A DNA stretch of 62,306 nucleotides, the filler included, from Choristocarpus tenellus KU-1152 (lineage: Eukaryota; Protista; Phaeophyceae): assembly GCA_964200185.2 (NCBI GenBank). It is 10 parts of 10 records of this genome, joined end to end, with 100 filler letters (N's around TTAATTAATTAA, not from the genome) between each part and the next. Parts side by side here need not be neighbours in the genome. Positions count along the whole stretch, not along the records: positions 5,087 to 19,601 come from CAXNAD020001170.1; 9 more parts are not named here. The stretch is one strand, 5' to 3'. This document shows, piece by piece, positions 1 through 62,306 of the stretch. The position numbers were made by a program, and so were the translations under genes. Below the pieces are notes generated by a model. The model was not told the DNA's origin. It saw only the letters and a list, made by a program, of their open reading frames with translations, and made no database searches. The first letter of the stretch is position 1, and each line of letters begins with the position of its first letter.

Positions 1-371
1 CCCCCCCCTCAAGATACTTTGACACAATAATAACACTACGGTCATAGCCTTACTGGGAGAGGAAGCTCAAGCGGCAGGAAGCACTTGTACCAATGCCTGC
101 AGTGTAGACACGAAAACCTCCAACCTCTCACTGTCTGCAACCCGCAAAAAAGTCTAAGGAAGAAAAAACGGGGAACCATCTCGAATCATCCCCCAATTTT
201 TTTCTTTAAAGAAAATTTGACTACATTGTCACCCACCTCAATATTAATCCACCATAGAGCTTTAGAAAAAAAAGAATTAAAAAGTAAGCAAAAAAAAAAC
301 TTAAAAAAAAAAAAAATCAAGGGGGAGGGAAGACAACACCAAGAAGAACAACTGCACAAAANNNNNNNNNN

Positions 372-530
372 GGGAGGGGGGTCTACACCAGGGTGTCCAT
401 TTGGGCAAAATCAGGAAAAGTGCATTTACATTATCCATCCGACATATGCAACCAAATCACCCAAGAATCGCGACATGACAAAATTGACCTCAAATAGACA
501 GCTGTCACACACACACAGATACTTTGAGCC
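372..530. mobile_element. MITE family B (G/C-tract type), partial copy
   Basis: Internal sequence (tctacacc..gtgtccatttgg..aaagtgca..ttatccatccgacatatgcaaccaaatcaccc) recurs at 33335, 34902, 45290 and 57701. Ends in AGATACTTTGAGCC. A related terminus lies at 1-25. Confidence 0.85.
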
Positions 531-2825
531 AGCGAGCACCCGCAAGAGAGGGTGCCTTGATGGTCTGAGGGAAGAGACTCTAGACAGCTAGAGCAGCCAG
601 GAAAAGAAGGGGGAGGGGCTGGGGGGTGGGGGGTGAGGGTGTGGGATGGAGAGCAGGCGGAATGGTGGGATGGCAAAAGGGATGGAGGACAATTGTGAGC
701 GGATGGATTCCAGCACGGCTTCGGTTTCCACATTCCTGTCTCTCAATGGCAGCGTAGTAGTGTTCTCGGCTGGCAGGGGTGCGGAAGGTGGGACACGGGA
801 TGGGATGCCAGCCTCCTCCACTGGGGACCCCAACCCATGACCACCCCAACAACCACACGTAAGCTCACACCAGAGCACTGTGTGATCTGTTTTTCCGAGA
901 TACTACAGCCAGTACTTCCTTTCTCCTGCACACACTCACTTGATCTGGGCTGTTCCTCGGCTCTATACCTCCGTGCCAGGTCCTTGCCGTTGAATCCCAG
1001 TAATACCCCTTATCACCCGTCTGTGCAGTCTCCTCCCCATCATAGCCGTGTAGGGCAGTCCCCTCTCCCTGCAACCATAATCGTATCGTGTGCCACTACC
1101 GCCTCTCTAGCCCCATCCCCCTGTGTGACCGTTCGGTTTACCGTCCGGGCTTCACCACCCTGCAAAGACGAGACCTGTCCGACTACATTCCCGAAGAGGA
1201 GTGGCGTACTCTGCTTAAGTTCCTCCCTCGCCCGTGCCTATCTCGTGGGCCGCCATTCACATCCTCGATCACCTCCACCTCGTCCAGATGTGAGCACATT
1301 CCATTCTCCGTCCATCCTTCTCCGTTTTGCGAGATCGAAACCTGTGGGTCTATTCCCGGAGCTGGTTCAAACCTTCCACTTAACTAGTTCCTTGCCCCTG
1401 CCTGCCTTGTGTACCGTCGTAGCCTTCCTCCATCACTTCCACAACCCCATCCCCTGCCTCCTCAATATATTCAAAAAACATAATTATTTTGTGTAGATTT
1501 CTTTCGTGGGCTCTACTCGTCGTCGACCTCCTGCCGTGCAACCAAGCAGCACAGTGGTATACAGCAAGAAGAGGTGGTAACTGATTTGTTCTTCAGCGTA
1601 AAGGACCTCTTCTACGGTAGTGATGTTTTTTTACAGTGGGATAATCTACCCTTTTCTCTTGCTATGCCACAAATAGAATAAATAGCCTATGTATGACACA
1701 AATCCTAAAAACATGAAACTCGTTAACCCCAATTTCTTCAACACAGTAGTATTATTAGTACTTGTACTGTACATCGTACTAATGGTACTGATACTTATTT
1801 CAAAAAGGAACACATATTTCATTTGGAAATATAAATAACTTGATTTCTACTCCTCATTTTGATTTTTCTTGAGACACCAAATTCCTGTTTGTACCACCTC
1901 ATATTTCCCTCCCTACATCACTACCAAAAGGCATCCCAATCTATACACGATGTGTGATGCATTGGAAAGATCAGGATCCTGGTATTCCACGCACTCCTGG
2001 TATTGAGACGAGTCCTAGGGGTTGTTCAGCGAGCGGCGTCTAGAAATGGAAAGGTGACTTGGAGAATTTTCCGACAGAGGGTTGGGAGCAATCTCGACCC
2101 GACCGAGGAACAAACTCTTCCAAGTGTTGGGCGGAAACTGTGGGGGGTGCACCACGGCCTCAGATTCGCACGTTTCAAATTTCAATGTCGTTGGCAAGAT
2201 AAGAAAGAATTGGCGTAGTGGCATCGAGGTTGGGATTCAAGGAATGTTGAGACTGACTGGATCGTGGAGAAGGAAGTCCAACCCTGTTCCTAAAAATCTC
2301 CCTCAAGAGAGGGGTGCATCGGAAAAATCAGGACCCTGGCGTTCCACAGGTGTGCTCTTGGTCGTCAGTCAGGGGTGTCCTAGGGGTTGCACGGTGACAC
2401 CTTGAAGTCGACAGATGGGTTTGGGGATTTTTGACCGATAGAGGGAGGGTTGGGAATAATAATCTCGATGTGACCTCGTCCAATGAAGTAACGGATTCTT
2501 CCACGTATAGGTCGGCACACCACTGTCTCAGAATCGCACTGTTCGATATCTGATAGCTGATACGTGAATTTCTTTACAGAGAGATTTGTTAAAACTGATA
2601 TCTGACAGTTGATACAAGTAAGTTATTCTGTATGTGATCCACGTACGTATCACCACGCCTCTCATGTCAAGGTCAGGACCGATGCAGGTGTAGTCCATGG
2701 GCTCTTGTGTTGGTTTTTCAGGTGTACCCAAGGTTTGATGCTGCAGCATGAGCAATGGTGGATGTTTGCATGGTCGTATCTTGAGGTCGGTTCTCTCCTC
2801 TTGCACAGTTCGACCTCATCTTGTT

Positions 2826-2873
2826 CCAAGATGGTCTTTTGTACCAAGATGGTCTTTTTGTACCAAGATGGTC
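2826..2873. repeat. 18-19 bp tandem repeat (CCAAGATGGTCTTTTGTA), ~2.6 copies
   Basis: Unit starts read directly at 2826, 2844 and 2863. Confidence 0.8.
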
Positions 2874-3890
2874 CTTGCGGTTGGTACCTTGAGACAAAGA
2901 AAAATAAGAGAGGGCTGGCTGGGCGATGAAGGTGATACACAAGTTGATTTACTTCTTGATTTGGGCAACATTTGGTAATAGGAGTATGCAATGGTAATAG
3001 TGCAGTTGTACCATTGATAGGTCTTGACAGGTCTTGGGGATCGATGAGAAGGTGGATGAAAAAAATATATATATTGTGTTTATATTTTTTGACACACGGC
3101 TCTACTTCCATGTCCTGCCGTGTACATACAGGGATGCTATCACTACCCCCCTCCCCCCCCCACCCCTGCCCTGATTTTGTACTCAATCCTCATTCCACCA
3201 ATGACATAACTGATTTCCCTCATCTCTCCCAGCATAGAGCTTTCCTTCCCATGCCCACACCCTTTTCTGTGTCAACTAAACTCACCCATTGGCCTCACCT
3301 TGACATGTATGGTACAATGTCAACAATGGTGGTGGTCACTTGGTGGCATACCAACTTCAACATGGGGCTATCTAACAGATTCCTGATGAGCCTTCATGCG
3401 TCATTCTCAACACTGCTGTTTCCGGCTCTTGGGGGTTTGCTTTCCTTGTCCTGCGGTAGGTGCTCCCCCCCCCCGCCACCACCCCCCACCCCTCCCTGTC
3501 TTGTCCTTGGATACCTCTGATTAGTAGTTCAATTTTACTGCTGTGACTTGACTCCTTGGCGCTACTGGGTAATTGTGCTCTACCGTTAGTGTACTTATTT
3601 TTGTGGTACAAGTGGTTAAGGGGTTAACAATCGGACTTCTCTCTCCAACGCTTAACTCCGTAGGTTGCTTGGAAGTGATGCCACCGATCTGTAATCAAGG
3701 TACACCCCCTTTTTGTCCACTTACACGAGACAAATCGACAGACTTTTTGTTGTTGTATGATTCTACTTTCTCTCTGTACGCCTTCCATGTCTGATATCTC
3801 TGGTGCTTTGACTGCTCGTTTGCACATTTTTTTCTCTTCCTAACTCTACTTGTGGACGCACACTAGTTGTGCTCTTGCTGAAATATTGCC

Positions 3891-3954
3891 CTTGCTTTGC
3901 TTTGCCTTGCCTTGCCTTGCCTTGCCTTGCCTTGCCTTGCCTTGCTTTGCTTTG
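3891..3954 (+). repeat. (CCTTG/CTTTG)n pentanucleotide microsatellite
   Basis: About 12-13 units seen directly. Confidence 0.95.
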
Positions 3955-3963
3955 ACCTCTCAG

Positions 3964-4065
3964 GGGTGCACGTGTGAATGCTATGAGTGTGACAATCCAG
4001 ATTGTGCATGTGCTATCCCGAAGGGGTTCTGTGAAATGCTTCCATCGGACTATTTGATTGATTAT
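3964..4065 (+). CDS. Probable internal exon of an unidentified gene, Cys-rich (GCTCECYECDNPDCACAIPKGFCEMLPSDYLIDY)
   Basis: Pyrimidine tract plus CAG acceptor, 102-nt open frame, GTGAGT donor. No family recognised. Confidence 0.45.
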
Positions 4066-4986
4066 GTGAGTGATGTTTTTTGTGTTTTTAATTTTAATTT
4101 TAATTTTTTAAATGTGAGGGAGCTGGGGTCGGGGAGTGCATCTGCACAGAGAGACTCGTAGAGGATATTCCAATACACACATATATATACTTATGTTTTT
4201 AGTGTTATGCTTTTGTGCTGCATATGTTGTTCCTGTTTTTTGTTACACCTTTAGTACTGCATGTATATATTTTTTGCTAAGTTAGGAATATAATATATGT
4301 ATATATATACTTTTTTTTCTGTCAGTGGTGTGTGTGTAGTCTGTCTTCCGTTGTGTCCTATCATGTCAGCGGGAGTCATGGTAAAGAACTAGGGGGGGAT
4401 TTTGGTGGCGGGGGCTGCTGGGTGGAATTCTTCCAATTTCAACAATTGCTGTGGCAAGGAAATGAACAGTAGTTAGATAAATTAGGGAAGGAAATGAATA
4501 GTGGTCAGATTAATTAGTTACATAATAACACCTTTACTGCACTGTGCTATATTGTACTATTAGAGTGTACTCCCAACTGCACTCGTTCATCATCATACTG
4601 TCATGCTGATGAAGAACGCATAGCTGACCCTGTACTTGCCATTTCCAATAGGATTACTAGTGCACTATTTGGATAGAATAGAGTAGGAGTGTGAAGGCAA
4701 CCCCTGTATTTAGGTTAGGGTTAGTTGTTTTTGTTGATGATGGCCATGCGAGGGTATGCCGCTCATGTTACATGAGTGAGTTTAAAGGTTGTACTACTGT
4801 ACTGTTACTGCATACATTTCCCTCTCTACAACAGACTCCCTAGAAGTGCAAATGAGGTTTATAGTTCAGTCGAAGTACAGTATGACTGTAAGAGATACCG
4901 ACAACGGTATAACATGTTTACCGTTTACCATATACCAACAGTGATAAGAGTCAAATACCGACCCAATCACCACACCACGGAACCCC

Positions 4987-5086
4987 NNNNNNNNNNNNNN
5001 NNNNNNNNNNNNNNNNNNNNNNNNNNNNNNTTAATTAATTAANNNNNNNNNNNNNNNNNNNNNNNNNNNNNNNNNNNNNNNNNNNN
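4987..5086. other. Artificial contig linker (N44-TTAATTAATTAA-N44); identical linkers at 19602-19701, 29243-29342, 33235-33334, 41542-41641, 45482-45581, 49916-50015, 56004-56103, 58799-58898
   Basis: Nine identical 100-nt spacers with a six-frame stop cassette. Genes and repeats are truncated at them. Separate 10-N scaffold gaps lie at 362-371, 51353-51362, 57952-57961 and 59564-59573. Confidence 0.98.
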
Positions 5087-5179
5087 GTGTCAGATTTGAA
5101 ATGTCAGCAAAAAAAAAGTTGTTTAACCGAAACGGACGCCCCTTCACAAACCAACCCCCGTCCCCAGATACTTTGACCC
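5087..5179. mobile_element. MITE right end (related to the outer element at 34884-35102)
   Basis: Ends CCCCAGATACTTTGACCC and shares AAACGGACGC with 35068-35077. Truncated by contig start. Confidence 0.6.
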
Positions 5180-7818
5180 TTCGACATATTGATTATAATT
5201 GACTCTCCAATATGCACCAACCAATGCCACTAACTGCACCATATGCCATGTATACCACATTTTTATGCCGCCTTTCCTTTCTCCGCCATATATATTGTAC
5301 GCACATTACGTGAACAGGGTGGGTGCTCCCCCGACTGGCCCTGCTACTTGATGTTTTAGATATAGTACGGATAGTATCAACCAATAAAAATAATGTTGAC
5401 AATAACAGTCTACTGACACAAACTCGGAGCAAAGTCATTGAGAAGACTATTCCTTATTGTTTAAAAATGTATGAAAAAGGACTTGCTACCTTTTGGTGTG
5501 TGCCAGAAGAGTAACACAAATACCTTCATACTATGCCCTCTAGCAACTCTTACATGTTATTGTTAGGAAGTAATAGTATCTCGTCCCTCCTTTTCCATTC
5601 CTCATAAAAACGTTTATCGCCAGTATTTCACCAGACATACAACAATTATTCTGAAGTAGACATTTCTGTGTGCTTGCAATATTAGAAGATATGATAGATA
5701 CCTCTATATATAATAGTGCATGCAGCGTAAGAGAATGCATTCGTAGTATCATAACTGTGATTGCATGCCACAAGATACCTACTATCTGCAATATAAAATA
5801 ATGAAAAATAAGAATAGGAGTATGTATGAATGTTTTACTACAGAGAATAACATTTGTCTCTACTGACTAAACCATGTGTTCAGCCAAAAAAAAAGGTTTG
5901 CAGGAAGTTTGCAGAGAACAAACCTCTTTCCAAGTAGTTATTGGGTCTCTGTAGTATCATAGCATGACACTGTATCAGCTGTCAAAAGCTTGACATGTCG
6001 AAAGAGATCATCACCTTGATGAAACATGAACAATGCTTCCACAACAAGGCCTTTTCATGATGGTAGTTACCACATAAATAATACTCTGGGGCAGCAACAA
6101 GCTCTGTAAACTCCAAAGACTAGCACATATTCATTTCAGATGGTAAGTAACAATTCACATTTTTGTGGTAGTAGTATACTCTTTTCTGTAAAAAATTAAT
6201 AGGGTGCATTTCATGTCTCTTCTGCTGCTAACACAAGACATACTTTATTGAACCTGCGCCTGATCACAGGAATAAACAGTATCATCAATGGTTTTGTGTG
6301 CATCGATGATTGCTTTTCAAATAATCAAACTGATACATATTAGCGACAATATGTGCTTCTATTTAATCAAACATTTATCTACTGCTTATTTATAACCTCT
6401 ACAATAAATAAGAACGAACCAGATATGCTACCAATCGTATAGATGCAGGCAGCAAAACATGAAAAAAAGTGGGCTAGAAGTCAGCCCACCACAAAATCAC
6501 ATACAAATACAGAGAGTAGCTTTGACAAAAAAATTAAGTTGTCAAGTGTGTTTAATGGTATACTGAAATCACCAACACACACATGCACAGAGAAGAGTCG
6601 ACATGTAAAATTGCATGCCCTAGGAGACTGGAATATGATCACCTCATCTATTGACATCCCTTACACATATCCCTCCTCACCCTGTATTCATTACCCCTTT
6701 CCTCTCCCCAGTTCAAACACTTTCAGTGCAGCAATGACAAAGAACAACTGTCGACCTACCACAAACATGTAATATCATCAAGATTATAGGTAGCTACTCA
6801 GCCAGCCCATTTAACCAAGTCATTCATTACATTTTTTATATGGCAATGATGCAATAAAGCGGTCATAGATCATTTCACAAGTTATCTAGTAGGTAGGCCC
6901 AACTCTCTTACTATGATGACTCACGCAACCTCTCACATACATACTCTTCCCAATCAACCGATTACAGAATATTGTCATTTAATCGTGTACTAAAAAATAA
7001 CTATTAATTACTTCTTCCACTTTTCAAGATGACGTCTGAATGATTTTACACCTGGCTTTGTTATAGAACATTCCTGAACATATCCTTTACACTTGCTCAC
7101 GATTAAATCAATCTGTCCCCTATTTTATCAACCAAAGAAAATAAAACTTGTGATGGACATCTGCTCCCAAGCCTGTGTGATCAAAAGGTTTCGAGCTGTG
7201 GTAACCCCCCCATGCTTCTCCTCAGTCCTGCACTCAACTCTGTATGCTGGCAACATCAAGGTATGCACTTCACCTCTTTAATATATCAGAATCTTTTCCT
7301 CCCCTCTCATCCTGAAAAAAATGAAGCAACACTCTTTCTGGACACCCAAAATTTTTCACCAAAGCTGAACCAAAAATATGGAAGCAACACTCTTTCACAA
7401 GCAAATCCACTCATCTGATTTGCTGTTGATCTGACATCATAGCAGCAACAGCAACAGTACCAGTACTTTCCTGGGCTGCATACAAAAGACTGGTCTAGCC
7501 TTAGGCCAATGCGTCCACCCTTGCAACAAAAACTATGTACCACCTCATATAAAAAAGGAACCAAAACAGGACTGCGGCTTAAATCAAGCAAACACATTTT
7601 GCTTAACCAGTCATTTTTTCTCATTTGCCTTGCTCCTCTCTTTTGCATCAGAGTTGTGTCCACTTCTCAAGGAATGAACAGGCTCTGATAATCAATTTCA
7701 CAATTTGCCTGACTCTGATGTTTCCTTATGCCTCTTGACCCTGTTAATCAAGCAGGACAATCTACCCCCTTTAATTCTCCATCCTTCTACAGGAGGCAGG
7801 CACACTGTCATTCGGTCT

Positions 7819-10800
7819 TCACATGTTTTGGCACTGCACCCTCTGATCCGCTCCACCTGGTCCTTCCCCATCAGAGTTGTAAGCATCTCCCCCAACCTCG
7901 TGACTTTGTGCCTGACCAAACTGACTAAGATCCACACGCTGCATCAAGAAGGAACACATTATCACCGTTTTAAAAATTAAATATTTACATATATTGTCAG
8001 AAAGCAAATAGATGTGGAATTCTTATAAAGTGTTATCACCTCTATCAACACTTTTCTCACAAGAACTGCAAAAAAATCAAATAATTTAATCCAGAGAGCA
8101 ACTTTGACAACTTATAAAAGTACAATAGCTGGCATTACTCTGTTGTTTCTTTGCAATAGCAGGAATTCTTAGACACTATGTACAGTAGAGCTACAAATAT
8201 TCATAGTATCTCTTTCTCACCTCCAGTACTGTTTCCTCCTCTTCCCCGGTGAATTCTGTGAACTCACGTCCAGGCAGAACTCTCTCAAGCTGTGCCACAT
8301 GTTCCGGGGCAAGGCTTGTAGGAAACTGGACCTGTATCATTTTAGTGGGGGTTTTCAAGAAATGTTTATGGAAAAATGCAAAAAAGCATAATTTCCACTC
8401 TTGGTCTTAAACATGGACATCAAAATGGAAAGCTCGCGACCATGTAAATTATAAAACACACAGAAAGACTTCAAGACCACACTGCTTGCTAATACTAGTC
8501 ATATGGGATGCTTCAGTGCAGGGTCTCGAGATGAGCGCAGATTTAGAGGTCTTCAACATACCTTGAAAAGGATGAACAGTCGACCCTTCAGAAAAGGATT
8601 TCCTGCAGTAGGCATACCCTCATGGTCGATCATGAACACATCATCATGCTTTGTCACCTGACATGGACGATCAAATTAAACATGAGACAAGAAAGACAAG
8701 TGATTTGCAGTTAATTGTAGCTGTACAACCATCAGAATTTTTCCACAAAACAAAAATCAGTGGCAAAAGAATCGATAGGTCACCTCCACACATTAGAGCA
8801 AATCATCACCTATCCAATAAAGCAGAAGCTGCAAAAATGTGCTCAAATGGATTGTGAAAAAAGACATGGGTAAAGTGATAAGAAACTCACCAAAATGATT
8901 TATCAAGAGAAAGTGGGTTTCACACTCAAGACAAAAAAACGACATAGTTTCCAAAAAGACAAAATCTCCACATAGATGGCACATTGTTGTAATGACTCTG
9001 TAACAAGAATAGCAAAAACAGGAGGAGTTTGTGAGGGGTGGGGAGGACACGCGAACGCACAACGCCAGGTTGACTCTTGATCCTGAGCACACGCTTGTCC
9101 ATGTGCGTAATGGAAAAGTCAAATCCACACAATGCCTCCACCAATGATAACTTGTGCTCCATCACGAGGTCAGCACCTTTGCGCCGGAAAGTAGCATGTT
9201 CCTATCGTGTTCATATTTTGGTGTAGATTTTTTGAGAGGGTATGGGATAACGGTGGGGTTCATATGTTGTAATGGCAAAGCATTTGGGGTCACGAGGTAT
9301 TATAAAGCGTTGCATCAAATCTGAAAGAAAATCACTACTACACACACCCAGAGATACAGAGGACTGGTTGATGAAAATGATGTCTATACTTGAAACCAAT
9401 CAATGTCAACTTACGTACGATTCATGGCCATCTATTCATCAAGAAAAAAATACCTGTGAACTCATCTTGAGACTAACATTTAATAATGATCAAAACCAAC
9501 ACTGAAGGCATATTTAACAAGAAAGCTACAACATATGCTGAATTACTTACACAGCAACCTTGCTCAACTGAAAACCTTTCTATCCCCTTCAATTCGTTGC
9601 AGGTCTGACAGTCAAACACAGCAGTTAGAGTAGCGGGTGAAGCATTACCTTCTCCTCTACAACGAAGATGATGTCACCAGGGACCATTCCTGGAGCCTCG
9701 TCAGCCTCCCCATGGAAGACAATCTTTTGCCCATTGCGCATGCCCTTTGTGATGTTGACCTCCAGAACCTTGCGTTCTTTGACGGTCTGTGGCATATAAG
9801 TACACATTAAACAAATGCGAATAACACTGAGGCACACTAAAGGAACAATTTAAGAACGAAACAGGAATAAATTAATGGACCTGTCAAAGATAATCAAAAG
9901 GACAACACAAATTCTATGCTTTATCGCATTGCAACACGAGCTTAAGCTTAGCTCTGTGGTTGAAAATAAACTCAAGGTGTATGCTCTGATGATACAAGCA
10001 TTCTTAATGACTATCTAAACTTTTTATACAATACATTGTCACCCGTTTCAGTATTTAATCTGCCGAAACGAAATATTTTAGAAAGAATCTTACAAAGTGA
10101 ATTCTCGGTGACACTAGCGACTAAAGCCAGCGGCTCTTATTGCAGTAACAAACAGACCTAAGATAAGGGTTGCGCTCATACACAGCCAAATGAGAACATT
10201 TAAAAGATGGGTAAAGGCAACCCTGTTAACCATAGATTGAAAGTATCTTAGAGGGTACGAGTTTTGCCCTGTTTGTCCATTTGGGGCTTGACTTCCCATG
10301 AGATTTTTTAATGACATTTTTTGAATCCAAAATGTTTTGGAGTAGGTAAAATGCATACGATATGAAAAGGTGTGTCCAGAATATGAATATTGACACTTCC
10401 TAACAAACATGATGGTCAAAATTACATCAAAATCACAACATTGGTTTTTGACCCTCAAATGGATGCAGCTCTACCCTCTAAAATACTTTGACTCCATACG
10501 CATCCGTCACAACATCCAAGTTTTTTAACCAGAGGAAAATGGGTTCAAAAAAAGAACTTTTCTCAATTCACTGCAGCATAAACCAAACCAGGCTCTATTT
10601 AAATTAACATCAGCGCAAATCATAGATATGCAAATACAGATTAAAATTGAAAAAAAATCCTCCAGAAATATCAAGCTCAATACACGAGAACAGTCATAAA
10701 GCAGAAAATGCTTCAATGGGTACTAAATGGGGTGAGTAAGCAGATACCTTTTTTCCTGCACATCCCTTGCATTTGTCCCTGTCGTTGATGACCTTTCCTT

Positions 10801-13800
10801 CGCCCCGGCATGCACTACAGGTGTTCTGGAGCTGCTGAACCATTCCAGGACCTATCTGACGAAATTGGACCTGTGATTTTAACACACAAAGCCCCCAGTC
10901 CCCAAATTGAGAAAGTAAATTCGACACTTCAAAGTAGCATGGATGGAATAGCTGGTTATCATGTTCAAAGCAAACAATAAAGTGGGAAACACATAATTCT
11001 TTGTGTGCCTGGTTGACAATTAGGACAAAAAGTATACCAGGAGTTCTGTAAATGTTCTTTAAAAAAAACACCAGCATGTAGACAGGAATGATGGTATCAT
11101 ATAAAGATGTTGATCTATTTTACTTGTTTTGTTTGGTGCCTGCAAAATAATATACTGATAAAAACCAAAACAAAAAGACACCAGTAGAAGATACAACCTA
11201 TCCCTAATATTCCTTTGAAGTAGAGTTATTTTCTTTTTCATTTATTATATTCAGATCTCACCTGCACTCCTCGACCATGACAAACCTCACAGGGTTTTTC
11301 TGCGCCAACCTTGCCACCATGACCTTCGCAGGCAATGCAAACCTGAAATCGGCAAGAACATAAAAAAAGGTTAACTTTACCATCATTGCGAGTTTGAAAA
11401 ACATGGGATGCTATGAATTAAGCATCAACTGAAGAGATTACTGGGTGTGAAGAACGGTACATTACAATGCCTTCACACCTTATATGGTTCCTAGAGGAAA
11501 GGTCACAATAAGACCTATGGGAGTAGTAATTGTGTTGAAAAGATTTGGAGATTTAAAAAAGCAGACAAAAATGATAGGAATTGGAAATGACATCAAGAGC
11601 GAGAAACCTGGCCAACTGACTCAGACTAAGACTGGGCTAGTTTGACAAAAACATAATTTTGAGATGAATATGTTTTAAACTTAAGCTACTTTCAGAATGT
11701 CAACAATCCTTTTGTGCATTAAAATTAATGCAGTCAACTTCACAAAATTGGAAACATGCTATATACAGCTAAATGTACCTCAGCATACAAATTAAGTGGA
11801 AATAATTAAATATCTCCATATGCACAACAGCACATGCTAGGCTAAGACTTTATCAACACTTTTAACACAAAGCAAGTGTAGTGAATACTAGCAGATGACA
11901 TCTTCTGGTGCATGTTGTGATTATATCAGATTGAAACCCTCAGAGAAACCTTTGTTTTTAGTGCTTTTGTCATCTTGCTAAAAGCTACGAATTTTTTCTA
12001 TCACACTCTCTTAGTGTCAACTCACCCTATTGCGGCTTACAGCAAGACGGCGGGTCAATCCGTTGTAGAGGTCGTCCAGTCCTACCTTAAGCTTGTGGCG
12101 ATCATCGTCACCCTTACGTGGGCCCTGAAAAAATTATGAATGTGTTATGTGTAGGGGAAACCCTGTGTTTATAAGTTGCTTCTCACACAGAAATGACATA
12201 ATTATATTTCTTTTAGTTTTGTAAGGTAACACCAGGTGAAAAAATTAACTATAATTGGGCATTGTTCTGAGGAGAAATAAAGTTGACTGTAGTCAAAAAT
12301 CTGAACTTTAAATTTAAACTTGGGTGATACAGGCTAGGTGATTTTGTTGCTACACATGCAGGAACGACAATAAAGATTGTTCTCTTCGACTTGAAAAAAA
12401 TAATGGCAGATGTATGCGAGAGGTCGGACAGACATACCATTTTATAGCATGTTTTTGTCACTCAGAGAAATGATTAAGTCGAAACGTCAAGCATCTGTGC
12501 ATAAAATTTTGTGCTCTTTTACCTTGGTGATATACTCACAGAGAAATGATTGAAGTCAAAATATCAAGCATCTGTGCATAGAAACTTAGTGCTCTTTTGC
12601 CTCAGTGATATACTGGCAGTTTCAACCTTTTCTGCTCTTTACCAACTACATGCTTACCCCTTGGCCGCGCCTTCCCCCCCCAAAGAACATGCTGAAGATG
12701 TCCTCAGCACTTTGTCCAGGTCCCCCTTCTTGTTCTACCCCATCCTTTCCATACTGGTCGTATAGTCGTCGCTTTTCAGGGTCTGAGAGGATCTCGTATG
12801 CCATGGTGATCTCCTTAAACTTTTCTGGGTCACCGCCTTTGTCGGGGTGATTCTATCATCCAAAACATAGTACGTTACGGGTTTTGGAAGGGGCAAAGCG
12901 GATTAGCATGGTAGGAGCAAATAAGCAACACGGTAAGGGCAAAACAGGGATGGGATTTACCGCCATTAGAAAAATTGAATCGGCAAGGACGCGGCAGGGA
13001 CAGCGGTGCAGAAGGTTGTCGAGTTTTACCTGGCCCCCGTACAGCAGTCAGGTTCTAGATATTTGTGTTCGATGACAGGATTTGATATTTCTTTTGCTGA
13101 TTCAACATAATGCAGCCTTACAGCTGTGTGTGCTACGACCGATTTTCTTGGGGGTGTTATTTCAGAGATCGAATCATGCAACAAAAATATCTGGATTCTA
13201 GTTTCTCCGTCAGTGCGGTCTTTTAAGTTTGCCCCTAGGTCTAACAAAAAGAAGCTATAGTGATGTACCACAAGTGCAGTGCTTTTCACCTCGAAAACAT
13301 TAGCTATGTGATGGGTGCGGTATCTGGCGAGGTTCTTTGAAATTGCATCTAGTTGGAAGGAGGTATCTCTCCTCCTTCAGTGTCCGAAAATACCAAATGG
13401 TTAAAAGTTTGTATCCTTGTGTATCATTCCCGGAATGTCAACTTATCTAAGTAGTCCCATTTACACTTTGGGTTGAGCAACTGTATTACGGCGTAATAAT
13501 GGCAGTTTGACTGCAAATGTATTGCTAAACATGGTAACTAGGAATTAAAAGATGAGGAATAGGTCGAATCCAACAACTGTGAGCACTGGTCAGTGCAACA
13601 TTGGTCTCAAAACCCCTCACACACTTTACAGAGAAAGGGCTTTCGAATGACTACAAAGATTATTACAAACAAATATCAAAGAACAAGGTAATTTGTTACC
13701 TTCAGCGCCAGCTTTCTGTATGCCTTCTTGATTTCACCCTCTCCTGCATCCTTTTTGAGACCGAGAATAGTATAAAACTCTTCCGTATCTACATCGGGCG

Positions 13801-13885
13801 GCGGACCACGGCGACCCCCACCGCCGCCAGGCATTCCCTCTGCATGAGCGAAGTGCTCAAACGGACTTCCCCCAAAGCCAAACAT
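7819..13885 (-). CDS. DNAJA: Type I Hsp40 co-chaperone (DnaJA/Ydj1-like), complete, 10 exons, 429 aa
   Basis: Exons 13885-13700, 12852-12658, 12124-12026, 11342-11262, 10870-10748, 9786-9649, 9201-9061, 8657-8562, 8331-8221, 7938-7819, all with GT-AG introns. J domain with HPD ([14 protein letters not shown]), G/F region, four CxxCxGxG-type Zn motifs ([32 protein letters not shown]), C-terminal domain ([25 protein letters not shown]), CaaX end VQCQNM. Confidence 0.97.
10235..10494. mobile_element. MITE family A (~260 bp), full copy in DnaJA intron 5, TSD CATA
   Basis: TIR GA(T)TGAAAGTATCTTAGAGGGTA ... TACCCTCTAAAATACTTTGACTC, with CATA on both sides. Homologous copies elsewhere in the window. 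Confidence 0.92.
12464..12614. repeat. ~75-bp diverged tandem duplication in DnaJA intron 2
   Basis: CAGAGAAATGATT..AAGCATCTGTGCATA..GTGCTCTTTT..GTGATATACT starts at 12464 and again at 12539. Confidence 0.85.
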
Positions 13886-14768
13886 CTTTGGCTTTCGAAC
13901 AGGTGAGAAAAATCTCCTACTCCGCCGACTTGTGACCAGGGGATTACAGACCTAGGCCCAGAAGTCTGAAAATATATGATTTCAACGTCCTTCGACTATC
14001 ACAGGACTTCCTGGGGCGTTTGATTCAGTCAGTTCTATGGACGAACAACTGTGGGGTGTAGCGAAAAAATCACGTGGCCACCAGTGTTTTCGAGAAGGGA
14101 GAAAAAACCATTATAGAACGCCACCCTCCGTTTCTCATTTGCCCTAACCTTAAACACGCCTTCTTCAAAACAGTATTCTGTATTTCGTCACATTTATGGT
14201 ATACCCTCCCATGTCTATTTTTGGAGGACCCAAAATCACTTTTTTTTCTCATATCGAGACCTTTTCAAGTGATGGGAATTCAACGTGGTTTGCCCCTTTT
14301 CGTTGTATCCCAAGAAGGTAGTAGGGAATAAAACATCGTCGGGTTCAGGTGAGGCTATGCCTTGGATTCAGTATCTCTGTCCTTTTCCCACTTTTTTATA
14401 GTATGTGATACCGATCGGTACTGCGGTCTTGACTTACCCCTCCACAATTATCTGGGATTTCACGTGGACATGAAGGTCTGATTTTGTGTGGTTGTATAGA
14501 TGGTACTGTTATGCTACGTTTCCCCAACCTTTGAAGCATATTATATGGAATTGGAATAAGTTATGATATACTGTTGTTGCAGGGACTGACATCTGTTTAT
14601 GAATATGGGGAAGTCTTGTGCAATCGATTCGGAGATGTGTAAGTCTATTGGGGTATAGGTGGTAGAGGTAAGGATATTAATGGACAGTCAAGCCTACCAC
14701 CATCACGAACTCTGTAACTTATCTCTTCAGATCTAAAGGAATTTCTTCTCACAAGCCCGTGCACAACA
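13886..14768. promoter_or_regulatory. Candidate bidirectional promoter / 5' UTR region between DnaJA and Argonaute
   Basis: 883 nt between divergent ATGs and CpG-rich relative to the gene bodies. CACGTG at 14071 and 14461; two-unit HSE-like TTCgaGAA at 14089-14096. Possible AGO 5' UTR intron (donor 14349 or 14639, acceptor 14730). Confidence 0.5.
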
Positions 14769-17700
14769 ATGGCTGATCGGGGCCGCGGGAGAGGCCGAGG
14801 CAGAGGCGACTCTCGGGGAGGGGGTAGGGGGGGTCGGAGTGATCGAGGGGGAGGCCGTGGTGGCGGGAGGGGTGGTGACCGTGGCGGGAGGGGTGGGGGA
14901 AGGGGCGGCGGGCGAGGATTCGGTGGTGGTCAGGAAGACGCACGGTTTCGCAATGTGCCTCAAGTTCGGGAGTAAGTTCGGACCCTTAAGATTCCCTCTC
15001 TTTGATTTTTCATCTTTTGTTTCACGGGCTGAATAATGGTTGGTGGAGTGATGTAAAGGGGAGCGGGAGAAGGGCACGTGGGACGGTACGATGGCCTCAA
15101 ATAGGACGGGATGGTCACCTTTCTAAGGTTACCATCGCGTACGTTATACCCAGTTTTTAAACCTTACTTTCTGGATATTCTTTGTTTTCAATTCTACTTG
15201 GCAACTACAAATTATTATCCAAAATGCAAGAACCATTCGCAGTATGCCTTAACACTTTTCGTCGCATTTTCACTGCTTGTACCTGATTAGATATCTACAG
15301 AATTTCCACGGATAAGGGATCCTCTACTCAAACTCATCTCTCCTCTACACACCTCACTTTGCCTTGCCTGTCTTCCTTTTCCCTCACTCATTTACCCTTT
15401 CAGCATTCCGTCAGTGGAAATCCCAGCTGGGAAGCTAGGACCCAACCCACCACCATCCCAGAACTCCCTGACGGAAACTCCGGTGGGTTAAGACACACCT
15501 GTAACAATAGAGAGGTTCTAACCTTATTACTGGGCTGTTGTCCATCTTGGCGCCATAAGATTGGAGCCAAAGACCTATCTTCCCCCCTCCCCATCTTTGT
15601 TGCCACGTTCGCCTCCTTAGTTATTCATATCTTCAAGTTTTGATAAATTCCTGCATATTCACTATGAACAAACAAAAAAATGCGAAGGATATGGTGTCAC
15701 TTCTTCAATATGTGGTGAGGAGCTCTGTTCTGTCTTGTTAATACACAGCTATACACTATGAGCTGATACCCTCATATTGCATAGTTTCTGTACAACGATG
15801 GTCTGCAGAGTTGTACGTCACAGTAGAGTGTGGATGAAAAGATCGTTACTGCCAATGATAGTCTACATACAATAGGTAGGATGAGAAGTGGATAGGTGTT
15901 GCTAGACAAATCATTTGTGCAGAACATAGAATTATCATTGAACTAGACATCTATCTCTCGTGTCAGCTGGAAATATATATTTCCACATTCTTGAAACTTT
16001 TGCCTGAAGTGACTAGTCAATAGTAAGTATGAAAAGGTATCCTCTATTTTCAACTGCAGTAACAGTACTAGTCATGATATTTCTGACTTCTAACTGTGGA
16101 AGGTGATAAAGTCAATCAATACAGAGTTCTTAAAGAAAGGGGTGAGGGGGGTGTATCCATTCACATTTTTACCTTCACGATTCAGGGTATATCCCCCAGA
16201 CAGCTGTTATTTGAACTTTTGATGCCTCTCGGAAAACAAAAGATTCTCGGCTAGAAGGTTTTGGTCCATCAGAGTTCTTTCCCCCAATTGTTGCTTTTTG
16301 TACTTCTATTGTGTCAGATTGCACAGGTGTACTGTAGTATTGTCCAAAAACTTGGAGCAGACACTCTACAAGCGTTGAACATCCTGACAAGAACCATCTT
16401 AACCTTTTTTTTCTATTTTCCAGAATTGACTTGTTTCCCATCCTCTCCCTCCCTGCCCTCTACCTGACAATCTTAATTATATGTTGCTGTGTATGAGAAC
16501 AGCTGGAGCAGATTATTTTGCCCCGCAGGCCAAACTATGGTGCCAGGGGCAAGCAGGTGATGGTAATGACCAATCACTACAAGGCTGAGTTCAATCCTCG
16601 TCAGGTCCTCTACCAGTATGATGTCAGCCTGGAAGGGTTTGAGAAAACTGCTCTGGTGAGGAAATTTAGACTGGCAATGAATTTGTGCACATTTAATGGC
16701 TTTCTTTTGGAAGGACATGTTTTTGCCATCAATCCCTGATTTTTAGATTTGAGACTAGTTGAAGACCCGTTGCTGGAGTCATTTTTTTACGAAGTTTGAA
16801 CTACAATTTAGCCTTTTGTGTTTTTGTTACAACAGGCTCTTATTTTTGGGGGGGGAGGGGAAGAGGTTAACGGATGAATACATTATGACTATTGTTGTGT
16901 ATCCTCTGGTAGGCCTAGGAAATTTAACTTTAAGTAGCATCACAATATCTTTGTTCAGTGTGCCATTGTTCCTCCTTGCTGTGTTTATTCATTTCACAAG
17001 CAGTGCTCTTTGTCATCCTGCCCTGCCCCTTTATGTTGTGTATTGTCATGTTTTTTGTTGCTGTAGTGTGTAATTATTTATGTCTTAACTCGCAACCCTA
17101 ACCCTAGCCCTACATACCAAGGAAAATTGATCCACAGGATTTTCCCTTTTGAGAGTCCAATTTGAGGAAGAAAAAATTGCACTTGCTGTGAGTGACAATG
17201 GTCCAGCCCTAACCCGTGGTCATGGGCCTGTATTTCATTATCAAGAGATATTTGTGTTTTTGATGTGTCTACTCTACCCAATGTAATGTTTGCTCTGGTA
17301 TTGTGTTTTTAAATTGTTCTGCAAAGATTTTGCACATTTTTTAACTTCTATCATACCATGTTGTAGGTATAGAATGAAACTTTCCACTAATCCTGTTAAG
17401 ATGACATCGTACATGAAAGATGAGTATGCACTTGATTAAAAAAGGATTTTGTTGTGGAAATGTTTTCCAATTCATCACCAACTCACCTCCCCCCCCCTTC
17501 CCTGCTCCAATTCACTGTTGCCCCTGTTGCCATTTAAATGCTGTAGCCTTCGTCCAAGCTCCGCGCCATCTTTAAGAAGTTCAAGGAGCAGCACAGCACA
17601 ACGTCACTGAACAACATTGCCTTCACCTATGACGGCAGGTATGTTTCCATGCTTTGTAACATTACTTTTGGTGCAAATTGTGATGAGCACTAATGCACCT

Positions 17701-19269
17701 TGTTTCTGGTTAGTGTGATGATGGCAAGATGGAGATGTTGAGTGTGCTAGAGTTATGAGGAGGATGTATTTTTCTTTTGTTCCTGATTTTGTTTGTGTGA
17801 TGATGGGATTGTGAAGGGTGACTTGGTTTTTAATCGCTGTGTATGATTTTTTACCTTCAGAAAATCAACTCCATTGTTGGAAATGTTTTAATATCATGGT
17901 CCCTCTCTTCACTGTTCTTGAATCCTTTTTTAGTGTCTGTGTCTCCTGTTGAGGATTCGATTTTCCATCTGCACTGGTTCTCCCTTTCCTGAACTATTGT
18001 AATACTTCCATGTTGTCAACAGGTCAGTTATGATCACAGCTTCTGTTCTTCCATTCCCTCCTGAGGGTCAGTCCTTTGAGGTGGAGTTTGAGCCAGCTAC
18101 AGAGAAGAGAGAGGCAACTGTGTTCACAGTTGTTCTCAAGCAGGTGGCGACTCGGTCACTGTCAGACCTGCAAGACTTCTTTGTGGGGGTGAGTACTGTT
18201 CTAATAAGAGAAGTAAATTATTTTATGTTGAGTAAGGGGAAAATCATGTTTTTTTTTGTTGAAGATTTTTTAACTTTTGTTTTATCGTCTTAACACCTTA
18301 CCTGTGAACCTTACGGTACAGACTGCGTTTGAGACTGCTTGAAGCGTTGAACAATGTCTTAAGATAAATTGAACCTGCATTGAAGTTTAGTCTACTTATT
18401 TCTTCATTGCTGTTGATATGCCTAATTTGAAGAGGCTGTGAGGTTGGTAATGAGGAGTCACTGGTATGCTTAGAGTTGATTCCTGACCCTATTAGCACAA
18501 CGCTCGATTGAAGAATATGGGAAAACACACTCTAAATATCAGGTCATCTCTCTCTCCCCTTTGACATTCTTGACAATTTTCCTCGATAAATGTCAATGAA
18601 CAAAGGAGAATAAACTTTAGATTTGGTGCATGGTGGTGGGGGACAGAAGGTTATGTTTCTCCTGCCGCTTAGAATTATTTTCTTTGTACTTGTACAGGCA
18701 CCACTCTTCCTACCCCCACCTGCCCCATCCACATGGATGTAGAAGTGGCCGTAGCACCTTATTTCATGGCCCATCACCACCTAGCCAAACCCTAGCATTT
18801 TGGTTCTCTTCAGTTTGCCAAAGAAGCAATTCTCCTTAGTTTCATAGTTGACCCTTGCAACATGCTGTATTTGGGGATTAACCTTGGCACCATCTCTGAC
18901 AAATGATTCTTACGCCATCTAACCTTGGTCTTTGCTCTGTTACTGTATGGGGTGAAACCTTGATGTTCCTTAACTTTACCTTGAGGTGTATTTTTCATGT
19001 TGTCTCCATGTAACAGCAATCATTTGGTTCCTTCCAACCCATGAACCTTTTTTCTTTTCCGCTCCTTCCTGCCCCCCCCCCCTTGCCTCCAGAAATCTAG
19101 TCAAAATGCTTATGACTGTATCACGGCCTTAGATATCTCTCTCCGGCATGCGCCTTCCATGACCCACACATGTGTTGGGCGCAGTTTTTTTACACCAGAG
19201 GATCCACAGAGGATTTCTGGTGGTGCTGAGGTTTGGTTGGGTTACTACCAGTCTCTACGAGCCACACAG
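14769..19269 (+). CDS. AGO: Argonaute protein, 5' part (RGG tail, N domain, linker 1); 3' part lost at contig end
   Basis: Exons 14769-14971, 15404-15482, 16503-16655, 17547-17638, 18023-18188, 19093-19269 splice in frame. Motifs LPRRPNYGARGKQVMVMTNHY, LYQYDV, FTYDGR, ALDISLRH, VGRSFF, GGAEVWLGYYQSLRATQ are characteristic of eukaryotic AGO N/L1 regions. Confidence 0.95.
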
Positions 19270-19701
19270 GTATGGATTTGTACACCGTAGACTCCCTTAA
19301 GGTTAACTTAGGGTTTGTACAAGAGTTGAGGCAGTCTTGTGTGCCGTCACCGACGGTTTGGTTCAGTGGTCTAGATCGGAGCTTGTGTTGCGCAGTGAGG
19401 AGAGATGAAGCCTCTGTGCATCCTTAATAATGTTTTCTTGTTTGTGTATACTGTGCAAACAGGTTGGGGGCGTTTTTCTGTCTGTGGAGGGTTAGACTTG
19501 ATGTTTTTTCTTGGTTTACCCCTACCTTTCACCCACCCCCACCCCCACCCCCTTCCGCTTCAACACAGTTTTTGCACATCTGCTGCTGGTTTTCTCAACC
19601 CNNNNNNNNNNNNNNNNNNNNNNNNNNNNNNNNNNNNNNNNNNNNTTAATTAATTAANNNNNNNNNNNNNNNNNNNNNNNNNNNNNNNNNNNNNNNNNNN
19701 N

Positions 19702-19886
19702 TTGGCTATCGTGTTTGTTAGGAAGTTTCAATATCTATGTTTCGGACACACCTTTTCATAACATACACATTTTATCTACCCCTAAACATTTTGGAGTAGC
19801 AAAATGTAATAAAAAAACCCCAAGGGAAGCCAACCCTCAAATGGACAAACAGGGCAAAACTTGTACCCTCTAAGATACTTTCACTC
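19702..19886. mobile_element. MITE family A, partial (truncated by contig start)
   Basis: Matches family A internal sequence and ends TACCCTCTAAGATACTTTCACTC. Confidence 0.88.
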
Positions 19887-21717
19887 AAAATTATCTACTG
19901 ATTTCTCCATTTTTGACCCAAAGTGAAGGATGATAGGCGCAAGTTAGGACACTTGAATTTAGGGGTATATTTTACCACATTTTTCCCGTACGTATTCATC
20001 CATGCAAACTCTAGCCATTTTACGGATTTTTTTTCAATATTATTGAATTCTTGACCTGTATGTTGAAGTTGCACTTACAACAGAAGCATTAAAGCGTCAT
20101 ATATCACTGACAGTCATGCTGTCATGGATTAATGACATACGAAGCAATGCTGGACCACAAGTGCATTTGTTATCTTGTCAGGTAAGGAAATATATATATA
20201 TATATATAGTTAATTAAAAATCTATTTGAAGTATTTTGTTGGATAAAATGTCGTGCAGACTTCAAAGCGCCGACCTTTGAACAATTGTATCTCGTGCTCT
20301 GCGTAGTGGTACACGGCATTATCATACCCTGTCATAAGCTCAACCTCAACAAACAGGTCAAACGTTCCGTCCCTTATATTGTACAAAAACGGCTAGAGGT
20401 GTTTCCTTTGCTTGTAACACGCGGAGGAATCATGTACATGGCTGGCGAATGTGTCCCGTTAAAGTATAACGCATCTTAACTTCCACCTGACAACTCCATT
20501 TGCGGGAAAAAATGGGAAATTGGTCAGTCAATGTATCACCAAAACAGAGAGAAAGATTGAGGTGTGCTACCCTTTTTGGACTGCAATTTACCGGAATGAG
20601 GACTTGACAGACTCGTGGGACTCTTCTCTTGTTTGTAGACTGCCTTCATACAGTCAGTATTGTATTATTATTGGTAGATTCAGCTGTACATGAGGAGTCG
20701 TACTAACAGGCTTGGTTGTTTTCATTTTAGACACTAGTCATTATTTACCAGCAGTATATACAATAGATTACCAGTCAGTGTGGATGGACTTGGTTTCCTG
20801 TTTCAATTACGTTACAACTATTATTTGATACTGTTCTGGTGGTTGGTGGTGTATCAGAAGGTCTTTGCTAAAAGCAATACAAACTCTGTTCTTGTCCTAT
20901 TTCGGGTATTCTTTGCCTTGTTGTACATGATATATGCGTGTTGTTTGTTCCTTGATTCCCCCACGACATCTACAAAACGTCAGTAGTAGTTGCAGTGGTG
21001 TGGGTAATAATTTCAGCTACTTCGAAGTATTTGTCAACTAAGGGCTCAAAGAATTTATACTTCGAAGCATATTATTTCTATTAATACTTCCTATTGCCCT
21101 CACATTGGGATTGGGTTCTTGCAAACCGTGGTCAGAGATATTGCATGCTACAGTCACTAGTACGTCTCGTATTAACAACTCAACCATTTGTTGGACTATT
21201 AATTCAACTATTGATAAAATAATTGTTGTACCGTATCTGTTCTTACCTGCTTCTCCTGTATGGGTTCAACAATTGTGTTGGTTGACAGTTCATCTCCTCC
21301 CTTGAATCTTATCCTAGACCCACCTCGAAGTTTCCACCTCCATGTTGATCCGGCGTTATGTGGTACAGTTATAGACAGTACAACTCGTTGTTTTTCACGC
21401 ATGGAAGAACAACAGGATCAGAGTTTGTGAGAAGAAGACCGGCATCGAAGGGGTTCGAACTTCCAAAATACATTGTAGGAATAGTAATGTTAACCACCAC
21501 GTACCTTACCTATCTATTATCTTCAATTGGATAAAAATAATCCGGGAGTATTACATTTTCTTTTTTGCTCTTTATCACTTCACATCTATAACAGGAAAGC
21601 CAACAAACTCCTTTGATCAACAAAACTGCTTCAATTGGGTAGGTCTTGGGTTGGATTAATAGCAAGGAATTATAGAAGGCGCAAGCTATTGTCCAACAAA
21701 ATCACTGCGTTGCCGAA

Positions 21718-22932
21718 ATGCATGACTTCTGCTTGACTATCCCATATGGGATGCTAATGGTCTTCGGGGGGATTGTGGGCTTCATTGCTGCAGGTTCCAA
21801 GGCCTCCCTTATTGCAGGGGTAAGATTGGAATGGTCTGTACAAGGGAGTATTTCGTCAGGGCTAGAGCGCACTCTGATGAACTATTACATACATTCACGA
21901 TATACTTGTACCCCCTCATTATTTCGGGCAGGTGTGCAGTGGAGGACTTTTGACTCTGTTCGGCTATGGAGGGTAAGTTGAACTACCAACAACAGTAGTG
22001 GAACAAGTTCGAACGTTGACCAGAAGCGGTAGGCTAGTGTGTCAATGGGTCGAAGGTTGAATTTTTTTTTTTGCACACTCGACTATATTCACATCCTCTC
22101 GGAATCTGCGTAGCTTGAATTTGAGCTGGACTTGACTCCTTTGCGTGTTGGTTGGAGACATCTGCATTAATCATTTTATTTCCTAACTGCCGCATTTCAT
22201 CCTCCCCTCTTTCCGCGTCGTCGCAAACCTTCTCTACTAGGTACGAAGAATATAAACGGAGGTGAGTCGTGGGTGTCATGTGGGATGGTCGATCCAATTT
22301 TGAAGGCCTTGCCACTACAGCCCCCAACACATACCGCCCAAAGGCACCACAACAGTCTCTTGCCCTTGCGAGAGACACTCTACTCTGACAGTGACCGCCG
22401 TGATATACCCGATTTTGTTTGTCGTTGTTTTCTCTATGCAATCCACGTCATACTTTCCACTTTTCATTCTGAGACACTTTCCCGGTACCGCCGATCATTT
22501 ACAGGAATGGACAAGTATCAGCATTGTGGACTGTTGCATCACTAGGTGAGATGAATAGAAAAGATTTTCGTGGAGGCCGAGATAGAAATAACATAATAAA
22601 TTGGGTGTGGTATATATCCATGGTTGCAGGAAAGATGGTGGCATCCATTCAGTGTCATGTACCTCATTTGCCCGTCATAGTATTATCGGTTAGTGAGTGT
22701 GACTAACTATACCTACTCTCATTGTCCCTCACTGTGCATGCTACCATTTTCTGTTTCCTATTCTCTGGCAGTCATATCCAGCACCATTGGGGTGATGATG
22801 GTTATGCGGGTGAACAAAACTGGGAAGTTCATGCCATCAGGGCTCATTGCTGGGTTATCAGTAGGAATGTCGCTCTTCTACTGCTTTAAGCTGGCCAAGA
22901 CCTCATCCAAGGCAGCGCCTAAGAAAGCGTGA
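21718..22932 (+). CDS. TMEM14: TMEM14 / fatty-acid-export (FAX)-family small membrane protein, complete, 5 exons, 121 aa
   Basis: Exons 21718-21819, 21932-21972, 22241-22261, 22505-22545, 22772-22932 splice in frame. MHDFCLTIPYG..GGIVGF..GSKASLIAG and KTGKFMPSGL are family signatures. Confidence 0.9.
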
Positions 22933-25277
22933 TATTTGAAGAAACATAGATTTTTGTGGACAGAAAGGAGGGAAGGGAAGGAGAGGGTATATTGTGTGCC
23001 GTGATATCTAGTCAAATACTAATATTAGGGATAGTTGAGCAGACTGCCTGACCAGGTTGCTTGAAAACCCACTGTGGGTTCACATCTCGCTCATACTACA
23101 GTGATTTGTGGTTAGCATGATCTAGGCAAATTGAGCGCACAGAACTACAATATTCTCAACACCCTGCTAGGCGTTTTTTTTTTTTTTTTTTTAATTTTGA
23201 AGAGAAAATAAGTCGCAACTGATGTTGTGTTTCTTTGTTGTTCATCATGGTGTCACACACAGTGCTTAGAATAATGTACAATCCATATCCAGACAATAGA
23301 AATTATCCGTCAGCAGCTAGGCCAGCAATCTGACACTGAACTGTAGTGGACGGAAGCTGCAAGGCAGTAACACATTGGGAAATAGTGTACATATTTGTGG
23401 CGAGAGGCAGAGGTCTATACTTTGATCATGGGACATCCAAGAGGGAAAAAAGAGGGATTCTGTTGGGTTAACCATCTAAGCAACTCTAACATTTCAGACC
23501 GTTTTTTCAGACAAATAGGCAGAATAAGTTCAAGTCAAGTGGGTTGATAGATAAACTTTATCTGAGCCTTTTGTTTGCTGTACTTGATACTCTTTTGCAT
23601 CACTCTTATTTCTTCCATATTGCACATGGTATCAAAATTTGTGTTCTTTTTTTGTTGGTCTTGCTGAGTAGAATACCATCGAACCAAATGTGAAGATGGC
23701 TGGAGCCAATGCCAGGAACATGATATTGCAAGTGGCAGGTGCGATGTGGACCAGGCACCTTAGTGGGTTCCCACCACTGTGGACCTATTGCTCAGTGGTC
23801 AACTGGAGACCCAAGGTCTATGAGCAGTGAGGCAGTCTTGACTTACCTCTGTGCCTATTCTACTAGTCTCAGCAGCACCATCCAAGTTCTTACTGGCTGA
23901 GAGGATCGGCTGCTGACCCTGTATCCCATGCTTCAGATGTAATGATTCCACTATATTGATAGTCCTGTTAGTATTAATATTTGTAATAGGTCTCCTATAT
24001 GTAGTCATCCTCGGCAAGATGAGACGAGGTTTTCTATGCACTGACAAAGTTGCATGCTCCTTTGGACTCTGTGGTGGAGTACACGATGGGAATGTTAATG
24101 TGATGTACTTTGGTACTACATGCAGCTCACATCTGTGCTTCATTGTGCACTAGTGATAGGCAACTCTGGGGATTGGTGGTTGGATATCATATTTGAACAT
24201 TGACCATCGTGTGCGCAATGACTTCAACTGCTGAAATCCTTTATGGGTGCCCCCAAAAAGAGGGTGAGGGTGCAACCCCCCTGCAAACATTGCAAGTGGC
24301 AGATGTTCCTGTTGATGTAATACATCTGATTGGTCAAGGGGAGTTGTAAACAGGTGCTGATTGGTCAGTTTCCAACACGACACCCCTCCAAACGTAATTC
24401 ACTGTCCCCCAGGTCTGAAATAATAGAATTGAAAACGAGCACATTCCTGTCCTGTCATGGGTAAGAAACGACACCCCCCTATCTCGAAGACTCTCTGGAA
24501 TGGAATTGAGGGTGTATTGAGCCAGTTCATGTGCCCATGTTCTTTGAGTCAAAACACGACAGTTGCAACCTTTGTGGCACAGGGCACCTACGGAGAATTG
24601 TACTCTCAAGCACACGAGTATACGCTGGTGGAGTGTATGGAACTAGTTGCATGAATTTATTTCGAAGTTTTTGCATCCTGTTTAGTAATCCTAACCTAAG
24701 GTCATACCACAGCATCTCCATTCATTCTAATCGCTTGACACTGCTATGTAGAACCTCTAGTAGGGCCATGTATCACAGGCCAATGATCATGTATCGTATG
24801 AAAGAGTTAAGTGCCTGCTGGACATGCTTGAGTGCACAATGAGCGTTCAGTATAGGGGTCTACCTGTCCTTGACTTGTTGTTCCTATTGCTTTTGTAATA
24901 GCAGCACCTTTGGTGTTTTCACAACCAAACAGGCTATTGCAGTGAAACAGGTGTTGTCACTCAAGTCTTTTATTGATATTATTGTGCAGTTTGGAGCCCA
25001 GTACAAGAGAATATAGTACCATGTAAATTGGTGGGAATATTCTAAGGATGTCATCATAGTAGTACAGCTAAATGTCAGTTGTGCTGAAACAGTATCATCA
25101 ACAACACAGTAATCAGCTATGGTTAGTCTATCCTTACTCTATACAAGCACACCAAGAAACATTTTAAGAAATCCTATTGCAGTTTCTGCACCTGAGCAGC
25201 AATGTAACCTACTTCGCAAGTGCCACACGCACATTGAGTAGGATCACTCCTTCTCCGGATCATGCCTCTAGCCTATT

Positions 25278-28101
25278 TTAATTCAAAGCACTATAATCCA
25301 CTTTCCTTGTCATCTTTGAGTAGGCCTCACTTACTACCTCAAATACCTCTTGTGCTCTCATGGCATGCATTGGATACCGTGCCCAGCGATCTGGATGCCA
25401 GATCAGTGACTTCTGGTGGTATGCCTGCCTCACTTCACTGGCACTTGCATTACGATCCACTCCAAGTTGCTCCCATGGCTTCCCCTCGGCAAGGGGTAGC
25501 CCAACTCCAGTCTCTAACATCTCTATTCCTGAGTGATACCACAGCCAAGCTGTCCTAACGTGCACTGTCCCCTGTCTCACCCAATTCACAACTGCAACAT
25601 GCACACCGTTCTCTTCCAGGAGGTCGGCACAAGCCAATGCATGCCACACCCTGTCCCCTAGAGCGACTGATACTGCCTCTGTTGCAGTTGGTTGCTGTCG
25701 GTCAATGTCTAGGCTGCCCGCCGGGCATGCTAGTGAAGAAAAGATTCCCATGCATTGTTTGGTCAGGAGACCCTGCTTTGTTTCAGCTACAACAACAAGG
25801 GCAGAGGCCATGGTGGTACTGCCTATAGAGAACTGAACTGTGAGGTTCCCTGCACCTGTGAAGATCAGCTGAGAGAATTCCACTATCCCACCTTGGGAGG
25901 TGTTGGTGCGTATTCCATCAACTGAGGCACCCCCTGATCCGTGGACAGCAACAGATACACGAACAATTGTTGAGTGATCTCCTGTCATGTGCCATCCCCA
26001 CTGGTCCTGTACCTCAAGCACAGCTTGCATGGGACTCCCTGGGTGGAGTAGGTCTCCATCATGGTGTAAGTATGTTATTTCTAGGTTAGAGGGCACAGGG
26101 ACTGCAATCCTGCATGCTGCCACATCAGCAGCAGAGGGTGGCCCAATGATGGAGTTGATGCACCTTGCAGGAGTATCATTTAGTGCTCTGCTGCACACTG
26201 AGACCCTCGTGCTTCCACCTAGCCTTGGAGCTATTGCCTCAGCACAGAAGGCAGGGGCAGTTGACAGGGCGCCCGCACAGAGATGTGCAGCATCTGTACC
26301 TGTTAGCCAGGTCAATGCAGCCCCTGCACATGCTGCTGTAACCTCCCCTGCAGGCCCCCCTGATGCTTCACACAAAGTTAACACATCTTTATCTTGCATA
26401 CCTGCTGGGGTACTCTTCCCGCACAATGCTGGTGCATTGTCAATGGTCCCTTGGCACAGCTTTGCAGCCATTTCATGGCTAAGGCGACGGTGGGATGAGG
26501 ATGCTGCCTCAGGGTTAAGGGGGCATAATGATTCACCCCAATCAGGATGGCGGTGGCTACGAGGCATGGCAACCTTGAGGCAAGTGGCTGGAGCATCTGT
26601 CATGGCTCCTCTGCAGGCCTGTGCACGGAGTGAAGCAGAAATCTGAGCAGGTGCCATAGCAAAACATGAAGCCGGAGACATTGACTCTGAGCCCTTGCAT
26701 AGGCTAATAGCTAATTGAGGGGCCCCTCTTGCTCTCACAACCATTACTGCACAGAGAGCAGGGGTAGTAGATGAGACCCCCTTGCACAAGGCCAGTATAT
26801 GGTCAGGATCTGCAATGGCGTAACGTACAGCCTTCACACATTCTGCGGGTTCAGAGTTGGACGCCCCAGCACAAAGCTCCACTCCGATAGCAAGTGGAAA
26901 GTCTTGTGGGATCTTCTTCAGGCATTTCACAGGAGCATGCACATTTTCTTCTTTTGCTCCCGCACAAAGTGATACCCTGTGCCCCACAGACAATGATAGT
27001 GCTGAAGCTGATACACACTTTGCTGCTGCGGTGTTAGTTGCATCACGACAGAGGAGAAGCCGGTGCAGGGTATCCAAACGTGGATCTCTTACCTCCCCTA
27101 TACACTTTGCTGGGGCATCTGAGATTGCACCTTTGCAGAGATCAATGCGTTGCTCAGGCAATAGCTGACCAAGATGCACCGCCCTGCTATAGCATTCTGC
27201 AGGTCCCCCACCAAGGGCACCATGACATAGGTCCCCTATAATATCGTTGTCAAGACCTTGCAAACTGCGAGATATGGCGCAGACTCCTGGTCCCACTGTC
27301 TCTGCTGACTTACAGATTTTCACGGCAGCTTCCCCCAACATTAATCGCGATACTAGGTTGAGGCACTCGGCCGGAGCTGTGCCCAGTCCGCCTTTGCAAA
27401 CATCAACCATAAGTTGCGGGGGCAGCCTAACGTTGATGTGTTCAACACATCTAGCTGGACCCTGCAAAGAGGAGGAGCAACATATTGTTGGTGTAGAGAT
27501 ACGCGATAAAATGTAGGATTTTACTTTAAAACGGGACTCCAACGATGATTTTTTCCAACTTCAGCAAGTAGCCTGTGAATGTTCCCAAGAGGGCTTCTAA
27601 GTTCTGAGACGAAAGACAACACTGCAGACAGGAAGGATCAAATCATACAACTGACAGTGGGCTGCTATGATAACGTTCACTGCTGCGTGTCCAACATGCT
27701 CTTACCTCCGACATCTCGTCCTTGCAAAGTCTAACCCGAAGATCTGGGGTAAAAGTCTTCGAAGCTTTAGTTGAGAGTCTTGCAACGCAGGACCCAGGTG
27801 CACTCGAAGATGCAAACACGCATAACTTCAGCACGAAGTCATTCGATAGACCGACTGCCTTTTGTGCAGCCCAGGCGCACTCGGCTGGAGCAATCGTGGT
27901 GGCATTTTGGCAAAGAAACGACCTTTGACTAGGGCCGAGGAAGTATGGTGCGCGACGTTCACACTCCGAGAAAGTATCAGCCCTTCCAGTCCAAAATGCT
28001 AATGCCAATACGAGCACATGTAGGCGATTGAGCCAGGGCTGTGGTGGAAAGAAGTTCTTCTCCTTCAATTTTAGAACCCTTCCGTAAGTTGTCCGCTCCA
28101 T
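25278..28101 (-). CDS. Cys-repeat / Ig-like / C-terminal J-domain protein, 2 exons, ~859 aa
   Basis: Exons 28101-27706 and 27461-25278 (GTAAG..CAG, phase 0). N-terminal hydrophobic stretch LHVLVLALAFW, 17 C-x10-C type repeats, beta-rich Ig-like segment (VLEVQDQWG..GIVEFSQLIFTGAGNLTVQF), J domain with WHPDRW. Confidence 0.88.
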
Positions 28102-28334
28102 GATGAGTCAAATGCACTGACTACGGAGTACGATGCAAGATCGCAGGAAGACGACGACGGTTTCGATATTCTACTTGACCATATTTTTTTTTGTGTACGG
28201 CGAAAGAAAATTTCGTACCTCGATTTCAACCCTTGAGACAATGAAGCTAGGAAAGAGATCGGGAGCTCCAAAGGAAGAGGACAGGTACCCCAAGGCGAAG
28301 GACTAACTACCCAGACGGTCAGAGGGGGTGGACC

Positions 28335-29242
28335 ATGCGAATCAGGAAATCTTGCACAACAGTAGTGGAATGTATGGTGGGCGCATCGCTCCAATGTGGT
28401 CGACTTGATCATGACCAGGGAGAGTTCAAAACCGAGAGGATCGACGAAGTTCGATACAAGCTTGGTGATCAAGTTTTCACGTTGAATAACAAAAGAGATG
28501 GCTACCAAGCAGCTATGATCGTAGAGATCAAGGAATCTGACCCAACGCAGGTCAAGGTTGCTTTCAAAGACAAACGGAAGAAGGCGGTGTGGAGGTTGGT
28601 GGATGACCTTTCCGACGAGAATGCTAAGACAGGCAAGGAGCAGGCTACAGGTCTGCTAGCAAATAATGTTACATCATCTTTATCACCCAGAGGTGGACCA
28701 CAGCCTGGATCTGGAGGTAACTCTGAAAATCTAGAGGCGATAGTGGTAGCATCAGTGGAGATAGGTCCTATACCTAAGGTTTCTAGCATATCTGAACCTG
28801 CCGCTGGGTTGGTCAATGTGGATCACCGAGTGCCACCACCAGCTCGGAAGAAGAGCAAGCAATTGACGAAGTTAGTGAGTGACCTGGTGGTGGCGGGAGA
28901 GACTTCTCTCCCTAGAAAGCGGGCGGCAGCTTCGGCGGCGGTAGAGGCGATTGCTGGAACAGGCACTGCCCGCCGAAAAGAAGCAAATCCACCACGCAGA
29001 AACGACATCTCTTCCTCGTCAGCTAGTACCAAACCCCCAGAGGCCAATCCTTCTCCCAGCAAGTCGTTGGTTCCAGCTTCTAATCAACACAAGAATGGCA
29101 TAGGTGGGACAGTTGTAACACACGCACCTGAGGTTTCTCGCACATCTGAACCTGCCGCTGGGTTGGTCAATGTGGATCACCGAGTGCCACCACCAGCTCG
29201 GAAGAAGAGCAAGCAATTGACGAAGTTAGTGAGTGACCTGGT
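28335..29242 (+). CDS. ORF with a Tudor/Agenet-like N-terminal domain and a repeated, disordered basic region; 3' truncated
   Basis: Open for more than 300 codons up to the contig end. YKLGDQVFTL..YQAAMIVEIKE..VKVAFKD..WRLVDDL resembles a Royal-family barrel. Start codon uncertain. Confidence 0.55.
28773..29242 (+). repeat. In-frame direct repeat with 354-bp period (28790-28888 identical to 29144-29242)
   Basis: 99-nt identical block encoding SEPAAGLVNVDHRVPPPARKKSKQLTKLVSDL. The contig breaks inside the second copy. Confidence 0.9.
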
Positions 29243-30334
29243 NNNNNNNNNNNNNNNNNNNNNNNNNNNNNNNNNNNNNNNNNNNNTTAATTAATTAANN
29301 NNNNNNNNNNNNNNNNNNNNNNNNNNNNNNNNNNNNNNNNNNCCCCCCAGATACGTTGACCCTCATCACCTGGTGGGTTGGTTCTTCCACAGGGTATAGG
29401 TGTGGATATGCCACCAGCTACCGGTGTCTTCCCCAGTGCAAAATTGTGGAAGGTGGAGGATTCGTCGCTGAGGAGTTAGATATTATCCGGATTGAGGTTG
29501 TCCCCGAGGGCGGTGCATATGATTACAATGTCTTCTGGTTGGGTCTGGAGAAGGGCGACTTCTCTCTCGTGGGTAGCGTTCGTTTCAGACTTGAACTCGT
29601 CAAAGTCGTGCTTGGACGAGGCGTTTTTATCTGGCGCGATCACAATGTTTGTGATAGTTGTTATCTCTGTGGTGGTGGAGGAGGAGGCAAAGGACATGGC
29701 GAAGTAGGAGGCAAAACAACGGGAAGAGGGGTTAGCGTTAGGAGGCAAGGGATGAGGTAGAAGTTGGTGAGAAGGAGTAAGCGTGGCAGGACACAGAGGA
29801 GGAGGCAGAGGCTGAGGAAAAGATGGATGGATTAGAGTACGTGCAGCTCGTTAAACTTGGGCGGATTATTCGAGCCCATAAATCAGGAAGACAAGTAGGG
29901 CTTGTAACATACGATGAAGAGGATGCGTATAGGGCTATAGTACCTGTACCACGATATAATTCCCCTTCTTTTGCCGGGTTCTGTCGATCGGTGTACAACA
30001 CAGCGAAAGTATGAATCAATCTGTTTGACGAGCAACTTTGCAACATATACAACTGGAAAACCCTGTGAGAATGTACGGTGTCAAACTGTTCAACGTCAGT
30101 AAGATCTGTGAGGGTCTAGGTTGTGTGTTTGGTGTAGGGAACGATGTTTGATGTTAATGTATGGCCATGTTGTACAATGATGTAATTGCTTGCCTGTATG
30201 TTCGTCACTGGTGTTCAGGGTAAACGTCCTCAGAGTATTTGACGATGTCCAGGTATTTTGTACCCTCCTCCACATCCTCCCTCAACACGAGGTCCCTTTT
30301 CACCTGCAGATTATATGAGGTTACATTAATGTGT

Positions 30335-30586
30335 GAGCCAAAGTATCTTAGAGGATACAGCTGCGTCCATTTGGAGACGAAAATCCGATGTCGCAATTTT
30401 GGTGTAATTTTGACTATCATGTTTGTTAGGAGATGTCAATATCCTTGTCTGGACAATCTTTTTCATAACGTATACATTTTACCTACTACGAAACAAGTAG
30501 GTAAAATGTCAATAAAAACCCATGGGAAGCCAAGCCCCACATGGACAAAGAGGACAAACTTCGTACCCTCTAAGATACTTTCACTC
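30335..30586. mobile_element. MITE family A, full copy
   Basis: GAGCCAAAGTATCTTAGAGG ... CCCTCTAAGATACTTTCACTC, flanked by TGTGT on both sides (TG-repeat context). Confidence 0.9.
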
Positions 30587-30944
30587 TGTGTGATCAGGGC
30601 GTTTATTGTGAGTTGGCTTGATACGAACTCAGATACGATGGACAGATGAGATGATGAACCTCACACTCAGTTGAGTACGTCCTCGCTGAGGATGTGTTCT
30701 ATCGAACAGTGAAGGCCATCAATTTCCAAAGCACGGCAAGACGGTTGGGCGGGTGTGTGTCGATTTGAAACAGTAATCCTGATCAGGAAAGAACCACATT
30801 GAATCGCAAAAGTTAAAGATTAAGATGAAAGGAATATACACACCGATACGGGTTAGATGTTGGGAGGGCAACCACGCAGAGGTTTGTGCTTGACATATGG
30901 CAGACAGTAGCGAACGAATTTCATGTGTTCTGTCGAACGGTAAA

Positions 30945-31993
30945 GAGTGAAAGTATCCTAGAGGGTACGAGTTTTGCCTTGTTTGTCAATTTGGGGCTTG
31001 GCGTCGTCCGACGTCATTCTGCTGATCGATCGAGCGATACCAGCACAACAAGATAATTTCGTACCGCATTTGAGATTTCCGTGCAAACAACTTTGAAACA
31101 GAAATCGAGAAAAGGAAAGCCTAAGCGCTTCATGGAAGCAAGGCATATTTTTAGAACCTTTCCATTTCGTTAGGATTAGTTGCGAAGATCGAAAATGAAA
31201 AACTGTAAATATCTCTTTCACCGAAATAATGGTTTTATGAAGGCAGTCAAACTCTATTGTCATTTTCCTCAAAGAGGCACCCGATTCGCGTTACCTCCCA
31301 CATGACGTCGTCCGACGTCATTGTACGGATCGATCGAGCGATACCAGCACAACAAGATAATTTCCTACCGCATTTGAGATTTCCATGCAATGAACTTTGA
31401 AACAGAAATCGAGAAAAGGAAAGCCTAAGCGCTTCATGGAAGCAAGGTATATTTTCAGAACCTTTCCATTTCGTTAGGATTAATTGCGAAGATCGAAAAT
31501 GAAAAACTATAAATATCTCTTTCACCGAAATAATGGTTTTATGAAGGCAGTCAAACTCTATTGTCATTTTCCTCAAACAGGAACCCGATTCGCATTACCT
31601 CCCACATGACGTCGTCCGACGTCATTCTGCTGATCGATCGAGCGATACCAGCACAACAAGAAAATTTCCTACCGCATTTGAGATTTCCATGCAAACAACT
31701 TTGAAGCAGAAATCGAGAAAAGGAAAGCCTAAGCGCTTCATGGAAGCAAGGCATATTTTTAGAACCTTTCCATTTCGTTAGGATTAGAGTAAATTCTCAC
31801 GTGCATATTTATGCCCATCTGAGGGAAATAATGAAGGCATTTGCTTCTAAATCGCAATCTGCACACGTTTTTTCACTGTTTTAGAACTAAAAAACGAACA
31901 AAAATACATGAAAAAGCCCTTCGTCGCCTAAATATTGAAGGCCTCAAATGGACAAACAGGGCAAATACTGTACCCTCTCAGATACTTTCACTC
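30945..31993. mobile_element. ~1.05-kb non-autonomous TIR element with family-A ends carrying an internal tandem array
   Basis: ~55-bp inverted termini GAGTGAAAGTATC..GAGGGTAC..TTTGCC.TGTTTGTC.ATTTG at both ends. Flanks TAAA/AAAA. Confidence 0.8.
31002..31787. repeat. 304-bp tandem repeat, ~2.6 copies
   Basis: Units start at 31002, 31306 and 31610 (CGTCGTCCGACGTCATT) and are highly similar to each other. Confidence 0.95.
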
Positions 31994-32974
31994 AAAATTA
32001 TCCATGGTGCATATTAGTTTACCGTTTGTCAGAACATGTCAATTGTGTAACATACACGAGAACACGATGTCAGGGGCGACATCCACCCTGCACATGTCAA
32101 CTGTTTCCCAACAGAAATTCGTACCAAAACACACTTCGTACCGTTGGACAAACTACCCCCAGGCACCTCGTCCAACACATGCTTCATCCTTTTTTTGGTA
32201 ACCTTTTGTATGTGGCTCGCGATTGATCGCATAATTATGCGACGCACACATTTTCAAGAGAGTATACTCAAGGTGTGCAATATAGGCTACGCAGTATATA
32301 GGAAGTTATATATTTATTGAAGAGTACAATTCAAGAGAAGTATTGATAGAGTTATTACGGACTGAGTATAGTAAGGGTCAAGGAATTGAGTTGGTGTGCT
32401 TCGAGTCGCAGGTTCGAGTATCGATGGTGGATTGATTTCTTATCTTGTTCAATATATTTTGTTCAATATAAGTGGCTGACGTAGTGTGACTGACACATAC
32501 ACATTCTGACGTGTCTGATGATGTGCGCAATAGATACTAATATAAGGAAGAGCACCCCACCACCAAGGGCTGTACAGACTCCGCTAGTAAATAAATCCAT
32601 ACAACATAAAGCAAAGACTCTTCCGGAATAGCTCTCTGTTGCATACAAGGCAGTTTCAGTTGTTGATGCGTGAAACACACCCTTCCCTATGCTTTCAAAG
32701 TGGGGTGTCATTCACCACGGCCCTTTTCCGTCTAGCACCTATAGAGTGACGAAACATTGTACGCGAGCACTTCTTTCCCCGAAGAAAGATGCAATATATT
32801 ACTACTGAGGTTTTTCGCATGATGAGGATCGATCACTAGTGTCAAAGGAAACAAACCCACCCACCCAATTTACATCGTGACCTCCTTTCGATCCCACTCA
32901 GGAGACGGGGACTAAAGAGACTACCCAAGACCAGTGCCGCCCGTTCGTGGAAGAAATCTAAAACGGACCAGATA

Positions 32975-33234
32975 ATGGACCTCTTCCTCTCCATGTTTGT
33001 CAACCACAATGGATCAGAAGAGATGGAAGAGAGCGGCCGCACTTGGAACGACCTTGCCTCTTGGTTGTTGGATGAGAAGAGCAGATTTTCACCGTTGGCA
33101 AGTGCACTGCGAGTTGCGTTGGGTCGGGAACAACGCGAGTCAACGCCTGATCTCCAGGTTTATACATTCCTCCAAGGTATAAAGAATGATCTTAGCACCG
33201 ACCACACGCGCCAGGTGTACAAGTCCGTCCTCGT
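32975..33234 (+). CDS. Hypothetical ORF fragment, truncated by contig end
   Basis: Protein-like composition (MDLFLSMFVN..TWNDLASWLLDEKSRFSPLASALRVAL). No family recognised. Confidence 0.3.
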
Positions 33235-33334
33235 NNNNNNNNNNNNNNNNNNNNNNNNNNNNNNNNNNNNNNNNNNNNTTAATTAATTAANNNNNNNNNN
33301 NNNNNNNNNNNNNNNNNNNNNNNNNNNNNNNNNN

Positions 33335-33439
33335 ATCTTTATCCATCCGACGTATGCAACCAAATCACCCAAAAACGCGACATGAAAAAATCGACCCCAA
33401 ATGGACAGACGCCACCCCCCCCCCCAGATACTTGGAGTC
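33335..33439. mobile_element. MITE family B, partial
   Basis: Matches 431-530 and ends CCCCAGATACTTGGAGTC. Confidence 0.85.
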
Positions 33440-34883
33440 AGCACATTGAGCCACCAAAACATATCTGCTGAGTCCTGTGTATATGGGCATTCCAATGACA
33501 TAAGTCTCACGTCATTAGCAAGTAAAACCAGATTATCCCTTCTATTGCACAACCCATTGTGAGTGAAAGGTGCTAGCCTAGCTTGATCGACATGTTAGGA
33601 TGCCAGCTTTCATTCCATATATGTACTATAAGATGAATTGACCTTTTTGCAGATTATACAACGTTTGAATGGCTCTAGTCTATATTTGAAGCTGTATAAT
33701 TTGATGCAAAATACGCCTAGAATGGCCATGTCTCATTTTCTGATCAAGAGATCGTTTCCACTTGTGTGATTCATTATCATCACCATCCGTTGGCGTCAAG
33801 GGAAGTCCAGGTGAAGTTAGGACTTCAAATCAAATTCATGCACCTGGGCTTGCCCCCATGTTTCCAACCATATATTTATTGCTGTCTAACTCAAAATAGT
33901 TTAGGAGTTATTCCATTTTTCCTACATGCTAGGTTCATCCGGAAACTAGTAGATAATTTCTATGTCAAAAGCGTCACATGTATTAAACAAACTACAATTA
34001 TCATTCAGAAAAAGTATTTACACTAACCAGCGGTTGATGTTTATGCTCGGCCTCTTTTCCTGAGTGTCATTTTCGTCTCATCACAACAATATCATTGAAT
34101 TACCCTCATTCATTCATCGTTTGCGTTCTTCCATGCTCATCGATTGTATATGATATGGGGGAGAGTTCCATATAACGGTTTCAAAAAATGCTTGTATGAA
34201 CTCGATGTGTAAGATTTGGATGATTGGATTGTCTAGGCTGTTTGATTGTACTGGTGGTTTGCTCCAATTCTCAGTCAGTCAAGCCTCACCTCTGTCAGTC
34301 TATAAAAGTTATGAATCAATAACGAAGAATCAAAGCATTGTGGTCCAGGAACATTCTGTGACAGAGCATTCATCAAGGCATCTTCTACTTGCACTATTTT
34401 TTAAGGATTGAGATAATATCACTCAAACTAGGTAAGGCTAACCAGGTTGTATCACAAAAGTCCTTTGCATACTACCAGCAGCACCATGAGTAAGTCCGCG
34501 CCTGTTCTTCATTCAATTATATTAATTTACACCTTGTCTGTATTGAAGGTTTCAACAAGAATGCATCATGTTCTTGTTACTTTACCAATGCTGGCATCAT
34601 CCATATTTCTGTTGTTGTTCTCGTACCTGCTACGAGTATTTATACCAGTGATAGTCACTTTACATACACCATTAATATGTAGTGTTAGTCATAGTGTACC
34701 AGGAGCTGTTTCAGTTGGCAGTATCCATCCACCCATTACCAATCCAAACATAGCTTTTGCAGCCGTGATGAAGAAGCAAGATGATTTTTTCACACATTCA
34801 TATTTTATGGGTGTATTGTGCAGGCATTAATAAGCCGCCAACCAAATTCTCGATCAAAATAGGGCAGCCTACACCTAACTACG

Positions 34884-35102
34884 GACCCAAAGTAACTAGG
34901 GGGAGGGGGTCTACACCAGAGTGTCCATTTGGACCAAAACCAGGAAATGTGCACTTTCATTATCCATCCAAGGCATGGAACCAAATCACCCAAAAATCGC
35001 GACATGAAATATTGGCCCCAAATGGATAGCCGCCACCCCCTCCCCAGATACTTTGAGTCAGGGTCAAAAACGGACGCTGGCACCCCTCAGTTACTTTGAC
35101 CC
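34884..35102. mobile_element. Composite MITE: outer element (TIR GACCCAAAGTAACT/AGTTACTTTGACCC, TSD TACG) containing a family B copy (34902-35059)
   Basis: TACG at 34880-34883 and 35103-35106. The inner copy is flanked by AGGG at 34898-34901 and 35060-35063. Confidence 0.8.
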
Positions 35103-35159
35103 TACGAGATTCTGTCTCCGAAACCCTCCAAAACTCTGTTCCACCCTGAGGCATTTGGG

Positions 35160-36370
35160 GGGAGCTTGCCCCCCTTCTCAGCCTTTTCCTTACCAAGATG
35201 GGAAATTTTGAAGATGGTGTCACCCTTGGACCCAGCACTTCATTAAATTTCGGAAGAGGCTCTGCCAGACGCGCCCTTGAGTCTCCCAGGGGGAAACATC
35301 TAATGCCTCCAATGTGGCCTCCACCATGTCCTCTGTGTTGGTCACCCCCACATCATCCTTCAGTAGCTGGATGGAATGAGCGAATCCCAGGTTGTTGACG
35401 TTGAGGTCAGATGAGTTTAATGACTGGGTCTCTATGACAATGTCGTCCCTCGTCATCTCCTTGACTGACTCCATGATCCCCCCCTTGGTGTGTGGCTTTA
35501 CCCCGTCCTGTTGGATGGAGATGGTGTGTCCTTCCAGCTTAGGCTTATGGACCTTGATTGCCGGGGTGACTTCCTCGATTGTGAACTTCTTATACCTCTC
35601 CCCATCCACCGTGGCTGGCACAAGCGCCTTGGTGCCCTTGGGTTAGTATTTGCTGGAGTACTGAGCGACGTTTGTGTGTACAATTGGCCAGATCCTGATT
35701 CTCCCATTGAACCGCAACCCATTGGGGAGCTTCCTAGGTTGGGCCTCAGCTGCAAGGAACATCACCTTCGTAATGTAATACTTATTCTGTGCATGTGAAG
35801 GTTTGGGGGGGTCCTCAGGGGGGTGCAGGTACACACCTTACCCGTTTTTGAGGATGTAAAGTCACTTCTCGTCTACATGCACACCCAGTCATACAGATCG
35901 TCCACTAATACCCCACTTCCTCCCTCCTGTGTGTATGGCTAATGACAAACCCACCCTGTTGACTCTCTGCTGGTCTGAGAGGACTGATTTAATCCACTGC
36001 TTGACCTTCTTCACCTTCTTGCACTTGCACAGATCCCACAACGAGGAAAGGGAGAACCCAGTTTTGGCTGCCCAATTGCAGAAGGATGTGTGGTGTATCA
36101 ATGGGACATCCCAAACGCCGAGGATACTTGTACGGCAGCCACATTGCCCCTTGTGATGTCATACAAGGTCTATACATTCACCTCATGCTATCTGGCTGTC
36201 ATACTCCTTCAAAAGACTGAACACGGTAATCCAGGAAATTCCGAAGTCCTCTGTGGTGGCTGCTGCTGTCCCATGAGCCATCCGAGTCTTGCACCCTCTC
36301 GCCTCCAGGCATCATGCCACCAGACTGTTTTTTGTTAGGGTGTTTGAGCTGTGACCCTGGATAGACTTAT
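35160..36370 (-). pseudogene. Degenerate Tc1/mariner transposase (plant/oomycete-type mariner)
   Basis: Broken frames give VHVDEK*, ITKVMFLAA..PR..FNGRIRIWP, IQQDGVKPH, NSSDLNVNNLGF..SIQ and RVWQSL, with stops and frameshifts. Confidence 0.9.
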
Positions 36371-38236
36371 GGGTCGAAGAACTGGGAGTGACAGGTCATG
36401 ACCGGATGAGCAAGCCGCTCAAACGATGCGAGGCCTTTGTCCTATGCATCCCAGTAACACCCGCTTTGACAGTTTCATGAGCTTTTTGAACCCTGTCAAA
36501 AGCTACTTGGTCGACTTTGCACTGGCGAACCTCCACAGTCATGACAGCCCACCATCTCAAACTTGCACGCCTCCTAATCTATATGAGAACTAAGCGTTCT
36601 TCAGAGGGTTTATCATGTGAGTCGTTCCTGGGCGAGAACGGGCCTGGTAAAAGATAGGAAACATTTAATTCTGAATGGAGAAAGTATCACCTTAATACTA
36701 CTATTTGCGCAGTAGTGAATGGTTGTTATGATAATCTTAGTGCTACAACCATCCACTACCACATCACCTACAATTGCTACTATGTGTGCTTGCATTGCCC
36801 TGTATCCACTCTCCGTTTTCATTGGCTCTTCCCACACTCCCCTCATCGTGTCCACCAACATCTCGAAGTCAATGATATGTTTGAGGCTGTGTTGGGTGGT
36901 ATCATGATTGGGTATGGCAAATCGACCTACAGCACTAAACATAGGAAACAAGTGTTGGTTGCCCTCAATGAAGGAGAAGAAAGTTTGGCTTCTGCATAGG
37001 GAGTTAAATTTTGTCTTTTGCAGAATCATTCTTCACTCATATACACCAAGTATTAGCATGTCCTATCTTAGTAGTAGGTAGTTTTTCCATAAACATAGTG
37101 ATGAGACAGTAGGTCCAAACCATTAGTACTCTCCTTAACCCGAACCTGAAGATTTCTGTGACTCGTATTAAAATGTTGAGTTTAATGGATAGTATTCATG
37201 TTTTGGGTGGAAACAACTTCCATGGCGTTCATCACAATGCTTGCAAAGTGTGGCATGACTGATGCGACAATCAAAATTCACCCATGATGGTTAAGCACAC
37301 CCAAGCATTTCTGAGGCAAGGGTGTTTCTGTATATTAAGAAAGAATTACATTCATTCACTCATCAACAATGGCAGCACTTACAGATATTAAACTTAGTTT
37401 GCAGCCTGTCTATCACTTGCCCATGTAGGTGTTTAGCAGAATCATCTTGGCATTCTTTATGGTGTTCAAACAAAGCACTTCATCATGGCAATGAAGCAAC
37501 CACATCTCTTCTTGCGCACATTGATCCCAGTAGTACAGTAGGCTGTGTTCTTCTGTGGGATTTTGAAGCACGAAATCATGTACCAAACACAGTCATGCCA
37601 TGATTAACTCATCATTTCACTTGTTAGTAGAGTGCCTAACCCCACACTCCCCTCTTCAGCCACCACAGGCAATATGCGTTTCAAAATTGAGATTCCCTGC
37701 ATCGTTTGGTAGGCACCGGCACTACCTACTATCCAATGATAGCTTGTGTTGTGACTACTGAATGGTCATGTGCAACACACGAAGTCCGTCCTGAATGCAT
37801 GTCACCAAGATAAATGAAAATGTGGAAGGAGATCACTCACAGTGGGAATAGTATGGCTCTGCCTTGGAGCAGATATGTGAAAGAGTCAAACTAAGATGAA
37901 AGAGATCGAGTCAAGAGGTTTCTAGTGCCTTTGTTGGGTCTGTTACAAGACCAACAGAAGATAAAAGACGATGGAAGTCGGACAATACAGTCAGGATGCT
38001 TTCTCAGCAGTTGGAAGCATGCGGTATTTCTAGATGTGCACTATTAGAGCGCAATTTCACTACGTCACAATCACCTAATTTTCTCTGTACCAAGGCCACA
38101 AATTAAAGACAATTGTGCCTAGATCTTTCCATCACACTGAAACGAGCTTGGAGGAACAATATTTGCCTTTGATAAACCTCATCACTACTAAAATACCTAT
38201 GCTTGAGAAGAACCTCCCAGGTTGCAGGGAGATTTT

Positions 38237-38477
38237 GAGCCAAAATATCTTAGACGGTAGAGCTGCGTCCATTCGGGGGCCAAAATCCAATGTTGCAATT
38301 TTGATGTAATTTGGGCTATTGTGTTTGTTAGGAACTGCCAATATCCTTATTCCGGGCACACCTTTTCATAACGTATACATATTTCGGAGTAGGAAAATTT
38401 CATAAAAACCCCTAGGGAAGCCAAGCCCGAAATGGACAAACAGGGCAAAACTCGAACCCTCTAAGATACTTTCACTC
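38237..38477. mobile_element. MITE family A, full copy, TSD TTTT
   Basis: GAGCCAAAATATCTTAGA ... CCCTCTAAGATACTTTCACTC with TTTT on both sides. Confidence 0.92.
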
Positions 38478-40957
38478 TTTTGCAATAGCTGGATTTGGGC
38501 CAAGCAAAGTGAGGAGGACAAGGGCAGAGGGGCAGGGGCATGCGCAAGAGGTACATCAAAAGTCAAACTACAGCACAACAGCAATCTTAATTGGAGCAAA
38601 AACAGATGGCACGGACAAGGAATGCAGCCAACACTATTTTGATCACAACACTTTGCTCCTACCAAAGCTCAAGGCTGTGACGCACAAAATACAATATTGT
38701 AGTGATGCAAACTAAAAGAATTTACAGTTACAATTAAATCAGAGTCCAGTTTTTCTCTTAATCCGATTGAATGGTTGGTGCATGGGGCACAAACTCCAAA
38801 GTCTCCCCAAGTCTCAGCGGGCAGATCCAAAGTGATACGATGAAATTGTGTAGTCAGTTGTGGGTTGTGACACCTTGCAGCAGATGTGGTTCCGTGACCT
38901 CTTGACATGTTCAGTGGTCACAGTTCTGCTTGTAAACCCCACCCCCCCAATAACCAAACCCTTTCTGTTCAATCATTTGGTTCTTCCAATAAATCAAAAA
39001 CTGATTGAACTGTTGTGGTTTACATATTACTATTTCACGCTTGGTTTAGAGGTTATATAGTATTTGGCCTGGTAACCTTGGACAGCACAAACTACCTGAT
39101 TTCGTTTTTGTTCTGGATTTCAATACACTGCCAAAGATATTTAGATAGGGATTAGAGAGCAGTGTCTCTCTCTCTCTCTCTCTCTCTCTACATACTGCAT
39201 ATGGCCCAGTTACTTGCTGCAAGAATGTCACAGGCTCTAAAACAGAGCAACAGGGATTCCATTAGAGCTATGTGTACAGTGCCCTAGCCTTAGTCCCTTA
39301 GACACCTTCACACTCAACTGAGTTTCAATGAGTGGGCGCAAGAGTTGTAACAAACATTGATGCAAGCACACAGCAGTTGAGATGGTGGGGTCCAAGGCAA
39401 AGATGGGTGTCCTCTAACCAACTACTTACTCCATTCAGCATCAGTTCAAATAGTTTGCAGAGCTGGCCGCAAATGCACCAGAGGCTACCAGTTTTTCCTT
39501 ATTTTTATGGGGGTATTCCAAAAACTCAATATGAGATTACCCTGGAATTTTAGCAAAATACGACTTAGTCAACGTATTCTATGCCGTCCGCTGAAAAGAT
39601 GCAAGAAACGCCTTCCCAATGTGGTTTTCTCATCCACGCACACTGATTTGACGCTGAACGGAGGTAGTAAATGAGGTCTGCTGACCTGGGGTGTTGTAAA
39701 CAATAGAATATATTATTTTTTACTTCAGATCTTTCAGAGCACCAGCCGTCGCCTTCCTATCTTTCAGAGTAGGCAAAGGAAAGATGGTTAGAGGTCTCGA
39801 CACTGGAGAAAGAGGTGGGAAATTCGAATACCAAACAAACCCTGCTCATCCTCGCCATTCCATACAGCCATGTGCTGTTCTATCAGGTTGGGTGCAACTC
39901 CTAGCTGATACCAGTCGGAGTTACGGACAAATTTCGTGGGAGCGTGGGTGACAGACCCTCCTCTCAAACTCTCACACTAGAAACAGTGAAAAACTTGGAC
40001 AAATATGTTTGTTTGCAGGTCCCACACACACAAGAGCAAAAAAGGATCTTAAGTGTCCTCTCTTTCCCCCAGTCAGATAGTGTGTGTATGTACAAGAACA
40101 TTGCTGCAACATTGTAAAACCCAATCCTTACTCCCTACCAAGTCCTCGGGTTTTTTTTAAAGAAAAGGTATACATCAGTGAAACATGATGTACCAAGGTG
40201 TGCCTAGGGTTGTAAGGGAGGGTAATGGGAATGCAAGATATTCCAGAGGATATGAGGTAATCCAGGCCAGGGATGCAAAAAAACATCTTGAGTCAATCAT
40301 GGGAGAAGGATCCAAGCCTTTTCCACAGTTGCAAGTACAGTATAAATTATAGGAACACCAACGACCGTGGAAAGGGGTTCTATCCTGATTGCTCTGTGTG
40401 ATCAAAGGATAAGTTAAGGAGTTTTGACACCACGAAAATGTACTGGCGAGGATATCATCTGGTTATTGGATTTACCGAATAAATTGCTATAAGTATAATG
40501 ATGAGGCACCCCAATCCCACATTGTAAAAATTACTTGTGTCATGAAACACTTTGGGGGTGGGACAGTTACAAAACTCAAACACCCATAGGGTGGAAGGTA
40601 TCACACAGTGTCCAAGTCATGCTTACCACTAGTCTAAATTTATTGGAGTAGGGCATGTTCCTGCTACTTCACCAGCTCAATGGCACATGTAATAAATGAT
40701 TCATTTGTCCTTCCATCCCATGCATTCTTGCTCATACACAGATTGCAGTACAGCATGAGCAAAAGTCAAACCTCAGTCACAACAACACAGTTTCAGGTTT
40801 GTCCAATGTTACAATATTCTATTCCATCAAAAGGGGGATACCAAGATAAAAAGTAAACGTGAATGAAAAAAGAACAAGGCTCGTGCAGAATCACATGACA
40901 TCTTACAGGTATAGGGCTGTCCTGACTGTGGTAGTTCTGCAGTGTAAAGGGAGTAGC

Positions 40958-41539
40958 TCATGATATACCTCTTGCCTTCATTTCCTTCTCCAGCATCTCT
41001 GCAGGAGCTCTTTTGCCTGCTCTCCTGCATGCTGCTATCGCCAACCTATAGGTAACAGCATTTTTGGGGACTCCCTTTTCTTGCATCTCATCTAAGAACA
41101 ACAGTGCACGTTCCCACTGCATACCATCCCCACAAGCCTTGATAATGGCATTGTAGGTGTAATTGTCAGGGGCAACCCCCTTGACCTGCATTTCATCCAG
41201 TAACCTAAGTGCTCGTTGCCACTGATCCCCTTCCCCACAGGCCGTGATGGCTGAGTTGAAGGCATAAACGTTCTGAACAACACCCTTGACCTCCATCTCG
41301 TCCAGAAGCAACAGAGCTCGTTCCCATTGTCCCCCATCCCCAAGGGCCTTGATGGCTATGCTATAGGTCACCTCATTGGGGGTAACTCCTTCGATTTGCA
41401 TCTTCTCCAACAGTGACAGAACTGCTTCCCACTGATGGCCATCCCCACAGGCTTTCATGACTGAGTTGTAGGTGTAGACATCGGGTGGAATACCTGCAGC
41501 CTGCATCTGATCCAATAGCAAACGTGCTTGCTTCCACTC
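40958..41539 (-). CDS. P-class pentatricopeptide repeat (PPR) protein, C-terminal part; 5' truncated
   Basis: About five consecutive 35-aa motifs (e.g. VYTYNSVMKACGDGHQWEAVLSLLEKMQIEGVTPN), ending at a stop at 40958. Confidence 0.93.
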   Translation of the reverse strand, partial: EWKQARLLLDQMQAAGIPPDVYTYNSVMKACGDGHQWEAVLSLLEKMQIEGVTPNEVTYSIAIKALGDGGQWERALLLLDEMEVKGVVQNVYAFNSAITACGEGDQWQRALRLLDEMQVKGVAPDNYTYNAIIKACGDGMQWERALLFLDEMQEKGVPKNAVTYRLAIAACRRAGKRAPAEMLEKEMKARGIS

Positions 41540-43445
41540 CCNNNNNNNNNNNNNNNNNNNNNNNNNNNNNNNNNNNNNNNNNNNNTTAATTAATTAANNN
41601 NNNNNNNNNNNNNNNNNNNNNNNNNNNNNNNNNNNNNNNNNCCCCCCAGATACTTTAACCCACTCTTGCTGGGAGTCCTTCGATGCAGACAAATACCAGA
41701 CATTTCTTGGACTAATGAGCGTTGTAATTTGTGGTTCTGTTATCTGTACAAATAACATAATACGGAGATACAACATCATACCTAAGTGAAAATATAGTAA
41801 TAAACATGTGGGCCAAGCTTGAATGAGAATGCCGATTTTTTACGTGCACAAGTCTTTTCTAAGATGTCCACTTTAAGCCGTGTCGAGCCCTAAATCGAAA
41901 AACTTAACGTGGACTTTCGTCAACAAAGCGGGTAAGTCAATAAGGTAACCCTTTTTGGATGGGATAGGGTGGCATTAGGGGGTCATCAATTGTATACCCC
42001 TCTTTTTTTCAACTTCAATTTTACACATTAGCAACAAATGAATAATTATGATTTAATAGCAATAAATGATGATCACTGGCATATTGCAGAGATTATCAGG
42101 TAGGAAAACAAGAAACATAAAGGAAAGAAAACAAAAAAAAAAACAGCATTACAAGAAAGTCTAGAGAAGGAGAAACATCATGTAGAGAGTACAACAAAGA
42201 CAACAATGGGAGAGGACCATCATAAACACACACCAGAGTTGTAATGTGTGAAGACAGGAGACCAGATAACAAGAAACTGACAAAAAAAGCAACTCCTAGA
42301 TTGACACTATATGAAGGTAGACGAGAAGGGAAGAATATTACGAATCAGTCGAGCCTCTCCTAGCGCATCAGCCTGGAGTCTCGAGGTCGAAACGTTGCAG
42401 TGCGCAGGAGAGATCTCCTGTATTTGGGAGCCTCCACTGTCCTTGGGGAACCCCTGCTGCCATATTTTCTTCACTTCTTCACACAAAAACATAACCCTAT
42501 ATCTAACCCTAACCCTATCCCTACCTTGTGAGTGAAAAATATCACTGACCAGCCAAGGAAATATTCTAGAATATGTGGTGAAGGAATATTGTGTACTCTA
42601 GGGAATCACAACTTCTCAAGGACCCACCTCTTTTCACCCTTCACTCTCATTTTCGAGAACCTAACTCCAACCCTAACCCTAACCCTAACTCTAACCTGTG
42701 TGTGAAAATAACCCTAAGAAGCGAAAAAAGTATGACAGTGGGGGTTAAGGTAGTGGGGCCCCCGAAGACAGGGGATCTCCCCTGTGTACTCAGCGTGTCG
42801 GGCCTCATCTTAGCCACGGAGTTCAGCACAGTCCTCTGTTGGACTCCATGCCAACACTCTCTTTCGAGCGCCCACCAATCCCTGCTGGGCTGCGTGGATT
42901 CCTCCAAAGAGGTTGTCTCCTGTCCCCCGTCCTGACGGCCAAGTTTCCAGATGTGGTGACTTATTCCTCGCAAGTAGACAAAACAGGACGAACCCTCGAT
43001 ACCAGAACCAGATGTGCACTTTATGTAGGTTGCATACAGCATCTTAAAGTAATGAAAATGATCCCTGGCAATCTTTAGAGAGTTGGTTGTACATACTATT
43101 AATCCATTGCTCAGAACTAAGTGAGCTCCACTTGTTCATGAAGGCAATCTATACCTGAGCTACATTGTCATCAATTGTCCTTCCTTTTTCGGTCAATAAC
43201 CCTCAATCTATATTTATCTGATGTCGACAACATGCTCTTATTCGATTATTATTCCTTCCTACTTGCGTGTGCTATACCAGAAGTACAATACCTATTATAC
43301 CGTTCACTGTAAGACAAAGTGTCTATAGTACAAAACACAAGAAACTTTTTGACACACACCCTTCTCTTGACATGGAGTGTCATATCACTATAATAATCAC
43401 TATCGCTGGTTGTGAGCAGTCACCATCATACAGAAGTTCAATAGA

Positions 43446-43626
43446 GAGTCGAAGTAAGTGAGAGCTGAATTTTATTTGATATCCTCTAACAATAGAGAAA
43501 TCGACACTCTCAAGTCAAACTTGGCACTCCATCCATAGAACTATGGGCGAATTGGAAAAATAAGTAAAAAACTGGTTTAAGATGAAAAACGGCCACAGCC
43601 AGGATACCTCTCGCTTACTTCGACTC
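43446..43626. mobile_element. MITE family C (181 bp), TIR GAGTCGAAGTAAG(T/C)GAGAG
   Basis: 19-bp inverted repeat with one mismatch at 43446-43464 and 43608-43626. AGA lies on both flanks. Confidence 0.7.
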
Positions 43627-43720
43627 AGAACAATTTGCAATCTGCTGACAACACAACTCACTGTCGAGCATAACTGTCTCTCTGAGGATGTAGTTTATTT
43701 CACTGTGGTGCTACACTCAT

Positions 43721-43979
43721 GAGCCAAAGTATCCTAGAAGGTAGAGCCGCGTCCATTTGAAGACCAAAATCCAAAGTTGCGATTTTGATATAATTTTGAT
43801 CATCGCGGTTGTTAGGGAGTGTCAATATCCATGTTCTGGACACACCTTTTCATAACGTATATATTTTACCTACTCTGAAACATTTTGGAGTAGGAAAATG
43901 CCGTAAAAGGACCCATGAGAAGCCAAGCCCCAAATGGACAAAATGGGCAAAAGTCGTACCCTCTAAGATACTTTCACTC
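43721..43979. mobile_element. MITE family A, full copy, TSD TCAT
   Basis: GAGCCAAAGTATCCTAGAAGGTAG ... TACCCTCTAAGATACTTTCACTC with TCAT on both sides. Confidence 0.93.
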
Positions 43980-44774
43980 TCATACGGGGATGACTTTGGT
44001 GCCCTTGTGCGGAAAGCGTAGGTAGCAGGAAATCATAGTGATGGTGAAGACAAACGCAGCACCCTGAGTAGTGTTCTTCCCACATCTGACTGTAAGTCAT
44101 CTGTCTACTACATAGGCTTAAGGCAGATATGGTAGTACATGCTGTGTTTTTTTACTCTTTGTTAGCTTTTGCTCACCTTGCTCGTGTCACCCCAGATACT
44201 GTACTGACTATCAGCCCCAGCTGAATAACACAACTTGATCGTATGTGTTGTACGCACCCCGAAATAATAGAAATAACAAGAGTCTTCATCACATTTGATC
44301 CACCTTTCCACTCGCATGGCAATCGTTAGGAGGTTATGTTTCAGCACGCCCCAGAACTCACCTCCATGGGATGTATAACTCAAATCCAACGACCTTTAAC
44401 GATGCTATGAGGACGTTGCCCTCGGTATCAATTTGTTGGGTGTCAGGCAGTCTTTTCTCTTGATACTCCACTCAGTGCTTAGCTCAAAGCTCGACTCAAC
44501 GTTGCGTTCTAGATTAAAAGACTGATTTAAGGGGGGTAATGGATTTGACCAAAAGCCCTCTTATTCTTTTCATCATCCACACAATTTCTTTGGTCTTCTA
44601 TGCAACTGCTCTATACGTACTCCAATCATAAACCTTTATTCTGCAGCTTCTTAGACAATTTGACGTTTTCTTCTGTAATGTTATGTATGCATTACAAATC
44701 TTACTCTGTTTCTTCTACGAAATCAGCATTTATTCTGTAAGGTTACATATGTGTTAATAATCTCGTATATTGTT

Positions 44775-44935
44775 GCACTTGTTAGAACGCGAGAAACAAT
44801 GCTCACACTATTTGCCTGTCACAAATGTTCGTGTTTGCTAAAACATGAGAAGAAATGCTCACGGTATTTGCGTGTAACAAATGCGAGCATTTGTTAGAAT
44901 ACAAGAAGAAATGCTCGCGCTATTCGCCTGTAACA
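44775..44935. repeat. 56-bp minisatellite, ~2.8 diverged copies
   Basis: TTG(T/C)TA..AATGCTC..TATT(T/C)GC.TGT.ACA recurs at 44779, 44835 and 44891. Confidence 0.8.
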
Positions 44936-45289
44936 TGCCCCCCAGCGTGAACTAGCAGTACATGTTTCATGTTACACTTACCACAGGCGATTGTCACCGA
45001 CAATAGACATCATCAATCGCCTCAGATCATCCTGTAGCAAGGAGAAAGAAAGAAGAAAAAAAATACTAACTCCTAACAGGTCCAAAACATTAAACCTTAT
45101 CTACTTGGAGAAATCTTTCTGCATCTAGCCCAATATGAGTAAACATCTACTCTTCGTAAGTACAGCTTCCCTAAGGTGCTAAGTATCATCTGATTATTGC
45201 CTGTCTCATGCCCCCCAAGCATGAAGCATACTGACGGCTGCTAGTGCGTAAAGCAGGCAATAACATCAACATCAGCATCATATAGCACA

Positions 45290-45481
45290 GTCTCAAAGTA
45301 TCTGCGGGGGGGTGGCGGCTGTCCATTTGGGGTCCATTTTTTCTTGTCACGATTTTTGGCGATTTGGTTGCATATGTCGGATGTACAATGTAAGTGCACT
45401 TTTCCTGGTTATGGTCCAAATGGACACCCTGGTGTAGAGTGTCAAAGTATCTTGGGGGGGGGGGGGGGGGTTTGTGGGGGG
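45290..45481. mobile_element. MITE family B with a second related element starting inside it at 45439
   Basis: GTCTCAAAGTATCTG start, family B body, then GTGTCAAAGTATCTTGGGG running into the contig end. Confidence 0.8.
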
Positions 45482-46109
45482 NNNNNNNNNNNNNNNNNNN
45501 NNNNNNNNNNNNNNNNNNNNNNNNNTTAATTAATTAANNNNNNNNNNNNNNNNNNNNNNNNNNNNNNNNNNNNNNNNNNNNGTTGTGGTGTTTTGGGGGT
45601 GGGGGGGGGGGGGGGGAAGTGGAGATGGGAAGGTATTACCAACAAGAGCAATAAGTGTAACATGCGATACTCACTATGTGAAAAGATAACATTTTTTTTA
45701 TTGTTAAAGTTTCATGAGGGCACGCAGCATATATCTATCTATCTATATATATATAAGAGCAATATAATCAATGAGAATGCGCTGATGAACCAATGGCCAC
45801 CGCCAGCAAGACTAGAATGGCTACGTATTCATAGCCAGAGGTTAGGTTCGGAAGTAGGGTTGCACTATAGAATTGCGCGTCTGTAAACTGCGAAACTGCG
45901 TGCAAAACACACAACATAGTAAGTAAGTGTTTCTGGCTTAGTCCCCTCCCACTAGAGCTGTAACTGGGGTCATTGAAGAAACACTCCCCCTCCCCCGATC
46001 ATGATCGGGCTTAGTAAAAAAAAAAATATTGTTGTATTCAATGCCTGAGTGTAGGGACAGAGTATTGGTGCAGGCCAGACTCTTGACCAAAATGTTGCTT
46101 GTGCTGCAG

Positions 46110-48925
46110 GGGGCAATGGAGATGGTTTTGCTGGAGAGAATGGTGGCGGTGCTGTGGCTGTGGCAGACCGTTCCCGTCGCCCCAAGCGTGCTGGAAGGAT
46201 GGATAAGGACCTGTACAAGGCTGCCAGGCAGGCTGGGCTGAGAGGGCTTGCCAACAAGTTTTCAATGGGGGCTGCCCAGTTGGGGGAGACTATGGAAGGT
46301 GAAGAAGTCATGCTGGTGGGAGTTGTATGTGTAAGTTTAAATGAGATGCTTTTGTTCTGGTTTGTTTGGTGGGGTTTTTTTTTTTATGGTGTGGATGGTG
46401 AAGGCTGTGTGTGATGTTTTAGGTTTTGTGTAAATGGGAAGGGATTTTTGTGTTGGTGTTAATTGTGGAGATTGGATCTCTAGTACTCGGTTGGGTGTAA
46501 GGTGTGTGAGGGGTTGTTAGTGGGGTTGATTTACTGCTTTTTGTGTGTGATAAGCTGTTAAATTTAAGGTATACCCTCTTTTTGTCTTGTGCACTGCCTC
46601 CTAGATTTGATTTATATCCAACACAGTGTTGTTTATTGCAGTTTATTTTAATTTATTTTCAATTTTTTTGATGCATTTTTTTGTGCAATCAGAACTTTTG
46701 AATTGATGCACAACTGTGGATTTGTTTGCACCATGGCGTGAAAAAAAAATGTGTTTAGGGTTAGGGTTAGGGTTAGGGTGTGTTGAGTCAGAAAAATTTG
46801 AGGTGCAAGGATCGTGAGAGGAGTAAAGAGCCCCAAAACAATATTTTGGGGGGGACCACTCTCTCGGGGTGTGTTCATTCCACGAGGAAGTATCTGACCA
46901 ATGGGAAGGCTCGTTTCCATTTCGATATATATTTTATTGTTAAATAAATTGAAAAACGTGCTGGAATTTGAATCGGTGCAATTTCACGATCTTCATTTTT
47001 ATTTTTTATTTTACTTATTTGTGTGTAATGTGTGATAGGAGTTGAGTTTAATTTTTTCCATGTATTTCCTTTGTCCATTGCTGTGAAGGTATTACTCAGA
47101 GGATTTATACAGTTCCCACACCAGAGGAAGATCCAGAGCTTTTGGCATCTGATATGGCGGGGGCTAGTGATACTCCCCTATTTTCAACCCCGGAGGCCAT
47201 TCTCAAGGGAGTAAGGCATATCCTGGCGAGGGAGATTGCTGCTGAGCCGAGAATAAAGGCGTTGTGAGTCTTGGGCTTGGGGTAAATAACACGAGACTGT
47301 TGTGTTGTGTTTTGTTGCGTTGTGTATTTGATGTTACATTATTAGGAGTATTGTTGCTCTATGTACTTGGAGTATACAATATGAGATAAAATAAAAATAA
47401 CTTGTTGTGGTGACATAGGCATATATCTCTAGTCTTGGAGTACATTTGTGTACGTTTGTATTAACATCAAGGTAACACAGTGCATTTTGTGTTCTTTTTG
47501 TGATTGTTGATTTTTTATTTTACAGGTGTCGTCGCCTGTTCCAAAAGTATGCTGAGGTCAGCACAGTCCCCACATCGAGAGGTAGAGAGGAGATAGACGC
47601 CTTCCATCCGTTGTATGGGTTGCATTACCTGAGCAGAAAGCCTGTGAAGGCGTTTCTGTATGGGAGTTTGGACAAGACCCAGTGGCTCCGGATTGAGAAG
47701 GGACAGGTTGGTGCAGAATTGACTTTATTATATTATATTATATTATATTATTATTATAATATTTTTATTATTATTTTGTTGTTGGGAAGGTATTGCGGGG
47801 GCCTTACTTGAAAGGGAGTCTGTAGACCAATGGAACGGCTTGACTGTGAGGTTGACCCAATATGAATCAGTATTTTTGTAAGTGTGCGAGCTTGTTTGTT
47901 TGTTTGTGTTCTCAGTTTGGTTGGTGGTATGGTATGACTATTTGGTAGCGATGAAGTGGTTGGTATATGTGGTGTATGTGAGGTTGGTTATACCATTTGA
48001 CTTCAAATGTCGTGGCTGTATTCATTCAAATGAATGAATGCCCTGATGTCTTAGTTGTAGGAATGATGGTGTGGACTGCAGACCGGGTTGCTGGTAGAAC
48101 GGGTTCAACGAATGCAACGATTTTCTTTTTTGCTCTACCTTAGACTTGGATACTCTGGTCGTGATATTTGTACCTGATGATGGATTATTGTTTGTAACTG
48201 AAAATAAATCCTTTTTTTTGTACAAAAAATATTTTTTTGTTTAGAGAGTATTTGTTGTAGGCATCAAGGGAAGGGGGTTAGAGAGGTATTTGGAAGTTGG
48301 TCTTATTGTCTCCCTAAAATAAAAAGGGACAATTATATATTTATTATTATTTACATTCTTGCAGTGTCTTTGTACTATTATTTTTATTTCATTCGTTTTG
48401 TGGTATATATATTTTTTTATTATGTTATAGAGGTCAATTGCCAATTATTTTGTTTTTATTTCATTGAAGTGACCCTAACAGTGGTGTAGGGTTTGGGTTT
48501 GTTCGTTGTTGTTTGTGTGATATTGCAATGTTGATGTACACTGTGGCCACTGTGTGCTGATTCCCTAAATCCATCCCCCCCCCTCCACCTGCTCCCTCTG
48601 GTGCTTGTTTTTTTTCCCGTTTTTTTTTCATGGTGTGTTCTTGATGTAATGTGATGTGACATTGTTGTTTTTGTGATCTCTTGTGTTGTGTTATACCCTG
48701 CTGTGTTGTAATTGTGTTGTGTTGCTTGATGTATGGTCTCGTTTTGTGTTAACGCTTTCCTGCGGAAAATATTCACGTTGTGTTGTGGTATTGAGTGAAT
48801 CTCAGAAAGATGGGATGCTTGATGTTAAGGTTCACCCCCCGGAGAGGATTGTCCTTACCCAGGAGACAGACGCACAAGGGAACCTGGTTGAAAAGCATGA
48901 ACTAGACCTCTCTGTCTTCATTAAG
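46110..48925 (+). CDS. SPT6: Transcription elongation factor / histone chaperone SPT6, internal fragment (4 exons)
   Basis: Exons 46110-46298, 47089-47263, 47526-47706, 48806-48925 splice in frame. AGLRGLANKFSMGAAQLGE, TPEAILKGVRHILAREIAAEPRIK and PTSRGREEIDAFHPLYGLHYLSRKPV match the Spt6 core as recalled from known homologs. Confidence 0.85.
46755..46778 (+). repeat. Interstitial telomere-like (TTAGGG)4; shorter or degenerate arrays near 4709, 17094, 42505, 42669, 49109, 55406, 58366, 59274
   Basis: Seen directly. Confidence 0.85.
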
Positions 48926-50346
48926 GTGTGTGTGTGTGTGTCATGATGTAGATGGATGTTTCTTTTTGTTTGCAGGGGGGGGCGGGAGCTTGAGTACGGC
49001 CCCTCTGGCATCTGTAGGTGTTGTTGCACCTGGTGATGTTGATCTTCACCAAGGTATTTGGAGCAATGATTGGTGATATGTTCTGTTGGGGGGGGGGGTA
49101 TTAAGGGGTTAGGGTTAGGGTTAGGACCTCTGTCTGTGTTGCTGTGGTGTGCACACAATTCTGTCTTTTTTTTAGGGTTAGGGTCTTGTTGCACAGGTCA
49201 TGCAATGGTGTCATGTGTATCATTCACAAGAAAAAAAATCATATATATATTTTTTATTGTTTCGTCACAAAAAAATAAGAAAATGTTTTGGTGCTGGGCC
49301 GTGGGGGGGGGGGGGGGGGGTGGTATAGGAGGGGGTTGGGGGGTTTTTATTGGGTGGGGATGTGGGGGGGTGAAAAAAAAATATTTTTTTTTTTTTTTTT
49401 TGTTTGGGCAAAAAAAAAAAAAAAATTTTTTGGGGGGGGGGGGGGGGGGGGGGGGGGGGATTGGATTAGAGAGGGTTGCGGTGTTTGTACATTAGAGTGG
49501 ACAGAGTGGGTACAGAGAGGAACCACCTTTGGGGAGAGGAGTGATCTCATTGGTCGGTGCTTCTCTCACCGCCTATTTTGGTGTTCAGTTCTGTTGGAGA
49601 CGTTTTCATCACTTCATCTGACGGAGGACTTGACCCCCCGATGAAAGCACTCCTTTTTTTTTTTCTTAGTATCCCCTCTTTTTTTTGTTTGACTATGTTT
49701 TATTGTTGATGTTATTTTTTTGTGTATTTAAAAAAAATATATATGTATGTATGTACTATACCTTGCTTTCAAAAATATTATGATTCTCTGTAGTGCTAAT
49801 AATACATACAACCAATCCTTCCCCCCCCCCCCCCCCCCCCCCCCCCACCCAGCCCCCAACACCACTTTTTATTTACATTAAAAAAAAAAATAGAAAAGGA
49901 AGGAGGGGGGGGAAGNNNNNNNNNNNNNNNNNNNNNNNNNNNNNNNNNNNNNNNNNNNNTTAATTAATTAANNNNNNNNNNNNNNNNNNNNNNNNNNNNN
50001 NNNNNNNNNNNNNNNCCCCCCAGATACTTTGACCCATTTTTTCATTAGTATTGTGTTATTTGGGTGAGGTTGTACACAATGTAGAGGATCTTGTCTTACG
50101 AAACATTGTTTGGATGTTGTACACACTGGAAGTCATGAACAGGAAGCACCACCACCTGAGCCTATCGAAAATACCCCAAAAACGTATCTCAGCAGAGTCA
50201 TATTAGTAGCTGATTCGTGTAGGCTTGCAGTTGGACAAAACACGCCCCCACTCAGCAGGATCTTTTGCTTGGGCACCCACTGTGGCGTGTAGAAGACACC
50301 TGAACTGATTCATCCCTCCACTGCTGGTGTCCCTTTTGTTTGTCAG

Positions 50347-50430
50347 GAGGGCTATGATCACAGTTACTTCTTCATCAGCACTTTCATGGAGAATCACATC
50401 AACTTCCATGCAGACCGACTTCTTAATTAG
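50347..50430 (+). CDS. ESD: S-formylglutathione hydrolase (esterase D), last exon
   Basis: CAG acceptor followed by EGYDHSYFFISTFMENHINFHADRLLN*. GYDHSY contains the catalytic His motif. Confidence 0.88.
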   Translation, partial: EGYDHSYFFISTFMENHINFHADRLLN

Positions 50431-53271
50431 ATGCAAGTGCAATGACAAACGATTTCTGAGATATTCAAATCCTCCTGTTCAGGCATGTTCGTAGGATGAA
50501 TGAGCATTGCGTGGGTTGAGTACTTCTCGGAAGCTTACATTAGAAGAAACATAGAGCAATTACACCGTTGCCACAAAAAGGGCAGTCAAATCAAATGGCT
50601 TCTTCTGCTGTTATGGAGCTCTATTTCAACTTCCAGGTTACAAAGGGAATGAATGTAAGAATAGAAATAGATGGCATGCCCTGCTCTTGTGCATCTCTGA
50701 CATGAGCTTACAAGTTCCGTAGAAAGTGATGCAAGGATTAATATCAAGTGAAATGTTTAGTTATTGCATCTTTCCATGGATCCTGAATAGAACAGCAAGA
50801 GAGATGCAAACGCTTGAGGCGATGATTTTGTTGTTTGGCATGAATCCTATTGGTTCGATGCAACGTAGGTGTCATCCCATTGTTGGTGCCAATGTTGCCT
50901 TGACTCTATGTCACCTCCCTCCCCCCTCTGTCCAAGAAGATTGATTCACAATTTCTCTATTCCGTATGAAGGAAAGTTGCTTATCGCCTTTCTAACGGTT
51001 GGGGAAGAAAGAATATAGTCACTCCTAAGGCTCCCTCCCTCCTAGATCTGGCATCTGCTGAGGTCCAGTTGCCTACTATTTAATACTTGAAAATACTTCG
51101 AAGTATTTTACTACTACATACGGACATCATAAAATATTAGTGGCGACACTGCAGTTAACAGCGGATCATGATAATGGCGGATGGATCATTTCATGGAGGA
51201 TGCGTTTGACCGAAATGGTGCGCGGAAAGTGCCGATATGTTTTTTTTTGTATGTCATAAAACCTTTTTAGGGCTCCTTTTTGGATGGTATGTACGGAAGG
51301 GAATGAATTGAAATGAGGACTGAGGGATGGAGGTGCTGCTTTATTTCATCTGNNNNNNNNNNATACGATTTCATACTGAAAAGAGACAGAGAGTAGATGA
51401 TTTTTTGTGACCTTTTCGTGTTCGCACGTTTCAAACATGTTGCATCAATGAACGATGTGGTTTGAAACTGTATTTGTTGATGTAAATATTATAATATCTT
51501 TACCATTAGTTGCTGCTGCAGTCAAGCCCCGAAAGTGCAACCACAACGGGATCTGTTAACCCTTGCAGTGGAAAAGGTCCATGCATCTCAGCACACAGTA
51601 GGCAAAGCAACAGAGCAATTGGTTTTTACCTAAATTTAAACGAGCTAGGAAAAGGCAGGCAGACAGGCTAGGGACTGCGAAGGTGTACCTGCCACAGATA
51701 GATTGTTGTGTCAAGAGGGGCAATAAAGGCACCAAGTTGCCTTTCTAAGGTAGAAAATGCACAGTAAGCTGGAAACACCGGACCAGGCTGGATCTAACAG
51801 AAACCTCTGATTCTTCTCTTCATTCTGCTAGTAGGCTAGAAGCACAATAGGTGTATTACCTGCGTGTTTTTCTCACAGTAGGACTCGTACACCTCTCTCT
51901 GTGTGTGAGTGTGTTGCCCCTATCTTAGGCGTTGCTTTGTGTCACTAACCCATTATTACCTACTGTATATATATATGAGGGTGTTATCCAGTAAATACTA
52001 ATGTAGGGGATCTCTACCCCCCCTTGACACTATCTATTGCTACTGGTGGAAATACTGCAAGAACTTTGACCGATATTGTCACCAAACACTTGTCATGATA
52101 TGTCAATACAGTAAGTGAAGTCCAAAAAAAAACTGCACTGTTGACTTGACATGTGTTAAGATTCAGATGTCAGAAACTCGAAAGACATGCGTTAACATCA
52201 GATTTAGCGCCATATCGAGAGTTGATAGGAATTCGTGCATTTACCTACTAAGATACACCATACGTAGTAGTTGTTGTATGAAGCTTCTCCTTTGCAATAC
52301 TAACAAAACTAAACATGGAAGTCTGGTCTCATACAAGTTGCCTATTGCTACATGGTTTGCAGTGGTACAAAGATTGCACCTACAACACCTAGTTTGTTGA
52401 GAATACCTAGTCTCCTTAGGTTTGAACCAGTACAATATGTTACATACAAACCTTGGGGTTAAAATAAAGCACCAATTACTCCATACTTATCACGTTCTAG
52501 GTAGGCCACACTATATCAACCATCCGATCAGCTAAATAAAGATGGCCGTCAATGCATGGTGGAGGATGGAGTCACACCAGCTCACATAAATTAGTTAATA
52601 ACCAAAGTAAGCGTGTAGGAGGTCAAAATGCCCCACTAACCAAGGCATTGCCCTGCTCTTAAGCTCCTGTAACACAAAATACTGGCAGTAGTGTCTGGAG
52701 AGTTGGCGATATGCTAAGTCAAGCTCCATGTATGTATGTGAACTCTCCCATTCTTCATTTCCAATGATGCTTCTATTCTCATATATTCCATATCTCCTTC
52801 AACAACTCACTATGTAAAATCCAGTGCAACATAGACACGACAATGGTCATATCGCCCATTACTGGATACCTAGCATACCATTGATACAGTCCTGTATGAT
52901 CTCGTTCAAAAAGTCTGGATTGATTTATCAGTCCACTCTTGTCTGATGCACCACCCTTACAAGGAACAAGTGTTGTCCCCAATGTGGCAAGGGAAGAAGA
53001 AAAGAGAAACAGAACAGCACAAAGGTTTATCACTAAGACAACAAAAACGACCGGAATGACTCACACCATGCAACACACACTACACCTAAGCCGTTGCCAC
53101 CCCATCACTTAGCTGGGTCCTGCAAATACATCCACTCCCTTTGGTCCTTCTCAAAATGCCTCTATGGCCAACATTGAAACCAGCACAGTGGGCACAGCAA
53201 AAGTACACCACAAGAAATTGTATTTTAGACAATTGGCTACTTGCCACTATCTCCACTGAATTTTGTAGGTA

Positions 53272-55922
53272 TCAAGCATTCCGAGAGATGGCCTGCCTGA
53301 GCGCGTCTTCCCCTGCACCCTTGAGCTCGTCTACCTTGTTGCCTTGTTTGAGGAACAAGAATGTTGGCATGGACTGTACTGCATACTTTTGTGCTGTCTC
53401 CCTGTTGGTAGGAATATGATTAGGGTGAGAGTGATCAAAAATGCACTGAAACCAAAATAAAGACTGCATATATTTCAGGAGAAAAATAATGCACATCCCA
53501 AACAAAATACATCTAATCATTGAGAGCTGTGCATTTCAGTCCCATCTATGGTGATGAACAAAGGTTATTTTGCGTCTGCTTGACCTATGGAGACATGGGT
53601 GCATGATCCACTATCACTATTCATTCTAGCCACGTTAGTCTGAGGAATCCCAAACCTTTCAAGAAAATACTCTTTGAAGCTCTTGCATGAAACAAACAAT
53701 AATAGGAAGGAGATTGTCCACAGTTATGGGTGTGTTTGAGGGAGGTGAATACAACTACTCTGTTATGTGGAAGAGGGGATGAGCATTAACTGATAGTGAT
53801 TTTATATAGGACATCTGGCTCTATAGGAAGGTAAGTTTTGGAATAGGTTCACAGAGACGGGTATAGAGTGGTCAACGGAATAGTGACCAACAGTTAACAG
53901 GTTGATGGTTTCAGGGGATAGTAACTGAGGGTTAAGAAGTATATATCTCTCCAGCACATATTCCTCTTCCTACATTGCATCCGATTTTGCCAATTAAAAC
54001 ACATCCCCATCATGAACTGTCCTACAAAGATGCAGACAAGACAGTTTATGAGAGAGGATCAAAACATCCCAATTTTGATTTTAAATTGCAAACAAAGTGT
54101 GGTTCGGTGACAGTGGTGAAAAGAGTGTCATTTGCATCCACGTAACAATACAACATGAATATGTTAGAAACTGATGTGGACTACTAGTACACAACCAACT
54201 TACAGGAGTCAAGTTAATAATATGAAAAGATGGTTATTTTTTGGTGTTGCAGAGCCTGTAATCTACTTAACAAATTGAATCAAACGGGCTACAGCAAAAA
54301 TCAAATATCACAGAAGTGAATTGGGTAATGGGGAGGAGCACTAATGGTGTTCATTGTTAATGTATGTTACTACTAGGCACCACTGGTAGAGTTGATAACA
54401 GGAAATAGAGCCAGTTATGGATCTACCAACCGATTATTATCTTGTCTCTGACAGAAGCATTCTGTTTATGCATCTTGTGTATGAGATCTTTTACCAGATA
54501 TGTTCATGGACTGATGTCCTGTAATTAGTATCCGTTTGAAGTATGCTAGTTATGCTCAAGACAAGTGATTCATAGGCAGTTAGGGTGGATGATGCAAACC
54601 CCATATTATAGGACTATAGGAATGATTTGGGTCCTCTCAGTCCCACCACTTCATTCAACGGAATTGAAACCAAATATCTTGTAATCCTAATGCATGTGTA
54701 CCCTCACACCAAGTCATGTATTGTCCTCTGTCAAGACACATCACATACACATCATTCAAGGGGATACTTAAACATGTGAGACTAACATGATTACATATAT
54801 ACTGGCAGAAAAAAAAGCATACATACTTCACATGTATTGGTCGAAACAATCAGCATCCTAGGTGTCCTAAACATACACTTGATATACTAAGTACTTTACA
54901 TTAATATCCACCAGAATGTCATCAAGATGTAGTGGGTACTGAACACAGAAATAAAAATAAAAATATATCACAAACACTACAAAGCAGGCACTTCTACTCA
55001 TCAAATGAATGCAACACCATTCAGAAAAAGTGAGAAAGAGCTAAGGTAACCCAGATCATACAGCAAGGGCATAGAACAGGGGCAATCCTCCCCCATTTTA
55101 CAGAGGCATTATTATTATTATTACTATTAATATTAATAAATTGTGTTGTGGCAAGAATAAAAAAAGAGTGAGGTGGTCATGGTCATGGTCACATTAGGAT
55201 CACTCCTGAAAAAACGTATCAGTAGGGTCTTTCCATCCCCACAGTTGGTCCACTGTAGCCAGCATGGGCAGAAAAATAAAAGAAAGTTTACAAGCTGTAT
55301 AGAGAGGCGTTTCATTGGTCAACGTTCCGCAAGGAAGAGTGTGAAAAGAGCACAATCCATGCCGCATACCCAAATGCTCCATTGTAGCAATGTCACAATC
55401 GTAGTAACCCTAACCCTACAATACTCAAGGGTTTCGGCTGATGGAGTAATTAAATGTTACTACTGTATATAGTATATAGAAAATACCTGGGAGACATTAG
55501 GGCAGATTATGAATCGACAGGGTTTTGGTAAAAGTGCACTCGTCATCCCAAAATAAATAGCTCAACTATTCTTCCAGTTGTCGTTCATTAACCCAATCAA
55601 TGAAATGCATTTTTAGCTATCTAATGCCGCCACACTTTTTCAACCCTCAATCTCAAACATATCCCCTCAATAACAGCATCCCAACATCACTCTCTTCAGA
55701 GCTGAACTCAAAAAAAGGCAACAGAAAAGAAGAAGTGCATCCATCTACCTCTCATCCCTTTCTTTGACCCTTTCCCACTCACTTGTTACTATCCACGTTG
55801 ACTTTGAGAAACACAACCTTGGGGAACTCCTTCGCCATGGCTTGATAAGCAGGGGCAATCTGCTTGCAAGGACCACACCAGTCTGCAAAGAAGTCAATCA
55901 CTACCAGCATACCCTTGGCAGC
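53272..55922 (-). CDS. TRX: Thioredoxin (WCGPC), last two exons; 5' truncated
   Basis: Exons 55922-55783 ([28 protein letters not shown]) and 53401-53272 ([19 protein letters not shown]) splice in phase 2. Confidence 0.93.
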
Positions 55923-56843
55923 CTGACAGCATCACCACAGAGAGATTTCATTGGTTTTAAAAAAAGGGACTGGAGGAGCACAAAGAGGTGGGGGGGGGGG
56001 GGGNNNNNNNNNNNNNNNNNNNNNNNNNNNNNNNNNNNNNNNNNNNNTTAATTAATTAANNNNNNNNNNNNNNNNNNNNNNNNNNNNNNNNNNNNNNNNN
56101 NNNCCCCCCCCCCCCCCGGTTCGCCCCCCCCCCCCCCCCCCCCCCCAGATACTTTGAGCCTGGTAAAAATGGCTGCAATGATAACAATGTCTACAATAGT
56201 CACAACGTTTTCAATGGCAGTTACATCAATAATGAGAACAGAATATACGCCGACAAATTTCTGTGATGAATCACACCAGTGAAGGCTTTACCCGGTAGAT
56301 GAATAAGAAAATGCATCCAAAAGGCGTAGTGAATAACGCAGGCCAACTCGTTTGTATATGAGGGTCTATTCATCACGCGTGAACCATTGCACATACACCT
56401 TCGCATATGGATGGGATGAGCTTGGAGAAAAGCTTTACTAAGGTCCGCACAGCACAGCAGCAATCACATGTGCTGGCAGAGTAGTACTACACAATTCTGC
56501 CTATTTGAATAGTGCATAGTCTTGAGTCCAATTTTGAAAACATTCTGCAATCTGACCTTGAACAGCCAAAACGTTTGCAGAGTTTTGTTGGTCAAGCAGG
56601 TAAGAAAATGAACTGCTACAATGCCAACAAGACATACTGCAACCAACCACAGAGTCATCAATACATGGTCCAATTTTGCCTATTGGTGCGCTTTACCATA
56701 GCCATTCAAAATTTCATGCCCGCTCCATCTCCAACTTCATGCCCTCCTATCTGTGCAGAGATGCCCCCTTCACTGCCCTTAACAATCACAAAGTGAGCTT
56801 CTACTTCTCTTCTCATCGCCTGACCAGTCCTCCTTAGTTCATT

Positions 56844-57100
56844 GAGTGAAAGTATCTCAGAGGGTACGAGTTTTACCCCGTTTGTCCATTTGGGGCTTGG
56901 CTTCCCACAGTTTCTTTGACATTTTCCTATCTCAAAATGTTTTGTAGTAGGTATAATGTGTACATTATGAAAAGTTGTGTCCGGAACAAGGGTATTGACA
57001 CTTTTTAACAAGCACAATAACCAAATATTCCATCGAAATCGCAACATTGAATTTTGACCACCAGAGGGACGCGGCTCTACGCTCTAAGATACTTTGACTC
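56844..57100. mobile_element. MITE family A, full copy, TSD CATT
   Basis: GAGTGAAAGTATCTCAGAGGGTAC ... CTCTAAGATACTTTGACTC with CATT on both sides. Confidence 0.93.
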
Positions 57101-57133
57101 CATTTTCAATTATACAAAACGCTTCTCACTTAC

Positions 57134-57856
57134 CAACCCCAGCTGATTCCACCAGCAAAATGTCTTGGGGTCTGATCTCTGCCCCTGCGCAGTAAACCTT
57201 GTCTTCATGTCCCTTACCACCACCTGCCAAGGCGTTTGCTTTTCCCTCCACTCCTCCGCCCTCCCCACCTCGTTGGACTGACCATATCCACCCAGGGGGT
57301 GAGGGTGCTGGGAATAACTGGGGGCTCATTGTGACATGGGAAGCTGTGGGAGGGGCAGTGCGCTGGTGCTCCGATGCCTTCGGTAAGGAGGGTACGGCAA
57401 GAGCAGGGGGGTAGTGCTTTCTTGAGAATATGGCTTGGAATGTATGCAGAAAAAGTTGGTTAGCCAGGTGCTGAATCTATGATTGAAGAGGAGAGGCAGA
57501 AAAGGAGTATTTTTCACCTGGGCAACTAACTAACTGAATGTGGGGTATTCGGTGTATTGGGTGTAACCCGGGCTTGGAGTAAAACAAACGAAGAGATCGT
57601 CCTGGCAAAACATGAGGTGTCCAATGCGTGAAGACTTCAAAAAAGAGATCAAAGACCTTTTCAAAAAAGGAAAATTCCAGGCAAGGTGCGCGTAAGAAAT
57701 GGCTCAAAATATCTGGGGGGGGGAGTGGTGACTGTCCATTTGGGGCCCATTTTCCCATCATGTCGCATTTTTGGGGTGATTTGGTTGCATGTGTCAGATG
57801 GATAATGTAAGTGCACTTTTCCTGGTCAGGGCCCAAATAGACTACTTGGTGTAGAC

Positions 57857-57906
<50 letters not shown>

Positions 57907-58357
57907 ACCCCACAAACAAAGAGCCAACCGCACAATCCAACAAACCAAAACNNNNNNNNNNTTTGGTGTTTGTGTTATAAGGATAATTTAAGTGGATTTT
58001 TTCCGGTCAGGGCCCAAAAAACATACTTTGGGGTGACCCCCCCCCCCCCCCCCCCCCCAGATACTTTGAGCCAGATCAAAATTAAGCAGGTGCGCATAGA
58101 GGTTTAACAGAGGTATACCTTCAAAATTGCGAAAGGACAAGTTGCACACACAAGACTGGCAAACAACCCCTAACGAGCCAGCTGCTCACCTCTGGTCCAG
58201 GAGTGGGTTCAAATTGATCTGATGCCTGAGACCAGAGGGCAGAAATCGATGGGGCAACCGTTGGAGAACTGGATGTAACTTCTAACAACCAGTCCCAATT
58301 CAGGGATGGAGAGGGTGTAGGGGACGATGTGGGGACGATTGTGCTTCCTCTTGTCTC
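57134..58357 (-). CDS. Possible exons of a Pro/Ser/Thr-rich surface-type protein
   Basis: Candidate exons 58357-58190 (PTSSPTPSPS..SPTVAPS) and 57476-57134 join in frame with GT-AG boundaries. No family identified. Confidence 0.4.
57701..58072. mobile_element. MITE family B spanning a 10-N gap
   Basis: GGCTCAAAATATCTGGGG ... CCCCAGATACTTTGAGCC. Flanks AAAT/AGAT; part of the body is duplicated across the gap. Confidence 0.8.
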
Positions 58358-59315
58358 CTGAAGCATTAGGGTTAGGGCTCGGGTTAGGGCCAGGGTTAGT
58401 TACGAAGTGTTGTGGACCTGGCTGACCAGCTTGAAGTGGTGTGGTCACATTCTACATTGAGAGAGGGAGGACGAGAGGAGGGGAAAATCATTTTCAGTGG
58501 GCCTCAAAAAAAGCAAGGTGTTGAAGGTTTGAAGGTCTGAATGTATTGATTGGTTCACGGACCAAGGTGTGCAGTGGCCAAGGAATGTTCAATCTCGGAG
58601 CTCAAGCAAGTCAGAAAAGCCATTGTTTGAGCGGTTAAAAGATTGAACCCAGTGTACACTCCAATTCTCACAGATATGTATTGATTGTGCTCCCAAGCTC
58701 GACATTGAGGGTCCAGATACTGATTTAGGGTGACTCTTGTCAACTGTTAATATTAAGTATTGCTTTGGCTCAAAGTATCTGGGGGGGGGGGGGGGGGGNN
58801 NNNNNNNNNNNNNNNNNNNNNNNNNNNNNNNNNNNNNNNNNNTTAATTAATTAANNNNNNNNNNNNNNNNNNNNNNNNNNNNNNNNNNNNNNNNNNNNCC
58901 CCCCCCTCCCCACACACACAGAAAATTGACTCTTAGCCAAGTGTTCCTTTGTATTACTCTAGAATTGACTTACGTTCCACTCACGACGATACGTACCTCT
59001 TCTTCTTGGATTTGATTAACTCTTTGCATATGAAACCCTGACTCCGAGCTATTTGTAAACGGCGAAACTCTGTGTTGTGTTCGCCGCTTGTGGTTTGATG
59101 ACCTTGACCTCCTCCTCCTCCTCCTCCTCCTTCCCTTCCTCAAGTCGATGATTCTGTTTTGTTTTGTTTTGTTTTGTTTTGTTTTGTTAAACAGTGCTCA
59201 CGTGTGACAGTTGCCGCAGTTACAGTTTTTTTTTTTTTTTCAAATCATCTGGGGTTTTTTTCGTTTCACCGTTTCCCTAACCCTAGTTTGATGATGACAT
59301 GTGGCGCTTGCTAAG

Positions 59316-59468
59316 GTGGCGGAGGTGGCGGAGGTCTTTCAGATGGTGCCATTGCCGGTGCTGTCATAGGGTCTACGATCTCGGTCCTCGTTTTGTTCAT
59401 CATATACAGGAAGGTGGCTCAGTCGTTCTTCAAGAAAAAGGGTGAGCTCTGCTGTTACGTAGTGCTCT

Positions 59469-59508
<40 letters not shown>

Positions 59509-59641
59509 AAGAAAAAAAAAAGAAAAAAAAAGGAGGGACGGCGAACCCAACCAACTGAATTTTNNNNNNNNNNTAGTTTTGTATTTAAGACGAAGGATGT
59601 TGGAGTAGTATTTATTAAAAAAAAAAGTAGACCACAGATAG

Positions 59642-59694
<53 letters not shown>

Positions 59695-60280
59695 GTTGCA
59701 CATCCTTGCACGCTAGAGGTTGGACTGTTGCTTCTAGCAATCTGTATGGTAGTGTAAAATAGTTCAAAGAGGAAGGAAGACAAGCTTGTCACAGCTCTGC
59801 CTCGACACTGACAGCTGTTTCCTTTATTACACAATTGAACATTGGCTTTGAGAGTGAGTGCATTTGAGCATGCACACATAAATAGGCGGTTGACCTAAAT
59901 ACTTTGTTTTTTTTCCTTGTTCCCCACACTCCCAGCCCGTAACCACAAGCCCGTCCCATGCGTCCTGCCAACTGTCGTCTGTTCCTACCATCATGGAATT
60001 AGCAGCTCGGAATAATATTGGATTGCCCACATCAGCATATCGACCTAATGATGTGGTCTCATCGAGAAGAGAGTGCGTAAGACCTCCCTCACATCCTGTC
60101 AGCCAAGGGCAAGCCAACAGTGGTATAATAGAAGTGAATATTCAGATGGAGGTTGGAATGCCACTGCCGGCATGTCAACCAGATGCTACAGTCTCATCAA
60201 TAAGAGATGGTTCATTGACTCAACCAAATGCTGTCAACCAACCACCTCGGTCAAATTCTTTGCAGCTTCCCAGTCAATAA
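59316..60280 (+). CDS. Possible 3' exons of a single-pass membrane protein
   Basis: The exon from 59316 encodes GGGGLSDGAIAGAVIGSTISVLVLFIIYRK (TM helix plus basic stop-transfer). A candidate terminal exon at 59936-60280 is a disordered tail. Donor site ambiguous. Confidence 0.4.
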
Positions 60281-61269
60281 CAGCTGCCGCTGGGCCGAGA
60301 CTGAGACAAGTTTTCGTGGTCACAAGTTACGTGCCAGTCATGCCAGTGATGAGCAACAATAACTAGATGCACCTGCTCTGCTGTCAGTAGTGTTGAAAAT
60401 ATCGCCACTTTTTCATGGTTTTTGCTATTGATGCCCAAGCTACCCCGAGAGAACTCCAGTAACATCCTGGCTAGGTATGGTTGTGGTTGATGACTAAGTC
60501 TCATTTGGAGTATGTAGTACAGGCGTGCAGAGTCGTACTGACCACGGGGGCCAAGCCCAAGGACTCGGGACAATTTTATCTTGATTGGTGTGTGTTGGAA
60601 ATTTGAAAACAGTCTCAATGTTGATATTCTCATCATGGGGCTGCTATTTTTAGGATAGCTAAGCAGCTTGCTTGGTCATCATTGCATTGAGTTTGGGATC
60701 CTGTTCAGAATATTAATGTTCGACACAAAGTTTGGCACGGATACAACCCCCGATCTTTACAATTACTTTTGTTTGCGTGTAGAATGCAAGTAGTCAGTTG
60801 CGGGCATTGTCTGTCTTGATTAACCGCTGGCAACCCCTTCTGGTGCATGCTGGGGAGTAATTTTTGTTGATATTTTCATAGTTATCACTACTACCCTTAG
60901 ATTATTACGTTTTGTGATGCTTCCAAACTATTGTGGTATAAGGAGGTAAAGAGGTCCAAGACCATGCCATCAGGCAAGGTTTCATTTGATGCCATCTGCA
61001 GTGGTTGTGCAATCATGCGCACGAGTACCTATGCCGGACTAATAACAATTACTACCTAAACATATCGTTGTGGGAAAGATGTAACAAGCACTCCACATAT
61101 TGCTGTATGCACTCCAGTAATCTACAGTCCAGAAATCAAAATGCTTAGCATCCACGTGAAAGGGAGCAAACATAGGAAAGAGTAGCCTTCGATTCATTTG
61201 AGGCTGCGACCAGGTAACCTCCCAATAGGAGTCCTTCAATGTGCGGTTTATGTAGGATCCCCTCATTAT

Positions 61270-61715
61270 GCAGGTTTCTACGACACCCTTCGTGCTGTGT
61301 AGCAGTGGAATTACCTCAGAGATAAACATGGTAATCGGAACGCTTCACAACGAGAGAAATAGTACTTTGGCAAGTACTCATGTATAGTGCGGTAGCACAT
61401 GCTGGAAAAAGTGCTTCTCAAAGTTGTCGCGCAACACCTAGGAGGGAGCCTATGTCGAGCAGGAGGGCATTCTGTCCGAGGTGTGGTGTGGGCCACGACC
61501 TTCGTAATCAACCACTGATATGATGCCTGTGTTGCGTGTCTTCCAAGAGCTTTGCAAGGGAAGAGTGACCCCTTCTAAATGCATACACTTGCATTGAACC
61601 TGAGGAGGCGTATGACTCCAGCAACCATGATGACCCCTCTTCGAACAGCACAGCGTAAGTTCAGTGCACCTGTAGAAACCCCTTTCGGTCGTTTGTAAAT
61701 TCCATGGTTGAATAG
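61270..61715 (+). pseudogene. Degenerate RTE-type LINE reverse transcriptase fragment
   Basis: Across frameshifts: VAHAGK-VLLKVVAQHL (61392-61440), EQEGILSE, RP..STTDMM and EAYDS, in the order expected for non-LTR RT domains. Confidence 0.8.
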
Positions 61716-61722
61716 TGAGGTT

Positions 61723-61859
61723 GAGTGAAAGTATCTTAGAGGGTAGAGCCCCGTCCTTTTGGGGTGACAATCGAATGTTTCGATTTTGATGTAATTTTGA
61801 CCATCGTGTTTGTTAGGAAGTGTCAATATCCTTGTTCCAGACACACCTTTTCATAACGT
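61723..61859. mobile_element. MITE family A, truncated copy
   Basis: GAGTGAAAGTATCTTAGAGGGTAGAGC start followed by half of the family A body. Confidence 0.85.
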
Positions 61860-62042
61860 GCTACCTCCATATCATAAGTCTGTCCATAACTTTTGAAGAT
61901 GATGAAATTCATTTCTGAAAGAACATTTCGACCTTGTCGAATTTGTGGTTAGTCAGCTCTTTTCATTACTATTGTTATTCTTCCCATCCATCACATTTTT
62001 ATCAGTCACAGAAAAAGTCCATGACTACATTTGGAGTGTTTT

Positions 62043-62306
62043 CAAAGCTCACCAGACAACTGCCTCTTCCTTACCCCTGTGTGCTCCACACTGAAGTCAT
62101 TCCCACCTTTGTATCTAAGTACTTGATTTTACACAAAAAGGACCTGCCAAACCCTCTCAAGTAAGTGTGGTTTCATCGTACTCATACTGTTTCTTAATGA
62201 GCTTCACCATTTCCTCGACAGACCCAAACCGCTCCCCCATCACCCAGCATTTGAAAGACCTGAAGAAGCACAGGTCCATGATATTGAGGTCAGGGGAGTT
62301 AGATGG
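62043..62306 (-). pseudogene. Second Tc1/mariner transposase relic, C-terminal part
   Basis: PSNSPDLNIMDLCFFRS..EEMV..(frameshift)LERVWQVLF*NQVLRYKGGNDFSVEHTG. Confidence 0.85.

Follow-up and report, generated by a model that had tools for sequence, protein, structure and literature searches.

A head-to-head gene pair of Argonaute and a class A DnaJ in the brown alga Choristocarpus tenellus, with the same arrangement in related taxa

The Argonaute (AGO) gene of Choristocarpus tenellus is located head-to-head with a gene encoding a class A DnaJ (Hsp40) co-chaperone. The window, which is the whole stretch of 62,306 nucleotides that was analyzed, joins parts of 10 genome records, and both genes lie on the part from contig CAXNAD020001170.1. 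The DnaJ start codon (13885, minus strand) and the AGO start codon (14769, plus strand) diverge with 883 nucleotides between them, as the original prediction had proposed, and the arrangement is found in all four related taxa that could be compared. We consider it somewhat probable that the two genes form an ancestral head-to-head pair, whose linkage has been kept passively by a generally stable gene order. It is possible that they are also co-regulated as a client and its chaperone.

The minus-strand gene is complete (7822 to 14053, approximately 10 exons, based on single-exon Pfam searches and spliced contigs from RNA-like run X3) and encodes a cytosolic class A (type I) Hsp40 of the Ydj1/DNAJA type that bears a CaaX-type box. 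Its 5' end is taken from the transcript contig, whose last base is 14053, and in translation the coding sequence extends from the ATG at 13885 to CQNM and a stop codon near 7822. Introns at 12853-13699, 12124-12656 and 11341-12023 are given by the spliced contigs of run X3, and the 168-nucleotide 5' UTR contains no upstream ATG. The coding part of exon 1 (13700 to 13885) begins with a conserved Gly-rich N-terminal extension and then enters the J domain, of which it carries the first half (Pfam DnaJ, E = 9e-8), and orthologues of this reading frame are present in many relatives. Exon 2 (12657 to 12852, with limits taken from the splice joints) carries the second half of the J domain, including the HPD tripeptide read directly within NHPDKGG (Pfam DnaJ, E = 2e-10), and closes with the Gly/Phe-rich stretch of a class A G/F region, also read directly.

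Four CxxCxGxG repeats, among them CKGCAGKK, were read in three frames across exons 4 and 5 (10748 to 11342, minus strand; exon 4 is at approximately 11262-11342 and exon 5 at 10748-10870). The identity of this zinc finger is also indicated by Pfam DnaJ_CXXCXGXG and by a genome-wide search match at C1170:5662-5784 in contig coordinates. Only two other zinc-finger DnaJ loci are present in the genome. Single-exon Pfam searches place DnaJ_C substrate-binding domains on three exons, and among solved structures, an exon of this gene best matches Ydj1 (1NLT) and DNAJA2 (7ZHS). The last exon (7822 to 7940) ends in the CaaX-type box CQNM and a stop codon; judged by its sequence, CQNM is a candidate farnesylation site comparable to the CQTS, CQQS or CTSS of relatives. 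The class A type and the CQNM terminus that had been proposed for this protein are both borne out. The identities of the two genes are confirmed as well: exon-by-exon searches place the Pfam domains DnaJ, DnaJ_CXXCXGXG and DnaJ_C on the minus strand, whereas the plus strand has ArgoN and ArgoL1. A 29-nucleotide loose end at the 5' end of the DnaJ transcript has no whole match in the assembly; one of its halves has a single chance-level match, and the other has none.

The plus-strand gene is the sole AGO-clade Argonaute of the genome. Its 5' part (14728 to 19601; Pfam ArgoN and ArgoL1) continues on a second contig, C1239, which is linked to it by an identical overlap of 86 nucleotides and carries the PAZ and PIWI exons. 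Exon 1 (14728-14971) includes the ATG at 14769 and is RGG-rich, and exons 2 to 6 are located at 15404-15481, 16502-16655, 17547-17638, 18023-18188 and 19093-19269. Run X3 supports two GT..AG joints (14971/15404; 15481/16502) and has a loose end that matches from 17547 onward. The domain order is ArgoN, L1, PAZ, a presumptive MID, and PIWI. The first PIWI exon aligns to residues 588-640 of human AGO2, and the positions of the DEDH tetrad appear intact in the sequences GADVNHP, HRKEVIQ, FRDGVSEGQF and YYAHLVAF of the PIWI exons.

Brown-algal genomes each have one Argonaute, which is needed for development and germline fate (PMC12867755), and the single Argonaute of Ectocarpus is Ec-01_009010 (PMC5381526, PMC12867755). 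The protein described here resembles it in being the only one in its genome, in the order ArgoN-L1-PAZ-MID-PIWI and in having a disordered N-terminal region; orthology between the two is inferred from lineage placement only. These two papers on Ectocarpus AGO make no mention of a DnaJ neighbour or of chaperones. A profile search for full-length Argonautes of this clade returned only a Heterosigma protein and unnamed transcript-like proteins, with no brown-algal entries. The Heterosigma akashiwo AGO (P0019/P0197) is the nearest full-length AGO found, with approximately 50% identity over the matched exons and the same domain order. Unlike the pair in Choristocarpus, however, the Heterosigma gene spans 41 kb, and no DnaJ exon lies within 10 kb upstream of it.

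Both genes are expressed and spliced in run X3, the one RNA-like run used, which was kept as contigs. The DnaJ and AGO transcript contigs end at 14053 and 14728, respectively, 674 nucleotides apart; contig ends mark the minimum extent of a transcript rather than a mapped start site, and this distance is below the 1 kb between start sites by which a bidirectional pair is defined. The AGO contig start is ambiguous by three nucleotides (CAG). The region between the contig ends (14054..14727), delimited by the depth and contig pieces of run X3, is a putative shared bidirectional promoter. Its GC content is 41.7%, and its CpG observed/expected ratio is 0.68 vs 0.46 for the contig. Contig depth, which is a weak measure of expression, differs several-fold between the two genes. 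An intron in the AGO 5' UTR (14349-14730) had been proposed to shrink the shared promoter to about 0.4 kb, but it is without RNA support: there is no joint, the AGO contig has no loose end on its upstream side, and the depth of run X3 is zero throughout 14155-14548.

The original prediction could have failed if the arrangement were absent from related genomes. Instead, AGO exon 1 is located divergently upstream of DnaJ exon 1 in every one of the four related taxa whose upstream sequence was long enough, with ATG-to-ATG gaps of 897, 798, 445 and 890 nucleotides in L014, L015, L016 and L018-L020, respectively. These taxa cover three divergence depths, with amino-acid identities of 75-91%. All four have the non-repetitive tail of exon 1 of AGO, and exons 3-5 of this gene were also recovered in L016 and L018-20. 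The intergenic DNA of the five taxa is unalignable (42% column identity), and in phylogenetic footprinting of the five regions, shared 7-10-mers did not exceed those in shuffled controls. The pair was kept while both the intron positions and the sequence between the genes turned over. At greater distance, two DNAJA orthologues are not paired with AGO. One locus (P0166) was left out because it has only 19 nucleotides of upstream sequence, and AGO L1-exon fragments P0001, P0004, P0005 and P0011 are uninformative for synteny, being on contigs of 0.9-3 kb. A metagenome scan with the DnaJ exon-1 profile, which was swamped by generic J domains, yielded no orthologue and no AGO among 80 loci. DNMT1-RFD, used as a marker for deep placement, gave no match, and control genomes were equally silent.

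The intergenic region had also been proposed to connect RNA silencing with heat stress. Hsp40 genes are often heat-inducible, and a CACGTG box (14071-14076) and a two-unit HSE-like motif TTCGAGAA (14089-14096, with no third unit) are indeed present where they had been predicted, the box 18 nucleotides and the two motifs together 18-43 nucleotides beyond the end of the DnaJ transcript contig. Under heat-stress coupling, these elements would make both genes heat-inducible. However, both motifs occur at chance frequency: CACGTG was found three times vs 1.5 expected, with 39 of 200 shuffles reaching three, and TTCNNGAA was found seven times vs 5.5 expected. Neither motif is present in the equivalent intergenic region of any of the four relatives, and none of the five regions contains a three-unit HSE (at least three contiguous inverted nGAAn units). 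The two motifs were therefore rejected as shared regulatory elements. Nothing points to heat-shock control through the intergenic region, and heat-stress coupling of the pair is very improbable.

Gene collinearity is largely conserved across brown algae over about 240 My (bioRxiv 10.64898/2025.12.07.692804), and divergent genes in these organisms are generally separated by short intergenic regions that contain a common nucleosome-depleted region (10.1101/2024.02.19.579948). The genome of Schizocladia, a sister lineage, is highly rearranged. Because of the extensive collinearity and the short divergent regions in brown algae, conservation alone is not proof of selection. In an ancestral, passively kept pair, AGO and DnaJA would diverge from one short region (at most 674 nucleotides between transcript ends), and both would be served by one nucleosome-depleted promoter region, as brown-algal divergent pairs typically are. 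The shared region would probably lead to broad, housekeeping-type co-expression, and the argument from the literature is that linkage would persist mainly through the stable gene order of the lineage and not through selection specific to AGO. Two observations sit less easily with passive inheritance. The partner belongs to the very Hsp40 class that binds AGO and helps to load it in plants, flies and worms, and a random neighbour would rarely come from that class. Also, the pair was kept in all four relatives despite the turnover around it. A less probable alternative, and on balance an unlikely one, is that the genes are plain neighbours, regulated separately from two independent core promoters at the ends of a gap of approximately 0.67 kb, so that their orientation merely follows the alternating-strand pattern common in the lineage. 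In some brown algae, over 60% of neighbouring genes lie on alternating strands. The gap is sufficiently long to hold two core promoters, and the unequal RNA depth and the lack of a shared conserved motif agree with separate regulation. However, nucleosome-depleted regions and histone-mark peaks are reportedly shared within divergent pairs of Ectocarpus, and the short gap in L016 would barely accommodate two insulated promoters.

Selection might instead keep the genes together as a client-chaperone module, in which a shared promoter would tie the production of a farnesylatable DNAJA to that of the single AGO and thereby let the folding, small-RNA loading or membrane association of AGO keep pace with its supply. 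The functional link that had been claimed as established is documented: association with DNAJA-class Hsp40s is known for AGO1 (Arabidopsis J2/J3), Ago1 and Ago2 (Droj2) and ALG-1 (DNJ-12), and these Hsp40s affect AGO loading or membrane association (PMC6204899, PMC11194074). The lineage has only one AGO (PMC12867755), and the pair is retained although the surrounding non-coding DNA is saturated. The mannitol cycle of brown algae offers a precedent in M1PDH3/M1Pase1, two head-to-head genes with linked functions; this pair is likewise divergent, has a sub-kilobase gap, is conserved throughout the lineage and has another layout in Heterosigma. However, M1PDH3 and M1Pase1 are two genes of one pathway, whereas the present pair joins a general chaperone to one of its many clients: the DNAJA resembles the general cytosolic Ydj1 orthologue, and the genome offers only two other zinc-finger DnaJ loci. 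Also weighing against such a module, the intergenic regions compared have no conserved cis-element, the contig depths of the two genes are several-fold apart (by the weak measure noted earlier), and the pairing is missing from Heterosigma and from a further two lineages possessing both gene types or the same DNAJA. Moreover, the pair is a post hoc finding out of very many windows. We therefore regard a selected module as distinctly unlikely. Slightly more doubtful still is the claim that selection has kept the single AGO and the farnesylatable DNAJA as one bidirectional unit across the brown-algal lineage, with chaperone supply matched to AGO production. If true, RNA silencing would have a hard-wired gene pair of client and chaperone, of which no description was found in the literature searched. 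Shared-promoter pairing, if conserved as such, would provide a testable handle on AGO supply and loading in an independent multicellular lineage. If the pair is a mere inherited neighbourhood, it is a further example of stable alternating-strand gene order, and a caution against inferring function from adjacency.

The DnaJ protein shares with Ydj1 (MAS5), DNAJA1/DNAJA2, J2/J3, Droj2 and DNJ-12 a J domain with HPD, a G/F region, four CxxCxGxG repeats, DnaJ_C domains and a CaaX-type box. The box is CQNM here vs CASQ, CQTS or CAQQ in the Ydj1/DNAJA group, and by analogy with that group, both farnesylation and AGO binding are putative for the Choristocarpus protein. Unlike members of the group, it has a Gly-rich extension of approximately 35 residues (MF(G)FGG-SPFE...) before the J domain. 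In database sequences, this extension is also conserved in orthologues from many other lineages.

An Argonaute (AGO) gene and a class A Hsp40 (DnaJ) gene lie head-to-head in the window, and this arrangement is genuine: both genes are expressed, and the pairing is ancestral to the group sampled. The DnaJ ATG is at 13885 on the minus strand and the AGO ATG is at 14769 on the plus strand, which confirms the predicted 883-nt distance between them. Positions 5087-19601 correspond to one entire contig (C1170; 14,515 bp, 41% GC) of a eukaryotic assembly of 164 Mb and 27,310 contigs.

The DnaJ gene is intron-rich. Per-exon scans assign Pfam DnaJ to two exons, DnaJ_C to three, and also detect DnaJ_CXXCXGXG. 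An HPD motif, a Gly/Phe-rich stretch and four CxxCxGxG repeats can be read directly, translation of the final exon ends in CQNM and a stop, and one exon has yeast Ydj1 and human DNAJA2 as its top solved-structure matches. As judged from these predicted features, the gene encodes a class A Hsp40 that is complete and has a C-terminus of CaaX type; the Pfam exons, the repeats and the terminal CQNM bear out the class originally proposed. Its introns (12853-13699, 12124-12656 and 11341-12023, minus strand, all GT..AG) are skipped by contigs assembled from X3, a public sequencing run. An N-terminal extension of about 35 residues precedes the J domain (13780-13885, minus strand), with the pattern MF(G)FGG-[SD]PFE-x-F…Gly run…RRG…VDT. 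The extension is kept in orthologue entries P0151-P0176, which include clearly more distant lineages, some with other intron positions. The stretch downstream of the stop (5087-7700) contains no ORF with a Pfam match and may represent an unrecognised gene, or else 3' UTR followed by intergenic sequence.

The 5' part of the AGO gene comprises an RGG-rich exon 1 followed by exons matching Pfam ArgoN and ArgoL1. C1170 terminates within AGO, and its last 86 bases (19516-19601) are identical to G000:C1239:1-86 in a second contig of the assembly. The two contigs abut, and AGO crosses both, spanning roughly 17 kb at least with many small exons. Because C1239 holds the PAZ-region exons and every Piwi exon found genome-wide, and because the only ArgoL1 match in the genome is on the overlapping C1170, the genome appears to contain a single AGO gene. 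DEDH positions are readable in the sequence, and the nearest solved relatives are human AGO2 and Arabidopsis AGO10. The X3 contigs skip GT..AG introns at 14972-15403 and 15482-16501 (plus strand), and splice exon 3 to an exon beginning at 17547. Exons 3 and 4 are separated by an intron of 891 nt, versus about 125 nt in L012, one of the loci compared. Introns between exons 4 and 5 (17639-18022) and exons 6 and 7 (19270 onward) are present here and absent in relatives, where the exons are contiguous. Also, 111 nt (37 codons) within the RGG repeats of exon 1 (14803-14913) are absent from the X3 contig. The ends of this segment, GA..GC, are not a splice signal, so rather than an intron it is either an allele differing in repeat length or a collapse in the assembly.

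Evidence for transcription comes from the contigs of X3, the one run that behaves as RNA among four public runs that contain this DNA; protein searches were made with one exon each. Contigs that skip introns of both genes have high depth. The DnaJ transcript contig extends out to 14053 and the AGO transcript contig begins at 14728, although such contigs do not define true start sites. X3 depth is zero at 14155-14548, and in view of this gap and the contig ends, the AGO 5' UTR intron originally predicted at 14349-14730 is unsupported. The AGO contig starts with CAG, which is also how the putative donor exon and the genomic sequence preceding 14731 end, so the contig start is ambiguous by 3 nt. 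Upstream ATGs are absent from both 5' UTRs. The contig ends delimit a working promoter region of 674 nt (14054-14727), in which CpG is mildly enriched (observed/expected 0.68, versus 0.46 contig-wide). The X3 DnaJ contig extends past 14053 by 29 letters without any match in the assembly; a gap in the assembly, a 5' UTR exon and a chimeric end of the contig are all possible explanations. An acceptor-like ccccacag lies beside this 5' end on the minus strand (14049-14056).

A search with the AGO L1 exon against 1.8 billion representatives yielded matches that are short fragments (83-89% identity) on contigs too short for synteny, and for full-length AGOs the identity across matched exons reaches only about 50%. 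The DnaJ exon-1 ORF retrieves many orthologous ORFs, and four distinct taxa (L014, L015, L016 and L018-L020) have 2-4 kb of sequence upstream of that exon. Each of the four has the non-repetitive end of AGO exon 1 (GGQE[DE]ARFRNVPRV) there on the opposite strand, so the proposed head-to-head arrangement is kept, with ATG-to-ATG distances of 897, 798, 445 and 890 nt, respectively. AGO exons 3-5 are also found in L016 and L018-L020 (69-80% identity). Protein identity is 87-91% among L014, L015 and L016, about 81% between these and L018, and 75-86% between C. tenellus and the four relatives, values by which the four taxa are not close to one another. GC content ranges from 41% to 55% across these taxa.

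We somewhat favor the view that the genes form an ancestral bidirectional pair that is passively retained, with generic co-expression. Alternately, each gene might have its own independent promoter, which we consider a weaker possibility. Selection for a client-chaperone module is less likely again, despite the DnaJ belonging to exactly the Hsp40 class that associates with AGO. The original prediction correctly invoked this documented link: class A Hsp40s interact with Drosophila Ago1 and Ago2, associate with Arabidopsis AGO1 in a farnesylation-dependent manner (PMC6204899), and are required for loading of C. elegans ALG-1 (PMC11194074). Also favoring a module, the single brown-algal AGO plays a key role in development (PMC12867755). 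However, brown-algal genomes in general show alternating strands and short intergenic regions between divergent genes, features tied to shared nucleosome-depleted regions (10.1101/2024.02.19.579948). Gene collinearity is reported to be largely kept over about 240 My (10.64898/2025.12.07.692804), so background inheritance predicts retention in four of four taxa. Moreover, the DnaJ looks like a general cytosolic Ydj1 orthologue, with only two other zinc-finger DnaJ loci in the assembly (G000:C3191:6429-6590 and G000:C815:1889-2062), and the pair was singled out post hoc in a scan of very many windows. (A TGA inside the C3191 match could mean that it contains an intron or a frameshift, or that it is a pseudogene.) The searchable literature contains no mention that we found of AGO-DnaJ linkage; in the Ectocarpus AGO paper and in the Phaeoexplorer preprint, DnaJ is not mentioned alongside AGO.

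A conserved cis-element was not found: the five intergenic regions (here and in the four relatives) are unalignable (42% column identity) and have no 7-10-mers in common above the level of shuffled controls. A version of the linkage involving heat stress is very improbable. The CACGTG and HSE-like motifs on which it drew are present, but are neither above chance level nor conserved. The contig has three CACGTG sites versus 1.5 expected (at least three in 39 of 200 shuffles), TTCNNGAA occurs 7 times versus 5.5 expected, and the HSE-like site consists of just two units. CACGTG is absent from the intergenic regions of all four relatives, and none of the five regions contains a three-unit HSE. The three CACGTG sites (14071, 14461 and 15075) all fall within 1 kb, in the shared region and AGO intron 1.

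Outside the group, the closest named full-length AGO is that of the raphidophyte Heterosigma akashiwo (region CAXMZW020000518.1:543598-605019), whose 41-kb gene span is far more expanded than the C. tenellus locus. It has no DnaJ exon in the 10 kb upstream, and nothing else is called as a gene in the 10 kb to either side. Two more distant lineages share the DNAJA subfamily, recognised by the conserved N-terminal extension; AGO is upstream in neither, and the divergent neighbour in one is unrelated, with 555 residues. Plastid rbcL (G000:C1:102355-103821; L022:1024-2490) is 90-91% identical to brown algae, which are about 95% identical mutually. In a maximum-likelihood rbcL tree, the crown brown algae sampled form the sister group of this assembly (support 86/84). 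The source is either a brown alga that diverged early or a member of a closely related sister lineage. The surrounding clade also includes Chrysoparadoxa and Vaucheria.
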